Shown: positions 1 to 64,000, counted from the stretch's first letter. The stretch is 64,000 nt of DNA from Burkholderiales bacterium (GCA_044870335.1 JBIOYV010000102.1:2477-66476); one strand, 5' to 3'. Notes: a model not told the origin generated them from the sequence alone. Numbers and translations: made by a program.

Positions 1-1
1 A

Positions 2-73
2 GCCGGATGCCGAGAGTTCTATCGGAAGCCGATTGATCCCACGAAGCTGGAAGAAATACTGGGCGAGCCGTAA
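2..73 (+). CDS. C-terminal end of a receiver-domain protein (partial, runs off window)
   Basis: Frame 2 reads AGCREFYRKPIDPTKLEEILGEP*, matching the AG....KP end of CheY-like receivers. Confidence 0.65.
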   Translation, partial: AGCREFYRKPIDPTKLEEILGEP

Positions 74-112
74 ATAGTAGTCGGGACATTGCGCTACGCC
101 GTTCAAAGACAA

Positions 113-856
113 GTGCCAAAACGCGACCTAGACGAGGCGAACAACCTCTACACCGCCCTGATGCGCGCCATCGTTGCGTGTCCGGCAGATCGCGACGATG
201 CCGCCGCCATCAGTTATGTGGCACAGCTTTGCGCGCGGGCGCTCGATACGATCAATGACGACGATGCCCGCGTAATAGTTCGCCAAATCGAAATCCTGGC
301 GAGACTTCTGTTCTCGGCCGGGGGCCATGTGGACGCGGTGGCGGGAACGCTGCGCGGGGTCGACGCGCTTAAGTTCCATCTTTTGAATGCCCTTAGCAAC
401 CTGCGCGGACGCTTGCAAGTGCTCCAGTCCGCGCGGCCGTTGACACCTGAGCAGCCGGCGCTCGAAGCGAAGAAGAACGTCCGGGTCCTGGTCGTAGAAG
501 ACGACCACGATTCAGCGTTGAGTCTGAAGAAGCTGCTCGAGCTTTGCGGATATTCGGTGACCATCGCCTACACCTGCGATGAGGGGCTGGAGGCGGCAGA
601 GAAGGCACCGCCCGACATCGTCCTTTGCGACATCGGGCTGCCCGACAGTGACGGATACGCATTCGCAACTGCGCTGCGGAGCAGGCCGGGGACTGCGGGC
701 ACGAGACTGATAGCCGTGACCGCTTATGGTAGCGAGCAGGACAAGAAGCGGTCGCACGAAGCGGGCTTCCACTTGCACTTGGTCAAGCCGGTAAGGCCGG
801 AGACCCTTCTAAAGGAACTCGATCAGCCCGTAAAAAGGCAAGTGAACGGCGCATGA
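113..856 (+). CDS. Response regulator: unrecognised ~115-aa N-terminal helical domain plus C-terminal receiver
   Basis: VLVVEDD, CDIGLP, AVTAYG and LVKPV motifs; GTG 113 chosen because the paralog at 2497 also starts MPKRDLD. Confidence 0.85.
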   Translation: MPKRDLDEANNLYTALMRAIVACPADRDDAAAISYVAQLCARALDTINDDDARVIVRQIEILARLLFSAGGHVDAVAGTLRGVDALKFHLLNALSNLRGRLQVLQSARPLTPEQPALEAKKNVRVLVVEDDHDSALSLKKLLELCGYSVTIAYTCDEGLEAAEKAPPDIVLCDIGLPDSDGYAFATALRSRPGTAGTRLIAVTAYGSEQDKKRSHEAGFHLHLVKPVRPETLLKELDQPVKRQVNGA

Positions 857-1121
857 AGGGGATTGCCAGCCACCACTTAGCCCGGTCGCTGTTCGTTCCG
901 GCGAAGCAGGGCTCGACCATCACTGCCACGTTTTGGTTTGCAAACCTTGTTACTTGCCTTTACTACCGTACTAACGCAGCCGAACGCTATCTGAAAAAAC
1001 TACAACGGCGAACGATGGATCGGTATCTGAATCTTTCTTACGCGTGCTTTTGAAATAGTTGGCTACTCCTGCCTGCCGCAAGGCGGTAAGTTGTCCGCCC
1101 GCGCTCAGAGTGAAGTTTCAA

Positions 1122-1502
1122 ATGGTGTCAACGATCTTGATAGTTGACGACGACCCCAACATGCGGGAACTCTTGGCGCTTCATCTCGGAAACGCAGGAT
1201 ACGAAGTTCAGACCGCGGAAGATGGCATCGCTGCTGGTTACCAAGTGCTCCGTAAGAAACCGGATTTGATCATCTGCGATATTCAAATGCCGCACCTTGA
1301 CGGCTTTGAGTTTGTTGGGGCGTTGCGCGGGGATCCTGGTGTACGAGACATTCCGGTTATCTTCTTGACCACCGCAACGGATGTGGAGCACCGCTGCAAA
1401 TCGTTGGGCGCGGCCGGCTACCTTCATAAGCCGACGCGAGCTGACAGACTGCTTGCGTTCATAGCCGAGAAAATCCGAGGCGGCCTTGTGCCGATGAACT
1501 GA
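1122..1502 (+). CDS. Single-domain CheY-like response regulator
   Basis: ILIVDDD, CDIQMP, FLT and HKP motifs; ATG at 1122. Confidence 0.9.
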   Translation: MVSTILIVDDDPNMRELLALHLGNAGYEVQTAEDGIAAGYQVLRKKPDLIICDIQMPHLDGFEFVGALRGDPGVRDIPVIFLTTATDVEHRCKSLGAAGYLHKPTRADRLLAFIAEKIRGGLVPMN

Positions 1503-1693
1503 AGCCAGCGGACCCTGACTGCCCGATGGAGGAGAGTTCCTCGGGTTGGATGTCGAACCGGCCGTGGCGGTGGCTGGGAGGGGGTGTGACGGCGCTCCGT
1601 CGACAACAATCTGCTTCGAGAAGGGGTCCATCAAGCGGTTCTTTGCACTGAGCCAGAGGCGGCTCGCCGATACCTGGTTGGCTCTTTGGCCGC

Positions 1694-1901
1694 CTAGCGG
1701 TGAGCCCTTGGCGACTTCCGGGGCGATTCGTCTTTCTGCCTGTCCTGCAACGTAGGGCAGGCCGGCTCGGCTTCGTCGAGGATCTCGATTACGCGGAAGA
1801 AGTAGCCCTTCGGAGGTGACAGCGCGACCGCCGAGTAGATGACAGGCGCGAGCTACGACTCGGCTTTGTAGAGTTCTTGGCAACGCTTCATGATGAGTCA
1901 A
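1694..1901 (-). pseudogene. Probable small HTH-like protein gene with internal deletion/frameshift
   Basis: SRVVARACHLLGGR in one frame joins LSPPKGYFFRVIEILDE in another; the central segment expected in this small-protein type is missing. Confidence 0.4.
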
Positions 1902-1974
1902 GGCCCGGTTCTTGGGTAGCCAAGGCTGCCTGTAATTGGCGTAAAGAAGCGACTACTCGTTATAGCAAAGCAGA

Positions 1975-2274
1975 TCAGCTGCGCATACATCGCGGTCTGC
2001 GCCCATGCTCCGAAACAAAGTCGTCCAAGAGTTCCGCTTGGCGCGCGACCGGGAAGCGATCCAATTCCCACCCGTAGTGGGTAGCCTTCTGCGTACAGGT
2101 GCCGTGGTCTCCCGCGTGGTGATCCTTTAGGCACGACCGAATGGTCGCCTTACCTGTTGCATGGCCGATGAAGATTAGCTCGTCGCCTTGCCAGAGCCAG
2201 TACACCCCGATTTGACTTGGGGCAGACCCGAATGTGGATTGCTCCAACGGGTAACGAGGGCTTTGAATTGCCAT
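1975..2274 (-). CDS. Small GIY-YIG-like protein, probably degenerate
   Basis: GVYWLWQGDELIFIG, TIRSCLKDH, RQAELL and PRCM follow GIY-YIG motif spacing. Confidence 0.7.
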   Translation of the reverse strand: MAIQSPRYPLEQSTFGSAPSQIGVYWLWQGDELIFIGHATGKATIRSCLKDHHAGDHGTCTQKATHYGWELDRFPVARQAELLDDFVSEHGRRPRCMRS

Positions 2275-2496
2275 CTTGTTTTAGCAGCCACGGAGTTTAA
2301 GAACGAAGCCGTCAAAAATCACGTCGGGATGCTCGGGGAAGTGGAGTCGGGAAAATCCCTTCAGTCGTAGTAGGCAACCTCAACGTCTCCTTTGAGACAA
2401 CGCATAGTGGATCTGAGAGCAGGTATTAATAAGTGTTGTCGTCTAACCATAGGCGTAGCATCAACGGGTGGGGTAACGCAGCCAGATTGAAAGAAC

Positions 2497-3234
2497 ATGC
2501 CCAAACGCGACCTAGACCACGCCCTTACCCTGCATGCAGCTCTGATGCAGGCAGTCTTAACTCAGCCTGGTGGGCGCGACGACCCTGTCGCGATGAGCCG
2601 GGTATCCAGTCTTTGCCAGGCCGCGGTTGAAATCGTCAATGATCTGGATGCGCGGGTTACGATTCGCGGCATTGAGAGCCTGGCGAGGCTGCTCTTTTCG
2701 ACGGATGGGCATGAGGGTATTGCAGCAGGCCCTATGCGTGGTGTCGACGCTCTAAAGTTCCAGCTGTACAACGCTCTAAGTAACCTGCGCGGTCGTATCC
2801 AGGAGCTTCAACGCAGAAAGCCTTCCGCGCCCGAATTGCCAGCGCTGTCCGCAAACAAGAACCTCCGCATCCTGATTGTGGAAGACAACAAAGACTCGGC
2901 AGAGAGCCTGCGGAAGCTGCTCGAGGTCTGCGGATACTCGGTGACTGTTGCCTACAGCAGCCAAGAAGGATTGGAGGCGGCACAGGTGACGCGGCCGGAT
3001 ATCGTGCTCTGCGATATCGGGCTGCCCGACAGCGATGGCTATTCGCTTGCTTCTGCTCTTCGAAGCAACCCGGCAACTGCCCGCGCGCGGTTGATCGCCG
3101 TGACGGCGTATGGCGCTGAGGAGGACAAACAGAAATCCCGCGCGGCCGGATTTCAACTCCATCTGGTGAAGCCGGTGGAACCTGAGAAGCTTCTTCAACA
3201 GCTCGAGCGACGAGCGACGAAGCGGCAGGCTTAG
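2497..3234 (+). CDS. Response regulator, paralog of 113..856
   Basis: Same architecture; shares ARLLFS, RGVDALKF, NALSNLRGR and CDIGLPDSDGY. Confidence 0.9.
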   Translation: MPKRDLDHALTLHAALMQAVLTQPGGRDDPVAMSRVSSLCQAAVEIVNDLDARVTIRGIESLARLLFSTDGHEGIAAGPMRGVDALKFQLYNALSNLRGRIQELQRRKPSAPELPALSANKNLRILIVEDNKDSAESLRKLLEVCGYSVTVAYSSQEGLEAAQVTRPDIVLCDIGLPDSDGYSLASALRSNPATARARLIAVTAYGAEEDKQKSRAAGFQLHLVKPVEPEKLLQQLERRATKRQA

Positions 3235-3410
3235 TCAAGCTCGCGACAGGACAGAATTCGCTTCCTCGGCCGGCTACGCGACTCGCTTCTGGCCACGCCC
3301 TGCGGCATCAAGAAAGACGACGTAGTTTGCACTTGACAGGGCCGCCCCTACCGGAAATTGCGGAGCGGCCCTGGCATGAAATCGTCTGTAACGCGATTAA
3401 ATTAACGCCC

Positions 3411-3623
3411 GTGAGGAACTTCATTCGCTACTTTCGGCGCGAGTCTGCTGGACATTGGGTTTGCATCAAGCCTTGCGAGATTGACCTTTCGAGTGGTCGT
3501 ATCCAAATTGCGGAAGGAACGCGATTCATCGAAGGGACGCGGTTCATGGACGTGGACATCGCCGGACTTCTGGATGCAGCTACGGCGCGGGCGAGCACCC
3601 ACGGTAGCTCCGCAATCCCGTAA
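3411..3623 (+). CDS. Small hypothetical protein
   Basis: MRNFIRYFRRESAGHWVCIKPCEIDLSSGRIQIAEGTRFIEGTRFMDVDIAGLLD is protein-like; GTG start after an AT-rich stretch. Confidence 0.6.
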   Translation: MRNFIRYFRRESAGHWVCIKPCEIDLSSGRIQIAEGTRFIEGTRFMDVDIAGLLDAATARASTHGSSAIP

Positions 3624-3682
3624 CCGTCGGCGCCGCGGACGCGGCCCCACGTTCAACGCCGGGCCAACCGGGCTACGTAGCC

Positions 3683-4834
3683 TTACGCTGCTTGTTTCAG
3701 CGCAAGCGCCTTGTCGGTCGCTTCCCAGGTGAACTCGGGTTCCTCGCGCCCGAAGTGCCCGTAGGCCGCGGTCTTCTCGTAGATCGGGCGCAGAAGATCG
3801 AGCATCTGGATGATGCCTCTCGGCCGCAGGTCGAAGTTCTCGAGCACGAGCTGCGAGAGCTTGTCGTCGGAGAGCTTGCCGGTGCCGTGCGTGGTGACCA
3901 TGACGCTCGTCGGCTGGGCGACGCCAATGGCGTAGGAGACCTGCACCAGGCATTTCGACGCAAGGCCGGCGGCGACGATGTTCTTCGCGACATAACGAGC
4001 CGCATACGCGGCTGAACGATCGACCTTCGACGGGTCCTTGCCCGAAAACGCTCCGCCGCCGTGCGGCGCCGAGCCGCCGTAGGTGTCGACGATGATCTTG
4101 CGGCCGGTGAGGCCGCAGTCGCCGGTGGGCCCGCCGATCTCGAACGAGCCGGTCGGGTTCACCAGGTACTTGATCTTGCCTTTCACCATGTGCTTGGGCA
4201 GCACCGGCTTGATCACGTTCTCGATCACCGCTTCCTCAATCTGCTTGTGGGTGATGCCCGGCGCATGCTGCGTCGAGAGCACCACGGTCTCGATCGATTC
4301 GGGCTTGCCGTTGACGTAGCGCAGGGTGACCTGCGACTTGGCGTCCGGGCGCAGCCACGGCAGCCGGCCGTCGCGACGCACCTCGGCCTGGCGCTCGACC
4401 AGGCGGTGCGAGAGGTAGATCGCCATCGGCATGAGATTCGGCGTCTCGTCGCAGGCATAGCCGAACATGAGGCCCTGGTCGCCCGCGCCCTGGTCGAGGT
4501 CGACAGGCCGATCCACGCCCTGGGCGATGTCGCGCGACTGCTCGCCGTAAGCGACGATCACCGTGCAGGTGTGGGTGTCGAAACCGATCTTCGGATCGGT
4601 ATAGCCGATGCGCTGGATGGTCTTGCGCGCGACCGCGTCGAAGTTCACCCGGGCATTGGTGGTGATCTCGCCCGCGAGCACCACGAGGTTGTTCTTCACC
4701 AGGGTCTCCGCGGCGACGCGCGAGCGGGGGTCCTGGGCTAAAATCGCGTCGAGCACCGCGTCGGAGATCTGGTCGGCGACCTTGTCCGGATGCCCTTCGG
4801 ACACCGATTCGGAAGTAAACAGAAATTCGCTCAT
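3683..4834 (-). CDS. metK: S-adenosylmethionine synthetase
   Basis: [35 protein letters not shown]. Confidence 0.98.
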
Positions 4835-4876
4835 TGCGTGCGCCTTCTTGTGGGAGGGCGCAAGGATACCAAAATC

Positions 4877-5719
4877 TTGTCTTTCCCCAGCGTTCTCCTG
4901 CGTCTCGCCGGGAAGCTGCCGCTGCCGCTGTTGCACGCGTTGGGAAGCGTCCTCGGCTGGCTGATCTATGGGATCTCGCCCACCTATCGGAGGAACCTGC
5001 GCGCCAATCTGCGGCAGGCCGGCTATACCGACGCGCGCACCCGCCGCGCGGCGATCGGCGCGGCGGGCAAGATGCTCACCGAGCTGCCGGCGCTGTGGTT
5101 CCGACCGCACGCCGAGGCCGCGGCGATGGTGCGCGAGGTGCACGGCATGGAGCTGGCGCTCGCCGCACGCGAGGACGGGAAGCCGGTGCTCTTCCTCACG
5201 CCGCACATAGGCTGCTTCGAGGTCACCGCGCAATACGCCGCGCTGCACATGCCGCTCACCGTGGTCTACCGGCCGCCCAAGATCCGCTGGCTCGAGCCGC
5301 TCATGCGCGAAGGGCGCGCCCGGCCGAACGTGCGCCTCGTGCCGGCCGACTTGAGCGGCGTGCGCGCGATCTTCAAGGCGCTGCGCGACGGCGAGGCGGT
5401 CGGCTTGCTGCCCGACCAGGTGCCCGGCGAAGGCGAAGGCGACTGGGCCGATTTCTTCGGCCGCCCGGCGTACACCATGACCCTCGCCGCCCGGCTCGCG
5501 GAGCGCGAAGGCGTGCGCTGCTTTCTCGTCTTCGGGCGCAGGCTCCCGTGGGGGCGCGGCTACGAGATGCGGCTGAAGCCCTTTCCGGAAAGGCTCGCGG
5601 GTGAAACCGCGACCCGGCGGCTCAACCGCGCGCTCGAGGACCTGGTGCGCGAATGCCCCGGCCAGTACCTCTGGAGCTACAACCGCTACAAGGTGCCGAG
5701 AGGAGCGCGACCTGCTTAG
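4877..5719 (+). CDS. Lipid A late acyltransferase (LpxL/HtrB family)
   Basis: [32 protein letters not shown]; start approximate (TTG). Confidence 0.88.
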
Positions 5720-6590
5720 CCGACTGCTTGGCCGCGTTTTCGTCGGATTCATGTGGCTGGTGCGCTTCCTCCCGTTCCGCGCCGTCGCGGCGATCGGCGA
5801 GGCGATGGGATCGGTCGTGTTCTGGCTCATCCCGGAGCGGCGCAAGGTCACGCGCGTCAACCTCGCCAAATGTTTTCCCCACTGGAGCGAGGAGCGGCGC
5901 GAGGCGATCGCGCGCGCCCACTTTCGCGCCTTCCTGCGAAGCTTCATCGACCGGGGCATCCTGTGGTGGTCGGCGCCCGAGCGCGTCGAGGCGCTGGTTC
6001 GGCTCGAGGGCTTCGAGCATCTTCAGGCCCTCGCGGGCCAGCGCATCGTGCTCTTCGCCCCCCACTTTCTCGGCCTGGATGCGGGCGGAATCCGGCTCGC
6101 GAAGCAGTGGCCGCGCATGGCGAGCATGTACTCGCGCCAGAAGGATCCGCTGCTCGACCGGCTGCTCCACGCGGGGCGGCTGCGCTTCGGCGGCGCGATC
6201 TATCCGCGGCAGGCGGGCATCCGCAAGATCCTGCGCGCGGTGCAGGCCGGCGAAGCCTTCTATTACCTTCCCGACATGGATTTCGGCCCGAAGGCGTCAG
6301 TGTTCGTGCCGTTCTTCGGCGTGCCGGCCGCGACGACCGTCGGACTGTCGTATATTGCCCGCATCACGGGCGCCCGCGTCGTGCCCTGCGTTACGCGCAT
6401 GCTGGCCGACGGCCGCTATGTCGCACGGCTCTACCCGCCGCTGGAAGGCTTTCCGACCGGCGACGACACGGCCGACGCGCGGCGCATGCTGGCCTTCATC
6501 GAGGAACGCGTGCTGGAGATGCCCGAGCAGTACCTGTGGATGCACAAGCGGTTCAAGACCCGCCCGCAGGGGGAAGCAAAATTCTATTGA
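5712..6590 (+). CDS. Second lipid A late acyltransferase (LpxL family)
   Basis: [35 protein letters not shown]; start either CTG 5712 after AGGAG or ATG 5751. Confidence 0.9.
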
Positions 6591-7510
6591 GAGTCGGGGT
6601 CCTGGGCGCGGGCCACATGGGCCGCTACCACGCGGAGAAATTCGCCGCGCGCAGCGATTGCCGGCTGGTCGGCGTGGCCGACCTGGAGCTCGCGCGCGCG
6701 CAGGCGCTCGCTTCGAAGCTCGGATGCCCCGCCTTCTCCGGCCCGGACGAGCTGCTGAAACTCGCCGACGCGGCGGTGGTGGCCGTGCCGACGGAGCGCC
6801 ACCACGAAGTCGCCGCCGCCTGCCTCGAGGCGGGACTGCACGTGCTGGTCGAGAAGCCGATCGCGGCCGATCTTGCGCAATCGGATGAATTGATTTCCCG
6901 GGCAAAAAAGAACAACCGGGTGCTGCAGGTCGGGCACGTGGAGCGCTACAACGCGGCGTTCCGCGCGCTCGCCGCGCGCATGCAACGGCCGCTCTTGATC
7001 GATGCCGAACGCCTTTCCGGGTTCAAGCGGCGCGGCGCGGACGTCGACGTGATGCTCGACCTCATGATCCACGACATCGATCTGTGCCTCGCGCTCGCAC
7101 GCTCCGAGGTGGCCGACCTCAGCGCTTGCGGCTTTCGCGTCCTGACGCAGGAGATCGACATCGCGACCGCGCGCATCGAGTTCGCCGATGGCTGCGTGGC
7201 GAACCTTTCGGCGAGCCGGGTGAGCCAGGTGCCGGTGCGCAAGCTCCGGGTGTTCCAGCCGGGCCTCTACGTGTCGGCCGACCTTCAGGCGGGCAGCCTC
7301 CGCTACGTCGGCCAGGTCCAGGGTGCGATCGAGGAGCAGGAGGAAAGCCATGCAGGCGGCGACGCGCTTGCCTCCCAGGCGGAGGCCTTCGTGAAGGCGA
7401 TCCAGGGAGCCTCGGCCTGCGGCGTGGACGGCGAGGGCGGCCGCAGGGCGCTGGGGCTGGCGCTGGAAGTGGGCAGGCTGGTGCGCGAGCGCCTGCGGAG
7501 GTTCGGGTGA
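6587..7510 (+). CDS. Gfo/Idh/MocA NAD-dependent oxidoreductase (GnnA-like)
   Basis: GVLGAGHMG, VEKPI, VGHVERYN, DLMIHDID, ASRVS. Confidence 0.85.
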   Translation: MRVGVLGAGHMGRYHAEKFAARSDCRLVGVADLELARAQALASKLGCPAFSGPDELLKLADAAVVAVPTERHHEVAAACLEAGLHVLVEKPIAADLAQSDELISRAKKNNRVLQVGHVERYNAAFRALAARMQRPLLIDAERLSGFKRRGADVDVMLDLMIHDIDLCLALARSEVADLSACGFRVLTQEIDIATARIEFADGCVANLSASRVSQVPVRKLRVFQPGLYVSADLQAGSLRYVGQVQGAIEEQEESHAGGDALASQAEAFVKAIQGASACGVDGEGGRRALGLALEVGRLVRERLRRFG

Positions 7511-8610
7511 GCCGGCCGATTTCCATCCCCATGGCGGATCCCGCAGGCGAGTACCGCCTGCTCAAGGGCGAGATCGACGCCGCGGTGAGCCGCGTGCTGG
7601 CGTCGGGCCGCTACGTTCTCGGTCCCGAGGGCGAAGCGCTCGAGCGCGAGCTCGCCGCCTATGTGGGCGCGCGGCACGCGGTGGGCTGCAATTCGGGCAC
7701 CGACGCGCTGCATCTGGCGCTGGTCGCCGCGGGCGTCGGGCCCGGGGACGAGGTGATCGTCCCGGCGTTCACGTTCTTCGCCACCGCCGAAGCCGTTTCC
7801 CATACCGGAGCCAAGCCGGTATTCGCCGACGTCGACCCGGAGACTTTCAATCTCTCCGCCGAGTCCCTGAGCGAGAGAATGACCTCGAAAACAAGGGCCG
7901 TGATCGCAGTCCACCTCTTCGGGCAGTGCGCCGATCTCGCCCGCATCGCCGAGCTTTGCCGCGCCCGCAGCCTCCTGCTGATCGAGGACTGCGCGCAGGC
8001 GCTCGGCGCCGAATATGAAGGGAAGCGCGCGGGCGCCTGGGGCGATTTCGGCTGCTTCTCGTTCTACCCGACCAAGAACCTGGCGGCGGTGGGCGACGCC
8101 GGCATGATCACCACCACCAACTCCGACCACGATGAGACGCTGAGGATGCTGCGCCATCACGGCAGCCGGCAGACGTACCTGCACGAGCGCGTGGGCTGGA
8201 ACAGCCGCCTCGACGAGATCCAGGCCGCGGTGCTGCGGGTCAAGCTCGGCCGCCTGGACGAGTTCAATGCCGCGCGCCGGCGCGTGGCGCAACGTTACCG
8301 GCAGAAGCTGAAGGGCGTGCAGCCGCCGGTCGAGGACGCGCGCGGCACGCACGTCTATCACCAGTTCACCGTGCGCAGCGCCCGGCGCGACGCCGTGCGG
8401 GAGGCGCTCGCGCGCGACGGCATCGCCGCCTCGGTTTTCTACCCGATGCCGCTGCACCGGCAGCCCGCCTACGAGGCGGCGAACCGCGGCACGTCGCTTC
8501 CCGCGTCCGAGGCCGCGGCGAAGACGGTGCTCTCGCTTCCGATCCATCCGCTGCTCGCCGATGCCTCGGTCGACCGGATCTGCGCCCGGGTGGAGGCGGC
8601 GCTCGCATGA
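7507..8610 (+). CDS. DegT/DnrJ/EryC1/StrS aminotransferase (GnnB-like)
   Basis: [33 protein letters not shown]. Confidence 0.92.
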
Positions 8611-9398
8611 AGCTCGCGTTCACCAAGATGCACGGCGCGGGGAACGATTTCGTGGTCATCGATGCGACGAAGGAGCCGTTCGCCCTGTCGCGCGCGCAGC
8701 TCCAGCGCCTCGCGGACCGGCATCTTGGCGTCGGCTGCGACCAGGTCCTGGTGGTCGAGCCGGGCGGCGGCGACAGCGACTTCCGCTACCGCATCTTCAA
8801 CGCCGACGGCGGCGAGGTCGAGCAGTGCGGCAACGGCGCTCGCTGCTTCGTGAAGTTCGTCCACGGCAAGGGCCTCACCGCCAAGCGCGAGCTGCGCGTG
8901 CGCACGCTCGGCGGGACCATCGTTCCGCGCCTGGAAGCCGACGGCGAGGTGAGCGTGAACATGGGCCCTCCTACCCCGCCACAATGGGAAAAACTGAGCG
9001 TCGACCGCGACACGGTGGAGCTCGCCATTCTCTCGATCGGAAATCCGCACGCCGTCCAGGTCGTGGCAGACGTCGACTCCGCGCCGGTCGGCACCCAGGG
9101 TCCGAGGCTCGAGCGCCATGCGCGCTTTCCCAGCCGCGTGAACGCCGGCTACATGCAGGTGCAAGACCGGCACCGGATCGCGCTGCGCGTGTGGGAGCGC
9201 GGTGCGGGCGAGACGCTCTCTTGCGGAACCGGCGCGTGCGCCGCGGTGGTCGCCGGAATCGCGCGCGGGCTGCTCGACTCGCCGGTGCAGGTCGAAACCC
9301 GCGGCGGAACGTTGACCATCTCTTGGGCCGGCGGTAACAATGCGGTGTGGATGAAAGGCCCCGCCGAGACGGTGTACGAAGGTACCCTGGACGTCTGA
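8607..9398 (+). CDS. dapF: Diaminopimelate epimerase
   Basis: [31 protein letters not shown]. Confidence 0.97.
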
Positions 9399-9419
9399 AT
9401 CCATAACTACAACAACCCG

Positions 9420-10064
9420 ATGACGAACGACGAAATCGCCCGCTTCCTGCGCACGCATCCGAAGTTCTTCGACCAGCACCCCGAGCTTCTCGAGACCATC
9501 TACGTTCCGCATCCGTACGGCGGGCGCGCGATCGCGCTCTCGGAGCGCCAGACGGTGGCGCTGCGCGAGAAGGTGAAGCTGCTCGAAGGCAAGCTCGCCG
9601 AGATCATCAAGTTCGCCGAGGAGAACGACGCCATCGGCGAGAAGGTGCACCGCCTGTCGGTGGCGCTCGCCGGCGCGCGCGACTTCCCCGCGCTGGTGCA
9701 TTCGCTCTACTTCCATCTGCGCGAGGACTTCGCAGTGCCGCACGTGGCGCTGCGCGTGTGGGGCAAATCCGTTCCCGCGGACTTCCAGGAGGCCGACGCG
9801 CTGAGCGAGGCCCAGCGCCAGCAGGCCGAGAGCATGCCGGCGCCGCACTGCGGCCCCGCCTCGGGCAGCGTTTTCGCGCCCTGGTTCCGAGAGGCAGCCG
9901 AGCACGTGCGCTCGCTCGCGCTCGTGCCGCTCAGCCAGAGCGCGGTGTTCGGGCTGCTCGCGCTCGGCAGCGAGGACCCGCAGCGCTTCTTCCCCGAGAT
10001 GGGGACGCTTTACCTTCGTCGCATCGGCGAGCTATGCGCGGCCGGAGTGACGGCCCGGCTCTAG
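9420..10064 (+). CDS. DUF484 (YigA-like) protein
   Basis: HPKFF, SLSERQ-like segment, RFFPEMGTLYL; canonical position between dapF and xerC. Confidence 0.9.
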   Translation: MTNDEIARFLRTHPKFFDQHPELLETIYVPHPYGGRAIALSERQTVALREKVKLLEGKLAEIIKFAEENDAIGEKVHRLSVALAGARDFPALVHSLYFHLREDFAVPHVALRVWGKSVPADFQEADALSEAQRQQAESMPAPHCGPASGSVFAPWFREAAEHVRSLALVPLSQSAVFGLLALGSEDPQRFFPEMGTLYLRRIGELCAAGVTARL

Positions 10065-10948
10065 CCCGGGAATACCTCGATGCCCTGCAGCATCAGCGCC
10101 GCCTTTCCCCGGCGACGCTGACCAATTACGCTCATGCGCTGAAGGCTCTTTTCCAACTTCTTCCCAACCATTCTCTTCCAGAGCTGGAGCCGGCCCAGGT
10201 GCGCCGCTACGTCGCCGTGATGCACTCGCGCGGCCTCGGACCGCGCTCCCTGGCGCTGATGCTCTCGGCCTGGCGCGGCTTCTACCACTGGCTGGTGCGG
10301 CACCACGGCTTCGCCGCCAACCCGGCGGTCGGAGTGCGCGCGCCCAAGGCGCCGCGGCCGCTTCCCAAGGCGCTGTCGGTCGAGGCGGCGCAGCGCCTGC
10401 TCGACGAGAAGCCCGGCAGCCCGCAGCTCGAGCGCGACGCCGCGATGTTCGAGCTCATGTATTCGTCCGGGCTGCGCCTGGGGGAACTGATCGCGCTCAA
10501 CGTGGACGATGGCCGCCTCGATCTCGGCCAGGGCGAAGTCACCGTCACCGGCAAGGGATCGAAGACGCGCACGGTGCCGGTCGGCGCCAAGGCGCGCGAG
10601 GCGCTCAAGGCCTGGATCGCGAGCCGCGCGCAGCTCGCCGCGCCTGGCGAGCGGGCGCTCTTCGTCGGCGGGCGCGGCCGCCGCATAGCGCCGACGGTGG
10701 TCAATTCGCGGCTGCGGGCCTGGGCCAGGCGGCGCGGGCTCGGGCAACGCGTGCACCCGCACATGCTGCGGCATTCGTTCGCCACCCACATGCTGCAGTC
10801 CTCGCAGGACCTGCGCGCGGTGCAGGAGCTCCTCGGGCACGCCAGCATCGCCACCACCCAGGTCTATACGCACCTCGATTTCCAGGCGCTGGCGAAGGTG
10901 TACGACGCCGCGCATCCGCGCGCGCGCAAGAAGACCGCGCCGAAATGA
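10034..10948 (+). CDS. xerC: Tyrosine recombinase XerC
   Basis: YSSGLR, GKGSK, HPHMLRHSFATH, LGHASIATTQVYTH; dapF operon context. Confidence 0.93.
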   Translation: MRGRSDGPALAREYLDALQHQRRLSPATLTNYAHALKALFQLLPNHSLPELEPAQVRRYVAVMHSRGLGPRSLALMLSAWRGFYHWLVRHHGFAANPAVGVRAPKAPRPLPKALSVEAAQRLLDEKPGSPQLERDAAMFELMYSSGLRLGELIALNVDDGRLDLGQGEVTVTGKGSKTRTVPVGAKAREALKAWIASRAQLAAPGERALFVGGRGRRIAPTVVNSRLRAWARRRGLGQRVHPHMLRHSFATHMLQSSQDLRAVQELLGHASIATTQVYTHLDFQALAKVYDAAHPRARKKTAPK

Positions 10949-12132
10949 GCACGCTCATCCTCAAGCGGGGGCGCGAAAAGTCGCTCAAGCGGCGCCATCC
11001 GTGGCTGTTCTCGGGCGCGATCGAAAAGCTGTCGGGCAAGCCCGGCGCGGGCGACACGGTCGAAATCAGGGACGCCTCGGGCAAGCCGCAGGGACGCGCG
11101 GCGTACAGTCCGAAGTCGCAGATCCGTGCGCGCATGTGGACCTTCGACGCGAACGAGGAAGTGGACGCCGCCTTCTTGCGCCGGCGCATCGAGCGCGCGC
11201 TCGCCCTGCGCGAAGCGCTGCCGGCGCGCCGCCACACCAACGCCCTGCGCCTGGTGCACGGGGAATCCGACGGCCTGCCCGGCCTGATCGTCGACCGGTA
11301 TGCGGACGTGCTGGTGGCGCAGTTCCTCGCCGCGGGCGTCGAGCGCTGGCGCGATCCCATCCTCGACACCCTCTCGGAGCTGACCGCGGCCGAAGCGATC
11401 TTCGAGCGCTCCGACGCCGAGGTGCGCAAGCTCGAGGCGCTGCCCGCGCGGGTCGGCTTCGCGCGCGGCAACCGCAACGCCTCGCGCTGCCCGATCGTCG
11501 AATACGGGCTCAATTTCCGCGTCGACGTCGAGCAGGGCCAGAAGACCGGCTTCTTCCTCGATCAGCGCGAGAACCGGCAGCGCGTGCGCGAGCTCGCCGC
11601 CGGCCGCGAGGTGCTCGACGGCTTCAGCTACACCGGCGGTTTCTCGATCGCGGCGCTCGCCGGCGGCGCGCGAAGGATCACCGCGATCGAGAGCTCGGCG
11701 CCCGCGCTCGAGGTGGCGCGCGAGAACCTGGCCGCGAACCCGTTCGACGCCGCGAAGGTGCAATTCGTCCACGGCGACGTGTTCGCCCAGCTGCGCACCC
11801 TGCGCGACCGGGCGGCGCAATTCCAGATGGTGATCCTCGATCCGCCGAAGTTCGCGCCGAGCGCCGCGCAGGTGAAGAACGCCGCGCGCGCCTACAAGGA
11901 CATCAACCTGCTCGCGCTCAAGCTGCTCGCGCCGGGCGGGCTGCTCGCGACCTTCTCGTGCTCGGGCGGGGTCTCGGCGGAGCTGTTCCAGTCGATCGTC
12001 GCCGGCGCCGCGCTCGACGCGGGTGCCGACGCCAAGATCGTCGAGCGCTTCGGCGCCGCCGCCGACCATCCCGTAGCGCTCGAATTCCCGGAAGGGGAAT
12101 ACCTGAAGGGGCTGCTGGTGATGAAGTCCTAA
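10945..12132 (+). CDS. rlmI: 23S rRNA m5C1962 methyltransferase (RlmI family)
   Basis: RRHPWLFSG, GQKTGFFLDQRENR, DPPKFA, PEGEYLKG. Confidence 0.92.
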   Translation: MSTLILKRGREKSLKRRHPWLFSGAIEKLSGKPGAGDTVEIRDASGKPQGRAAYSPKSQIRARMWTFDANEEVDAAFLRRRIERALALREALPARRHTNALRLVHGESDGLPGLIVDRYADVLVAQFLAAGVERWRDPILDTLSELTAAEAIFERSDAEVRKLEALPARVGFARGNRNASRCPIVEYGLNFRVDVEQGQKTGFFLDQRENRQRVRELAAGREVLDGFSYTGGFSIAALAGGARRITAIESSAPALEVARENLAANPFDAAKVQFVHGDVFAQLRTLRDRAAQFQMVILDPPKFAPSAAQVKNAARAYKDINLLALKLLAPGGLLATFSCSGGVSAELFQSIVAGAALDAGADAKIVERFGAAADHPVALEFPEGEYLKGLLVMKS

Positions 12133-12144
12133 GCCAGAACCCCA

Positions 12145-12166
12145 AAATCAGGGACAGACCACGTTT
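12145..12166 (+). repeat. REP-like 22-bp inverted repeat, left copy
   Basis: AAATCAGGGACAGACCACGTTT is the exact reverse complement of 12640..12661. Confidence 0.92.
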
Positions 12167-12197
12167 TTTTGCGTCAACGCGACAGGCGAGCTGTCCG

Positions 12198-12641
12198 TTG
12201 AGTGGGCATCTTTGGGAGGGCCGCTTCAAGTCATGCCTCGTGCAGTCCGAACAGTACGTGCTCGCCTGTTATCGCTATGTAGAACTGAACCCGGTGCGCG
12301 CGGGGCTGGCGGCACGGGCGGACCAATATCAATGGTCCAGCTACCGCGCCAATGCGACTGGTGAGCACTCGGAGCTTCTGACGCCGCACCATGAGTACTT
12401 GAGATTGGGTAGTACTCGCGAAGAGCGGCAGGCTGGCTATCGGGACCTCTTTCGCATGGTTCGGGGCGCCGAGCTGGAGCGCATTCGCGTGGCGACGAAC
12501 GCGGGGTACGTGCTGGGAGATCCCTCGTTCCGGGCGATGATGGCGCGCAGGCTTGGTCGGCGCATGGAGAAGGGGCAAGCAGGACGGCCATCGGCGAGCG
12601 GCCTAGTGGAGGGGCAACTCGACTTGTTGAGCGGAAAATAA
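12198..12641 (+). pseudogene. N-terminally truncated REP-associated tyrosine transposase (RAYT, Y1/HUH family)
   Basis: SGHLWEGRFKS, YVLACYRYVELNPVRAGL, YQWSSY; no upstream HUH half. Confidence 0.85.
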
Positions 12642-12661
12642 ACGTGGTCTGTCCCTGATTT
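12640..12661 (-). repeat. REP-like 22-bp inverted repeat, right copy
   Basis: AAACGTGGTCTGTCCCTGATTT, overlapping the RAYT stop codon. Confidence 0.92.
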
Positions 12662-12717
12662 GGTTTGGTTGACGCTTTTGGCGGCATTTATAATCCCGCC
12701 CTTCGCCAGGAGCACTC

Positions 12718-13701
12718 ATGGAAGAGAGCAACATGGTGCCGGTGACGATCCTCACCGGGTTCCTCGGCAGCGGGAAGACCACGCTGCTCAACCGGATCCT
12801 GAAGGAGGACCACGGCCACCGCATCGCGGTGATCGAGAACGAGTTCGGCGAGATCGGCGTCGACAACGAGATCATCGAGACCGGCGACGAGCAGATCGTC
12901 GAGATGAACAACGGCTGCATCTGCTGCACGGTGCGCGGCGATCTGATCCGCATCCTCGGCACGCTCAAGGAGAAGCGCGACGGGGGCAAGCTCAAGTTCG
13001 ATCGCGTGGTGATCGAGACCACCGGCATGGCCGACCCCGGCCCGGTGGCGCAGACTTTTTTCACCGACGAGGAGATCGGCAACTACTATCTCCTCGATTC
13101 GATCATCACGCTGGTCGACGCCAAGCACGCGCCGAAGCAGCTCGACGAGTTCCACGAGGCGCAGGAACAGGTCGGCTTCGCCGATCGAATCCTTCTGTCA
13201 AAAACGGATCTGGTTTCGCAGGCTGAGGCCGAAACGCTCTCGCAGAGGCTGAAAAGAATGAATCCCCGTGCGCCCATCAAGAAGGTGCACTTCGGCGACG
13301 CGCCGATCGGGGACGTCCTCGACATCCGCGGCTTCAACCTGAACGCGATCCTGCAGCTCGACCCCGAGTTCCTCGTCGACAGCCACCACGAGCACCACGA
13401 TGAGGTCGAGTCGTTCGTGTTCAAGTCGGCCAAGCCCTTCGACGGCCAGAAGCTCGAGCAGTTTCTCTCCGGCATGATCCAGGTCTACGGCCCGGACCTC
13501 CTGCGCTACAAGGGCGTGCTGTGGATGAAAGGCAACCCGCGGCGCGTGGTGTTCCAGGGGGTGCACATGATGATGGGCGGCGACATGGGCAAGCCCTGGG
13601 GCAAGGGCGAGAAGAAGCAGTCGATCATGGTGTTCATCGGCAAGAAACTGCCGAAGGACATCTTCATCGCCGGCATGGAGGAGTGCCTCGCCGGTAAGTA
13701 A
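12718..13701 (+). CDS. COG0523/CobW-family G3E GTPase metallochaperone
   Basis: GFLGSGKTT, NGCICC, IETTG, HHEHH insert, LRYKG, FQGVH. Confidence 0.95.
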   Translation: MEESNMVPVTILTGFLGSGKTTLLNRILKEDHGHRIAVIENEFGEIGVDNEIIETGDEQIVEMNNGCICCTVRGDLIRILGTLKEKRDGGKLKFDRVVIETTGMADPGPVAQTFFTDEEIGNYYLLDSIITLVDAKHAPKQLDEFHEAQEQVGFADRILLSKTDLVSQAEAETLSQRLKRMNPRAPIKKVHFGDAPIGDVLDIRGFNLNAILQLDPEFLVDSHHEHHDEVESFVFKSAKPFDGQKLEQFLSGMIQVYGPDLLRYKGVLWMKGNPRRVVFQGVHMMMGGDMGKPWGKGEKKQSIMVFIGKKLPKDIFIAGMEECLAGK

Positions 13702-13722
13702 ACCGCCTCGTAGACCGCCTCG

Positions 13723-14352
13723 ATGATTTCCGTTCGCGGACTTGCGCACCGCTACGGCAGCGCCGAAGCGCTGCGGCTTCCACAGTGGATCGTGGCGCAG
13801 GGCGAGCGCTGGGCGGTGCTGGGCGCTTCGGGCAGCGGCAAAACCACCCTCCTGCACGTAATCGCCGGCCTGGTCCGGCCTAGCGAAGGCGAGGTCGAGG
13901 TTTCGGGCGAGAAGCTGCGCAAGCTCGACGACGCGAGGCTCGATCGCTGGCGTGGCGCGACGGTGGGGATCGTGCTGCAGGCCCTTCACCTGGTACGCCA
14001 TCTTTCGGTGCGCGACAACCTGCGCCTCGCGCAGTACCTCGCGCATCTGCCGCAAGACGACCTGCGCATCCAGGACACCCTCACTGCGCTCGGGGTCGCG
14101 GCGAAGGCGGCGCGCCGCCCACCCGAGCTCTCGCAGGGAGAACGCCAGCGCGTGGCGATCGCGCGCGCCGTAGTCAACCGGCCGAAGCTGCTGCTCGCCG
14201 ACGAGCCAACCGCGAACCTCGACGACGCGGCGGCGGCGCTCGCGGTGGATCTCCTGACCGAGCAGGCGGCGCGGTACGGCGCGACACTGGTGGTGGCGAC
14301 GCACGACGCGCGCGTGAAGACCAAGTTCCGCGAACGGCTGGAGCTCGCGTGA
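13723..14352 (+). CDS. ABC transporter ATP-binding protein (LolD/MacB-type)
   Basis: GASGSGKT, LSQGERQRVA, LADEPT, ATHD. Confidence 0.92.
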   Translation: MISVRGLAHRYGSAEALRLPQWIVAQGERWAVLGASGSGKTTLLHVIAGLVRPSEGEVEVSGEKLRKLDDARLDRWRGATVGIVLQALHLVRHLSVRDNLRLAQYLAHLPQDDLRIQDTLTALGVAAKAARRPPELSQGERQRVAIARAVVNRPKLLLADEPTANLDDAAAALAVDLLTEQAARYGATLVVATHDARVKTKFRERLELA

Positions 14353-15557
14353 ACCTCGCGTCGCTGTCGGCAAGCTACCTGCGCGCGCGGCCGCTGCACA
14401 CCGCGCTCAGCCTGATCCTGCTCTCGCTCGGCGTGGCGACGATCGTTCTGCTTCTCCTGGTGGTCGGGCAGCTCGAGGAGCGCATGCAGCGCGACGCGCG
14501 CGGGATCGACCTCGTCGTCGGCGCCAAGGGCAGCCCGATGCAGCTCATCCTCTCGGGCATCTATCACCTGGATGCACCGACCGGCAATGTCCCGCTCGCC
14601 GCCGCGCAGGCGCTGGCGAAAGAGCGCTTCGTGAGGAAGGCAATGCCCCTCGCGCTCGGCGACAGCTGGAAGGGTCACCGCATCGTCGGCGCGGGACACG
14701 ATTATCCAAACCACTACGGCGCGGCGCTCGCGGCCGGGCGGCTGTGGGAAAAGCCGATGGAAGTCGTGCTCGGCGCCGAGGTGGCGCAACGCACGGGGGC
14801 CGGCGTCGACGCGAAATTCGCCGGTGCGCACGGCATCAGCGGCGAGGGCGAAGCGCACGAGGCGGCCTACACGGTGGTCGGCGTGCTCGGCCCAACGGGA
14901 AGCGTGCTCGATCGCCTGGTCCTCACGAGCATTGAAAGCGTGTGGCACGTGCACGAGCCGCACCAGGGTTCGCAGGACACGGCCGACAAGAAGGACAAGG
15001 CCGCCGAGCCCGACCGCGAGGTGACCGTCGTGCTACTGCAATACGCCTCGCCGCTCGCGGCGGCGACGCTGCCGCGCCAGATCAACTCGAGGAGCGAGCT
15101 TCAGGCCGCTTCGCCCGCGGTGGAAACCGCGCGCCTTCTCCGCATCGTCGGCGTGGGAGCGGAGGCGCTGCGGGCGTTCGCGATCGTCCTCATGGTCGCG
15201 GCGGGCCTGTCGGTCTTCATCGCCCTCTACACCGCGCTCGAGGAGCGCCGCTACGACCTCGCGGTGATGCGCACCCTCGGCGCCTCGCCGCGCCGGCTTT
15301 TCGGGCTGCTCTTGCTCGAAGGGCTGGTCCTCGCTCTCCTGGGCGCGCTCATCGGCCTCGCCCTGGGCCACCTTTTCGCCGCGCTGCTCGGACTCTGGCT
15401 GCAGGGCCACCAGCAGTACGCAGTAACGGGCCTTGCCTGGCGCCCGGAGGAGCCGTGGCTGGCCGCAGCGGCCCTGGGCGTGGGCGCCCTTGCCGCCCTG
15501 CTTCCGGCGTGGCGCGCCTACCGGACCGACGTGTCGCGCACGCTCGCCCAGGGCTAG
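14349..15557 (+). CDS. FtsX/MacB-type ABC permease (ZrgC-like)
   Basis: DLVVGAKGSPMQLILS, ALGDS, SVWHVH, RTLGAS. Confidence 0.88.
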   Translation: MNLASLSASYLRARPLHTALSLILLSLGVATIVLLLLVVGQLEERMQRDARGIDLVVGAKGSPMQLILSGIYHLDAPTGNVPLAAAQALAKERFVRKAMPLALGDSWKGHRIVGAGHDYPNHYGAALAAGRLWEKPMEVVLGAEVAQRTGAGVDAKFAGAHGISGEGEAHEAAYTVVGVLGPTGSVLDRLVLTSIESVWHVHEPHQGSQDTADKKDKAAEPDREVTVVLLQYASPLAAATLPRQINSRSELQAASPAVETARLLRIVGVGAEALRAFAIVLMVAAGLSVFIALYTALEERRYDLAVMRTLGASPRRLFGLLLLEGLVLALLGALIGLALGHLFAALLGLWLQGHQQYAVTGLAWRPEEPWLAAAALGVGALAALLPAWRAYRTDVSRTLAQG

Positions 15558-15622
15558 GCGGGATTGCAAAGGCGCCGGATTCGGCAAATACTGTCGCCCC
15601 GGCCCAGCCCAGAGCCCGAAAC

Positions 15623-16096
15623 ATGAAAACCCAGGCGTTTCTGTTCGCACTGGCATTCGCCTTTCCGGCCGCGGCACAGCAGCATCAGGCCCTGCCGGGA
15701 GTCGACCCCAACCCGCCGTTCAAGCCCCTCGCCGAGCGCAAGGACGTCGTCTCGTGGAAGCTCCTCGCCGAGGTGGAGCTGGTGAAGCAGAAGGACCGCT
15801 ACGTGCCGCAGTTCTCGCAGGGCGTCGCGGCGCTCGACCAGAAGGAAGTGAAGCTCGAGGGCTTCATGATGCCGCTCGAGATGGGCGACAAGCAGACCCA
15901 CTTCGTGCTGTCGGCGCTCCCGGTCACGTGCGCGTTCTGCCTGCCCGGCGGTCCCGAGGCCTTGGTCGAGGTCAAGACGAAGCAGCCGGTGAAGTACAGC
16001 TTCGACCCGATCGTCGTGCGCGGCAGGATGTCCGTGCTCAGGGACGATCCGACTGGCGTCTTCTACCGCATCACGGACGCTGTCCACGCCAACTAA
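15623..16096 (+). CDS. DUF3299 secreted protein (ZrgD-like)
   Basis: Signal peptide; VKLEGFMMPL, CAFCLPGGP; follows ABC permease. Confidence 0.8.
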   Translation: MKTQAFLFALAFAFPAAAQQHQALPGVDPNPPFKPLAERKDVVSWKLLAEVELVKQKDRYVPQFSQGVAALDQKEVKLEGFMMPLEMGDKQTHFVLSALPVTCAFCLPGGPEALVEVKTKQPVKYSFDPIVVRGRMSVLRDDPTGVFYRITDAVHAN

Positions 16097-16106
16097 CCTT
16101 CGGGCT

Positions 16107-16397
16107 TTGATCGCGCGGCTGCTGCTCGCCGCGGCGCTGCTCGCCGGCTGGCAGGCGGCGCTCGTCCACCCGCTGCAGCACGCCGACGGCGCGGGTCTGG
16201 TTCACCTCGGCGGCAAGTCTTCCGAAAAAACCGCAGCCTGCGACGCGCTCGCCGCGCTGACTGCGTGTGCGGCGCAGTCGCCGTACGCGTTCGAGCCACC
16301 GGCGGCCGACCGGCACGCCTTCCGGTTCTCCGAATCCCGGCCGCGCGCAGCCGAAGCGCCGCCGTTCCTCGCCCAGGGTCCGCCAGCACTTCTCTGA
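16107..16397 (+). CDS. DUF2946-like leader protein with QGPP (RAPP-like) C-terminus
   Basis: Hydrophobic N-terminus, HPLQH, two Cys, Pro-rich tail ending AQGPPALL, directly upstream of an outer-membrane transporter. Confidence 0.72.
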   Translation: MIARLLLAAALLAGWQAALVHPLQHADGAGLVHLGGKSSEKTAACDALAALTACAAQSPYAFEPPAADRHAFRFSESRPRAAEAPPFLAQGPPALL

Positions 16398-16460
16398 GTC
16401 GCTTCCAGGCGCGCACCGTGATCGCACGGTGCGCTTGGCCATCACTCAGATAGGGAGTGC
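16386..16460 (+). promoter_or_regulatory. Predicted SD-sequestering mRNA structure
   Basis: 16386-16399 pairs with 16444-16460 (7 bp, 3-nt bulge, 7 bp) over AGGGAG; encloses a perfect 10-bp hairpin 16411-16434. Confidence 0.65.
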
Positions 16461-16464
16461 AAGC

Positions 16465-17802
16465 ATGTTCCGCAGTGTGTGTTGCGCAGTGGCGCTTGCC
16501 ACGGCAGCCGTTCCCGCGTCGGCGCAGGACGCGGAGCTCTCCAAACTCCGGGAGGCGCTGCGCCAGCTTCAGCAGCAGGTGCAGGAGCTGGAAAAGCGCG
16601 TGCAGGAGGCCGAGGCGAAAAGCACCAAGCCACAGGAAGCCGCTGTGCCAGCGCCACCACCGCCGCCGCCGGCTCAGCCCGGACGCGCCGGCGGATCGAA
16701 CGCGTTCAACCCCGACATCTCGGTGATCCTCCAAGGCACCGCGGCGCGCAGCTCGCTCGACCCGAACACCTATCAGATCACCGGGTTTGCGCCTTCGGGC
16801 GGCGAGGTCAACCCGGCGCCGCGTGGATTCAGCCTCGGCGAATCCGAGCTCATCATCACGAGCAACGTCGATCCGTACTTCCGGGGTCAGCTCGTCGCGT
16901 CGCTCACGCCGGAGAACGAGGTCGAGGTCGAGGAGGCGTTCTTCCAGACGCTCGCGCTCGGCCGCGGCTTCACGCTGAAGGGCGGGCGCTTTCTCTCCGG
17001 CATCGGCTACCAGAACGAGATCCACCAGCACGCCTGGGACTTCCAGGACGCGCCGCTCGCCTACAAGGCATTCCTCGGCGGCCGGCTGAACGACGACGGC
17101 GTGCAGTTGCGCTGGCTCGCGCCGACCGAGCTTTTCGTCGAGCTCGGCGCCGAGCTCGCGCGCGGGCGCAGCTTCCCGGCGGCCGACAACAACCGGAACG
17201 GCGCCAATGCGTGGACCGTGTTCGGGCACGTGGGCGGTGACATCGGCGAAAGCACCGCGTGGCGCGCCGGCCTTTCGTACCTGGGCGCCTCGCCGCAGGA
17301 CCGTGCTTTCACCGATCTCAATTCAACCCAATCCTTCACCGGCGACAGCCGCACGTGGATCGCCGACTTCGTCCTCAAGTGGGCGCCGAACGGCAATGCC
17401 TCGGTCACCAACCTGAAGCTGCAAGGTGAGTACTTCCGTCGCGAGGAATCCGGCGCGCTCACCGTCGACGCCTCGAGCGGCGATTACTCGAGCCGCCAAT
17501 CGGGCTGGTACCTGCAGGCGGCGTACCAGTTCATGCCGCGCTGGCGCGTGGGTTACCGCTACGATCGCCTCGACCACGGCACGGTGACCAACGGCCTCGG
17601 CCTCGCGGCGCAGGGTGCGCCGCTTCTCTTCACCGACCATAACCCGACGCGCAATACCGCCATGGTGGACTGGAGCCTCACCGAGTTCAGCCGCTTCCGC
17701 CTGCAGTACGCGCTTGACAAGTCGCGCGCCGACATGACCGACAACCAGCTCCTTCTCCAGTACATCCTCAGCCTGGGCGCGCACGGCGCGCACAAATTCT
17801 AG
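16465..17802 (+). CDS. Outer-membrane beta-barrel, metal-uptake associated, with N-terminal coiled coil
   Basis: Signal peptide, coiled coil, FNPDISVIL, HQHAWDF, C-terminal GAHGAHKF; upstream of a metal-binding protein. Confidence 0.8.
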   Translation: MFRSVCCAVALATAAVPASAQDAELSKLREALRQLQQQVQELEKRVQEAEAKSTKPQEAAVPAPPPPPPAQPGRAGGSNAFNPDISVILQGTAARSSLDPNTYQITGFAPSGGEVNPAPRGFSLGESELIITSNVDPYFRGQLVASLTPENEVEVEEAFFQTLALGRGFTLKGGRFLSGIGYQNEIHQHAWDFQDAPLAYKAFLGGRLNDDGVQLRWLAPTELFVELGAELARGRSFPAADNNRNGANAWTVFGHVGGDIGESTAWRAGLSYLGASPQDRAFTDLNSTQSFTGDSRTWIADFVLKWAPNGNASVTNLKLQGEYFRREESGALTVDASSGDYSSRQSGWYLQAAYQFMPRWRVGYRYDRLDHGTVTNGLGLAAQGAPLLFTDHNPTRNTAMVDWSLTEFSRFRLQYALDKSRADMTDNQLLLQYILSLGAHGAHKF

Positions 17803-17809
17803 GAACGCC

Positions 17810-18706
17810 ATGAAAAGCATCGCCGCGATCTTTCTCATGCTGTCGGCTTCGCCGGGCGCGCTCGCCGCGCTGAACATCTTCGCGTGCACGCCGGAATGGG
17901 GCGCGCTCGCGAAAGAGCTGGGCGCCGGCAAGGTGAACGTCTATGTCGCATCCACCGCGCTGCAGGACCCGCACCGCATCGAGGCGCGGCCCAGCCTGAT
18001 CGCCCGGGCGCGCAGCGCCGATCTCATGGTATGCAACGGCGCCCAGCTCGAGATCGGCTGGCTGCCGCTCGTGCAGCAGCAGTCGGGCAACACGAAGATC
18101 CAGCCCGGACAGCCGGGCTACTTCGAGGCGGCAGCCGCGGTGGCGCTCATCGAGAAGCCGGCGAACGTGGACCGATCGCAGGGCGACGTGCATCCCGAGG
18201 GCAACCCGCATGTTCACCTCGACCCGCGCAACGTCGCGCTCGTCGCAGCTGCACTCGGCGAGCGCATGGCGCGTCTCGATGCCGGCGAGGCGGCGCTCTA
18301 CCGCAGCCGCACCAAGAGCTTTCTCGAGCGCTGGAAGGAGGCCGCGGCGCGCTGGCAGAGGGAAGGGGCGCCGCTCAAGGGCGTCGGCGTGGTGGTCTAC
18401 CACAAGAACCTGAGCTATCTCCTGAGCTGGCTGGGCATGCAGGAGGTGGGCGCGCTCGAACCCAAGCCGGGACTGCCGCCGAGCACGGCGCACCTCAACG
18501 AGCTTCTCGAGCAGCTGAAGCGGACTCCCGCGAAAGCGGTGGTCCGCGCGGCCTACAACGAGCCGCGCGCGGCCGAGTGGCTGGCGGAGCGCACGAAGAT
18601 CCTGCCCATCACGCTGCCCTACACGGTGGGCGGCACCGATGCGGCGAAGGACCTCTTCAGCCTGTACGACGATACGCTCGCGCGCCTGCTCGCGATCGCG
18701 AAATGA
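17810..18706 (+). CDS. Zn/Mn ABC substrate-binding protein (ZnuA/TroA family)
   Basis: [32 protein letters not shown]. Confidence 0.92.
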
Positions 18707-19470
18707 GCTTCGATCCCGGCATTCTGTGGGCACCGCTCGTTGCGGGACTCCTCGTGACGGCGACGCACGCGCCGCTTGGCATGCAGGTGCTGAATCGCGG
18801 CATCGTGTTCATCGACCTCGCGGTCGCGCAGATCGCCGGGCTGGGCGTGATCTTTGCCGACTGGCTCGGCTTCGAGCCGCAGGGCGTCGCGGTGCAAGCC
18901 GCGGCCCTGACCGCCGCGCTCGCCGGCGCGCTTCTCCTCAACTGGACCGAAAAGCTGTGGCCCGACGTACAGGAAGCGGTCATCGGAGTCACGTTCATCG
19001 TTGCGGCCAACGCGGCGATCCTGCTCCTCGCCGCGAATCCGCGGGGCGCAGAGCATCTCAAGGATCTCCTCATCGGCCAGATCCTGTGGGTCCGTTCGGC
19101 GCAGCTCCCGATCATCGGCCTGCTCTCGGCGGCGATCCTCGCGGTCTGGTTCGGCCTGCGCGGCAGGATGGGCCGCAGCGGCTTCTACCTCGTGTTCGCC
19201 TGCGCGGTGACGCTTTCGGTGCAGCTCGTCGGCCTGTATCTCGTTTTCGCCACGCTGATCGTTCCCGCGCTCGCTACGCGCAGGCTTTCGCGGGGACGGC
19301 TCGCGGCCTGCTACGGCATCGGCGCCGCGGGATACGCGGCCGGGCTGCTCGCTTCCGCAATCACCGATCTGCCCGCGGGGCCTCTGGTCGTTTGCGTCAT
19401 GGCGCTCCTCGGCGTCGTCCTGCTGGCCGGGACCTCGCGCTCGGCGGTTCATGGCAGCGAACAGGTGTAG
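18703..19470 (+). CDS. Metal ABC permease (ZnuB family)
   Basis: [27 protein letters not shown]. Confidence 0.88.
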
Positions 19471-19483
19471 CCTTGATATCTTC

Positions 19484-19509
19484 GATACCGGCTCCAGATA
19501 CCGGTTCCA
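19484..19509 (+). repeat. 13-bp tandem duplication in the hslV promoter region
   Basis: GATACCGGCTCCA followed by GATACCGGTTCCA. Confidence 0.8.
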
Positions 19510-19529
19510 GATCATTGCGCTCCGACCGC

Positions 19530-20066
19530 ATGCAAGAATTCCATGGCACTACCATTCTTTCCGTGCGCCGCGACGGCAAGGTCGCGCTCGGCGGCGACGG
19601 GCAGGTGACGCTGGGCAACGTCGTCGTCAAGGGCGGCGCGAAGAAGGTGCGCCGCCTCTACCAGGACCGCATCCTCGCCGGGTTCGCCGGCGGCACCGCG
19701 GACGCGTTCACGCTGTTCGAGCGCTTCGAGGCGAAGCTCGACAAGCACCAGGGCAACCTGATGCGCTCCGCGGTGGAGCTCGCCAAGGATTGGCGCACCG
19801 ACCGCATCCTGCGCCGCCTCGAGGCGATGCTCGCGGTCGCCGACCGCGAGCACTCGCTCATCATCACCGGGATGGGTGACGTGCTCGAGCCCGAGCAGGG
19901 CGTGCTCGCGATCGGCTCGGGCGGCCCCTATGCGCAGAGCGCGGCGAAGGCGCTGCTCGACAATACCGATCTCGGTCCGCGCGAGATCGTCGACAAGTCA
20001 TTGGCGATTGCGGCCGATTTGTGCATCTACACCAATCACCAGAGAACCATCGAGGTTCTGGAATGA
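19530..20066 (+). CDS. hslV: ATP-dependent protease subunit HslV
   Basis: [30 protein letters not shown]. Confidence 0.97.
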
Positions 20067-20088
20067 GTCCTTCTGCTTCGATTCCTCG

Positions 20089-20148
20089 AAAAACAGGGAC
20101 AGACCACGATTTCCTCCGGCCGGAAAAACGTGGTCTGTCCCTGATTTG
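20089..20148. repeat. REPIN-like doublet of the REP that flanks the RAYT remnant
   Basis: CAGGGACAGACCACG (20094-20108) and CGTGGTCTGTCCCTG (20129-20143); 20126-20148 is identical to 12640-12662. Confidence 0.9.
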
Positions 20149-20166
20149 TTGCATGAGGATCGTGCA

Positions 20167-21474
20167 ATGAGCGGCATGACGCCCCAGGAGATCGTGCATG
20201 AGCTCGACAAGTACATCGTCGGGCAGGCCAAGGCGAAGCGCGCGGTGGCGATCGCGCTGCGCAACCGCTGGCGCCGTCAGCAGGTCGCCGAGCCGTTGCG
20301 CCAGGAGATCACGCCCAAGAACATCCTGATGATCGGGCCCACGGGCGTGGGCAAGACCGAGATCGCGCGGCGCCTCGCCCGGCTTGCCGACGCGCCGTTC
20401 ATCAAGGTCGAGGCGACCAAGTTCACCGAGGTCGGCTACGTCGGGCGCGACGTCGACACGATCGTCAGGGACCTGGTCGAGATCAGCGTCAAGCAGACGC
20501 GCGAGCAGGCGGTCAAGCGCGTGCGCGCGCGCGCCGAGGACGCTGCCGAGGACCGCATCCTCGACGTGCTGGTGGGCTTCAAGGGCACCGAGGAGGAAAG
20601 CGCGACGCGCCAGAAGTTCAGGAAGAGGCTGCGCGAAGGCGAGCTCGACGACAAGGAAATCGACATCGAGGTGTCCGCGGCGCAGCCGCAGATGGAGATC
20701 CTCGCGCCGCCCGGCATGGAGGAGCTCACCTCGCAGATCCAGGGAATGCTCTCCAACCTCGGCGGCGGCCGCAAGCGGCTGCGGCGCATGAAGATCCGCG
20801 AGGCGATGCAGCTCATCGTCGAGGAAGAGGCGGGGCGCCTGGTGAACGACGACGAGCTCAAGACCCGGGCAGTGGCCAATGCGGAGCAGAACGGCATCGT
20901 GTTCCTGGACGAGATCGACAAGATCACGAGCCGCTCCGAAGTCCACGGCGCGGACGTGTCGCGCCAGGGCGTGCAGCGCGATCTGCTGCCGCTCGTGGAG
21001 GGCACGACCGTATCGACGCGCTACGGCATGGTGAAGACCGACCACGTCCTGTTCATCGCATCGGGTGCGTTCCATCTTGCCAAGCCCTCGGACCTGATCC
21101 CCGAGCTGCAGGGACGCTTTCCGATCCGCGTGGAGCTCGACTCGCTCTCGATCGACGACTTCGAGCGCATCCTGGTCTCCACCGACGCGAGCCAGGTCAA
21201 GCAGTACCAGGCGCTCCTCGGCACGGAAGGGGTCACGCTCGAGTTCCGCCCGGAAGCCATCCGGCGCCTCGCCGAAATCGCCTTCCAGGTGAACGAGTCC
21301 ACGGAGAACATCGGCGCCAGGCGCCTCTACACGGTGCTCGAGAAGCTGCTCGAGGAGATCTCGTTCGAGGCGGGCAAGCGCGGGCCCGGCACGATCGCGA
21401 TCGACGCGGCGTACGTCGACGCCCGGCTGGCTGAGCTGTCTAGGAACGAGGATCTGGCGCGCTTTGTTCTTTGA
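20167..21474 (+). CDS. hslU: ATP-dependent protease ATPase subunit HslU
   Basis: [32 protein letters not shown]. Confidence 0.98.
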
Positions 21475-21619
21475 GGGCTTCCTCCAGGCAGCGCCTGCAG
21501 AGGCAGCCCAACCCGGCCACCGGGGTCAGCACCGGAAGGTCCTCGCACCAGCAGCCGGGCGCGTCGGCGCCGCAGCTGAAGGCCGCGCCGCAGCGCGCGC
21601 AGTTCTTATCGATCGGCAA
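21440..21619 (-). CDS. Cysteine-rich CWC family mini-protein (59 aa, not in ORF track)
   Basis: [47 protein letters not shown]; TTG start overlaps the upstream gene end. Confidence 0.8.
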
Positions 21620-21782
21620 GGCGCGAAAGGGCCCTGCGGAGGAAAGCCACCTGCTTGCTGAAGTTGGTGCAGCCGTCGCAAATAAGAAGATGCAGGCGCA
21701 GCGCCAGGCGCTCGGCGAGGCCGAGGCGGCGCTCGAGGCCCTGGGACACGAGGCGCGTGGCCTCCCTGCAAGTAAGGATCAT
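21606..21782 (-). CDS. zf-HC2 zinc-finger (anti-sigma-type) mini-protein (58 aa, not in ORF track)
   Basis: MILTCREATRLVSQGLERRLGLAERLALRLHLLICDGCTNF contains the HxxxCxxC motif. Confidence 0.85.
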   Translation of the reverse strand: MILTCREATRLVSQGLERRLGLAERLALRLHLLICDGCTNFSKQVAFLRRALSRLADR

Positions 21783-21840
21783 TTCCAGAGGGTGCGTCGG
21801 CCGCGGTTCGAGTTCCCTTACAGGAAGTTTACGCCGGGGT

Positions 21841-21868
21841 CTTGAAACCGCGCCCGGCGTCCCTATCT
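21841..21868 (+). promoter_or_regulatory. Sigma32 (RpoH)-type promoter of hsp20
   Basis: CTTGAAA-N13-CCCTATCT upstream of a small heat-shock gene. Confidence 0.75.
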
Positions 21869-21900
21869 CCTGGGCACAGACTCAGGAAAAGGAGACGCAA

Positions 21901-22353
21901 ATGGCAAACATCACCCGGTTCGACCCGCGCGGTGATTACTTCGGTGAGCTGGTCGACGATCTGTTCAAGGGCTTTCTGGTCCGTCCGTACAGCTTCGAAG
22001 CACGCGGCGACGCGGGCCTCGGACAGCTTCCGCGGGCGAAGGTCGACGTCGCCGAGAAGAACGGCGCCTACCTCGTTACCGCCGAGCTTCCCGGGGTGAA
22101 AAAGGAAGACATCCACGTAGCGATCGACGGCGCTCAGGTCACCCTCGAGGCCGAGGTCAAGCGCGAGAAGGAAGCGTCCAAGGACGAGCGCACCCTGCAC
22201 AGCGAGCGCGTCTACGGCAAGGTGGTGCGCAGCTTTACGCTCCCGCAGGAAGTCGACGAGTCCAAGGCGGAAGCCAAGTTCAAGGACGGCGTGCTGGAGC
22301 TGACGCTGCCCAAGAAGGCGGCCGCGCAGCGCAAGCAGGTCACGATCCAGTAA
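21901..22353 (+). CDS. Hsp20/alpha-crystallin small heat-shock protein
   Basis: AELPGVKKEDI, ERVYG, RSFTLP, DGVLELTLPK. Confidence 0.95.
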   Translation: MANITRFDPRGDYFGELVDDLFKGFLVRPYSFEARGDAGLGQLPRAKVDVAEKNGAYLVTAELPGVKKEDIHVAIDGAQVTLEAEVKREKEASKDERTLHSERVYGKVVRSFTLPQEVDESKAEAKFKDGVLELTLPKKAAAQRKQVTIQ

Positions 22354-22378
22354 GTCCGGCTCGGTCGTTAGCAGTTTG

Positions 22379-23323
<945 letters not shown>

Positions 23324-23324
<1 letters not shown>

Positions 23325-23986
23325 TGCGCATCGCCCGACTGGCGCCGTCGCGGCGCGTGTGGATCTTCGACCTGGACAACACGCTGCACGACGCGACCGC
23401 GCGCATCTTCCCCGCGATGCACGACCAGATCAACGCCTTCCTGCGGCGGGAGTTCGGCGTCGACGAGGCGGGCGCGAACCGCATGCGCGAGGAGTTCTGG
23501 CGGCGCTACGGCACCACGCTGAACGGCCTCATGCGCCATCACGGCATCCACCCGCGGCGCTTTCTCGCGGAGACGCACGTCTTCCCGGAACTCGGCGACC
23601 TGGTGGTGCACGAGAACGCGCTCAAGCACGCGCTCGCACGCCTCGGAGGGATGAAGCTCGTGTTTTCGAACGCGCCGCGGCACTACGTCGGGGGGGTGCT
23701 GCGCGCCATGGGGCTCGCGCGCTACTTCGACGCGGTCTATTCGATCGAGGATGCGCGCTATCGCGGCAAGCCCGCGCTGCACGGCTTTCGGATGCTGCTG
23801 CGCAAGCACAATCTCGATCCCCATCGCTGCGCGTTCATCGACGACATGCTCGAGAACCTGCGCACCGCCCACCGGCTGGGGATGTCCACGGTCTGGGTCA
23901 GCCGCGAGAACCGCCGAACGCCCTTCGTCGACCTGCGCGTCGCTTCGGTGCTCGAGCTGCCGCGCCTAGTCTTCCGTTACGGCTGA
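23324..23986 (+). CDS. HAD-family pyrimidine 5'-nucleotidase
   Basis: FDLDNTLH, YGTTL, FSNAP, KP, IDD. Confidence 0.88.
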
Positions 23987-24010
23987 GCATAGAATCCGCT
24001 GCGACCGCCC

Positions 24011-24565
24011 ATGCCCCGCGCCAAAGGCGAACGCAGGCTCGAAATCCTGAAGGCTCTCGCGCAGATGCTCGAGGCGCCGAAGTGGGAGCGCATCACCACC
24101 GCGGCGCTCGCCGGCCGCCTCGAGGTCTCCGAGGCCGCGCTCTATCGCCACTTTGCCTCCAAGGCGCAGATGTACGAGGGGCTGATCGAATTCATCGAGA
24201 GCTCGGTGTTCACGCTGGCGAACCGCATCACCCAGAGCGAGTCCGACGGCCTGCGCCAGGCGGCCGAGCTGGTCGAGATGCTGCTCGCGTTCGCGGAGAA
24301 GAATCCAGGCATGGTGCGCGTCATGACCGGCGACGCACTGGTAGGCGAGCACGAGCGCCTGCAGGTGCGCATGAACCAGTTCTTCGACCGCTTCGAGGCT
24401 ACCCTGAAGCAGGCGCTGCGCGTCGCTTCCGACGGCGACGCCGCGGGCCGGGCGGCGACGCTGCTGCGCTATTCGATCGGCTGCCTGCACCAGTACGCGA
24501 AAAGCGGCTTCGCCAGGAAGCCGATCGAGAGCTTCACCGCCCAGCGGCGCTACCTGCTCGCCTGA
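24011..24565 (+). CDS. slmA: Nucleoid occlusion factor SlmA (TetR family)
   Basis: ITTAALA, VSEAALYRHFASKAQMYEGLIEFIE. Confidence 0.9.
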   Translation: MPRAKGERRLEILKALAQMLEAPKWERITTAALAGRLEVSEAALYRHFASKAQMYEGLIEFIESSVFTLANRITQSESDGLRQAAELVEMLLAFAEKNPGMVRVMTGDALVGEHERLQVRMNQFFDRFEATLKQALRVASDGDAAGRAATLLRYSIGCLHQYAKSGFARKPIESFTAQRRYLLA

Positions 24566-24566
24566 T

Positions 24567-25309
24567 TTATTCGCCGCAGATCTTGCAGGATGGGTCGCGC
24601 TTGACGCGAATCGCGCGCCAGTCCGCCGTCTTCGCGTCGAACATCACCAGGCGCCCGCTCAGCGACTCGCCGGCGCCGGCGACGAGCTTGATCGCTTCCG
24701 CGGCCTGCATTGCGCCGACGACGCCGGTGAGGGGCGCGAACACGCCCATGACCGAGCACTGCACCTCCTCGACTTCTCCGTCCTCGGGGAAAAGGCAGGC
24801 GTAGCAGGGCGCGTCGTCGCGCCTCAGGTCGAACACCATCAGCTGGGCCTCGAAGCGGATCGCGGCGCCGGAGACCAGGGGTTTCGCATGCCCCACGCAG
24901 GCGCGGTTGAGCGCGTGCCGGGTGGGGAAGTTGTCGGAGCAGTCGAGCACCACGTCGGCCCGCGCCACCAGGGCGTCGAGGTCATCGGCGTCGACCCGTT
25001 TTTGCAGCCCCACCACATTCACTTCGGGATTGAGTCCCTGCAGGGAAGAACGGGCTGCGTCTACCTTCGCGTCGCCCACCGAGTCGGTGCGGTACAGAAT
25101 CTGCCGCTGAAGGTTGGTGAGGTCCACCCGGTCGGAATCCGCGAGCACCAGGCGGCCGATGCCTGCGGCGGCGAGGTAGAGCGCCGCGGGGCACCCGAGC
25201 CCGCCCGCCCCGACGACCAGCGCGGCGCCCGCACGCAGCCGCTCTTGCCCCTCGATCCCGATCTCGGGGAGGAGGATGTGGCGGCTGTAGCGAAGGAGCT
25301 GCTGGTCGT

Positions 25310-25313
<4 letters not shown>
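24567..25313 (-). CDS. moeB: MoeB/ThiF adenylyltransferase
   Basis: RYSRHILLPEIG, GAGGLG, NLQRQ, two CxxC motifs; likely CTG start overlapping the ctpA stop. Confidence 0.88.
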
Positions 25314-26746
<1,433 letters not shown>

Positions 26747-26761
26747 AAGATTCGGGTGGTT

Positions 26762-27880
26762 TCACTTGTTCAGCTTGACCCACCGCAGCGGGTCGAAGGC
26801 GCGGCCAAGATGCCGCATTTCAAAGTATAGCCCTGTTTCCTCATTGCCCCCGCTCGCCCCCGTGGTCGCGACAGCCTCTCCTGCCGTCACCGCATCGCCC
26901 ACTTGCTTGAGCAGCGACTCGTTGTTGGCGTAGATCGACAGATAGGCTTCACCGTGGTCCAGAATCAGCAGATTGCCGAAGCCCCTCATCCATTCTGCAT
27001 ACACCACCTGGCCCCCGGCAATAGCTCGAACTGGCTGCCCTTGGGGTGCGCGAATGAAGAGTCCCTTCGCTTCCGTCCCCGCCGCCCCTCTTGGAGCCCC
27101 GAACCGACCGGACAGTTCCCCGCGTACCGGCAAGCTAAGGCGGCCGCGCAGTTTGGAGAAGGGCTCTTTTCTCGCTTGCGCCGGCAGCAGCGCCGCAAGC
27201 TCTTCGACGAGGCGGGCCAGGCGCGCCGCGTCCGCTCGCAGTACCTTGATTTCCTTGCGACTCTTGCGAACCTCGCCGGCCACCTGGTCGAGCACCCTGC
27301 GCCGTTCTCGGCGCTCGGCGAGGAGTTTTTCACGATCGGCGCGGCTCGCCGTCTGCAGCGCATCGAGGCGCGCGCGCTTCGCCTGCGCCTCGCCCGCAAG
27401 GCGCCCAGCCTCCGCGAGCGTCGCGCGGTAGTCGGCCAGCAGCGCGGCCGAGGCGCGCGCGAGGTAGCCGACATAGTGGAGGCTGCGCGCCACCGCGGCG
27501 GGGTCTTCGCCGGAGAGCGCGACGCGCAGCGCGTCGGGCGCACGGTTCGCCTGCTGCGCGGCCACCATGCGGACTACCGCCTGCTCGCGCTCGGCGAGCG
27601 AGCGTTCCAGGACTGCGCGCCGCGCGGCGATCGCGGCCGCCTCGCCCCGCACTTTCTCTGCTTCCGCCCGAAGCTCGGTGAGCGCGCGATTTGCCGACGA
27701 GATCGCGCGTTCGGAGGCGCGCAGCGCATCGCGCGCCTCCTTGCGGACCTCCTCCTTCTTGTCGAGCTCCCGGGACAGCGCGTCGATGCGGCTGCGAAGC
27801 GCTTTCAGGTCTTCCTCTTTCGCGGCCGGCGATGCGGCGCCGGCCCATAGCGCAAGCGAAAGAAGAAGGATGCGCCTCAG
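26762..27880 (-). CDS. envC: Murein hydrolase activator EnvC (coiled coil plus M23-like domain)
   Basis: Signal peptide [15 protein letters not shown] from CTG 27880; coiled coil; GLYFEMRH. Confidence 0.85.
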
Positions 27881-28629
27881 GCCTTGGCCTTCCCCTGCGC
27901 CGACACGGCGGCGATGCGCTTCGCCACCTCGGCCTGGTCGCCGAGGTAGTAGTGGCGGACCGGCTTGAGGCCCTCGTCGAGCTCGTAGACCAGCGGGATC
28001 CCCGTCGGCACGTTCAGCCCCACGAGCTCGGCTTCGCCGACGTTGTCCAGATGCTTGATCAGCGCGCGCAGCGAGTTGCCGTGCGCGGCGATCAGCACGC
28101 GTTTTCCGGCGCGAATCGAGGGCGCGATCGCGTTGCTCCAGTACGGCAGCACGCGGGCCACCGTGTCCTTCAGCGACTCGCTGCGCGGCACCTCGATGCC
28201 GGCGTAGCGCGGGTCCTTGCCTTCGTAGCGATCATCGTCTTCGGACAGCGGGGGCGGCGGGATGTCGTAGCTCCGGCGCCAGACGAGCACCTGCTTCTCG
28301 CCATGCTTGGCGGCCATCTCGGCCTTGTTCAGGCCCTGCAGCGCGCCGTAGTGGCGCTCGTTCAGGCGCCAGTGCTTCTCCTCGGGAAGCCACATCTGGT
28401 CGAGCTCGTCGAGCGCGATCCAAAGCGTGCGGATGGCGCGCTTGAGCACCGAGGTGTAGGCGAGATCGAAGCGGTAGCCCTCGGTCCTGAGGAGGCGTCC
28501 GGCGTCGCGCGCCTCTTCGATACCCTTGGGCGAGAGGTCCACGTCGACCCAGCCGGTGAAGCGGTTCTCGCGGTTCCACTGCGACTCGCCGTGCCGCAGC
28601 AGGATGAGCTGGTGCGCGGAACGTGACAT
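27877..28629 (-). CDS. gpmA: 2,3-BPG-dependent phosphoglycerate mutase
   Basis: [28 protein letters not shown]. Confidence 0.97.
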
Positions 28630-28635
28630 CGCTCA

Positions 28636-28643
28636 ATTATAAT
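28636..28643. promoter_or_regulatory. Palindromic -10 element (ATTATAAT), putative bidirectional promoter
   Basis: TATAAT on both strands in the 23-bp gap between divergent gpmA and rhodanese starts. Confidence 0.6.
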
Positions 28644-28652
28644 GATCCGTTC

Positions 28653-29087
28653 GTGGAACCTTCCCTGCTGGAATTCCTGAAGAAGGACAGCAACGGCCTG
28701 CTCGCCGCGGTCGCGGCGGTGTCGGGCGCGATGCTGCTGTGGCCGTACGTGCGCCGCTTCGGCGGCGGCCCCGCCATCAGCGCCGCGCAGGCCACGCAGC
28801 TCATCAACCGAGAGGATGCGCTCGTCGTCGACGTGCGCGAGCCGGGCGAGTACGGCAGCGGGCATATCCTCGGCGCCAAGAACGTGCCGCTCTCGCGCAT
28901 CGCCGCCGTCGGCTCGGAAATTGCTCCCAAGCGCAAGGACAAGCCGGTGATCGTCTACTGCGACGACGGCAATCGCTCCGGCAAGGCGGCCGCCGCGCTC
29001 AGGGGCCAGGGCTTCGGCAAGGCGGTGAGCCTTTCGGGCGGGCTGGGCGCATGGCGCCAGGCCGGGCTGCCCCTGGAAAAAAAATGA
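28653..29087 (+). CDS. Rhodanese-like protein (YibN-type)
   Basis: VDVRE, GHILGA, VYC, GGLGAW; upstream of grxC-secB. Confidence 0.9.
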   Translation: MEPSLLEFLKKDSNGLLAAVAAVSGAMLLWPYVRRFGGGPAISAAQATQLINREDALVVDVREPGEYGSGHILGAKNVPLSRIAAVGSEIAPKRKDKPVIVYCDDGNRSGKAAAALRGQGFGKAVSLSGGLGAWRQAGLPLEKK

Positions 29088-29088
29088 C

Positions 29089-29346
29089 ATGGCGAAAGTC
29101 CTTATGTACCTGACCGCCTCGTGCCCGTTCTGCCAGTCAGCCGACCGGCTGTTGCAGCAGAAGGGCGTCGCGGTCGAAAAGATCCGCGTCGATCTCGAGC
29201 CCGCGCGGCGCGCCGAGATGATCCAGAAAAGCGGCCGCCGAACGGTGCCGCAGATCTGGATCAACGGTCTCCACGTCGGAGGCTGCGACGACCTCTATGC
29301 TCTCGAGCGCGCCGGCGAGCTCGACCCTCTCCTCAAGGCCGCCTGA
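29089..29346 (+). CDS. grxC: Glutaredoxin 3
   Basis: CPFC, TVPQI, GGCDDL. Confidence 0.93.
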   Translation: MAKVLMYLTASCPFCQSADRLLQQKGVAVEKIRVDLEPARRAEMIQKSGRRTVPQIWINGLHVGGCDDLYALERAGELDPLLKAA

Positions 29347-29837
29347 TGGCAGACCAAGCCCAGCCGCAACCGTCCTCGGACCAGCCGAGCTTCCAGATCG
29401 AAAAGGTGTACGTGAAGGACCTGTCGCTCGAGATCCCGCACGCGCCGCAGGTCTTCGTGCAGCAGGTGCAGCCGCAGCTCGAGGTCCAGATCCAGACCGG
29501 CTCGGCGCAGTTCGCCGACGGCTACTACGAATGCACGGTGACCGCCACGGTGACCGCCAAGACCGGCGAGCGGACGCTGTTCCTCGCCGAGGCGGTGCAG
29601 GCGGGCATCTTCTCGGTGCGCAACGTCCCCGCCCAGGAGCTCGATCCGCTCCTCGGCATCGGCTGCCCGACGATTCTCTTTCCGTACCTGCGGGAGAGCA
29701 TCTCGGACCTCATCACGCGCGGCGGCTTTCCGCCGGTGCTGCTCAACCCGGTGTCGTTCGAGGCGCTCTACCTGCAGCGCCGTGAGCAGGGCGGCGCGCA
29801 GCCCCCGGCCGAATCCAGGATCGAACTCGCCCGGTGA
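29346..29837 (+). CDS. secB: Protein-export chaperone SecB
   Basis: [23 protein letters not shown]. Confidence 0.95.
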
Positions 29838-30808
29838 CCCGCGTCGCCGTGCTCGGGGCCGGCGCCTGGGGCACCGCGATCGCTGCCGTTCTCTCGGCTC
29901 GGCTCGAGGTCGCGCTGTGGGCCCGCGACCCGGCCCAGGCCGCGACGCTCGCGAAAACGCGTTGCAACGAGCGCTACCTGCCCGCAGTTGCTTTGCCCGG
30001 GCAAGTAGAAATCCAGTCGGATCTTGTGCTTGCCCTGCAAGGCGCGGCGCTTGCGCTCGCCGCCACTCCGGTGGCCGGGCTGCGCGAGGTCTTGCCCAAG
30101 GTGAAGCTGCCCCTCGTCTGGCTGTGCAAAGGCTTCGAGGAAGGCACGGGCCTGCTGCCCCACGAGATTGCGGCGCAGACGATGGGCGCGAAGGCGCGCT
30201 GCGCGGCGCTGTCGGGACCGTCGTTCGCCGCCGAGGTGGCGCGCGGACTGCCTTGCGCGCTGACGCTCGCTTCGCAGGATGCTGCGTTTGCCCGCGAGAC
30301 TGCGGCGCTGCTGCACGGCGGCCGCATGCGCATTTACTACAGCACCGATCTCGTGGGCGTCGAGATCGGCGGCGCGGTGAAGAACGTCATGGCCATCGCC
30401 GCCGGCATTTCCGACGGCCTGGGGCTCGGGTTGAACGCGCGGGCGGCGCTCATCACGAGGGGCCTCGCCGAGATGGCCCGCCTCGGCGTCGCGCTCGGCG
30501 GCGCCGCCGAAACGCTCTTCGGCCTTGCGGGCGCCGGCGATCTCATCCTCACGGCGACGGGAGAGCTCTCGCGCAACCGCCGCGTCGGCCTGGAGCTTGC
30601 GCAGGGACGTCCATTGAAGGACATCCTCGTGCATCTCGGCCATGTCGCCGAGGGCGCGCGCTCCGCAAAGGAGGTCGCGCGGCTCGCCAAGGCGAAGGGC
30701 GTCGACATGCCGGTGAGCGACGCGGTCGGCGCGGTGCTCGACGGCAAGCTCACGCCGGCAAAGGCGGTCGAGCTGCTGCTTTCGCGCGACCCGAAAAAAG
30801 AGCGCTAG
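29834..30808 (+). CDS. gpsA: NAD(P)H-dependent glycerol-3-phosphate dehydrogenase
   Basis: GAGAWG, LSGPSFA, GAVKNV, GDLILT, SRNRR. Confidence 0.96.
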
Positions 30809-30810
30809 CG

Positions 30811-31419
30811 TCAAGCCCTGACGCCGCGGATTCCTTCGTAGAGGGCCATCAGCCGCGGAAGGTCGGCCTCGTAGTCGCCGCTGGTCTCGAATGGCGCAAA
30901 GAGCCTGATCGCACGGCGCTCGCCATCGAACGCGACTGGCAGGATCGGCGCGCGCGCCGCATGCGCGATGTGATAGAAGCCGCTGCGCCAGGGGCCGCCG
31001 CGGGTCCGGGTTCCCTCCGGGGCGATGGCGAGCACCACCGCGCGCTCGGCCTCGATCATCGTCACCGCTTGCGCGACCGCGCCCTGCGGCGCCTCGCGCA
31101 CCACGGGCGTGCCGCCGAACCAGCGCATCAGCCAGCCGAGGGGCGGATAGAAGAGGGTGTGCTTGCCGAGGAAGCGCACCGAGAGCCCGAGGGCGAACAC
31201 CGCCGAGATGCCGAGCACGAAGTCCCAGTTCGACGTATGCGGGGCGACGATCGCGACCAGCTTCGGCCGGTCGGGAAACTCCCCTTCGATGCGCCAGCCC
31301 ATGAGCGCGAGCGCAGAGCGACCGAGCCAGCGTGAAAAGCCGTTGCCCCGGCGCGGCAGCCTCGGCGGCAGCAGCGGAATCGAGCTCAGGCGCCTCCCCC
31401 GAACGCGAGCTGGCGCCAC
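30811..31419 (-). CDS. PlsC-like acyltransferase
   Basis: APHTSNWDF, APEGTR, GFYHIA; start either GTG 31419 or CTG 31389. Confidence 0.88.
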   Translation of the reverse strand: MAPARVRGRRLSSIPLLPPRLPRRGNGFSRWLGRSALALMGWRIEGEFPDRPKLVAIVAPHTSNWDFVLGISAVFALGLSVRFLGKHTLFYPPLGWLMRWFGGTPVVREAPQGAVAQAVTMIEAERAVVLAIAPEGTRTRGGPWRSGFYHIAHAARAPILPVAFDGERRAIRLFAPFETSGDYEADLPRLMALYEGIRGVRA

Positions 31420-31850
31420 GCTTCGAAGACCACCACGGCGACGGCGTTGGACAGATTGATGCTGCGGTTGCCAGGCCTCATGGGCAGCTTGAGCCTGTTC
31501 TCCAAAGGAAACTCCTCCAGTAACGCCAGCGAGAGGCCCCGGGTCTCGGCGCCGAAGACGAGGACGTCATCGGGCGCGTAACGGACGTCGGTGTAGAGAT
31601 TCGTACCCTTCGTGGTGAATGCGAAGATGCGCTTTGCGCCCAGAGCATCCTTGCAGGCATTCCAGCTACCGTGTGTTCGCACGTTCGCGAGCTCGTGGTA
31701 ATCCAGGCCGGCGCGCCTGAGGCTCCGGTCGTCCATCGAAAAGCCCAGCGGTTCGACGAGGTGAAGCCGGCAGCCGGTGTTCGCCGCGAGCCGGATGACG
31801 TTGCCGGCATTGGGCGGGATCTCGGGCTCCACGAGGACGATGTCGAACAT
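31386..31850 (-). CDS. trmL: tRNA (cytidine/uridine-2'-O)-methyltransferase TrmL
   Basis: PEIPPNAGN, RRAGLDY, FGAETRG, RSINLSN. Confidence 0.94.
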   Translation of the reverse strand: MFDIVLVEPEIPPNAGNVIRLAANTGCRLHLVEPLGFSMDDRSLRRAGLDYHELANVRTHGSWNACKDALGAKRIFAFTTKGTNLYTDVRYAPDDVLVFGAETRGLSLALLEEFPLENRLKLPMRPGNRSINLSNAVAVVVFEAWRQLAFGGGA

Positions 31851-32521
31851 CAGGCGGGCGGGAGCGTGCGCGCGACCACCCAGTTCACCACCCGGGCCGC
31901 CCCGGCGCGCTTCAGCGTCAGCGCGAGCTCGTCCAGGGTCGCGCCGGTGGTCATGACATCGTCGACCACCGCCACGGTCGCGCCGGCGAGCGCCCGCCTG
32001 CAGCCGAAAGCGCCGCGCACGTTGCGCCGGCGCTCGTCCCACGGCAGCTCGGTCTGCGGCACGGCGTCGGCGTGGCGCACGCACACGTCAACGTCGAGCT
32101 TGCCGCGCGCGAGATGCCGGGCGATCTCGACCGCCTGGTTGTAGCCGCGGCGGCGCAGCCTGGCGGTGGAAAGGGGCACTGGAATCACGCGGTCCACGCT
32201 CCAGCTCGCGATGCTCGCGGAAAGCAGGTCGGCCAGGACCGGCGCCAGGGCGAGCTCGCCCCGGAACTTGAGCGCATGCACCAGCGTGTCGGCCGGGAAG
32301 TCGTAGGCCAAGGCGGCGGTGGTGGCGTCGTACGCGGGCGGCTCGGACAGGCAGCGGCCGCAGACTGCGGCGCCGGGAGAAGGCAGCGCGCAGCGCGGGC
32401 AAAGCTCGTGTCCAAGACGGGGCAACTCTTCGCGGCAGGCCTCGCACAGGAGCTCCCGCGAAGCGCCGCGGCAGACGAAGCAGCTGCCGCCGAAAAGGAG
32501 CTTCGCGAGCAAATCGCGCAT
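31850..32521 (-). CDS. comF: ComF family phosphoribosyltransferase-like protein
   Basis: CxxC zinc motifs, RGYNQA, VDDVMTTGAT. Confidence 0.9.
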   Translation of the reverse strand: MRDLLAKLLFGGSCFVCRGASRELLCEACREELPRLGHELCPRCALPSPGAAVCGRCLSEPPAYDATTAALAYDFPADTLVHALKFRGELALAPVLADLLSASIASWSVDRVIPVPLSTARLRRRGYNQAVEIARHLARGKLDVDVCVRHADAVPQTELPWDERRRNVRGAFGCRRALAGATVAVVDDVMTTGATLDELALTLKRAGAARVVNWVVARTLPPA

Positions 32522-32535
32522 GCTATCTTTTCCTC

Positions 32536-33879
32536 ATGTGGACTGTAGCGCAGCTTGGCCCCGATCTGGATGCCGGCCGGACCTCGAGCCGGGAGTTGGT
32601 GGAGCAGGCGCTTGCGCGCATCGCGGAGCAAAGCGGCGAGGGCGCCCGGGCGTTCCTGAAGGTCTATGCCGACGCGGCGCGCGCCGACGCCGCTCACGCC
32701 GACCGGCTGCGCAAGGCCGGCGTGCGCCGCTCGGCGGTCGACGGCCTGCCGGTGTCGCTGAAAGACCTCTTCGATGTCGCCGGCGACGTGACCACGGCCG
32801 GATCGAAGATTCGCATCAATGAGCCCAAAGCAATTCGTGACGCGCCTGCGGTCGCCCGGTTGCGGGCGGCCGGCGCGGTCTTCGTCGGCCGCACCAACAT
32901 GGTCGAGTTCGCGTTCGGCGGGGTGGGCTTCAATCCACACTACGGCACGCCGAGAAACCCATACCAGCGCAAGGTCGGCCGGGTGCCGGGCGGCTCGTCC
33001 TCCGGCGCCGCCGTGGCCCAGGCCGACGCGATGGCGGTGATGTCGCTCGGCTCGGATACGCGCGGCTCGATCCGAGGGCCGGCGGCGCTGTGCGGCGTGA
33101 CCGGGTGGAAACCCACGGCGCGGCGCGTGCCCCGGGAGGGCGCGTTTCCGCTTTCGTTCACCCTCGATTCGGTGGGTCCAATCGCCAATTCGGTCGCCTG
33201 CTGCGCCGCTTACGACGCGATCCTCGCCGGAGAGCCCGATCGCCCGCTGGCGCCGCTGCAGGCGAAGGGCCTGCGGCTCCTCCTGCCGCGCTCCTCGGCC
33301 CTCGACGAGCTCGACAAGGACGTCGCGGCCGCTTTCGAGGCTTCGCTCAAGACCCTTTCAAGGAAAGGCGCAGCGCTCGAGGAGCGGCCGGTGCCGCAGT
33401 TCGACCGGCAGGGCGATTATTTCAAGGGCGGCGGCTACGCCGGGGCGGAGGCCTACCACATTCATCGTGCGGAAGAGGCCCGCATCGGCGAATTCGACCC
33501 GCGCGTGGGCAAGCGCATCCTCATGGGCAGGAACCTCACCGCTTCGGACTATCTCGCCCTGGGCGATCTGCGGGTCGAATTCATGAGAGAGGTCGAGGCG
33601 CTCGCGGCGGGTTTCGACGCGATCCTGATGCCGACGGTGCCGTGCATCGCGCCGACGATCGCCGAAGCCGATGCCAGCGACGAGGATTACTTCCGCTGGA
33701 ACATGCGCATCCTGCGCAACAACGGCCTCATCAACTTCCTCGATGGCTGCGCGGCGTCGCTGCCATGCCACGAGCCCGACGGCGCGCCGGTCGGGCTCAT
33801 GGTCTGCGGCGTCGGGGGCAGCGACCGCCATACGCTGGCAGTCTCGGCGGCCATTGAGCGCGCGCTCGCCCGGGATTGA
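32536..33879 (+). CDS. Amidase signature family protein
   Basis: SLKDLFD, PGGSSSG, GSDTRGSIR. Confidence 0.92.
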   Translation: MWTVAQLGPDLDAGRTSSRELVEQALARIAEQSGEGARAFLKVYADAARADAAHADRLRKAGVRRSAVDGLPVSLKDLFDVAGDVTTAGSKIRINEPKAIRDAPAVARLRAAGAVFVGRTNMVEFAFGGVGFNPHYGTPRNPYQRKVGRVPGGSSSGAAVAQADAMAVMSLGSDTRGSIRGPAALCGVTGWKPTARRVPREGAFPLSFTLDSVGPIANSVACCAAYDAILAGEPDRPLAPLQAKGLRLLLPRSSALDELDKDVAAAFEASLKTLSRKGAALEERPVPQFDRQGDYFKGGGYAGAEAYHIHRAEEARIGEFDPRVGKRILMGRNLTASDYLALGDLRVEFMREVEALAAGFDAILMPTVPCIAPTIAEADASDEDYFRWNMRILRNNGLINFLDGCAASLPCHEPDGAPVGLMVCGVGGSDRHTLAVSAAIERALARD

Positions 33880-34672
33880 CAGCCGCGCGGCGCGCCGCCG
33901 TTTCGAGCGCTCCGCCGGCACCTATCCGAAGTTCGCGCGGCTCGAGAGCGAGGTCTTCGCGCGCATGCTCGAGCGACTGGATTACATCCGGCTCGAGCCG
34001 GCGCGCGTGCTCGACGCGGGGAGCGGTCCGCCGCGCCGGGAGTTGCGCAGGCGCTATCCGCGCGCGATGGCGATCGCGCTCGATTTTTCCCTGGCGATGC
34101 TTCCCCGGCCCGGCCTGCTGGCGCGGCTCACCGGCTCGAGCCAAGTCGGTGTGTGTGCCGACATGCAGAGCCTGCCGCTCGCCGATGCGTCGGTCGACCT
34201 GGTCTGGTCGAACATGGCGCTGCACTGGCTGTCGGATCCGCTGCCCGCGCTGCGCGAGTTCCGCCGCGTGCTGGCGCCGAACGGCTTGCTCATGTTCAGC
34301 ACGCTCGGCCCCGATTCGCTGAAGGAGCTGCGCGCCGGCGCCGGGGAGCGCAGGGTGCACGCCTTCATCGACATGCACGACGTGGGCGACATGCTGCTCG
34401 CGGCCGGTCTTGCGGCGCCGGTGATGGACATGGAGCTGATCACGCTCGAGTATCCGGACGCAGGCACGCTGCTCGACGACCTGCGCGGCAGCGGCCAGAC
34501 CAGCGTGCGCGCCGATCGGCCGAGAGGGCTCGCGGGCCGCGCGTTTGCCGAGCGCCTGCGCCGGGCGCTCGGCGACAAGCCGAAGGCGACCTTCGAGGTC
34601 GTCTACGGCCACGCCTGGCGCGCGCCCAGCCCGGATGTGAAAACAGTTCGTGTTTTCAAGAACATTTCTTGA
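33854..34672 (+). CDS. bioC: BioC-like SAM methyltransferase
   Basis: LDAGSG, WSNMALHW, STLGP, DMHDVGD, EVVYGHAW; start approximate (TTG). Confidence 0.8.
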   Translation: MSARSPGIDSRAARRRFERSAGTYPKFARLESEVFARMLERLDYIRLEPARVLDAGSGPPRRELRRRYPRAMAIALDFSLAMLPRPGLLARLTGSSQVGVCADMQSLPLADASVDLVWSNMALHWLSDPLPALREFRRVLAPNGLLMFSTLGPDSLKELRAGAGERRVHAFIDMHDVGDMLLAAGLAAPVMDMELITLEYPDAGTLLDDLRGSGQTSVRADRPRGLAGRAFAERLRRALGDKPKATFEVVYGHAWRAPSPDVKTVRVFKNIS

Positions 34673-34705
34673 GGGCGCGCGTTCACCTGTGCTATTTTTG
34701 CAGGC

Positions 34706-35185
34706 TTGTTAAGCATCCCTCGAGAACCGGCGCGCGAGTTGCCGTTCCGCGACGGGAATGCCGGCTTCAGCCTGACCCTCAAGCGCAACTGCTCGACTTC
34801 TCCGGCTGGACTTGCCGGCGTGTTCGCGGCGCTGGCGTGCGTGGTGGTCGCGATCGGCGTGGGCTTCGCCGTCGTCGGCGCGTGGCTGGTGCTGCCGTTC
34901 GCGGGCCTGGAGGTGCTGCTGCTCGGCTCGGCCTACGTGGTGTATGCGCGACGCGCGGCGGACTACGAGCGAATCGTACTGGATTCGGGGCGGTTGACGG
35001 TGGAAGTTGGACAGGCGCAGAAGACGTCGCGCTACGAAATGGATGCGTGCCGGGCGCGGGTGCGCCTCGAAGAGGAACGCGTGCTGCTGCTGGGGGCGCG
35101 GGAACAACTTGAGCTGGGGCGGCACCTCGACGCGGACAGCCGCGCGCGGTTTGCCGACGAGCTGCAGAAGAGACTGCGGATCTGA
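34706..35185 (+). CDS. DUF2244 membrane protein
   Basis: KRNCS, GAWLVLPFAGLE, DYERI; usual position upstream of coxB. Confidence 0.8.
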   Translation: MLSIPREPARELPFRDGNAGFSLTLKRNCSTSPAGLAGVFAALACVVVAIGVGFAVVGAWLVLPFAGLEVLLLGSAYVVYARRAADYERIVLDSGRLTVEVGQAQKTSRYEMDACRARVRLEEERVLLLGAREQLELGRHLDADSRARFADELQKRLRI

Positions 35186-35202
35186 TTCGGGGAACCAACA
35201 AC

Positions 35203-36327
35203 ATGCGGGGAACGAAAGTCATTCAAGCCCTGGCCGGCCTCGCCGGGCTCGGCATCTGCGGCTCGGCGCACGCGCTCGAATGGTATTTCCAGGAGCCGGG
35301 ATCGAGGCTCGCGTCCGACATCGACTGGCTGCACCAGCTCGTGATGTGGCTCATCATCGCCATCTTCGCGGTGGTGTTCGGCGCCATGTTTTACGCCTGC
35401 TATGCGCACCGCAAGTCGAAGGGCCACAAGGCCGAGCAGTTCCACGAGAACACCGCGGTCGAGCTCATCTGGACCGTCATCCCGGCGATCATCCTGGTGG
35501 CGATCGCCTGGCCGGCGACGAAAGTGGTGATCGCGCAGAAGGACACCTCGGCGCCCGATCTCACCATCAAGGTGACCGGCTACCAGTGGAAGTGGGGCTA
35601 CGACTACGTGAAGGGCGAGGGCGAGGGCATCAGCTTCCTCTCGACGCTCGCCACCCCGCGCGCACAGATCGAGGGCCGCGAGCCGAAGGGCGAGCACTAC
35701 CTCCTCGAGGTCGACAACGAGCTGGTGGTGCCGATCGGCAAGAAGATCCGCGTCATCACCACCGCCGCCGACGTGGTCCATTCGTGGTGGGTGCCGGCGT
35801 TCGGCGCCAAGCAGGACGCGATCCCCGGCTTCCTGCGCGACCTCTGGTTCCGCCCCGAGAAGACCGGGACGTTCCGCAGCCAATGCGTGGAGCTCTGCGG
35901 CAAGGAGCACGGCTTCATGCCGATCGTGGTGCGCGTGGTTTCCGCCGAGGATTACACGCAGTGGGTGGCGCAGTTCAAGGCGAAGGCCGAAAAGTCCGCC
36001 GCTGGCGACACGCGAAATCTTTCGACTCAAGAGCTGATGCAGCGCGGTGAGAAGGTCTATACGGAGAACTGCGTTGCCTGCCACCAGGCACAGGGGCAGG
36101 GCACGCCGGCCATGAAGGCACCGGCGCTGGCGGGCTCCAAGATCGCCACCGGGCCGAAGGAGGCGCACATCGATACTGTGCTGCAGGGCAAGGCAAATAC
36201 CGCGATGCAGTCGTTCAAGGCGCTCGGCAACGCCGATCTCGCCGCGGTCATCACGTACGAGCGCAATTCCTGGGGGAACAAGGGCGGCGAAGTGCAGCCG
36301 GCCGAGGTTGCCGCCCGCCGCAAATAG
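35203..36327 (+). CDS. coxB: Cytochrome c oxidase subunit II with C-terminal cytochrome c
   Basis: [18 protein letters not shown] (CuA site), CVACH. Confidence 0.97.
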
Positions 36328-36343
36328 AGCTTTGGAGAACCAC

Positions 36344-37957
36344 ATGAGCGCAATCATCGACAACCACGCCGCCGGACGTGATGCGGCACACGATCACGGC
36401 CACGGCGATCATCACGGCCCGTACGGCGGGATCATGCGCTGGATCACCACCACCAACCACAAGGACATCGGCACGCTGTACCTGTGGTTCAGCTTCATCA
36501 TGTTCTCGGTCGGCGGGGTGATGGCGCTGGTCATCCGCACGGAGCTGTTCTCGCCGGGGCTGCAGATCGTGAACCCGGACTTCTTCAACCAGATGACCAC
36601 CATGCATGGGCTCATCATGGTGTTCGGCGCCATCATGCCGGTGTTCGTCGGCTTCGCGAACTGGCAGATCCCGATGATGATCGGCGCGCCCGACATGGCG
36701 TTCGCGCGCCTCAACAACTGGTCGTTCTGGCTGCTGCCCTTCGCCGCGACCTTGCTGATGCTCTCGTTCTTCATGCCCGGCGGCGCGCCGGGCGTGGGCT
36801 GGACCATGTACTCGCCGCTCACGGTGCAGATGGGCATCGGCATGGACCTGACCATCTTCGCCGTGCACCTGCTGGGGATGAGCTCGATCCTCGGCTCGAT
36901 CAACATCATCACCACCATCCTCAATCTGCGCGCACCGGGCATGACGCTGATGCGCATGCCGCTCTTCGTCTGGACGTGGCTCATCACCGCCTACCTGCTG
37001 GTCGCGGCGATGCCGGTGCTCGCCGGCGCCGTCACCATGACGCTCACCGACCGGCACTTCGGCACCACCTTCTTCAACGCCGCCGGCGGCGGCGACCCGG
37101 TGCTCTACCAGCACATCTTCTGGTTCTTCGGCCACCCCGAGGTGTACATCATCGCGCTGCCGGGGTTCGGCGTGATCTCGCAGGTCATCCCGGCGTTCTC
37201 CCGCAAGCCGCTCTTCGGCTACGCCTCGATGGTCTACGCCACCTCGGCGATCGCGATCCTGTCGTTCATCGTCTGGGCGCACCACATGTACACGGTCGGC
37301 ATGCCGGTGACCGGCCAGCTGTTCTTCATGTACGCCACGATCCTCATTGCCGTGCCCACGGGCGTGAAGGTGTTCAACTGGGTGACGACGATGTGGAAGG
37401 GCTCGCTCACCTTCGAGACGCCGATGCTCTTCGCCTGCGGCTTCCTCTTCATGTTCACGCTCGGCGGCTTTACCGGCCTGGTGCTCGCGCTGGTGCCGAT
37501 CGACATCCAGCTGCACGACACCTATTACGTGGTGGCGCACTTCCATTACGTGATGGTGGCGGGCGCGCTGTTCGCGGCGTTCGCCGGCGTCTATTTCTGG
37601 ATTCCGAAATGGACCGGGCGCATGTACAACGAGACGCTCGGCACGGTCCACTTCTGGCTGACGATGATCTTCTTCAACATGATCTTCTTCGTGCAGCATT
37701 TCCTCGGCATGGCGGGCATGCCGCGGCGCATTCCCGACTACCCGCTGATGTTCGAGACCTGGAACAAGATCTCGACCATCGGCGCCTTCGGCATGGGCCT
37801 GGCGCAGATCCTGTTCTTCTACATCGTGGTCGACACCATCCGCAACGGCAAGCCCGCGCCGCAGCTGCCGTGGGAAGGCGCGGATTCCCTGGAGTGGACG
37901 CATCTGCCCACCCCGGTCCCTTACCACACCTTCGAAACTCAACCTGTCATCAAGTGA
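36344..37957 (+). CDS. coxA: Cytochrome c oxidase subunit I (A1 type)
   Basis: HKDIG, GHPEVY, WAHH, AHFHY. Confidence 0.98.
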
Positions 37958-38046
37958 GCAAGAACGCGCGCACTGCGCTGATCCTCGCCTCGATCGCGGC
38001 GGCGTTCTTCGTCGGCATCATCGCGAAGTACTGGCTGCTGAGATGA
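37954..38046 (+). CDS. Cytochrome oxidase small assembly protein (30 aa)
   Basis: [30 protein letters not shown]; GTGA and ATGA overlaps on either side. Confidence 0.75.
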
Positions 38047-38576
38047 CGCGCGAGCGCCAGAACCGCAGGCTCTTCGCGCGGCTCGCGCTGGTGGCGCTCG
38101 GCATGTTCGGCTTCGGCTACGCGCTGGTGCCGTTCTACTACCAGATCTGCGAAGCCTGGGGCATCTACTCGCTCGGGGAGACGCGCGCCGCGAACGTCAA
38201 CACGCAGATCGACGCGAGCCGCACCGTGACGATCGAGTTCGACGCCAACGCGCGCAACCTGCCGTGGCGCTTCCGCCCGCTCGTCAGCCACGTGCAGGTG
38301 CATCCGGGGGAGCTCGCCACGGTCGAGTACGAGGTGGTGAACACCCGCGGCGAACCGGTCACCGGCCAGGCCGTGCCGAGCTACGGCCCGCCTTACGCCG
38401 GCGAGTACTTCAACAAGATCGAGTGCTTCTGCTTCAGGCAGCAGACGCTCGCGCCCGGCGAGACCCGGCGCATGCCGGTGACCTTCGTGGTCGATCCGAA
38501 GCTGCCCGCGGGCGTCAGCAGCATCGCGCTCTCGTACACCTTCTTCGAGGTGGCGGGGCGCGGAGGAAAGTTGTGA
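38043..38576 (+). CDS. ctaG: Cox11/CtaG copper chaperone
   Basis: VPFYYQIC, KIECFCF, LSYTFF. Confidence 0.94.
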   Translation: MTRERQNRRLFARLALVALGMFGFGYALVPFYYQICEAWGIYSLGETRAANVNTQIDASRTVTIEFDANARNLPWRFRPLVSHVQVHPGELATVEYEVVNTRGEPVTGQAVPSYGPPYAGEYFNKIECFCFRQQTLAPGETRRMPVTFVVDPKLPAGVSSIALSYTFFEVAGRGGKL

Positions 38577-38740
38577 TGGAGGTGATCAAGATGGTGCTCT
38601 CGGGCGCCCTCGGCATCCGCCGCAAGTCGTCCCACGAGCGCGCCAGGGTGCATCCCTGGCAGCTCGCGATCGCGGCGGTGGTGTTCGTATTGCTCTTCAT
38701 CCTTGCAATCCGCACCGTGGTCCACTTTGTGACGAGTTAA
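38576..38740 (+). CDS. DUF2970-like small membrane protein
   Basis: MEVIKMVLSGALGIRRK, then one TM helix; cox operon position. Confidence 0.7.
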   Translation: MEVIKMVLSGALGIRRKSSHERARVHPWQLAIAAVVFVLLFILAIRTVVHFVTS

Positions 38741-38754
38741 GGGAGAACCAGAAC

Positions 38755-39657
38755 ATGGCGCACAGCGCCCCTCACACCACCGCCCACGGCGGGCACGGCC
38801 CCGCGGCCCACGGCCGGCAAAGCCACTACGCGGTGCCGCAGCCGATGCCCTGGCCGATCATGGGCTCGGCTTCGCTCTTCATGATGGCGCTCGGCGCCGT
38901 GTTCGTCTTCAACGGCGCCGCCGGTGGCTGGGCCGGAATCGGCGCGGGTTTCCTGCTGCTCGTCTACATGATGGTGCGCTGGTTCGGCGAGGTGATCGGC
39001 GAGTCCGAGGCCGGCAAGTACGGCCGCTGGGAGGACGTGTCGTTCCGCTGGGGGATGAGCTTCTTCATCTTCTCGGAGGTGATGTTCTTCGGCGCCTTCT
39101 TCGGCGCGCTCTTCTGGGCGCGCGTCTATTCGGTGCCCGACCTCGCCACGCTCGAGCACCAGGCGCTCATCTGGCCGGGCTTCACCGCGCACTGGCCCTC
39201 GGCCGGCCCGGGATTCGCCGAGCAGTTCACGCCGATGGCGGCCTGGGGCCTGCCCGCGGTCAACACCATTCTCCTTCTCAGCTCGGGCGTCACCGTGACC
39301 TTCGCGCACTGGAACCTGATCGCGAACAACCGCGGCAAGCTCCTCGCATGGCTCGGTGCGACGGTCGCTCTGGGCGTGGCGTTCCTGGTGTGCCAGGGGA
39401 TCGAGTACCACCACGCGTTCACGGAGCTCAACCTCACCCTGCACACCGGGGTCTACGGCTCGACCTTCTTCATGCTGACCGGCTTCCACGGCTTCCACGT
39501 CACCATCGGCGCGATCATGCTGACGGTGATCTGGTTCCGCTGCCTGCGGGGCCACTTCAAGCCCGACCACCACTTCGCGTTCGAGGGCGTGGCCTGGTAC
39601 TGGCACTTCGTCGACGTGGTCTGGCTTGGGCTCTTTATTTTCGTTTACTGGCTTTAA
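38755..39657 (+). CDS. coxC: Cytochrome c oxidase subunit III
   Basis: FIFSEVMFF, TGFHGFHV, WYWHFVDVVW. Confidence 0.97.
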   Translation: MAHSAPHTTAHGGHGPAAHGRQSHYAVPQPMPWPIMGSASLFMMALGAVFVFNGAAGGWAGIGAGFLLLVYMMVRWFGEVIGESEAGKYGRWEDVSFRWGMSFFIFSEVMFFGAFFGALFWARVYSVPDLATLEHQALIWPGFTAHWPSAGPGFAEQFTPMAAWGLPAVNTILLLSSGVTVTFAHWNLIANNRGKLLAWLGATVALGVAFLVCQGIEYHHAFTELNLTLHTGVYGSTFFMLTGFHGFHVTIGAIMLTVIWFRCLRGHFKPDHHFAFEGVAWYWHFVDVVWLGLFIFVYWL

Positions 39658-39848
39658 AGCCTGCCCGGGATCAGCCCGAAGTAGTAGCCGGCCATCAGCA
39701 TCAGGAAAAGGGTCACCGAAAGACCGACCCGCAGCGCGAGCGCCTTCACCATGCGCTTTCCCTGCCCGCGGTCGCGGAACATGAAAACCGCAGCGGAAGC
39801 GAGGCTGGCGATGATCGCGAGCAGCATGGCGATCACGACGTAGCGCAT
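39654..39848 (-). CDS. Twin-TM small protein (DUF2909-like)
   Basis: SLASAAVFMFRD, LALRVGLS; conserved antisense position after coxC. Confidence 0.8.
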   Translation of the reverse strand: MRYVVIAMLLAIIASLASAAVFMFRDRGQGKRMVKALALRVGLSVTLFLMLMAGYYFGLIPGRL

Positions 39849-40551
39849 GCCCGCAGGATACTCTTTCCGTCCGCGCGCATGGGCGTTCGCCGCCGCCGCG
39901 GCGGCTTGCGCGGCGGGCATCGCGCTCGGCCATTGGCAGGCCGGCCGCGCCGATGAAAAGCGCGCCCTCGGCGCGCGCCTCGAGCAGGCCTTCAAGGCGC
40001 CGCCGCTCGAGATTCCCGACGGGAGAATCGATCCGCGCGACTACATCATGAAGCATGTCGCGGCGCGCGGGCGCTTCGCGGACGAGCACACCGTCTACCT
40101 CGACAACAAGCTGCGCCACGGGCGGCCGGGGTACGAGGTGGTGACGCCGCTGCGCCTCGACGGCGTATGCGTGCTTGTCAATCGCGGCTGGGTCGATGCG
40201 GGCAGCACGCGGGCGCTGCTGCCGCGGGTGCCGGCGCCGGCGGGCGAAGTGCGGGTCGAAGGCCTCGGCCTCGCGCGGCTTCCACATGCTCTCGAGCTCG
40301 GCGCGCCCGAGCCCGGGAAAGTTCGTCAGAACGTCGACCTGCCCGGCTTTGAAAAGGAAACCGGCCTACGCCTTCAGCCCATCGTGATCGAGCAGCATTC
40401 GCCGGCGCCCGACGGCCTGACGCGCGACTGGCCGCGCCCCGACGCGGGAATCGAGAAGCACGAAGGCTATGCGCTGCAGTGGTATTCGCTCGCCGCGCTC
40501 GCCGTGGTCCTTTTCGTCGCATTGTCGTTCCGCCGTGCCGGCGCGCCTTAA
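39847..40551 (+). CDS. SURF1/Shy1 family protein
   Basis: LGHWQAGR, GYEVVTP, VNRGW, HEGYALQWY. Confidence 0.92.
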   Translation: MPAGYSFRPRAWAFAAAAAACAAGIALGHWQAGRADEKRALGARLEQAFKAPPLEIPDGRIDPRDYIMKHVAARGRFADEHTVYLDNKLRHGRPGYEVVTPLRLDGVCVLVNRGWVDAGSTRALLPRVPAPAGEVRVEGLGLARLPHALELGAPEPGKVRQNVDLPGFEKETGLRLQPIVIEQHSPAPDGLTRDWPRPDAGIEKHEGYALQWYSLAALAVVLFVALSFRRAGAP

Positions 40552-41047
40552 GCTCGTCGCCGTGCTCCTGGTTTGCGCGTCCCCCTTCGTGCTTGCCTGG
40601 GCGGCGTGGCACTTCAAGTGGGGCACCGGCAGCGCCGGCAACTACGGCGAGCTGATTGCGCCACAGCCGCGCAGCGAGCCTGCGCTTCAGGAGCTGCGCG
40701 GCAAGTGGGTGCTCGTCACCTTCGATGCGGCCGCCTGCGATGCCTACTGCCAGCGCAAGCTGTACTTCATGCGGCAGGTTCGCACCGCGCAGGGAAAGGA
40801 CCAGTCCCGCATCGAGCGCATGTGGGTGATCACCGACGGCGGCGCGCCGCGCCCGGAGCTGCTCGCCGCGATCGAGGGCACGCGCATTACGCGGGTCAGG
40901 GTCGACGGATTCCCGGGAGACCCCGTGGATCACATCTATCTGGTCGATCCGCTCGGCAACCTGATGATGCGATTTCCGCGCGACCCCGATCCTTCGAAGA
41001 TGCTGAAGGACCTGCAGCGGCTCATGAAGTACTCGCAGGTCGGCTGA
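40535..41047 (+). CDS. Thioredoxin-like cox assembly membrane protein
   Basis: NYGELI, CDAYC, VDPLGNLMMRF. Confidence 0.8.
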   Translation: MPARLKLVAVLLVCASPFVLAWAAWHFKWGTGSAGNYGELIAPQPRSEPALQELRGKWVLVTFDAAACDAYCQRKLYFMRQVRTAQGKDQSRIERMWVITDGGAPRPELLAAIEGTRITRVRVDGFPGDPVDHIYLVDPLGNLMMRFPRDPDPSKMLKDLQRLMKYSQVG

Positions 41048-41985
41048 TGCGCAGCCTCGCGCTCGCCGCGGCTGCGCTCGCCTTCATCGTGGTGGTCGTG
41101 GGCGCCTATGTGCGCCTCTCGGACGCGGGCCTGGGGTGCCCCGACTGGCCGCTGTGCTACGGCCGGCCGGTGCCCTCCGATATTGCAGACGGGGATGCGC
41201 TTGCCAAGGCATGGAAGGAAATGGGCCACCGCTACCTGGCCGGTACCCTCGGCGCTCTCGTCCTGGGGGCAACTTTCTGGTCGTGGAAAGCAAGGCGCTC
41301 GCGCGGGTTGGTCAGCTCGATCCTCGCGCTGGTGCTCCTCCAGGCCACGCTCGGCGCGTGGACCGTGACGATGCTGCTCAAGCCGGCGATCGTCACGGCC
41401 CACCTGCTGGGCGGCCTGGCCATCCTCGGCGCGCTGACTTGGCTCGCCATGTCGCAGCTCCGCCTTCCTCCGATGCCGCAGGCGCACCGGCTCCGCATCC
41501 CGGCGGCGTTCGGCCTTTCGGTGCTGGCGCTGCAGACCGCGCTCGGCGGCTGGGTCAGCTCCAACTATGCGGCGCTCGCCTGCCCGGACCTGCCGCTGTG
41601 CCTGGGACGCGCGCTTCCGCCGATGGACTTCGGCAATGCGTTCCACGTCCTGCGCGAGCTCGGGCAGACCCCTGACGGAGATCTGCTATCGCGAGAAGCG
41701 CTCACGGCGATCCACTGGTCCCACCGCATGTTTGCCTTGATTGCCGTTGCGGTCATCGGCTGGGCGGCGTACCGAGCGAGCCGTCTCTCCAGGATCCTGG
41801 GGGTGTTGATCGCGGCGCTGCTCGCTGCCCAGTTTTCGATCGGCGTCGCGAACGTGATCGTGAGCCGGCCGCTCGCCCTGGCTGCCGCCCACAACGCGGG
41901 CGCCGCGGCTCTCCTCGTCGCGCTCGTCGTGCTAAACTTTTTCGCTTTCCGCGCCACGGGCGCGGCGCATCCCGCTTCCAGGTGA
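41047..41985 (+). CDS. ctaA: Heme A synthase (CtaA/Cox15)
   Basis: [30 protein letters not shown]. Confidence 0.93.
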
Positions 41986-42869
41986 ACACCCAGGTCCTAC
42001 ACGGCAATCTCGCGCAGCAGCTGCGGGCTTTCTACGCGCTTACCAAGCCGCGCGTGGTGTCGCTCATCGTGTTCACCGCGGTGATCGGAATGTTTCTCGC
42101 GGTGCCGGGCATGGTTCCGGCGAAGGTCCTGATCGCGGGAACGCTCGGCATCGCGCTGGTAGCGGGCGCGGCGGCCGCGGTGAATTGCCTGGTCGAGCAG
42201 AAGATCGACGCTCTGATGCGCCGCACGCGCTGGCGCCCGCTGCCCCGCGGCGAGCTGACCGCGGCGCAGGCGCTCCTCTTCGCGGGCGCGCTGGGCGGCC
42301 TCGGGCTGTGGATCCTGTTCCATTTCGTCAACGCGCTCACCATGTGGCTCACCGTCGCCACCTTCACGGGCTACGCGGTGGTCTACACCGTTCTTCTGAA
42401 GCAGGCGACGCCGCAGAACATCGTGATCGGCGGCGCCTCGGGCGCGATGCCCCCGGTGCTCGGCTGGGCCGCGGCGACCGGCGCGGTGAGCATCGAGGCG
42501 ATGCTCCTCTTCCTCATCATCTTCGCGTGGACGCCGCCGCACTTCTGGGCGCTTGCCCTCTACCGCACCGAGGACTACGCCAAGGCCGGCGTGCCGATGC
42601 TGCCGGTGACGCACGGCAAGCCCTACACCCGGCTTCAGGTGCTCCTCTACACGCTGATCCTCTTTGCGGTGAGCCTGCTCCCGTTCGTCGTTCGCATGAG
42701 CGGGTGGCTCTACCTCGCCGCGGCGCTCCTCCTCGGCGGTGTGTTCCTCGCCTACGCCGTGCGCATCTGCCTCGCCTACAGCGATGCACTCGCGCAGAAG
42801 ACCTTCCGCTACTCGATCCTCTACCTTGCGCTTCTTTTCGCCGCGCTCCTGGCCGATCACTATCTGTAG
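41982..42869 (+). CDS. cyoE: Heme O synthase (protoheme IX farnesyltransferase)
   Basis: [21 protein letters not shown]. Confidence 0.96.
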
Positions 42870-43425
42870 GCTGGCGCTCGCCGCGGCGCTCGCCGCCGGC
42901 TGCGACGGCGGGCCGCGGTTCAAGAGCACCGACGTCACCGGGGTGGACTACGGCAAGACCCTGGAGCTCACCGATCACACCGGGCGGCCGCGCCGCCTGG
43001 AGGACTGGCGTGGCAAGGTCCTCGTGCTGTTCTTCGGCTTTACCCATTGCCCGGACGTGTGTCCGACGACGCTCGCCGACCTTTCCCAGGTCGTTAAGGA
43101 CTTGGGCCCCGACGCCGAGCGCGTCCAAGTGCTTTTCGTCACCGTCGACCCGGAGCGCGATACGCCAGAGCTGCTCGGCAAGTATGTCGGCGCTTTCGAC
43201 CCGCGCTTCCTCGGACTCTACGGCGACGCGGCCGCCACCCAGCGCGCGGCCCGCGAGTTCAAGGTGTACTACGAGAAGCGCAAGTCCGCGGACGGCTACA
43301 GCGTCGACCACAGCGGGCAGACCTACGTGATCGACCCGCAGGGGCGCCTGCGGCTTTTCGTGCGCCCCGACCGTATCGCTTCCGATCTGCCGGCTGACCT
43401 GAGGACCTTGTTGAAGGGCGCTTAG
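42862..43425 (+). CDS. SCO1/SenC copper chaperone lipoprotein
   Basis: Lipobox [24 protein letters not shown]; no ATG near the signal peptide, so start uncertain. Confidence 0.88.
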
Positions 43426-43476
43426 GGCACCATGTAATCCCGATGCACGGTACCCCACAGCCAGCTCGGAGAGCGG

Positions 43477-44112
43477 CTACTCGAGCGTCGTCATCCCATG
43501 GCGAATGGCGAATTTGACCAGCGCCGGCAAGTCTTCGATGCCAAGCTTTTGCATTGCCCGCGCTCGATAGGTTTCGACCGACCGCGGTGAAAGACCCAGG
43601 ATCGACCCCGCGGCGGCGTTGGACTTGCCGTCGGCGATCAGTTGCAGGACCTCCCGCTCGCGGGCCGTCAGGCTGGCGAGCGGATCCTGGCCCATGCTTC
43701 TCACGAGGGAGGCGCTCAGGTAGCGCTTGCCTTCGATGATCGCGCGCACCGCTTTGACAAGCTCCACCCCCGGAGACTCCTTGACCATGTAGCCCTCTGC
43801 CCCAGCGCGCAGCGCCTGGTCCACGTAGTGCGCCGAGTCGCGCGCCGACAGGATCAGGATCAGGGTCGACGGCGAGCTCTCGCGGATGTGGCGCGTGGCT
43901 TCGATGCCGTTCATTACCGGCATCTTGATGTCGACGATGGCAATGTCCGGGTGCAGCTGCCTCGCGAGGCGCACCGCCTCCTCGCCGTTAGTGGCGCTGC
44001 CCACGACTTTCAGATCGCCCTCCGCTTCCAGCAGCACGCGCAGGCCGTCCAGGACGATGGCATGGTCGTCGGCGAGTAATACGCTGATGGTTTTCTTCTT
44101 CTTTCGCGGCAT
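43477..44112 (-). CDS. NarL/LuxR-family response regulator
   Basis: LLADDH, DIKMP, LTARERE, SVETYR. Confidence 0.93.
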   Translation of the reverse strand: MPRKKKKTISVLLADDHAIVLDGLRVLLEAEGDLKVVGSATNGEEAVRLARQLHPDIAIVDIKMPVMNGIEATRHIRESSPSTLILILSARDSAHYVDQALRAGAEGYMVKESPGVELVKAVRAIIEGKRYLSASLVRSMGQDPLASLTAREREVLQLIADGKSNAAAGSILGLSPRSVETYRARAMQKLGIEDLPALVKFAIRHGMTTLE

Positions 44113-44173
44113 TTTCCCGATCGCAGCCGGATTTGAAGTCTGCGAATGGTAGGTTTGCCGCGGTGGATGCGAT

Positions 44174-44189
44174 ATCGGGAAACCCCGAT
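44174..44189. promoter_or_regulatory. Palindrome ATCGGG-N4-CCCGAT (putative operator 1)
   Basis: Intergenic, upstream of the 43477..44112 regulator; second copy at 46417. Confidence 0.6.
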
Positions 44190-44237
44190 CCACCCAGCGC
44201 GTTTCTGCGATGGCGGCGCGAAAACAGCGCTGCCGGA

Positions 44238-44867
44238 TTACTCGAGCGTCGTCATGCCGTGGCGAATGGCGAATTTGACGAGCGTCGGCAAGTCTTCGAT
44301 GCCGAGCTTTTTCATCAGCCGCAGGCGGTAGGTTTCGACCGACCGGTGCGAAAGGCCCAGGATGGCGGCGGCCTCCACGTTCGATTTGCCGTCGACGATC
44401 AGCGGAAGGATCTCGCGCTCGCGGGCCGTCAGGCTCGCGAGGCCGGATGCGGTGTCCTCGGTGCGCACCTTGTCCATGAGGCCTTCGCCGACGAAGCGGT
44501 GCCCGGCCGCCACGGCCCTGACGGCCCTCACGACCTCGTCCCCCGCCGATTCCTTGAGGACGTAGCCGCGGGCCCCCGCGGCGAACGCTTCGCGAACCAA
44601 CTCCGCGGAAGAGTGCATCGAGAGGATCGCTACCCGGGTCGCGGGCGCCCGGTCCACGATGCGCCGTGTCGCCTCGAGGCCGTTCATGTTCGGCATCGAT
44701 ATGTCCATCACCACGACGTCCGGCTGCAGCTTGGCCGCTTTCTCGACGGCCTCGCGCCCGTCGTCGGCCGTCGCGACGACCTTGATGTCGGCGTTGGCTT
44801 CCAGCAGTCGCTGCATGCCGTCGCGCAGCACGCCGTGATCGTCGGCTAGCAGGACGTTTATGACCAT
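44238..44867 (-). CDS. NarL/LuxR-family response regulator (tandem paralog)
   Basis: LLADDH, DISMP; ends KFAIRHGMTTLE like its neighbour. Confidence 0.93.
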   Translation of the reverse strand: MVINVLLADDHGVLRDGMQRLLEANADIKVVATADDGREAVEKAAKLQPDVVVMDISMPNMNGLEATRRIVDRAPATRVAILSMHSSAELVREAFAAGARGYVLKESAGDEVVRAVRAVAAGHRFVGEGLMDKVRTEDTASGLASLTAREREILPLIVDGKSNVEAAAILGLSHRSVETYRLRLMKKLGIEDLPTLVKFAIRHGMTTLE

Positions 44868-46312
44868 TTGTTCTTGGGAACCAGGACCTCGATGCGGGCT
44901 CCGCTGCCCGGCGCGGATTGCACGCGAAGCTCGGCCCCTATGGAGATCGCGCGCTCGTACATGATCATCAGTCCCCAGCCCGATTTCTCGTCGCGCCGGG
45001 CCGGACGCGTGATGTCGAAGCCGCGCCCGTCGTCGGCAACGCCCATGACGATCTTGTCCGCGCGCGCTTCGAGCGTTACCCATACCTTGACTGCCTTGGC
45101 GTGCTTCGAAACGTTGGTCAGCGCCTCGAGGTAGATCCGCAGGAGCGCGTCTTCCACCTTTGGTGGCGGTCTCGGCAGGGTCTCGTTCGCGGAAACCGCC
45201 GGCGCAACGCCGCTGCGCGCTTCGAAGGCCGCGGCATGCCAGCGCAAGGCGGCGGGCAAGCCGAGCTCCTCGAGCCCGGGCGGGCGGAGCTGCGCCATGA
45301 CGCTGCGCACGGCGTTGACGCTTCGCCTGACAAGTGCGGAAGCATTCGCCAGTCTCTCGGAGGCATCGGCCGGCGCGCCCGGAGGCAATTGGCTTCGAAG
45401 CAGGGCGAGCTCGGCATTCACGGTGGCAAGGTCCTGGCCGACGATGTCATGCAGCTCGGCGGCGAGCGCGCGGCGCTCCTCGTCCTGGATCTGCATCAGC
45501 CGCGCGGACAGGCGCTTGAGCTCTCCCGAGGCCTGATCCAGCTCCGCGGTGCTTTCCGTCAGCCGCTTCTCCGAAACCGCGGCCCGGTAAGCGTCGTGCG
45601 CTGATATGAGCAGCGTGCCGAGAAGAAACAGCAGGGTAAACGCGCCGAGCGGGCCGTCCAGACCGGCCGGATTGAAGCTCCAGGGCGGATGGGCTGTGCC
45701 AACGCTGTCAGGCGCAAACACCGCCGCTGCCATGCCGGTGTAGTGCATGCCGAAGATGGCCATGCCCATGATCACGGCGCTGCCTGCCTTTTTCTGAAAG
45801 GCGGAAAAGATCGTCTCCATGCGCAGCCTGTGCGAGAACCATAGGGACAGGATGGCGGCGACGAGGGCGATCAGGATCGACAGCGAGAGCAGCCAGGGCT
45901 GATAGCGTATGCGCGGTTCCACTTGCATCGCTTCCAGGCCGATGTAGTTCATCGAAACGATGCCGATGCCGACCAGCAGGCCGCCGCCCACCAGCCCGCC
46001 AATGCCCAACGACTCGCGGCTCCCGAAAACCAGCCCGAACCCGGAAACGATGATCGCCACCAGCATGGAAAGGACGGTGAACCGGATGTCATAGGGAACA
46101 TCGATCGGCAGGCGGTAAGCGAGTATGCCGATGAAGTGCATCGACCAGATCCCGATTCCGAGTGCGCTTGCACCGCCCGCGAGCCAGTATTTCTTGTGTT
46201 TCCGGCGACGCGATGGCACGAGGCTCGACACCAGATCCAGCGCGACGAAGGACGCGATGATCGCGACCATGATCGAGAGCAGTATCAGCCAATAGTCAGG
46301 CGTTCCGCGCAT
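44858..46312 (-). CDS. MHYT-domain sensor histidine kinase (HisKA_3)
   Basis: MHFIG/MNYIG/MHYTG repeats, ELHDIVGQ, EALTNVSKHA, DDGRGF; start 46312 or 46375. Confidence 0.9.
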   Translation of the reverse strand: MRGTPDYWLILLSIMVAIIASFVALDLVSSLVPSRRRKHKKYWLAGGASALGIGIWSMHFIGILAYRLPIDVPYDIRFTVLSMLVAIIVSGFGLVFGSRESLGIGGLVGGGLLVGIGIVSMNYIGLEAMQVEPRIRYQPWLLSLSILIALVAAILSLWFSHRLRMETIFSAFQKKAGSAVIMGMAIFGMHYTGMAAAVFAPDSVGTAHPPWSFNPAGLDGPLGAFTLLFLLGTLLISAHDAYRAAVSEKRLTESTAELDQASGELKRLSARLMQIQDEERRALAAELHDIVGQDLATVNAELALLRSQLPPGAPADASERLANASALVRRSVNAVRSVMAQLRPPGLEELGLPAALRWHAAAFEARSGVAPAVSANETLPRPPPKVEDALLRIYLEALTNVSKHAKAVKVWVTLEARADKIVMGVADDGRGFDITRPARRDEKSGWGLMIMYERAISIGAELRVQSAPGSGARIEVLVPKNKWS

Positions 46313-46416
46313 CCCGCTTTCTACGCCTTCCCCGCCTTCTTGAGCAACGTACGATGGTCCGGGCAGGGATTGCATGGCGCGCTGCGAGAGCGTCGTGGAC
46401 AAGGAGGGAGCAAATG

Positions 46417-46432
46417 ATCGGGGTAACCCGAT
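46417..46432. promoter_or_regulatory. Palindrome ATCGGG-N4-CCCGAT (putative operator 2)
   Basis: In the divergent region between kinase and receiver genes. Confidence 0.6.
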
Positions 46433-46466
46433 ATTCATCCTTATCCGGGCGTCGTAGCCTTGCTCG

Positions 46467-46883
46467 ATGGTCAAGGGCATCCGGATCCTGCTGGCAGGCG
46501 ACGCCGAGGGCGTTTTGCAAGGCCTGAGCTCGCTGCTGCGCACGGAAGAAGACATCACTGTGGTCGGACTGAGCCTCGATAGCGCCGAAGCCGTGGGTCT
46601 CGCTGAGCGGCTGAGCCCCGATCTCGCGATCCTCGACGTCACCATGCCGCTGATGAACGGAATCGAGGCCACGCGCCGCTTGCGAGCGCTTCTGCCATCG
46701 ACGCGAATTCTGATTGTCTCCGCGCAAACCTCGCCTTGTTACGTGAGCAGTGCCTTGAAGGCAGGCGCTGACGGCTATGTCGCCAAGGATGCGGTTGGGC
46801 GCGAGCTCATCACGGCGATCCGCGCGGTCGTCGGCGGGCACGGCTACGTTAGCGAGGCGCTGCGGCCAGACCGACTTGATTGA
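46467..46883 (+). CDS. Stand-alone NarL-type receiver lacking an HTH
   Basis: LDVTMPLMNGIEAT, AGADGYVAK; acidic pair reduced to AGD. Confidence 0.85.
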   Translation: MVKGIRILLAGDAEGVLQGLSSLLRTEEDITVVGLSLDSAEAVGLAERLSPDLAILDVTMPLMNGIEATRRLRALLPSTRILIVSAQTSPCYVSSALKAGADGYVAKDAVGRELITAIRAVVGGHGYVSEALRPDRLD

Positions 46884-46904
46884 CAGCAGGGGTCCGTCCG
46901 CACC

Positions 46905-46940
46905 AAAAAAAGGCCCAGTATTGGCTGGGCCCTTTTGTTT
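46905..46940. terminator. Bidirectional rho-independent terminator
   Basis: A7-GGCCCAG...CTGGGCC-CTTTTGTTT between convergent genes. Confidence 0.8.
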
Positions 46941-46955
46941 CGGATGCTTTGACGT

Positions 46956-47822
46956 TCAGGAAGGCGCGGGAAGCGCCTGGCGCATCTTCTGGAACGCCTT
47001 CGCCTCGATCTGGCGGATGCGCTCGGCCGAGACCTTGAACTCGGCTGCCAGCTCGTGCAGCGTGGCTGCGTCGTCCTCGCGCAGCCAGCGGGCCTCGACG
47101 ATGCGGCGGCTGCGCGGGTCCAGGCTCTTCAGCGCGCTCTCCAGCCCGGCGGCGCGCGTCTCCCCCGACTCCTTCGCTTCGAGGACGCGCAGAGGCTCGG
47201 CGTCGTGGTCGGCCGCGAGGTAGTTCGCCGGGGCGTACGCGGACTCATCGTCCGGGTCGGCTTCGAAAGCGATCTCCTGGCCCGAGAGACGCATCTCCAT
47301 CTCCACCACTTCCTCGGGCTTGACGCGCAGCTCGCGCGCCACCCGGGACACGTCGTCGCTGGTGAGCGGGGCGAGCCCCTTCTTCATCGAACGCAGGTTG
47401 AAGAAGAGCTTGCGCTGGGCCTTGGTGGTCGCCACCTTGACCAGGCGCCAGTTGCGCAGGATGTACTCGTGGATCTCGGCCTTGATCCAGTGGATGGCGA
47501 ACGACACCAGCCGCACGCCGCGGTCCGGGTCGAAGCGCTTCACGGCCTTCATGAGGCCGATGTTTCCTTCCTGGATGAGATCGGCGTGCGGCAGGCCGTA
47601 GCCGAGGTAACCCCGGGCGAGGGCGACCACCAGGCGCAGGTGCGAGAGCACGAGGCCGCGGGCGGCGTCGAGGTCTTCCTTTTCACGCCAGCGCAGCGCC
47701 AGCTCGCGCTCCTCCTGGGCGGTGAGGAGGGGAAAGCGGTTCACGGTCTGGATGTAAGCCTCGAGGCTGCCGGTTGGCATCGGCACGGGGACCGAAACGG
47801 GCAGGGCCAGCGTCGCTCGCAT
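46956..47822 (-). CDS. rpoH: RNA polymerase sigma-32 factor
   Basis: [14 protein letters not shown], RpoH box [22 protein letters not shown]. Confidence 0.97.
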
Positions 47823-47852
47823 GGATGCGGATCCTCCTTGATGGGGCTGATT

Positions 47853-47879
47853 TTAGCACTCAGGTCATTAGAGTGCTAG
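47853..47879. promoter_or_regulatory. CIRCE element (HrcA operator) upstream of rpoH
   Basis: TTAGCACTC-AGGTCATTA-GAGTGCTAG, one mismatch to consensus. Confidence 0.92.
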
Positions 47880-47939
47880 GCCGGCTATCGGTTCCACACA
47901 GGGCGTCGGGTGAAAGTGGGCGCTAACAGTCGCTTCGAT

Positions 47940-48821
47940 CTAGGCGGGCTCGATTTCGCGGAGCTGCCGGGCCACCGCGAGCTGGGCCCCCAAGCTGCCT
48001 AGCAGGCCGGCGAAGACCACGACCGCAATTCCATCGCCCAGCCCCAGGAAATCGAGCCGGAAGCCGGATCCATAGGACTCGGCCAGCGCTTGGACCTCCC
48101 GGTTGAGCAGTCCGAGGCCCGCCGCCACGATGCCTAGGGCGACGATCCCCCCGGCTGCGCCTTGGAAGAGGCCCAGGTAATAGAAAGGCCTGCGGATGAA
48201 CGCGTCGGTGGCCCCGATCAGCTTCGACACCTCGATCTCGGCGCGCCGGGTCAGGATCTGGAGGCGAATGGTATTGAAGGTCACCGCGGCCAGCCCGGCA
48301 CCCAGCAGCGCGCTCAGGATCCAGATCGCCACCCGTCCGATATCGGCCAGGGCGGCGAGGCGCCGCGCCCAGGCGGCGTCGGCCTGGACGTGCGCGACAC
48401 CCGGCAGCCCGGCCAGCTCGCCGGCAAGCTGTCCGATGTCTCCCCCGCGAGGCGTCACCACGAAGGCATCGGGCAGCGGGTTGCGGCCGAGCGCCGCGAC
48501 CACCTCGGCCACGCCTTGCACGCCGGACAACTCCTTGAGCGCCTGCTCGCGCGGCACGAAACGCACCTTTGCGATGCGCCGGTCGGCGCGCAGCGTCCTG
48601 CCGAGCGCGTCCGCGTCGGCGCGCTTCGCGCCGGGCTGCAGGAAGACTGAAATCTGCGTGTCGAGCGCGAAGCGTCCGGCGACGCCGCGCAGGTTCTCCA
48701 GGAGCGCATAGCCGCCCGCGGGGAGCGAGAGCGCCACGCCGATGACGGCGGTGTTCAGCACGCCCAGCCGCCGCAGCGCGGCGCCGGCGGCCTGGCGATG
48801 CTGACGCAGCCAGGCGTTCAA
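47940..48821 (-). CDS. ftsX: Cell division permease FtsX
   Basis: NPLPDAF, NTIRLQI, EIEVSKLIGAT. Confidence 0.93.
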   Translation of the reverse strand: MNAWLRQHRQAAGAALRRLGVLNTAVIGVALSLPAGGYALLENLRGVAGRFALDTQISVFLQPGAKRADADALGRTLRADRRIAKVRFVPREQALKELSGVQGVAEVVAALGRNPLPDAFVVTPRGGDIGQLAGELAGLPGVAHVQADAAWARRLAALADIGRVAIWILSALLGAGLAAVTFNTIRLQILTRRAEIEVSKLIGATDAFIRRPFYYLGLFQGAAGGIVALGIVAAGLGLLNREVQALAESYGSGFRLDFLGLGDGIAVVVFAGLLGSLGAQLAVARQLREIEPA

Positions 48822-49468
48822 GCGATGCGCCCCTCGTCGAGCCGCAGCACCCGCCTGCCGTAGCGCCCGACGAGGCCCTGGTCGTGCGTGGCGATCAGGA
48901 CCGTCACGCCGACCTGGTTGAAGCCGACGAACACGTCGAGAATCAGCCCGGCCGACTCCGCGTCGAGGTTCGCGGTGGGCTCGTCGCCGATCAGGATGCC
49001 GGGCCGGTTGACGACCGCGCGCGCGATGGCGAGGCGTTGCTGCTCGCCGCCCGAAAGCTGGATCGGGTTCGCCTTCTCGCGCGGGAGCAGTCCCACCTTG
49101 TCGAGGGCGGCGCGCGCCCGCCGCGCGGCTTCCCTCGGCGGCAGCCCGGAAAAGGCGAGCGGCAGCATCACGTTGTCGAACACGCTGCGGTCGTACAGCA
49201 GCTTCTGGTCCTGGAACACGAGCCCGATGTTGCGCCTGAGGTACGGCACGGCGGCGCGCTTGAGGGCGCCCACGTTCTGGCCGTTCACGATCACCGAGCC
49301 CGAGGTCGGCCGCTCGATCGCAGCGATCAGCTTGAGCAGCGTCGACTTTCCGGCGCCCGAGCGTCCGGTGACGAAGGCGAGCTCGCCCGCGTCGATGGAG
49401 AAGGTGACGCTCTTCAAAGCCTCCTGGCCGCCGGGATAGCGCTTGGCGACCGACGAGAAGCTAACCAA
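48818..49468 (-). CDS. ftsE: Cell division ATPase FtsE
   Basis: GRSGAGKST, VFQD, LSGGEQQR. Confidence 0.94.
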   Translation of the reverse strand: MVSFSSVAKRYPGGQEALKSVTFSIDAGELAFVTGRSGAGKSTLLKLIAAIERPTSGSVIVNGQNVGALKRAAVPYLRRNIGLVFQDQKLLYDRSVFDNVMLPLAFSGLPPREAARRARAALDKVGLLPREKANPIQLSGGEQQRLAIARAVVNRPGILIGDEPTANLDAESAGLILDVFVGFNQVGVTVLIATHDQGLVGRYGRRVLRLDEGRIA

Positions 49469-50384
49469 CCAGCGCCTCGGCGAAGTCTTTCGCGACGAAG
49501 GGGCGAAGGTCGTCGATGTCTTCGCCTACGCCGATGAAGAGGAGCGGGATTGGCCTCTCCTTGGAATCCTTGGATCGCGCATGCGCGATGGCGCAGACCA
49601 CGCCGCCCTTCGCCGTGCCGTCGAGCTTGGTCAGGATGAGGCCGGTCAGGCCGAGCGCCTCGTCGAACGCCTTGACCTGCGCGAGCGAGTTCTGCCCGGT
49701 ATTGGCGTCGAGGACGAGCAGCACCTCGTGCGGCGCGCCGTCGAGGGCCTTGCCCGCGACGCGCTTCACCTTGCGGATCTCCTCCATGAGGTGCAGCTGC
49801 GTGGGAAGGCGCCCCGCGGTGTCGGCGATGAGCACGTCGGTGCCGCGCGCGCGGGCGGCGCCCAGGGCGTCGAACACCACCGCACCGGGGTCGCCGGAGT
49901 CCTGCGCTATCACCGGCACGCCGTTGCGGCTACCCCAGATGACCAGCTGCTCTCGCGCAGCCGCGCGGAAGGTGTCGCCGGCGGCGAGCATCACGCTCGC
50001 GCCCTGCGACTGCAGCCACTTCGCCAGCTTGCCGATCGATGTCGTCTTCCCCGAGCCGTTCACGCCCGAGATCATGATGACGAAGGGCTTCGTCCCTCTC
50101 AGGCGGAGCTGCTTCTCCAGGGGAGCGAGAAGCTCTGTGATCGAAGCGATGAGCGCCTGCTTGAGCGCCGCGCCGTCCTCGACTTTGCGTTTGCGCAGCG
50201 CCGCGATCAGCGCCTGCGTCGCCGGCACGCCGCAATCGGCCTGCAGCAGGGCGTTCTCCAGCTCCTCGAACAGCGCCTCGTCGACCTTGCGGCGCGCGAA
50301 CAGCTCCGAGACTGGCGTATTGAGGACTTCGCGTGTGCGCGCTAGACCCGCTTTGAGGCGCGCCGCCCAGGAGAGCGCTACCAT
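49461..50384 (-). CDS. ftsY: SRP receptor FtsY (short form without acidic domain)
   Basis: GVNGSGKTT, DTFRAAA, DTAGR, TKLDGTAKGG. Confidence 0.96.
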   Translation of the reverse strand: MVALSWAARLKAGLARTREVLNTPVSELFARRKVDEALFEELENALLQADCGVPATQALIAALRKRKVEDGAALKQALIASITELLAPLEKQLRLRGTKPFVIMISGVNGSGKTTSIGKLAKWLQSQGASVMLAAGDTFRAAAREQLVIWGSRNGVPVIAQDSGDPGAVVFDALGAARARGTDVLIADTAGRLPTQLHLMEEIRKVKRVAGKALDGAPHEVLLVLDANTGQNSLAQVKAFDEALGLTGLILTKLDGTAKGGVVCAIAHARSKDSKERPIPLLFIGVGEDIDDLRPFVAKDFAEALVG

Positions 50385-50390
50385 CGATGC

Positions 50391-50936
50391 GTGAATTCTA
50401 GCAAAGGGAAAATCCGCATCATCGGCGGCGAATACCGCGGCCGGCGCATCGCGGTGCCCGAGCGCCGCGACCTGCGCCCGACGCCCGACCGCGTGCGCGA
50501 GACGCTGTTCAACTGGCTCGGCCAGACGCTCGAGACAAAGACCTGTCTCGATCTCTTTGCCGGCAGCGGGGCGCTCGGCTTCGAGGCCGCCTCGCGCGGC
50601 GCGGCGCGGGTCGTCATGGTGGAAAGCGACCGTAGCGTGTTCGCAGCTCTGAAAAAAACCCTGGATCTCATCGGTGCAAGACAGATTGACCTGATTCTGG
50701 GCGACGCGTTCGATTATCTGAGGAAATCCGACCAGCGGTTCGACGTGGTTTTCCTCGATCCGCCGTTCAGGCAGAATGCCCTGCCGGCGCTGCTCGAGCG
50801 GCTGCCGCCGCGGCTCGCGCCGGGAGCGCGCGGCTACGTCGAGGCGGCCGATCCGCTCGAGCCGCCAGAGGCCTGGCGCGAGCTCAAGCGCTCGCGCGCA
50901 GGACAGGTGTGCTACCAGCTCTTGGAGCAAAGGTGA
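50391..50936 (+). CDS. rsmD: 16S rRNA m2G966 methyltransferase
   Basis: RPTPDRVRETLFNW, DLFAGSG, DPPF. Confidence 0.95.
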   Translation: MNSSKGKIRIIGGEYRGRRIAVPERRDLRPTPDRVRETLFNWLGQTLETKTCLDLFAGSGALGFEAASRGAARVVMVESDRSVFAALKKTLDLIGARQIDLILGDAFDYLRKSDQRFDVVFLDPPFRQNALPALLERLPPRLAPGARGYVEAADPLEPPEAWRELKRSRAGQVCYQLLEQR

Positions 50937-50958
50937 AACTGCACGGTGAAATGACGCG

Positions 50959-51444
50959 ATGATCAAGGCCATCTATCCGGGAACCTTCGACCCGCTCACG
51001 CGCGGCCACGAGGAGCTGGTGCGCCGGGCGAGCACGCTGTTCGATTCGCTCGTGCTCGCCATCGCCGAAAGCACCCCGAAGCGCACCTTCTTCCCGCTGC
51101 AGGAGAGGATCGGCATGGCGCGCGAGGTGCTCGCCGACGTGAAGAACCTCGAGGTCACCGGCTTCAGCGGCCTGCTGATCGACTTCGTGCGCAAGCACAA
51201 CGCACGGGTGGTGCTGCGCGGGCTGCGCGCGGTGTCCGACTTCGAATACGAGTTTCAGCTCGCGGGGATGAACCGCCACCTCTATCCGCAGATGGAGACG
51301 ATCTTCCTCACGCCCTCGGAGCAGCACATGTTCATCTCCGCGACGCTGGTGCGCGAGATCGCGTCGCTCGGGGGCGATGTTTCAAAGTTCGTTCACCCCT
51401 ACATCGAGAAGAAACTGAAAGCCAGGGTCAGTTCCGGGAAGTAG
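50959..51444 (+). CDS. coaD: Phosphopantetheine adenylyltransferase
   Basis: [24 protein letters not shown]. Confidence 0.97.
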
Positions 51445-51447
51445 GGA

Positions 51448-52257
51448 TTACCTCTGGCAGGACGGACAATAGAACGTGGCGCGCTGGCCCTGCTGGATCC
51501 TGCGGACGATGCTTCCACAGCGGCGGCACGGCTTGCCCGCCCGGTCGTAGACCCAATAGCGTTGCTGGAAGTATCCGGCGCTGCCGTCGGCGCCGACGAA
51601 GTCGCGCAGGCTCGAGCCGCCGGCGCGGATCGCCGCACGCAGCGTGTGCTTGATCGCGGCGGAAAGCCTTGCGCATCTCTCGAGGGAAAGCCTTCCGGCA
51701 GGCACCCGCGGCTGAATGCCTGCGAGGAACAGGCTCTCGTTCGCGTAGATGTTGCCGACGCCCACGATGCGCCGGCCGTCCATCAGGAACTGTTTGATGC
51801 CCGTGCGATGCGGCCGCGTGAGCTGGTACAGGCGCGCCGGGTGCAGCTCGCGCGTGAGCGGCTCGATCCCGAGATGAACCAGCAGCGGATGGGTGGCGAT
51901 GTCGGCCCGGGTCCAGAGCACCGCGCCGAAGCGGCGCGGATCGCGCAGCCGCAGAATCCTGTCGCCAAGCTGAAGGTCGAAGTGATCGTGCTTTTGCGCC
52001 GGGGTGCCGGCGGGCAGCACGCGCAGGCTGCCCGACATTCCCAGGTGGAGGATCAGATGGCCGTCGCCGCAGTCGACGAGGAGATACTTGCCGCGGCGCT
52101 GGATCGCGCGCACCGTGCGTCCCGCGAGCCGGTGCACGTCCCTCGGCACCGGCCAGCGCAGGCGCGGCTCGCGCACCGCGACGCCCGAGATGATGCGTCC
52201 GGCGAGTTGCGGCTCGAGTCCGCGCCGCGTGACCTCGACTTCGGGAAGCTCCGGCAT
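51448..52257 (-). CDS. mutM: Formamidopyrimidine-DNA glycosylase
   Basis: [22 protein letters not shown]4 zinc finger. Confidence 0.97.
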
Positions 52258-52312
52258 GTGGAAAACGTGCTTGTGCGGGGCACCAAATATACCTAAGATG
52301 GGTCGAACCCCG

Positions 52313-53998
52313 ATGAAAAGAGCGATTCGGTTGATCATCGCCGCGGCGGGCCTGTCAATCGCAGGCTGCGCCGCGATCGCGCAGACCAAGGACATCCCGC
52401 AGGCGGCCGAGGGCGACCTCAACGAGCCGATGCTCTACGAGTTCCTGCTCGGCGAGATCGCCTTGCAGCGCGGCGACCTCCCGCTCGCGGCGCAGACTTT
52501 CCTCGACCTCGCCCGGCGGACCAGCGATCCGCGCGTTGCGCGCCGCGCGGTGGAGATCGCGAACCAGGCGCGGCTGCCCGAGCTCGCGCTCGACGCGGCG
52601 CGTACCTGGCAGGAGCTCGATCCGGCCTCGCCCCAGGCGCTGCAGGTTCTCGCGGCGCTGCTGGTGGCGAACAAGCGCGCCGAGGAAGCGCTGCCCCATC
52701 TCGAGAAGCTGCTCGCCACCGAGGGCGTGAGCCCGGAGAACGGATTCATGCAGCTCAATCGCCTGCTCGCGGCGAGCTCCGACAAGGCGGCGAACCTGCG
52801 CGTCGTGCGCACGCTCGCGTCCAAGTATCCGAAGCTGCCGCAGGCACACTTCGCCGTGGCGCAGGCCGCCGCCGCGGCCGGCGACGACGACGCCGCGATT
52901 GCGGCGATCCACCGCGCAAGCGCGCTGCGCCCCGATTGGGAGCTCGCGGCGCTCCTGGAGGCGCAGATCCTGCAGCGCCGCTCGCCCGCCGCGGCCGCCA
53001 AGGTTCTCGGCGATTTCGTCGCCAAGAATCCGAATTCGCGCGACGCGCGGCTCAACTACGCGCGGCTCCTGATCCTCGACAAGCGCCTGCCCGAGGCGCG
53101 CAAGCAGTTCGAAGCCGTGCTCGCCGCGAGTCCGGGGAACACCGAAGTCATCTACGCCGTGGGCCTGCTCGCGTTCCAGCTCAAGGACTACGAGGTCGCC
53201 GAGCAGAACATGAAGCGCCTGCTCGCACTCAACTACCGCGACGCCGACGGCGTGCGCTACGTCCTGGGCCAGATCGCGGAAGAGCAGAAGCAGTGGCCGC
53301 AGGCCATCAAGTGGTACGAAAGCATCGGCGAAGGCGAGCACCAGCTCGCCGCGCGCATGCGCACCGCGAACGCCATGGCAAAGCAGGGCAAGCTCGACGA
53401 GGCGCGCAGCTACCTGAAGCGCGTCGCGGCCGACAACCCCGGCGAAGAGGCGCAGATCATCGTCGCGGAGGCGCAGCTCCTGCGCGAAGCCAACCGCAAC
53501 CAGGACGCCTTCAAGCTGCTCGCCGACGCCCTGCGGAAGGATCCCGACCAGCCCGAGCTCCTCTATGACTACGCCCTCACCGCAGAGAAGCTCGATCGCT
53601 TCGACGTGCTCGAGTCGAATCTGCGCAAGCTGATCGAGGTGCGGCCCGACCACGCGCACGCCTACAACGCCCTGGGCTACTCCTTCGCCGAGCGCAACAC
53701 GCGCCTGCCCGAGGCGCGCAAGCTGATCGAGCGCGCGCTGGAGCTCGCGCCCGACGACTACTTCATCATCGACAGCCTGGGCTGGGTGCTCTACCGCCAA
53801 GGCGACCTCAAAGGCGCCGCCGAGCAGCTGCGCCGCGCCTATGGCGGCCGGCCCGACGCGGAGATCGGGGCGCATCTGGGCGAAGTGCTGTGGGTAATGG
53901 GCCAGCGCGACGAGGCGAACCGCATCTGGCAGGAGTCGCTCAAGGCGAGCCCGGACAACGAGACGCTGCAGAAGACCATCAAGCGCCTGAAGAGATAA
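52313..53998 (+). CDS. TPR-repeat lipoprotein
   Basis: Lipobox IAGC, multiple TPRs, NALGY, DSLGWV; upstream of lolB. Confidence 0.9.
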
Positions 53999-54006
53999 GA
54001 CGTTAG

Positions 54007-54540
54007 ATGGGACGGCAGCGCGTCTGGCTCTCCGTGGTATTTGTCTTGATCGCGGGTTGCGCGCAGCTCCAGACCGAAGTCCCGCAGGACGTCGAGTTCG
54101 ATTTGAGCGGCCGGCTCGCGGCGCGCTACGGCAAGGACGCATTCACCGGCAACATCGCCTGGCGCCACGCGAGGAGCGCCGACGAAATGCTCATCACCTC
54201 TTCGCTCGGCGCCGGCGTGGCCCGCATCGTGCGCAACGGCGATGCGGTCGTCTTGACCACCGCGGAGCCGCGCGAGTACCGGGCGAGCGATGCCGAGGCG
54301 CTGACCGAGGAGGTCCTGGGCTTTCGCCTGCCGCTCTCGGGGCTTGCGGACTGGGTTCGCGGCAGGCCTTCGGACGGGGCCGGCGCAAAGGCGGACTATG
54401 ACGAGCAGGGCCGGCTGCGCTCGCTCGAGGAGCGCGGCTGGAAGATCGACTACCAGGAGTACGACGGGAAGCTGCCTTCGCGCATGCGTCTCACCTATCC
54501 CGACATCGAGCTTCGGCTCGCGATCTCGAAGTGGCAATGA
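54007..54540 (+). CDS. lolB: Outer-membrane lipoprotein insertion protein LolB
   Basis: IAGC lipobox, GFRLPLSGLADWVRG; TPR-lolB-ispE context. Confidence 0.88.
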   Translation: MGRQRVWLSVVFVLIAGCAQLQTEVPQDVEFDLSGRLAARYGKDAFTGNIAWRHARSADEMLITSSLGAGVARIVRNGDAVVLTTAEPREYRASDAEALTEEVLGFRLPLSGLADWVRGRPSDGAGAKADYDEQGRLRSLEERGWKIDYQEYDGKLPSRMRLTYPDIELRLAISKWQ

Positions 54541-54547
54541 AGCGTCA

Positions 54548-55378
54548 ATGAAGTGGTACCCCGCGCCGGGAAAGCTGAATCTCTTCCTGCACGTGCTCGG
54601 CAAGCGCGAGAGAGGGGAACATGCGGGCTACCACGAGCTGCAGACGGTGTTCCGCCTGGTCGATCGCGCCGACCGCGTCGGCATCGGACTGCGCGAGGAC
54701 GGCGAGATCCGGTTCTCGGGCGTCTACGGCGAGGAAAACCTGTGCGTTCGCGCTGCACGTCTGTTGAAAAAGACCGCGGCAACGCAGAAAGGCGCCGACC
54801 TTAAGCTGGAGAAGGTCCTTCCCGTGGGCGGCGGGATGGGGGGCGGCTCCTCGGACGCCGCGACGGTCCTCCTGGTCTTGAACAAGTTGTGGAATCTCCA
54901 GTTCCCGCCCGCCCGGTTGATCGACATCGGAGAGACGCTAGGCGCGGACGTTCCGGTGTTCGTCAACGGCCGCAACGCGCTCGGCGAGGGCATCGGCGAG
55001 CGGCTCACGGCGCTCGACCTGCCCGCGGCCTGGTACCTCGTGCTCGAGCCCCAAGTCTCGGTTTCCACGAAGGAAATCTTCGCTTCCGCGTTGACAGGGC
55101 AGTCGAAAGCACTCAAAATACCGCCCTTTTTCTCGGGGCAGGGACGCAACGACCTCGAAGCGGTGGTCGCGGCGCGATATCCCGAGGTGGCAGCGCACCT
55201 CGAATGGTTGAGACAACGCTCGCCGCAGGCGCGCATGACCGGGTCCGGGGCGTGCGTGTTCGCGGAGTTCACATCGGAGGCCCAGGCGCGCGCTCTATAC
55301 GACCAATTGCCGGGGGATATGCGTGGATTCGTCGCGCGGGGCTTGGACCGGCATCCGCTCGCCGAGCCGGGAAATTGA
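54548..55378 (+). CDS. ispE: 4-diphosphocytidyl-2-C-methyl-D-erythritol kinase
   Basis: KLNLFLH, GGGSSDAA, GADVPVF, MTGSGA. Confidence 0.96.
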   Translation: MKWYPAPGKLNLFLHVLGKRERGEHAGYHELQTVFRLVDRADRVGIGLREDGEIRFSGVYGEENLCVRAARLLKKTAATQKGADLKLEKVLPVGGGMGGGSSDAATVLLVLNKLWNLQFPPARLIDIGETLGADVPVFVNGRNALGEGIGERLTALDLPAAWYLVLEPQVSVSTKEIFASALTGQSKALKIPPFFSGQGRNDLEAVVAARYPEVAAHLEWLRQRSPQARMTGSGACVFAEFTSEAQARALYDQLPGDMRGFVARGLDRHPLAEPGN

Positions 55379-55416
55379 CCGAATTTGGGGCGAGATTCTC
55401 CGCCCCGGTACCATAC

Positions 55417-55493
55417 TGGGGAGTCGCCAAGCTGGTTAAGGCACCGGATTTTGATTCCGGCATACGAGGGTTCGAATCCTTCCTCCCCAGCCA
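55417..55493 (+). tRNA. tRNA-Gln (TTG)
   Basis: TGGGGAG/CTCCCCA acceptor stem, CCGGA-TTTTGAT-TCCGG anticodon arm, GTTCGAATC, CCA end. Confidence 0.97.
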
Positions 55494-55499
55494 ATCCAC

Positions 55500-56480
55500 A
55501 TGAACACGATGACGCACGGACCTAGCGCGGCGCAGCTCGAGCGCCTGATGGTGTTCACGGGCAACGCCAACCCGCGCCTCGCGCAGGAGGTGGCGCGCTA
55601 CCTCAACCTGTCGCTCGGCCGGGCGATCGTCGGCAAGTTCTCCGACGGCGAAGTGATGGTCGAGCTCCTGGAGAACGTGCGCGGCAAGGACGTGTTCGTG
55701 CTGCAGTCGACCTGCGCTCCGACCAACGACAACCTGATGGAGCTCCTGGTCATGGTCGACGCGCTCAAGCGCTCGTCGGCCGCCCGCGTCACCGCCGCGA
55801 TCCCGTATTTCGGCTACGCGCGCCAGGACCGCCGGCCGCGCTCGGCGCGGGTCGCGATCAGCGCCAAGGTGGTGGCGAACATGCTCGCCTCGGTGGGCGT
55901 GGCCCGCGTGCTGACCATGGACCTGCACGCGGATCAGATCCAGGGCTTCTTCGACATCCCGGTCGACAACATCTACGCCGCGCCGGTGCTCCTCGGGGAC
56001 GTGTGGAAGCAGCGCTACGAGAACCTCATCGTGGTCTCGCCCGACGTGGGCGGGGTGGTGCGCGCGCGCGCGCTCGCGAAGCGCCTGGAGTCGGACCTCG
56101 CGATCATCGACAAGCGCCGGCCGAAGGCCAACGTCAGCGAGGTGATGAACGTGATCGGCGAGGTGCAGGACCGCACCTGCGTCATCATGGACGACATGGT
56201 CGACACCGCTGGCACGCTGGTGAAGGCGGCCCAGGTGCTGAAAGAGGAAGGCGCCACCAAGGTCGTCGCCTACTGCACGCACGCGGTGCTCTCGGGTCCG
56301 GCGGTCGAGCGCATCGCCAAGTCCGACCTCGACGAGCTCGTGGTCACCGACACCATTCCGCTGCGCGAGGACGCGCGCAGCTGCAGCAAGATCAGGAGCC
56401 TTTCGGTCGCGGGACTCCTCGCCGAGACGATCCTTCGCATCTACACCGAGGAATCGGTGAGCTCTCTGTTCATAGAATGA
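55500..56480 (+). CDS. prs: Ribose-phosphate pyrophosphokinase
   Basis: [31 protein letters not shown]. Confidence 0.98.
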
Positions 56481-56504
56481 GGTTCTCCTAGCTTTTCAAC
56501 TTCG

Positions 56505-56527
56505 CCGGTGCCTGGTCGCGGGGCCGG
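56505..56527 (+). promoter_or_regulatory. Hairpin in the rplY leader (possible L25 autoregulatory element)
   Basis: CCGGTGCC-TGGTCGC-GGGGCCGG just upstream of the AAGGAG RBS. Confidence 0.4.
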
Positions 56528-56545
56528 TTCAACCAAGGAGCAGTC

Positions 56546-57304
56546 ATGAAATTCGAAATCAGCGCGGAAAAGCGCGAGGCGCAAGGAACGGGTGCGAGCC
56601 GCCGTCTGCGCCGCATCGGCAAGGTGCCCGGCATCGTGTACGGCGGGGCCGAGGGCGCGGTGAACATCCAGCTCGACCACAAGGCGCTGTTCCAGAACCT
56701 GAGGAACGAGAAGTTCCACGCTTCGATCCTGACGCTCAAGCTGAACGGCGGCGCCGAGCAGGTGCTGCTGCGCGCGGTGAACATGCATCCGTTCAAGCTG
56801 CAGGTGCAGCACGTCGACTTCCAGCGCGTGTCCAAGGACAAGAAGATCCACATGAAGGTGCCCCTGCACTTCGTGAATGCCGACAAGTCGCCTGGCGTGA
56901 AGGAGCAGGGCGGCATCGCGAGCCACGTGCTGAACGAGCTCGACATCACCTGCTTCCCGGACGACCTGCCGGAGTTCATCGACGTCGATCTCTCCAGCCT
57001 CACGGTCGGCCACTCGATGCACGTGCGGGACGTGGCGCTGCCGAAGGGCGTGGAGCTCGCGATCCACAAGAGCGAGAACCCGGTGGTCGCGACCGTGGTG
57101 ATCCCGTCGCTCATCACCGAGGAGGAGGAAGCGGCGGCGGCTGCAGCCGCCGTGGCTCCGTCCGAAATTCCGACCACCGAGCAGGCGGCCGCGCCGAAGG
57201 AAGGCGAAGGGGCGCCTGCCGAGGGCGAGAAGGGCGACAAGGGCAAGGCTGCCGCGGAGAAGCCCGCGGCTGCCGACAAGGGCGAGAAGAAAGAGAAGAA
57301 GTAA
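56546..57304 (+). CDS. rplY: 50S ribosomal protein L25/CTC (long form)
   Basis: GASRRLR, VPGIVYGG, HVDFQRV; Ala/Glu/Lys-rich tail. Confidence 0.96.
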   Translation: MKFEISAEKREAQGTGASRRLRRIGKVPGIVYGGAEGAVNIQLDHKALFQNLRNEKFHASILTLKLNGGAEQVLLRAVNMHPFKLQVQHVDFQRVSKDKKIHMKVPLHFVNADKSPGVKEQGGIASHVLNELDITCFPDDLPEFIDVDLSSLTVGHSMHVRDVALPKGVELAIHKSENPVVATVVIPSLITEEEEAAAAAAAVAPSEIPTTEQAAAPKEGEGAPAEGEKGDKGKAAAEKPAAADKGEKKEKK

Positions 57305-57307
57305 CCC

Positions 57308-57967
57308 TTGATCCGTCTCGTCGTAGGCCTGGGCAACCCGGGCAAAGAGTACGAGCGCACGCGCCACAACGCGGGCTTCTGGGTGGTCGAGCGCTTTGCT
57401 TCGTCCAAGGGCATCGCGTTGCGCAAGGACGGAAAATTCAAGGCGCTCGTCGGCCAGATCCAGGGAACGAGCCCCGCGGGCGCGGCCTGGCTGCTCCTTC
57501 CGCAGAGCTTCATGAACGCGAGCGGCCAGCCGGTGCAGATGCTCGCCGGCTTCTTCAGGATCAAGCCCGAAGAGATCCTGGTGATCCACGACGAGCTCGA
57601 TTTCCCGCCCGGGGTTGCCAAGCTCAAGCAGGGCGGCGGCATCGCGGGCCACAACGGCCTCAAGGACATCTCGCAGCGCCTGGCGACGCACGAGTATTGG
57701 CGGCTGAGACTGGGCGTGGGCAAGCCTCCCGCAGGACGCGAAGGCGCCGACTACGTCCTGGAGAAGCCCCCGGCCGAGGAGCGCGCGGCGATCGACTCGG
57801 TGATCGAGAAGGCGCTCGAGGTGCTGCCGCTGTGCCTTTCGGGCGACATGCAGACGGCCATGCAAAAGCTGCATACGGAAGAAAAAGCTCCCGTCAAGAA
57901 AGAAGAGCCCGTTAAGGAACCGGAGAAGAAGGGCCTCCTCAGCGGCCTGCTCGGCCGCAAGAAATGA
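57308..57967 (+). CDS. pth: Peptidyl-tRNA hydrolase with C-terminal extension
   Basis: [26 protein letters not shown]. Confidence 0.96.
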
Positions 57968-59052
57968 GCCTCAAGTGCGGCATCGTGGGCCTGCCGAACG
58001 TCGGCAAGTCCACGCTCTTCAACGCGCTCACCAAGGCCGGAATCGCGGCCGAGAACTATCCCTTCTGCACCATCGAGCCGAACGTCGGCATCGTCGAGGT
58101 CCCCGACCTGCGCCTGGAGGTGATCGCCGAGATCGCGCAGCCGCAGAAGGTGGTGCCGGCGGTGGTCGAGTTCGTGGACATCGCCGGGCTGGTGGCCGGC
58201 GCTTCGAAAGGCGAGGGCCTCGGCAACAAGTTCCTCGCCAACATCCGCGAGACCGACGCCATCGCTCACGTGGTGCGCTGCTTCGAGGATCCCAACGTCG
58301 TGCACGTCGCCGGCAAGGTCGATCCGGTGTCCGACATCGAGACCATCAACACCGAGCTCGCCCTTGCCGACCTCGACTCGGTCGAGCGACAGCTCGCGAA
58401 GTACGAGAAGGTCGCGCAGACCACCGGTGAGAAGGACGCCGTGCGCCTGGTGTCGGCATTGAGAAAAGTAAGACAAGTCCTCGATGCGGGCCGGCCGGCG
58501 CGCAGCGCCGAATTGTCGAAGGAAGAGCACGCCGTGCTCAAGCCTCTCTTCCTCCTCACGATGAAGCCGACCATGTATGTCGCCAACGTGGGCGAGCAAG
58601 GTTCTGAAAGATTGCTTTCCCAGGTGAGGGCGCACGCGGCAAAGGAAGGCGCTCCCGTCGTGCCGATCAGCGCGAACATCGAATCGCAGATCGTCGACAT
58701 GTCCGACGAGGACAAGCTCCTTTTCCTCGAGGACATGGGAATGGACGAGCCCGGCCTGAACCGCGTCATCCGCGCCGCCTACGGGCTGCTCGGCCTGCAG
58801 ACCTACTTCACCGCCGGGCCGAAGGAAGTTCGCGCCTGGACCGTGCCGGCGGGCGCCACCGCGCCGCAGGCCGCGGGCGTCATCCACACCGACTTCGAGC
58901 GCGGCTTCATCCGCGCCGAGGTCGCTTCCTACGACGATTTCGTGGCGCACGGCGGCGAGCTCGGGGCCAAGGAGGCGGGGAAGCTGCGCCTCGAGGGGCG
59001 GGACTACGCCGTGCGCGACGGCGACGTGATCCACTTCCGCTTCAACGTGTAA
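57964..59052 (+). CDS. ychF: Redox-regulated ATPase YchF
   Basis: [33 protein letters not shown]. Confidence 0.98.
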
Positions 59053-59116
59053 TTCCGTTTTGCCAGGCCTCGGAGGCACGCTCCTTGCGGGTAAGCCCTG
59101 CGAAGGAGGTCCTGCC

Positions 59117-59377
59117 ATGCTCAAGACATTGGCTGTTGCCGCAGCGCTCGGATTCTCGGGCGCCGCAATCGCGCAGCAAGCTCAACCCGGTCCGGCAAAG
59201 CCGGATGCGAAAGGTGAATCGCCGACCGCCCCCGAGAGCAGCGCTGCAGGCGGCACAAGCCGCTCAGCCTGCGACGTCGTCGGCGCCGATATCATCAAGG
59301 GCTGCCTCAAGCGACAGGAGTCGGGCTCCTCGGACGCGGCGAACGAGTTCAAGGACCCGAAGCAGCCGCCTCGATAG
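59117..59377 (+). CDS. Small secreted hypothetical protein
   Basis: GGAGG RBS; signal peptide MLKTLAVAAALGFSGAAIA; one Cys pair. Confidence 0.7.
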   Translation: MLKTLAVAAALGFSGAAIAQQAQPGPAKPDAKGESPTAPESSAAGGTSRSACDVVGADIIKGCLKRQESGSSDAANEFKDPKQPPR

Positions 59378-59413
59378 TCTCACACCCGCGGTGCGACGCG
59401 TTAGCATCGCGCC

Positions 59414-59860
59414 ATGGTAGAGCTCGGCGTAGCCCGGACCGATGAGCTGCCCCAGCTCGTGGCGCTGCTGACGATTCTGTTTTCCGAAGAATCGGAGTTT
59501 TCACCGGACTACGAGAAGCAGACGCGGGCGCTCGAGAAGATCCTGTCCGACCAATCGGTGGGCACGATCTATGTTGCGCGCGACGAGGGCCAGGTCGTGG
59601 CGATGGCAAGCCTGCTCTATACCGTGAGCACGGCGGAAGGCGGCACCGTGGCGCTGTTCGAAGACCTGGTCGTCCAGCCCACGCATCGCGACCAGGGGAT
59701 CGCCACGGCGCTCGCGGGATTCGCGATCGCCGAGGCGAAGAGCCGCGGGGTGCTGCGCCTCACGCTCCTGACCGATATGCAAAACGAGCGGGCACAAGCA
59801 CTCTACCGCAGGCTAGGATTTATCGATTCGTCCATGAAACCGATGAGGCTGAAACTTTGA
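59414..59860 (+). CDS. GNAT acetyltransferase
   Basis: EDLVV, HRDQGIA, NERAQALY, GF. Confidence 0.88.
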   Translation: MVELGVARTDELPQLVALLTILFSEESEFSPDYEKQTRALEKILSDQSVGTIYVARDEGQVVAMASLLYTVSTAEGGTVALFEDLVVQPTHRDQGIATALAGFAIAEAKSRGVLRLTLLTDMQNERAQALYRRLGFIDSSMKPMRLKL

Positions 59861-60333
59861 AGACCGCCGCCGTACTGTGCGCGCTGCTGGCCGCCATGCC
59901 CGCGCTCGCGCAGGAAAAGAAGCAAGCCGACCCGCAGGTCGACCGCGGTCGCTACCTCGTGAAGATCGGCGGCTGCAACGATTGCCACACGCCGACTTAC
60001 GCCGTGTCGGGCGGCAAGGTTCAGGAATCCGCATGGCTCACGGGAGACGCGCTCGGCTGGCGGGGTCCGTGGGGGACGACCTACGCGACGAACCTGCGCC
60101 TCTACATGCAGGACCTGACCGAGGAGCAGTGGGTGCAGAAGGGCAAGGCGCTGAGCGCGCGGCCGCCGATGCCCTGGTTCAACGTGCGCGAGATGAGCAC
60201 CTCGGATCTTCGCGCCGTGTACCGCTACATCCGCCATCTCGGGCCCGCCGGCAAGCCCGCGCCGGCGTTCGTTCCGCCGCACCAGACGCCGCCGCAGCCT
60301 TACGTTCAGTTCCCCGCGCCGCCAAAGAATTAG
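59857..60333 (+). CDS. Periplasmic monoheme cytochrome c
   Basis: Signal peptide, GCNDCHT, PPMPW. Confidence 0.88.
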   Translation: MKTAAVLCALLAAMPALAQEKKQADPQVDRGRYLVKIGGCNDCHTPTYAVSGGKVQESAWLTGDALGWRGPWGTTYATNLRLYMQDLTEEQWVQKGKALSARPPMPWFNVREMSTSDLRAVYRYIRHLGPAGKPAPAFVPPHQTPPQPYVQFPAPPKN

Positions 60334-60345
60334 GCCAGGACAGTC

Positions 60346-60666
60346 TCAGGTCACGGTCAGCCGCGCCTGCGCGCTGCCTTCGACCTCGTCGTCGTCGAGC
60401 CACCAGAACTCGACGTCTCCGCTTTCGGCCGCGACGAAGAAGAACCGCAGCGTCGGGTTGGCGGCAATGCCGGTGCTGAGCGTGGCTCGGAACACGTCCA
60501 CGCCGTTGTAGCGGCAACGGAAGGAATGGATCGCGTTGCGCGGCACGCGCTCGCCGTTCAGCCCGCGCCGGAAGCCGGTCTCCATCGGGTGCTGGATCAG
60601 GATGCCGACCTCCACCAGCTCGCCGCGGCGCGCCTGCTCCGGCATGCGGATGCGGGAAAGCGCCAT
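60346..60666 (-). CDS. soxZ: SoxZ-like protein
   Basis: HPMETGFR, IAANP. Confidence 0.85.
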   Translation of the reverse strand: MALSRIRMPEQARRGELVEVGILIQHPMETGFRRGLNGERVPRNAIHSFRCRYNGVDVFRATLSTGIAANPTLRFFFVAAESGDVEFWWLDDDEVEGSAQARLTVT

Positions 60667-61152
60667 TCAGCCGCCGTCGGTGCAGGCCGCCTCGAGCACC
60701 TCGACGTCGAGCGCGTCGGACCAGAAGCTGCCGTCGGAGAGCTCGGCGATCGCCACCACGCGCTGGGAGCCGTTCAAGCGGATGCGCGAGCTCACCTCGG
60801 CGCGCCCGGAGGCCGGCCCGAGCCAGAAGCTCGCCATCTCGCGCACCGGGTTCTTTTCCGAGACCAGGTGCACCGCGCGCACGTGCTCGGCGGCGGTCAT
60901 GGGACTGTCGACCCGTACGCTCATCGGCACCGAGTGGCCGTTCTCGGCGAGCTTCGGCAGCTCGAGGTGGACGCGCCCAGGATGCACCGCCTTTCCCTTG
61001 GTCAGCGAGAACACGAGGGGATCGGTGGTGCTCACGTGCGCGTTGGCCTGCGCCGTCGCGCGCAGCGGCAGCGCCAGCACGCCCAGCGCTACGAAGCGGC
61101 GCCGGTCCACCCTAAAGCCGCGCCGGTCCACCCTAAAGCCGCGGCGTTCCAC
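60667..61152 (-). CDS. soxY: SoxY-like carrier protein with non-canonical C-terminus
   Basis: Tat-like RR, AENGHSVP, NP, SRIRL; ends EAACTDGG. Confidence 0.8.
   Translation of the reverse strand: MERRGFRVDRRGFRVDRRRFVALGVLALPLRATAQANAHVSTTDPLVFSLTKGKAVHPGRVHLELPKLAENGHSVPMSVRVDSPMTAAEHVRAVHLVSEKNPVREMASFWLGPASGRAEVSSRIRLNGSQRVVAIAELSDGSFWSDALDVEVLEAACTDGG
61090..61152. repeat. Three imperfect 21-bp tandem units at the soxY 5' end
   Basis: TACGAAGCGGCGCCGGTCCAC / CCTAAAGCCGCGCCGGTCCAC / CCTAAAGCCGCGGCGTTCCAC. Confidence 0.85.
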
Positions 61153-61153
61153 C

Positions 61154-62128
61154 TCAGGCCGCGGCGCGCTCGGCGAAGATCTTCGCCAGAGTGGCGCGGA
61201 AGGGCAGCAGCTCGGCGCCCTCGAGCACCCCGCGCGCCGCCATCTCGCGGTGCAGGGCGGGCAAATTGTAGTGCGGCACCGAGGCGTAGAGATGGTGCTC
61301 GATGTGGTAGTTGACGTGGTGCGGGAAGATCAGCCACTCGAGCCAGGCCGGACCGGTGTTGGTCCGCGCCGCGGTGAGCGGCGATGAAAAATCGGTGGTC
61401 GCGCCGTGCTCCGCGATCGCGCGCAGCCGCAGGATCGCCTGCACCACCGTGACGAGCGGCAGCACCCACAGCACCAGGTACTGGACGAGGTACCCGGCCC
61501 ACGCGAACGCGAGAAGGAGCGCGAGATGGAAGCCGATCACCACGTTGCGATCGCGCTTCGCCTCGAGCCGCAGCTTCTCGGACGTGTCGTCTAGCGGCCG
61601 CAGGGCGACGTGGGTGGCCGTGTTCAGCGCCGGCGCCCCGCCGAGAAAGTACGCGTAGGTCTTCCACGCCGTCAGCCCCGACAGATCCTTCATCAATTTC
61701 TTCAACAGATACGCCTTGCCGCGAGGGTAGCCCCCATGCAATGCCGTGTCCGGATCGAGCTCGCCGTACAGATTGTTGTGGTGCAGGCGATGGATCACGC
61801 GGTAGGTGCACATCGAAAGGCCCTGCACGGTCGCGCAGGCGCGCCCGGCCAGGTCGTTCAGCCAGCGCCGCTCGTAGAGCAGATAGTGCGCCGCGTCGTG
61901 CGCGACGACGAAGAGCGCGTGCTGTCGCGTCCCGATCACCACCACCGAAATCAGGATCACCAGAGGGTTGGGCCAGAAGTAGAGGGCAACGGCGAGCGCG
62001 CCGGCAATTACCGCGACGTCGTGCAAGATCGCCGCGGTTGCTCGCCATGGCGAGCGGTGCGTCAGGGCCTGGACGACGTTCTTCGGCAGCGCCTTCCGGA
62101 AGTCGTCCTTGAAGTCCTCGCCGCGCAC
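61154..62128 (-). CDS. Membrane fatty-acid desaturase/hydroxylase family protein
   Basis: His boxes HDAAH, HRLHH, HIEHH; GTG start overlaps the gabD stop. Confidence 0.9.
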   Translation of the reverse strand: MRGEDFKDDFRKALPKNVVQALTHRSPWRATAAILHDVAVIAGALAVALYFWPNPLVILISVVVIGTRQHALFVVAHDAAHYLLYERRWLNDLAGRACATVQGLSMCTYRVIHRLHHNNLYGELDPDTALHGGYPRGKAYLLKKLMKDLSGLTAWKTYAYFLGGAPALNTATHVALRPLDDTSEKLRLEAKRDRNVVIGFHLALLLAFAWAGYLVQYLVLWVLPLVTVVQAILRLRAIAEHGATTDFSSPLTAARTNTGPAWLEWLIFPHHVNYHIEHHLYASVPHYNLPALHREMAARGVLEGAELLPFRATLAKIFAERAAA

Positions 62129-63612
62129 TAGTTGTCGATGCCGCCCAGAAGGACGTACTTGATCTCGAGGAATTCCTCGATCCCGTATTTCGACCCTTCG
62201 CGGCCGAGGCCCGACTGCTTCACGCCGCCGAAAGGCGCCACCTCGGTCGAGATGATGCCGGCGTTCACGCCGACCATGCCGGTCTCCATCGCCTCGGCCA
62301 CGCGCCAGATCCGGCCGACGTCGCGGCTGTAGAAGTAGCCCGCGAGCCCGAACTCGCTGTCGTTCGCGAGTCCGATCACCTCGTCCTCGGTCTTGAAGCG
62401 GATCAGCGGCGCCACCGGACCGAAGGTCTCCTCGTGGGACACCAGCATTTGCGGAGTCACGTTGGTGAGCACGGTCGGCTGGAAGAACAGGCCGCCGCGC
62501 TCGTGCTTCTTTCCGCCCAGGATGATCTTGGCGCCTTTGCCGACCGCGTCCGCCACGTGGGCCTCGACCTTCTTCAGCCCCTGCTCGTCGATCAGCGGAC
62601 CGATCACGACCCCGGGCTCGGTTCCGGCGCCGACCTTGAAGCCTTTCACCTTCTCCGTGAGCTTCGCGGCGAACGCGTCGTACACGTCGTCCTGCACGTA
62701 AAGGCGGTTCGCGCACACGCAGGTCTGGCCCGCGTTGCGGTATTTCGACGCGAGCGCGCCTTCGACCGCGGCGTCGAGGTCGGCGTCGTCGAACACGATG
62801 AAAGGCGCGTTGCCGCCGAGCTCAAGCGAAAGCTTCTTGATGGTATCGGCCGACTGGCGCATGAGGACGCGCCCGGTCTCGGTCGAGCCGGTGAAGGAGA
62901 GCTTGCGCACCTTCGGACTGGCGCACAGCTCGGCGCCGATTGCCTTCGAGTCGCCCGTGATGACGTTCAGCACGCCCTTCGGGATGCCGGCGCGCTCGCC
63001 GAGCTCGGCCATCGCGAGCGCCGAGTAGGGCGTCTGGCCCGCGGGCTTGATCACCACCGGGCAGCCCGCAGCGAGCGCCGGCCCGGCCTTGCGCGTAATC
63101 ATCGCGTTGGGGAAATTCCACGGCGTGATCAGCGCGGCGACTCCGATCGGCTGCTTGATGACGACGACGCGCTTGTCGGCCCAGGGCGAAGGGATGGTGT
63201 CGCCGTAGACGCGCTTCGCTTCCTCGGCGAACCATTCGATGAACGAGGCGCCGTAGGCGATCTCGCCGCGCGCCTCGGCGAGCGGCTTTCCCTGCTCGGC
63301 GGTGAGAATCTGCGCCAGGTCCTCCTGGTTCGCCATCATCAGCTCGAACCACTTGCGCAGGACGCCCGAGCGCTCCTTGCCGGTCTTCGCGCGCCACGCC
63401 GGCCAGGCGCGCTCGGCGGCGTCGACGGCGCGCCGCGCCTCCTCGGCGCCGAGCTTCGGCACCGTGCCGAGCACGGCCTGGGTGGCGGGGTTGCGCACCG
63501 GAATGGTGTTGGCGCCGCCCACCCATTCGCCGCCGACATAGCACTGCTCTCGGAAGAGCCGAGGGTCCTTAAGGGAAAGCGCGGCAAGGCCTGCCTGTGC
63601 TGGAGCGTTCAT
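62128..63612 (-). CDS. gabD: NAD(P)-dependent succinate-semialdehyde dehydrogenase
   Basis: ITPWNFP, FTGST, ELGGNAP, GQTCVC, EETFGP. Confidence 0.93.
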   Translation of the reverse strand: MNAPAQAGLAALSLKDPRLFREQCYVGGEWVGGANTIPVRNPATQAVLGTVPKLGAEEARRAVDAAERAWPAWRAKTGKERSGVLRKWFELMMANQEDLAQILTAEQGKPLAEARGEIAYGASFIEWFAEEAKRVYGDTIPSPWADKRVVVIKQPIGVAALITPWNFPNAMITRKAGPALAAGCPVVIKPAGQTPYSALAMAELGERAGIPKGVLNVITGDSKAIGAELCASPKVRKLSFTGSTETGRVLMRQSADTIKKLSLELGGNAPFIVFDDADLDAAVEGALASKYRNAGQTCVCANRLYVQDDVYDAFAAKLTEKVKGFKVGAGTEPGVVIGPLIDEQGLKKVEAHVADAVGKGAKIILGGKKHERGGLFFQPTVLTNVTPQMLVSHEETFGPVAPLIRFKTEDEVIGLANDSEFGLAGYFYSRDVGRIWRVAEAMETGMVGVNAGIISTEVAPFGGVKQSGLGREGSKYGIEEFLEIKYVLLGGIDN

Positions 63613-63661
63613 GGATTGCCTCCAAAGACAGCAGATTTTACTCCCCGCCCATGGTTAGAAT

Positions 63662-63676
63662 GGTTGTCTGACAACC
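63662..63676. promoter_or_regulatory. Perfect palindrome, possible GntR/FadR-family operator
   Basis: GGTTGTC-T-GACAACC immediately after TAGAAT (63656-63661). Confidence 0.6.
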
Positions 63677-63689
63677 GAGGAGGAGCGTC

Positions 63690-64000
63690 ATGAGGAGAAC
63701 GTTTTTTGCTGCAGCGCTCGCGCTCGCGGCGACGCTGGTCCAGGCGCAGTACCCGCAGCGCCCGGTGCAGCTCATCGTGCCCTGGGGCGCGGGCGGCGGC
63801 ACCGACGCCACCGCGCGCATCATCGCGACCCTGCTGGAGAAAGACCTCAAGCAGCCCTTCAACGTCGTCAACCGCACCGGCGGCTCGGGCGTGGTCGGCC
63901 ACGACGCGATCGCCAGGGCGGCGCCCGACGGCTACACCATCGGCCTGATCACGGTCGAGATCACGATGATGCATCACGTCGGCCTGACGCAGCTCAAGTA
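63690..64000 (+). CDS. TctC/Bug tripartite tricarboxylate transporter binding protein (partial)
   Basis: Signal peptide, YPQRPVQLIVPWGAGGGTD, NRTGGSG, PDGYT. Confidence 0.92.
   Translation, partial: MRRTFFAAALALAATLVQAQYPQRPVQLIVPWGAGGGTDATARIIATLLEKDLKQPFNVVNRTGGSGVVGHDAIARAAPDGYTIGLITVEITMMHHVGLTQLK

Follow-up and report, generated by a model that had tools for sequence, protein, structure and literature searches.

The Shine-Dalgarno (SD) site belonging to an outer-membrane barrel gene in the window (the whole 64,000-nucleotide stretch of Burkholderiales DNA that was analyzed) is sequestered by the 3' end of a small ORF located just upstream, and this arrangement is conserved with covariation among relatives. 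The small ORF (16107..16397, + strand; 96 aa from a TTG start to the stop codon at 16395-16397), judged by comparison with its homologs, is a real, conserved gene under selection at the peptide level, and its product is a DUF2946-superfamily-like candidate nascent-chain sensor. It is fairly probable that the product belongs, though divergent, to the DUF2946 superfamily, which includes CruR and CutF, and that it is exported and acts in cis while still on the ribosome; stalling on the ORF and sensing of a metal by its product are proposed by analogy.

The small ORF is part of a cluster encoded on the + strand, of which the first recognizable gene (12718..13701) encodes a CobW/COG0523-type GTPase (Pfam cobW 4.7e-59, CobW_C 2.6e-24). 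Next come a ZrgC/ZrgB-like pair, consisting of an ABC ATPase (13723-14352; Pfam ABC_tran 3.9e-33) and an FtsX/MacB-type permease (14349-15557; FtsX 1.1e-17, MacB_PCD 3.2e-9), and a DUF3299 gene (15623..16096; Pfam DUF3299 2.2e-8) that resembles zrgE, described as encoding a DUF3299 protein in an excerpt of PMC9817125, and PA4066. The TTG codon of the small ORF is 10 nt downstream of the DUF3299 stop codon, and the term "leader ORF" in the original prediction is therefore misplaced, the ORF being internal to the operon and not at its head. Among 111 copies of the small ORF, the gene just upstream (on the same strand and within 260 nt) is DUF3299 in 48 and cobW in 36. The gene that follows, after a gap of 67 nt (34-69 nt in relatives), is the barrel gene (16465..17802), which encodes 445 aa comprising a signal peptide, a coiled coil (approximately residues 24-53), a Pro-rich linker and the barrel. 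A Pfam search of this protein returned no family above cut-off, and its AF2 model (pLDDT 72.1, pTM 0.70) has a trimeric-porin-like fold with Foldseek matches to OmpT, ChiP, OprP, DcaP and OmpF (E 1.7e-12 to 1e-8); the Atlas label is "porin family". Downstream are genes for a ZnuA-family periplasmic metal-binding protein (17810..18706; Pfam ZnuA 1.1e-39), of which the NCBIfam matches to AztC, MntC and ZnuA are all below their cut-offs, and for an ABC-3 (ZnuB-type) permease (18703..19470; Pfam ABC-3 4e-20), the ATG of which overlaps the znuA stop codon, in agreement with the predicted order of a coiled-coil barrel followed by ZnuA and ZnuB. An E. coli-like Zur box was not found in the window. 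The genome has a G+C content of 67%.

The signal-like N-terminus, HPLQH, C-x8-C and QGPP tail that had been attributed to the 96-residue product are all present. Residues 1-20 (16107..16166, + strand) form an export-signal-like segment in which R4 precedes a hydrophobic run, with a peak Kyte-Doolittle 15-residue mean of 1.95 at residue 6; by the same hydropathy measure, 29 of 30 family members have a basic residue and then a hydrophobic run ahead of their His motif, with the hydrophobic maximum 14-22 residues before it. The His cluster H21-P-L-Q-H25 ... D27 ... H33 (16167..16205), in which HPLQH is residues 21-25, is followed by the motif C45-D46-x7-C54 (16239..16268), or C-x8-C, and by the tail block A84-PPFLAQGPPALL-96 (16356..16394), which contains the candidate stall codons P92-P93 (16380-16385). 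The family alignment A1 has no variation at H21, P22, H25 and H33 of the His cluster, at C45, D46 and C54 of the Cys motif, or at P85, P86, F87, Q90, P92 and P93 of the tail; D27 is conserved to at least 90%. Searches with the ORF matched no family in Pfam (none at E<=0.1) or NCBIfam.

Homologs of the small ORF numbered 198 at E<=1e-3 among 322 candidates, and a set of 1.84 billion proteins contains 95 cluster representatives of the family. The distance from the first Cys to PP, which is 47 residues in the window ORF (C45 to P92), is 47-48 in 83 of 85 family ORFs (47 in 75 and 48 in 8), and the 30-residue linker within this span has no consensus residue in A1. PP is three residues ahead of the stop codon in 84 of 89 family ORFs. 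Two positions before PP, the residue is Gln in 84 of 86 unique ORFs, encoded by CAG in 42 and CAA in 42, and the intervening Gly is encoded by GGT in 40, GGC in 29, GGA in 8 and GGG in 4. In place of CxxC, the family of the window ORF has C-D-x7-C, and each of the 79 ORFs scored for it has its next Cys at +9; across 81 representatives, C-x8-C occurs in 35, CxxC in 15 and CxxC plus a further Cys in one. The prediction of QGPP without CxxC, unlike CruR, is borne out for the window ORF. The small ORF behaves as a portable module: the next gene encodes a porin for 78 of its 111 copies, a TonB-dependent receptor in two loci (L024 and L030), and in seven loci a secreted protein of 80-83 aa that is rich in Cys and His, with pairing of SD and tail in all seven.

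The last three sense codons of the small ORF, together with its stop codon and 2 nt (16386..16399, + strand), form the 5' arm (anti-SD) of a helix, the 3' arm of which (16444..16460) holds the SD of the porin gene, AGGGAG (16452-16457), ending 7 nt ahead of the ATG at 16465. The two arms form 7+7 bp with a 3-nt bulge and enclose a G+C-rich inner hairpin (16411..16434) with a perfect 10-bp stem (16411-16420 paired with 16425-16434) and a 4-nt loop, just as the original prediction had placed them; no T-run follows the inner hairpin, and no terminator-like site was found there. The minimum free energy of 16360-16480 is -49.4 kcal/mol with the outer helix included, and the fold of the window alone is modest (z = -2.02, with 8 of 200 shuffles as stable). 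The proposed check by RNA folding and covariation in orthologs came out in favor of conserved sequestration: 57 of the 66 unique sequences from related loci pair the SD with the tail of the ORF, and compensatory (double-sided) changes occur in 16 of 23 base pairs across relatives. In the covariation alignment, which had been fitted to the structure under test, 91.8% of cells are paired compared to 85.1% in shuffles, and the covariation score is 0.198 compared to 0.111 when shuffled, with none of 500 shuffles as high and slid controls at no more than 0.049; in helix 4, the inner hairpin, 98.5% of cells are paired and five of seven pairs have double-sided changes. Cognate arms pair with a mean of -16.86 kcal/mol versus -14.84 kcal/mol for non-cognate arms, and none of 10000 permutations gave a mean as low as that of the cognate arms. 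The first tail Pro is encoded by CCT in 52 of 86 ORFs, compared to 42 of 540 Pro codons in the ORF body, and the second by CCC in 70 of 86, while CTG accounts for 4 of 195 Leu codons in the tail but for 475 of the 1171 in the body; this CCT/CCC bias and avoidance of CTG fit an anti-SD role of the tail.

The relation of the small ORF to DUF2946 is indirect. The suggested HMM search gave a negative result: with the Pfam model of DUF2946 (PF11162, gathering cut-off 23.7 bits), there was no match to the window ORF, to any of 30 members of A1 at E<=10, or within the genome from which the window was taken. A direct comparison of A1 with 23 DUF2946 proteins is weak (P 0.0025, probability 4.8%). A1 aligns to its own distant relatives with an hhalign probability of 99.7%, and profile-profile comparison to DUF2946 gives P 1.4e-6 and a probability of 81% for the distant relatives, and P 5.5e-6 and a probability of 69% for the whole family (83 representatives). 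Six of ten distant relatives match Pfam DUF2946 just under the cut-off (the best at 23.3 versus 23.7 bits), and the nearest named Atlas cluster carries DUF2946 on 20% of its members. By these alignments, the small-ORF family appears to be tied to DUF2946 only via intermediate families. Of 23 DUF2946 proteins of the same order, all have a spacing of 49-52 from the first Cys to PP, and 16 place PP three residues from the stop codon.

Pairing of the tail with the SD on free mRNA implies that initiation at the porin gene should be confined to times when a ribosome sits at the 3' end of the small ORF. On the precedent of CutF and CruR and from conservation of the peptide, translation would be slowed or arrested at the PPFLxQGPP block when P92 is in the P site and P93 in the A site, 15 nt upstream of the stop codon. 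The dwell time at PP would be set by the fate of the N-terminal part that has emerged, consisting of the export signal, His21/His25/His33 and Cys45/Asp46/Cys54, with the Cys motif 47-48 residues from PP. By analogy with CruR, binding of metal would shorten the pause and the helix would re-form, such that the outer-membrane and periplasmic uptake components would be made only under metal scarcity. Zinc is the probable ligand, given that the device is embedded in a cluster of CobW, Zrg-like ABC, DUF3299, porin, ZnuA and ZnuB genes; the identity of the metal and the direction of control are taken from the neighboring genes only and are the least secure steps. It is tentatively proposed that the His/Cys/Asp segment of a nascent chain paused at QGPP samples periplasmic or translocon-proximal zinc, and that zinc frees the pause, lets the helix of tail and SD close, and turns off the porin and with it ZnuA/ZnuB. 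If this is true, a periplasm-reading post-transcriptional checkpoint would be added to the cytoplasm-reading control of the Zur type, with an arrest motif that has Gln instead of Arg.

Folding of mRNA with the ribosome placed at successive positions gives, as means over 62 unique loci, a probability that the SD core is unpaired of 0.05 in free mRNA, 0.06 with the ribosome five codons before PP, 0.335 with the ribosome at PP and about 0.32 with a terminating ribosome. A stall at PP and plain termination open the SD equally, and so the RNA data fit simple translational coupling equally well. In the window itself, with the mRNA masked to a PP-stalled ribosome, the probability that the SD is unpaired is 0.01 to 0.02, and only a terminating ribosome raises it, to 0.26. 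The SD of the window stays paired under the PP mask because of a second (backup) anti-SD of 8 bp (16398..16406, + strand), for which constrained folding predicts pairing to 16453-16460 once the first arm is masked. The prediction that a stall at PP would free the SD therefore agrees with the modeled mean of the family but not with the model of the window.

Plain translational coupling would have the SD open at termination, with the small protein serving as a stable zinc-handling accessory, as has been assumed for ZrgD, and its conserved C-terminal block serving protein-protein contact or membrane topology instead of regulated arrest. This explanation, which is somewhat doubtful, draws on the equal opening modeled above (0.32 at termination versus 0.335 at PP, and at termination only in the window) and on the lack in QGPP of the Arg needed for RAPP arrest, but it leaves PP exactly three residues before the stop codon in 84 of 89 ORFs to be accounted for. 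The invariant His, Cys and Asp would suit a zinc-binding mature protein, whereas a consensus-free linker of 30 residues with a fixed length (83 of 85) is hard to square with a folded one. A mid-operon ORF 10 nt past the DUF3299 stop codon is a typical coupled arrangement, yet the same ORF is reused before three unrelated kinds of exported protein and is probably a remote homolog of a family that includes two nascent-chain sensors. If there is no stall, the DUF2946 layout can persist for plain coupling.

Control of transcription of the CruR type, in which the pause would protect from Rho-dependent termination or polarity before the porin and the SD helix would be secondary, is improbable. With its SD sequestered, the porin mRNA is not translated at its beginning, a state that generally favors the action of Rho. 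Among the uptake-linked relatives that have been studied, the closest is CruR, which acts via Rho-dependent termination according to PMC9426467, but the gap of 67 nt (34-69 nt in relatives) is short compared to the cruR-bfrG intergenic region, quoted as 162 nt in a part of PMC9973294; it is also mostly base-paired and G-rich, not C-rich and unstructured, and what is conserved and covaries is the SD helix. Coincidence of a chance ORF with a chance hairpin in a G+C-rich intergenic stretch, to which the z of only -2.02 and the commonness of long spurious ORFs at 67% G+C might point, is refuted by a conserved protein family with synonymous variation, conserved synteny and covariation, and its likelihood is negligible.

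The preferred reading, an exported DUF2946-like peptide that acts in cis on the ribosome, has its precedents in the nascent-chain metal sensors, the design of which it matches; the original prediction named CruR and omitted CutF, which is closer mechanistically. CutF (of the Rhodobacter capsulatus cutFOG operon, DUF2946-like) and the small ORF both specify a small exported protein, judged by hydropathy for the small ORF, and have a central Cys motif, a C-terminal proline motif and a short intergenic stem-loop with an anti-SD shielding the SD of the next gene. CutF acts only in cis, and the same is proposed for the small ORF. The length of 96 aa, PP at 92-93, the 67-nt gap and the signal assigned by hydropathy agree with the CutF-like rule (Ozturk et al. 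2023), and the modeled stem-loop shields the downstream SD within reach of a ribosome at the C-terminal motif. CutF has CxxxC and PPP, senses copper and turns on a detoxifying oxidase, whereas the small ORF has C-x8-C with a His cluster, QGPP, an anti-SD made of its own last codons and stop codon, and targets that are uptake components in a zinc-type cluster, for which reason the control logic is probably inverted relative to CutF.

CruR (Bp2923), a Bordetella pertussis protein that belongs to Pfam DUF2946, carries a signal for export at its N-terminus, and the small ORF likewise has, by hydropathy, an export signal or N-in/C-out transmembrane segment of the CruR type; the action of CruR is independent of its own signal peptide. 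CruR controls an outer-membrane uptake protein that is turned off by metal, and the small ORF precedes an uptake porin. Excerpts of PMC9426467 describe 45 intervening residues between CXXC and RAPP as a functional ruler, PP three residues ahead of the stop codon, and arrest at the Pro-Pro codons that is relieved by copper, as does a part of PMC12992588 for the arrest. The small ORF shares a spacing that is constant within 1-2 residues (47-48 in 83/85) and the position of PP (84/89), but not the motif, in which Arg is replaced by Gln in 84/86. CruR has CXXC and RAPP with an essential Arg, and its gene heads the operon and is followed by a long intergenic region; the small ORF has none of these, being internal with gaps of 34-69 nt.

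The peptides with RAPP/RGPP (ApdA, ApdP and ApcA; RAGP in SecM) resemble the small ORF in having x-(A/G)-P-P near the stop codon, in a small exported protein whose gene precedes a regulated one, and their arrest places Pro-Pro in the ribosomal P and A sites. According to PMC12992588, none of the 19 substitutions of the RAPP Arg preserves arrest in ApcA, ApdA or ApdP, the R139A (AAPP) mutant of CruR loses its arrest product in vitro, and earlier work is cited for the Arg requirement of SecM. With Q90 where Arg is irreplaceable, the small ORF was rejected as a RAPP-type arrest peptide and is at most an analogous device; the designation of QGPP as "RAPP-like" is not correct in the strict sense. 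By the RAPP rules, Gln-Gly-Pro-Pro should not arrest, and the lack of Arg implies at best an EF-P-sensitive pause at PP, as in CutF (which has PPP, not GPP). If QGPP does stall the ribosome, the sequence rules of PP arrest are wider than thought and outer-membrane zinc uptake has a translational checkpoint.

ZrgD (DUF2607), encoded by the Zur-regulated zrgABCDE operon of Vibrio, is similar to the small ORF in its length of ~100 aa and single N-terminal transmembrane segment, and its operon contains DUF3299 (ZrgE) and a MacB-type ABC pair like the upstream genes of the window. A part of PMC9820375 describes ZrgD as hypothetical and its knockout as having no effect on growth under zinc chelators. 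At one DUF2607 locus in an unrelated lineage (L144), a DUF2607 protein ending in TRAPPHFL precedes a porin with 51% sequence identity, and its tail is paired with the SD. A distant relative of the small ORF (P0212) matches DUF2607 weakly (E 0.0078); Pfam DUF2607 did not match the window ORF or 30 members of A1, and alignment of A1 with the DUF2607 protein of L144 is not significant (hhalign P 0.15). If sensing of zinc is true, the same principle would account for the ZrgD/DUF2607 proteins of Zur regulons. CutF and CruR, the nascent-chain metal sensors studied experimentally in the cited papers, both respond to copper; the authors of those studies expect other metals to be sensed on this principle too, of which PMC9973294 names nickel and cobalt, "zinc" and "ZnuA" having zero occurrences in its main text. 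The zinc candidate offers a compact, covarying RNA switch made from the ORF's own stop region together with a ruler of 47-48 residues. Compared to the known systems, the layout is the same, and QGPP, C-x8-C, the operon-internal position and the porin, ZnuA and ZnuB as downstream genes differ, possibly making this the first zinc-linked case.

The small ORF (16107-16397, + strand, 96 amino acids) is preceded, all on the + strand, by genes for a CobW-type GTPase (12718-13701), an ABC ATPase (13723-14352), an FtsX/MacB-type permease (14349-15557) and a DUF3299 protein (15623-16096), and followed by genes for an outer-membrane barrel protein of 445 amino acids (16465-17802), a ZnuA-family protein (17810-18706) and an ABC-3 permease (18703-19470), after which come hslV- and hslU-like genes, also on the + strand; the G+C content of the window is 67%. 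The small ORF had been described as a leader, but it is internal to the operon: its TTG start is 10 nt past the DUF3299 stop codon, and DUF3299 or cobW is upstream of most copies. Among 111 copies in 101 loci (not de-duplicated, with several contigs present twice), the upstream gene is DUF3299 in 48, cobW in 36 and something else in 22, with too little DNA in 5, and the gene within 260 nt downstream is a homolog of the barrel gene in 78 and something else in 19, with too little DNA in 14. The ZnuA- and ZnuB-type genes (17810-19470) have no adjoining gene for a ZnuC-type ATPase, and the sole ABC ATPase of the cluster (13723-14352) is of the MacB/Zrg type; in NCBIfam, the ZnuA- and ZnuB-like proteins of the window have sub-threshold matches only. 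An ORF upstream of cobW (11001-12638) was considered as a transposase-like gene, a reading dropped for lack of Pfam support. Directly 5' of cobW (window 12684-12720) is a TATAAT-like box with a leader of about 25 nt (...CCCGCCCTTCGCCAGGAGC..ATG), and a k-mer comparison that took in the window and 22 loci finds this -10-like box and leader conserved in 12 or 13 of the 23 regions upstream of cobW. A Zur-type palindrome was not recognized by k-mers in the cobW upstream regions of the 22 loci, and the window contains no match with up to three mismatches to one 17-nt Zur-box-like palindrome. In a simple promoter/terminator scan, 12400-19800 shows nothing promoter-like, and the gap between the small ORF and the porin gene nothing terminator-like. 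Twenty-four metatranscriptome runs from soil, rhizosphere or sediment contain no more than 0.17 of the words sampled, which is evidence of neither expression nor habitat.

The barrel protein was predicted to have a coiled coil, which corresponds to helix 24-53 of an AF2 model (27 homologs, pLDDT 72.1, pTM 0.70) consisting of a signal helix, this helix, a disordered proline-rich linker and the barrel. By Foldseek, the model matches the trimeric porins OmpT, ChiP, OprP, DcaP and OmpF (E values from 1.7e-12 to about 1e-8), and the protein-cluster resource Atlas names the neighbors of the barrel protein 'porin family'; a PDB sequence search with the barrel profile gave nothing significant (best E 0.11).

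The peptide features attributed to the small ORF, namely HPLQH (residues 21-25), C45-x8-C54 and the tail PPFLAQGPPALL, are all present. A word-indexed search (322 candidates) yielded 198 homologous proteins of 52-168 amino acids at E<=1e-3, and an exhaustive HMM search of 1.84 billion proteins found 95 cluster representatives that match A1, the 30-sequence protein alignment of the family. There is no match in NCBIfam for the small ORF, no Pfam domain on any of the 120 homologs listed, and nothing significant in the PDB by sequence search with the small-ORF profile (best E 3.7). The family is narrow in the sampled genomes: 15 of 61 genomes of relatives matched at E<=0.01, 12 of them in the genus of the window (its own genome counted), the nine related loci at E<=1.8e-13 are all within that genus, and an even draw of 401 genomes of the order, with at most 12 candidates scored per genome, gave three matching genomes at E<=1e-6, all in the GTDB family of the window. 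The residues invariant in A1 are L11, L12, A13, W15, Q16, L19, H21, P22, H25, G30, H33, C45, D46, L51, A53, C54, P85, P86, F87, Q90, P92 and P93. Among 86 unique ORFs, the residue at position -2 is Gln in 84, encoded by CAG in 42 and CAA in 42, and the Gly at position -1 uses all four of its codons; because these residues are kept while their codons vary, the computations show that the small ORF is a translated sequence under peptide-level selection.

Selection also acts on the RNA, as codon choice in the tail indicates: CCT makes up 42 of 540 Pro codons in the body of the ORF but encodes the first member of the terminal Pro-Pro in 52 of 86 ORFs, CCC encodes the second in 70 of 86, and CTG, which accounts for 475 of 1171 Leu codons in the body, accounts for 4 of 195 in the tail. 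The predicted RNA elements are all there: the 14-nt 5' arm (16386-16399), the 17-nt 3' arm (16444-16460) that holds the AGGGAG Shine-Dalgarno (SD) sequence of the porin gene, and a perfect 10-bp hairpin (16411-16434) between them. The minimum free energy (MFE) fold of 16360-16480, at -49.4 kcal/mol, contains both the arm helices and the hairpin, and taken alone stands only modestly above shuffled sequences (z = -2.02; 8 of 200 shuffles fold as well); in an Rfam scan of 12000-20000, the intergenic region is free of matches, and the two matches elsewhere (E 0.45 and 0.95) are at the level of chance.

The folding and covariation analysis across orthologs that had been proposed bears the helix out. 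The ORF tail, intergenic region and downstream start were taken from each locus in related genomes and metagenome contigs, and the downstream start was callable in 66 unique sequences. By their own MFE folds, 57 of these pair at least three of the four SD-core bases with the final codons of the small ORF, four pair the SD elsewhere and five leave it unpaired. The pairing occurs in two registers. The SD pairs either with the stop codon and the two sense codons before it or, where the tail ends in PPASV or PPxLS, directly with the Pro-Pro codons (CCU CCC). Independently of any alignment, cognate 5' and 3' arms of 62 unique loci (omitting L041, L049 and L072, which have a doubtful downstream start, and L033, which has a 25-nt gap) form duplexes of mean -16.86 kcal/mol versus -14.84 kcal/mol for non-cognate arms, a mean as low being reached in 0 of 10000 permutations, and shuffled 3' arms average -10.3 kcal/mol. 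A MAFFT alignment (A2) with RNAalifold recovered the inner hairpin alone because the SD arm was misaligned, and a covariance-model alignment, which holds 55 sequences and whose model was built on 21, was used in its place. The first covariance-model search also drew nine weaker minus-strand matches and was rerun without L071 at a tighter E-value, so that the final set lacks the plus-strand matches of L071 and L046. In the covariance-model alignment, the share of cells that are paired is 91.8% versus 85.1% in shuffles, double-sided changes occur at 16 of 23 pairs (54 cells), and the covariation score is 0.198 versus 0.111 shuffled, with 0 of 500 shuffles as high and six slid controls all at or below 0.049; these figures are not probabilities, because the sequences are relatives of one another and were aligned to fit the structure. 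The 3' end of the small ORF is, as these computations show, a conserved anti-SD.

A ribosome was modeled by folding each of 62 loci with its mRNA masked as far as position +15 relative to the P-site codon. The SD core is unpaired with a mean probability of 0.05 in free mRNA, 0.06 with the ribosome five codons before the Pro-Pro, 0.335 with the ribosome at the Pro-Pro and 0.32 with a terminating ribosome; on these values, computation shows that only a ribosome at the end of the small ORF is predicted to open the SD, and the model does not separate a Pro-Pro stall from termination. In the window itself, the SD stays paired under Pro-Pro masking (probability unpaired 0.01 to 0.02), which counts against the simplest form of the predicted mechanism for this sequence, and the terminating position alone raises the probability, to 0.26. 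In the window, 16398 and 16400-16406 make an alternative 8-bp helix with 16453-16460. The stretch 16398-16406, right behind the stop codon of the small ORF, is a second sequence complementary to the porin SD, with a UUCC core that is nearly invariant in a 21-sequence RNA alignment (A3); it forms the middle helix in free mRNA and can stand in for the first anti-SD when that is masked. The two anti-SDs may constitute a three-state switch.

The arrangement extends to other downstream genes. TonB-dependent receptors with Plug and barrel domains are downstream of the small ORF in L024 and L030, and an 80-83-amino-acid Cys/His-rich secreted protein is downstream in seven loci, five of which carry the small ORF as a tandem pair; wherever examined, the tail of the small ORF pairs with the SD of the gene behind it. 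The gene of the secreted protein (L021:4678-4923, L027, L073, L084, L089, L097, L113) lies between two tandem copies or behind a single one, and the protein, which has four Cys, several His, the ending ...CGMKHQH and no Pfam family, may be a periplasmic metal-binding protein. In L030 (3200-3967), a Fur-family gene (Pfam FUR 4.8e-9) is directly upstream of cobW, as also in L032, and cobW is followed in both by a CxxC/SQAPP variant of the small ORF and then a TonB-dependent receptor; this arrangement speaks for a zinc (Zur) setting of the family at large. In L144 (1489-1767, - strand), from another family of the same GTDB class, a 92-amino-acid DUF2607 protein (30.4 bits, above the cut-off) ends TRAPPHFL, its last codons pair with the SD of the next gene, and that gene encodes a barrel 51% identical to that of the window (E 2e-122). 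A DUF2607 match is present in one genome among 301 of the class and in one among 75 of the order to which that genome belongs, the same genome both times; P0212, a distant relative of the small ORF, matches DUF2607 weakly (E 0.0078). The Vibrio Zur-regulated zrg operon encodes ZrgD, a DUF2607 protein, ZrgE, a DUF3299 protein, and ZrgB and ZrgC, an ABC permease and ATPase (PMC9817125), and the upstream genes of the window likewise match ZrgE and ZrgB/ZrgC. ZrgD is described as hypothetical in PMC9820375; the lead from one locus (L144) and one weak match (P0212) is a possible regulatory role, as arrest peptides, for the ZrgD-type proteins of Zur regulons.

The claim that QGPP is a RAPP-like arrest motif fares less well. 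According to PMC12992588, systematic mutagenesis found the Arg of RAPP irreplaceable in ApcA, ApdA and ApdP, earlier work cited there found the same requirement in SecM, and a CruR R139A (AAPP) reporter lost its arrest product, whereas the ORF of the window has Gln at this position. Because the Arg is replaced, any slowing at QGPP would have to be an EF-P-sensitive Pro-Pro pause, as reported for the PPP of CutF (bioRxiv 10.1101/2025.02.05.636593), or act through the broader, conserved PPFLxQGPP block, and this slowing is the weakest link of the stalling explanation.

The DUF2946 search that had been suggested was negative: the ORF of the window matches no Pfam family at E<=0.1, none of the 30 members of A1 matches DUF2946 at E<=10, and direct profile comparison of A1 with DUF2946 is weak (P 0.0025, probability 4.8%). 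The layout is nevertheless that of DUF2946: a basic residue and then a hydrophobic N-terminus, a Cys motif whose distance to the first terminal Pro is 47 or 48 residues in 83 of 85 ORFs, with no consensus residue in the linker between them, and, in 84 of 89, exactly three residues after the Pro-Pro. Of 23 DUF2946 proteins taken for comparison from genomes of this order, all have a corresponding spacing of 49-52 and 16 have three residues behind Pro-Pro, and the motifs are RAPP (15), RGPP (7) and RDPP (1). The A1 profile also finds distant relatives that have CxxC and end, for example, in PRAPP..SQAPPxxS or RGPPxxL, and 6 of 10 match DUF2946 just below the cut-off (best 23.3 versus 23.7 bits); by hhalign, A1 matches these relatives with 99.7% probability and they match DUF2946 with P 1.4e-6 (81%). 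From the shared layout and this chain of matches, the family is read as a probable divergent branch of the DUF2946 superfamily, outside the Pfam family.

The observation at the core of the original prediction is confirmed and its interpretation partly supported; regulated stalling is a somewhat probable account of the small ORF. The pause would occur at P92/P93, with a duration set by the emerged N-terminal part, as homology and the conserved ruler suggest; judging only from the neighboring genes, the ligand would be zinc, and metal binding would switch the uptake genes off as in CruR. This kind of device is already known and predicted to be widespread. CutF of Rhodobacter capsulatus is described as a small protein, exported through Sec, that contains CxxxC and is rich in proline at the C-terminus (PMC9973294), acting in cis only and assigned to a DUF2946-like family (PMC9973294; bioRxiv 10.1101/2025.02.05.636593), and 5,334 rule-defined 'CutF-like' proteins are reported mostly beside copper genes and in some cases beside HupE/UreJ (PMC9973294). 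In CruR of Bordetella, copper is reported to relieve arrest, leading to Rho-dependent termination before the gene of a TonB-dependent transporter (PMC9426467), and arrest at the Pro-Pro codons was later demonstrated in vitro (PMC12992588). A zinc-responsive member of the CutF/CruR type was not found described in the searchable literature, and neither 'zinc' nor 'ZnuA' occurs in the main text of PMC9973294, the supplements of which may mention them. What is new here is the zinc-type cluster as context, the porin-ZnuA-ZnuB target, the operon-internal position, the Gln-Gly-Pro-Pro without Arg, the C-x8-C with a His cluster and the anti-SD built from the ORF's own last codons and stop.
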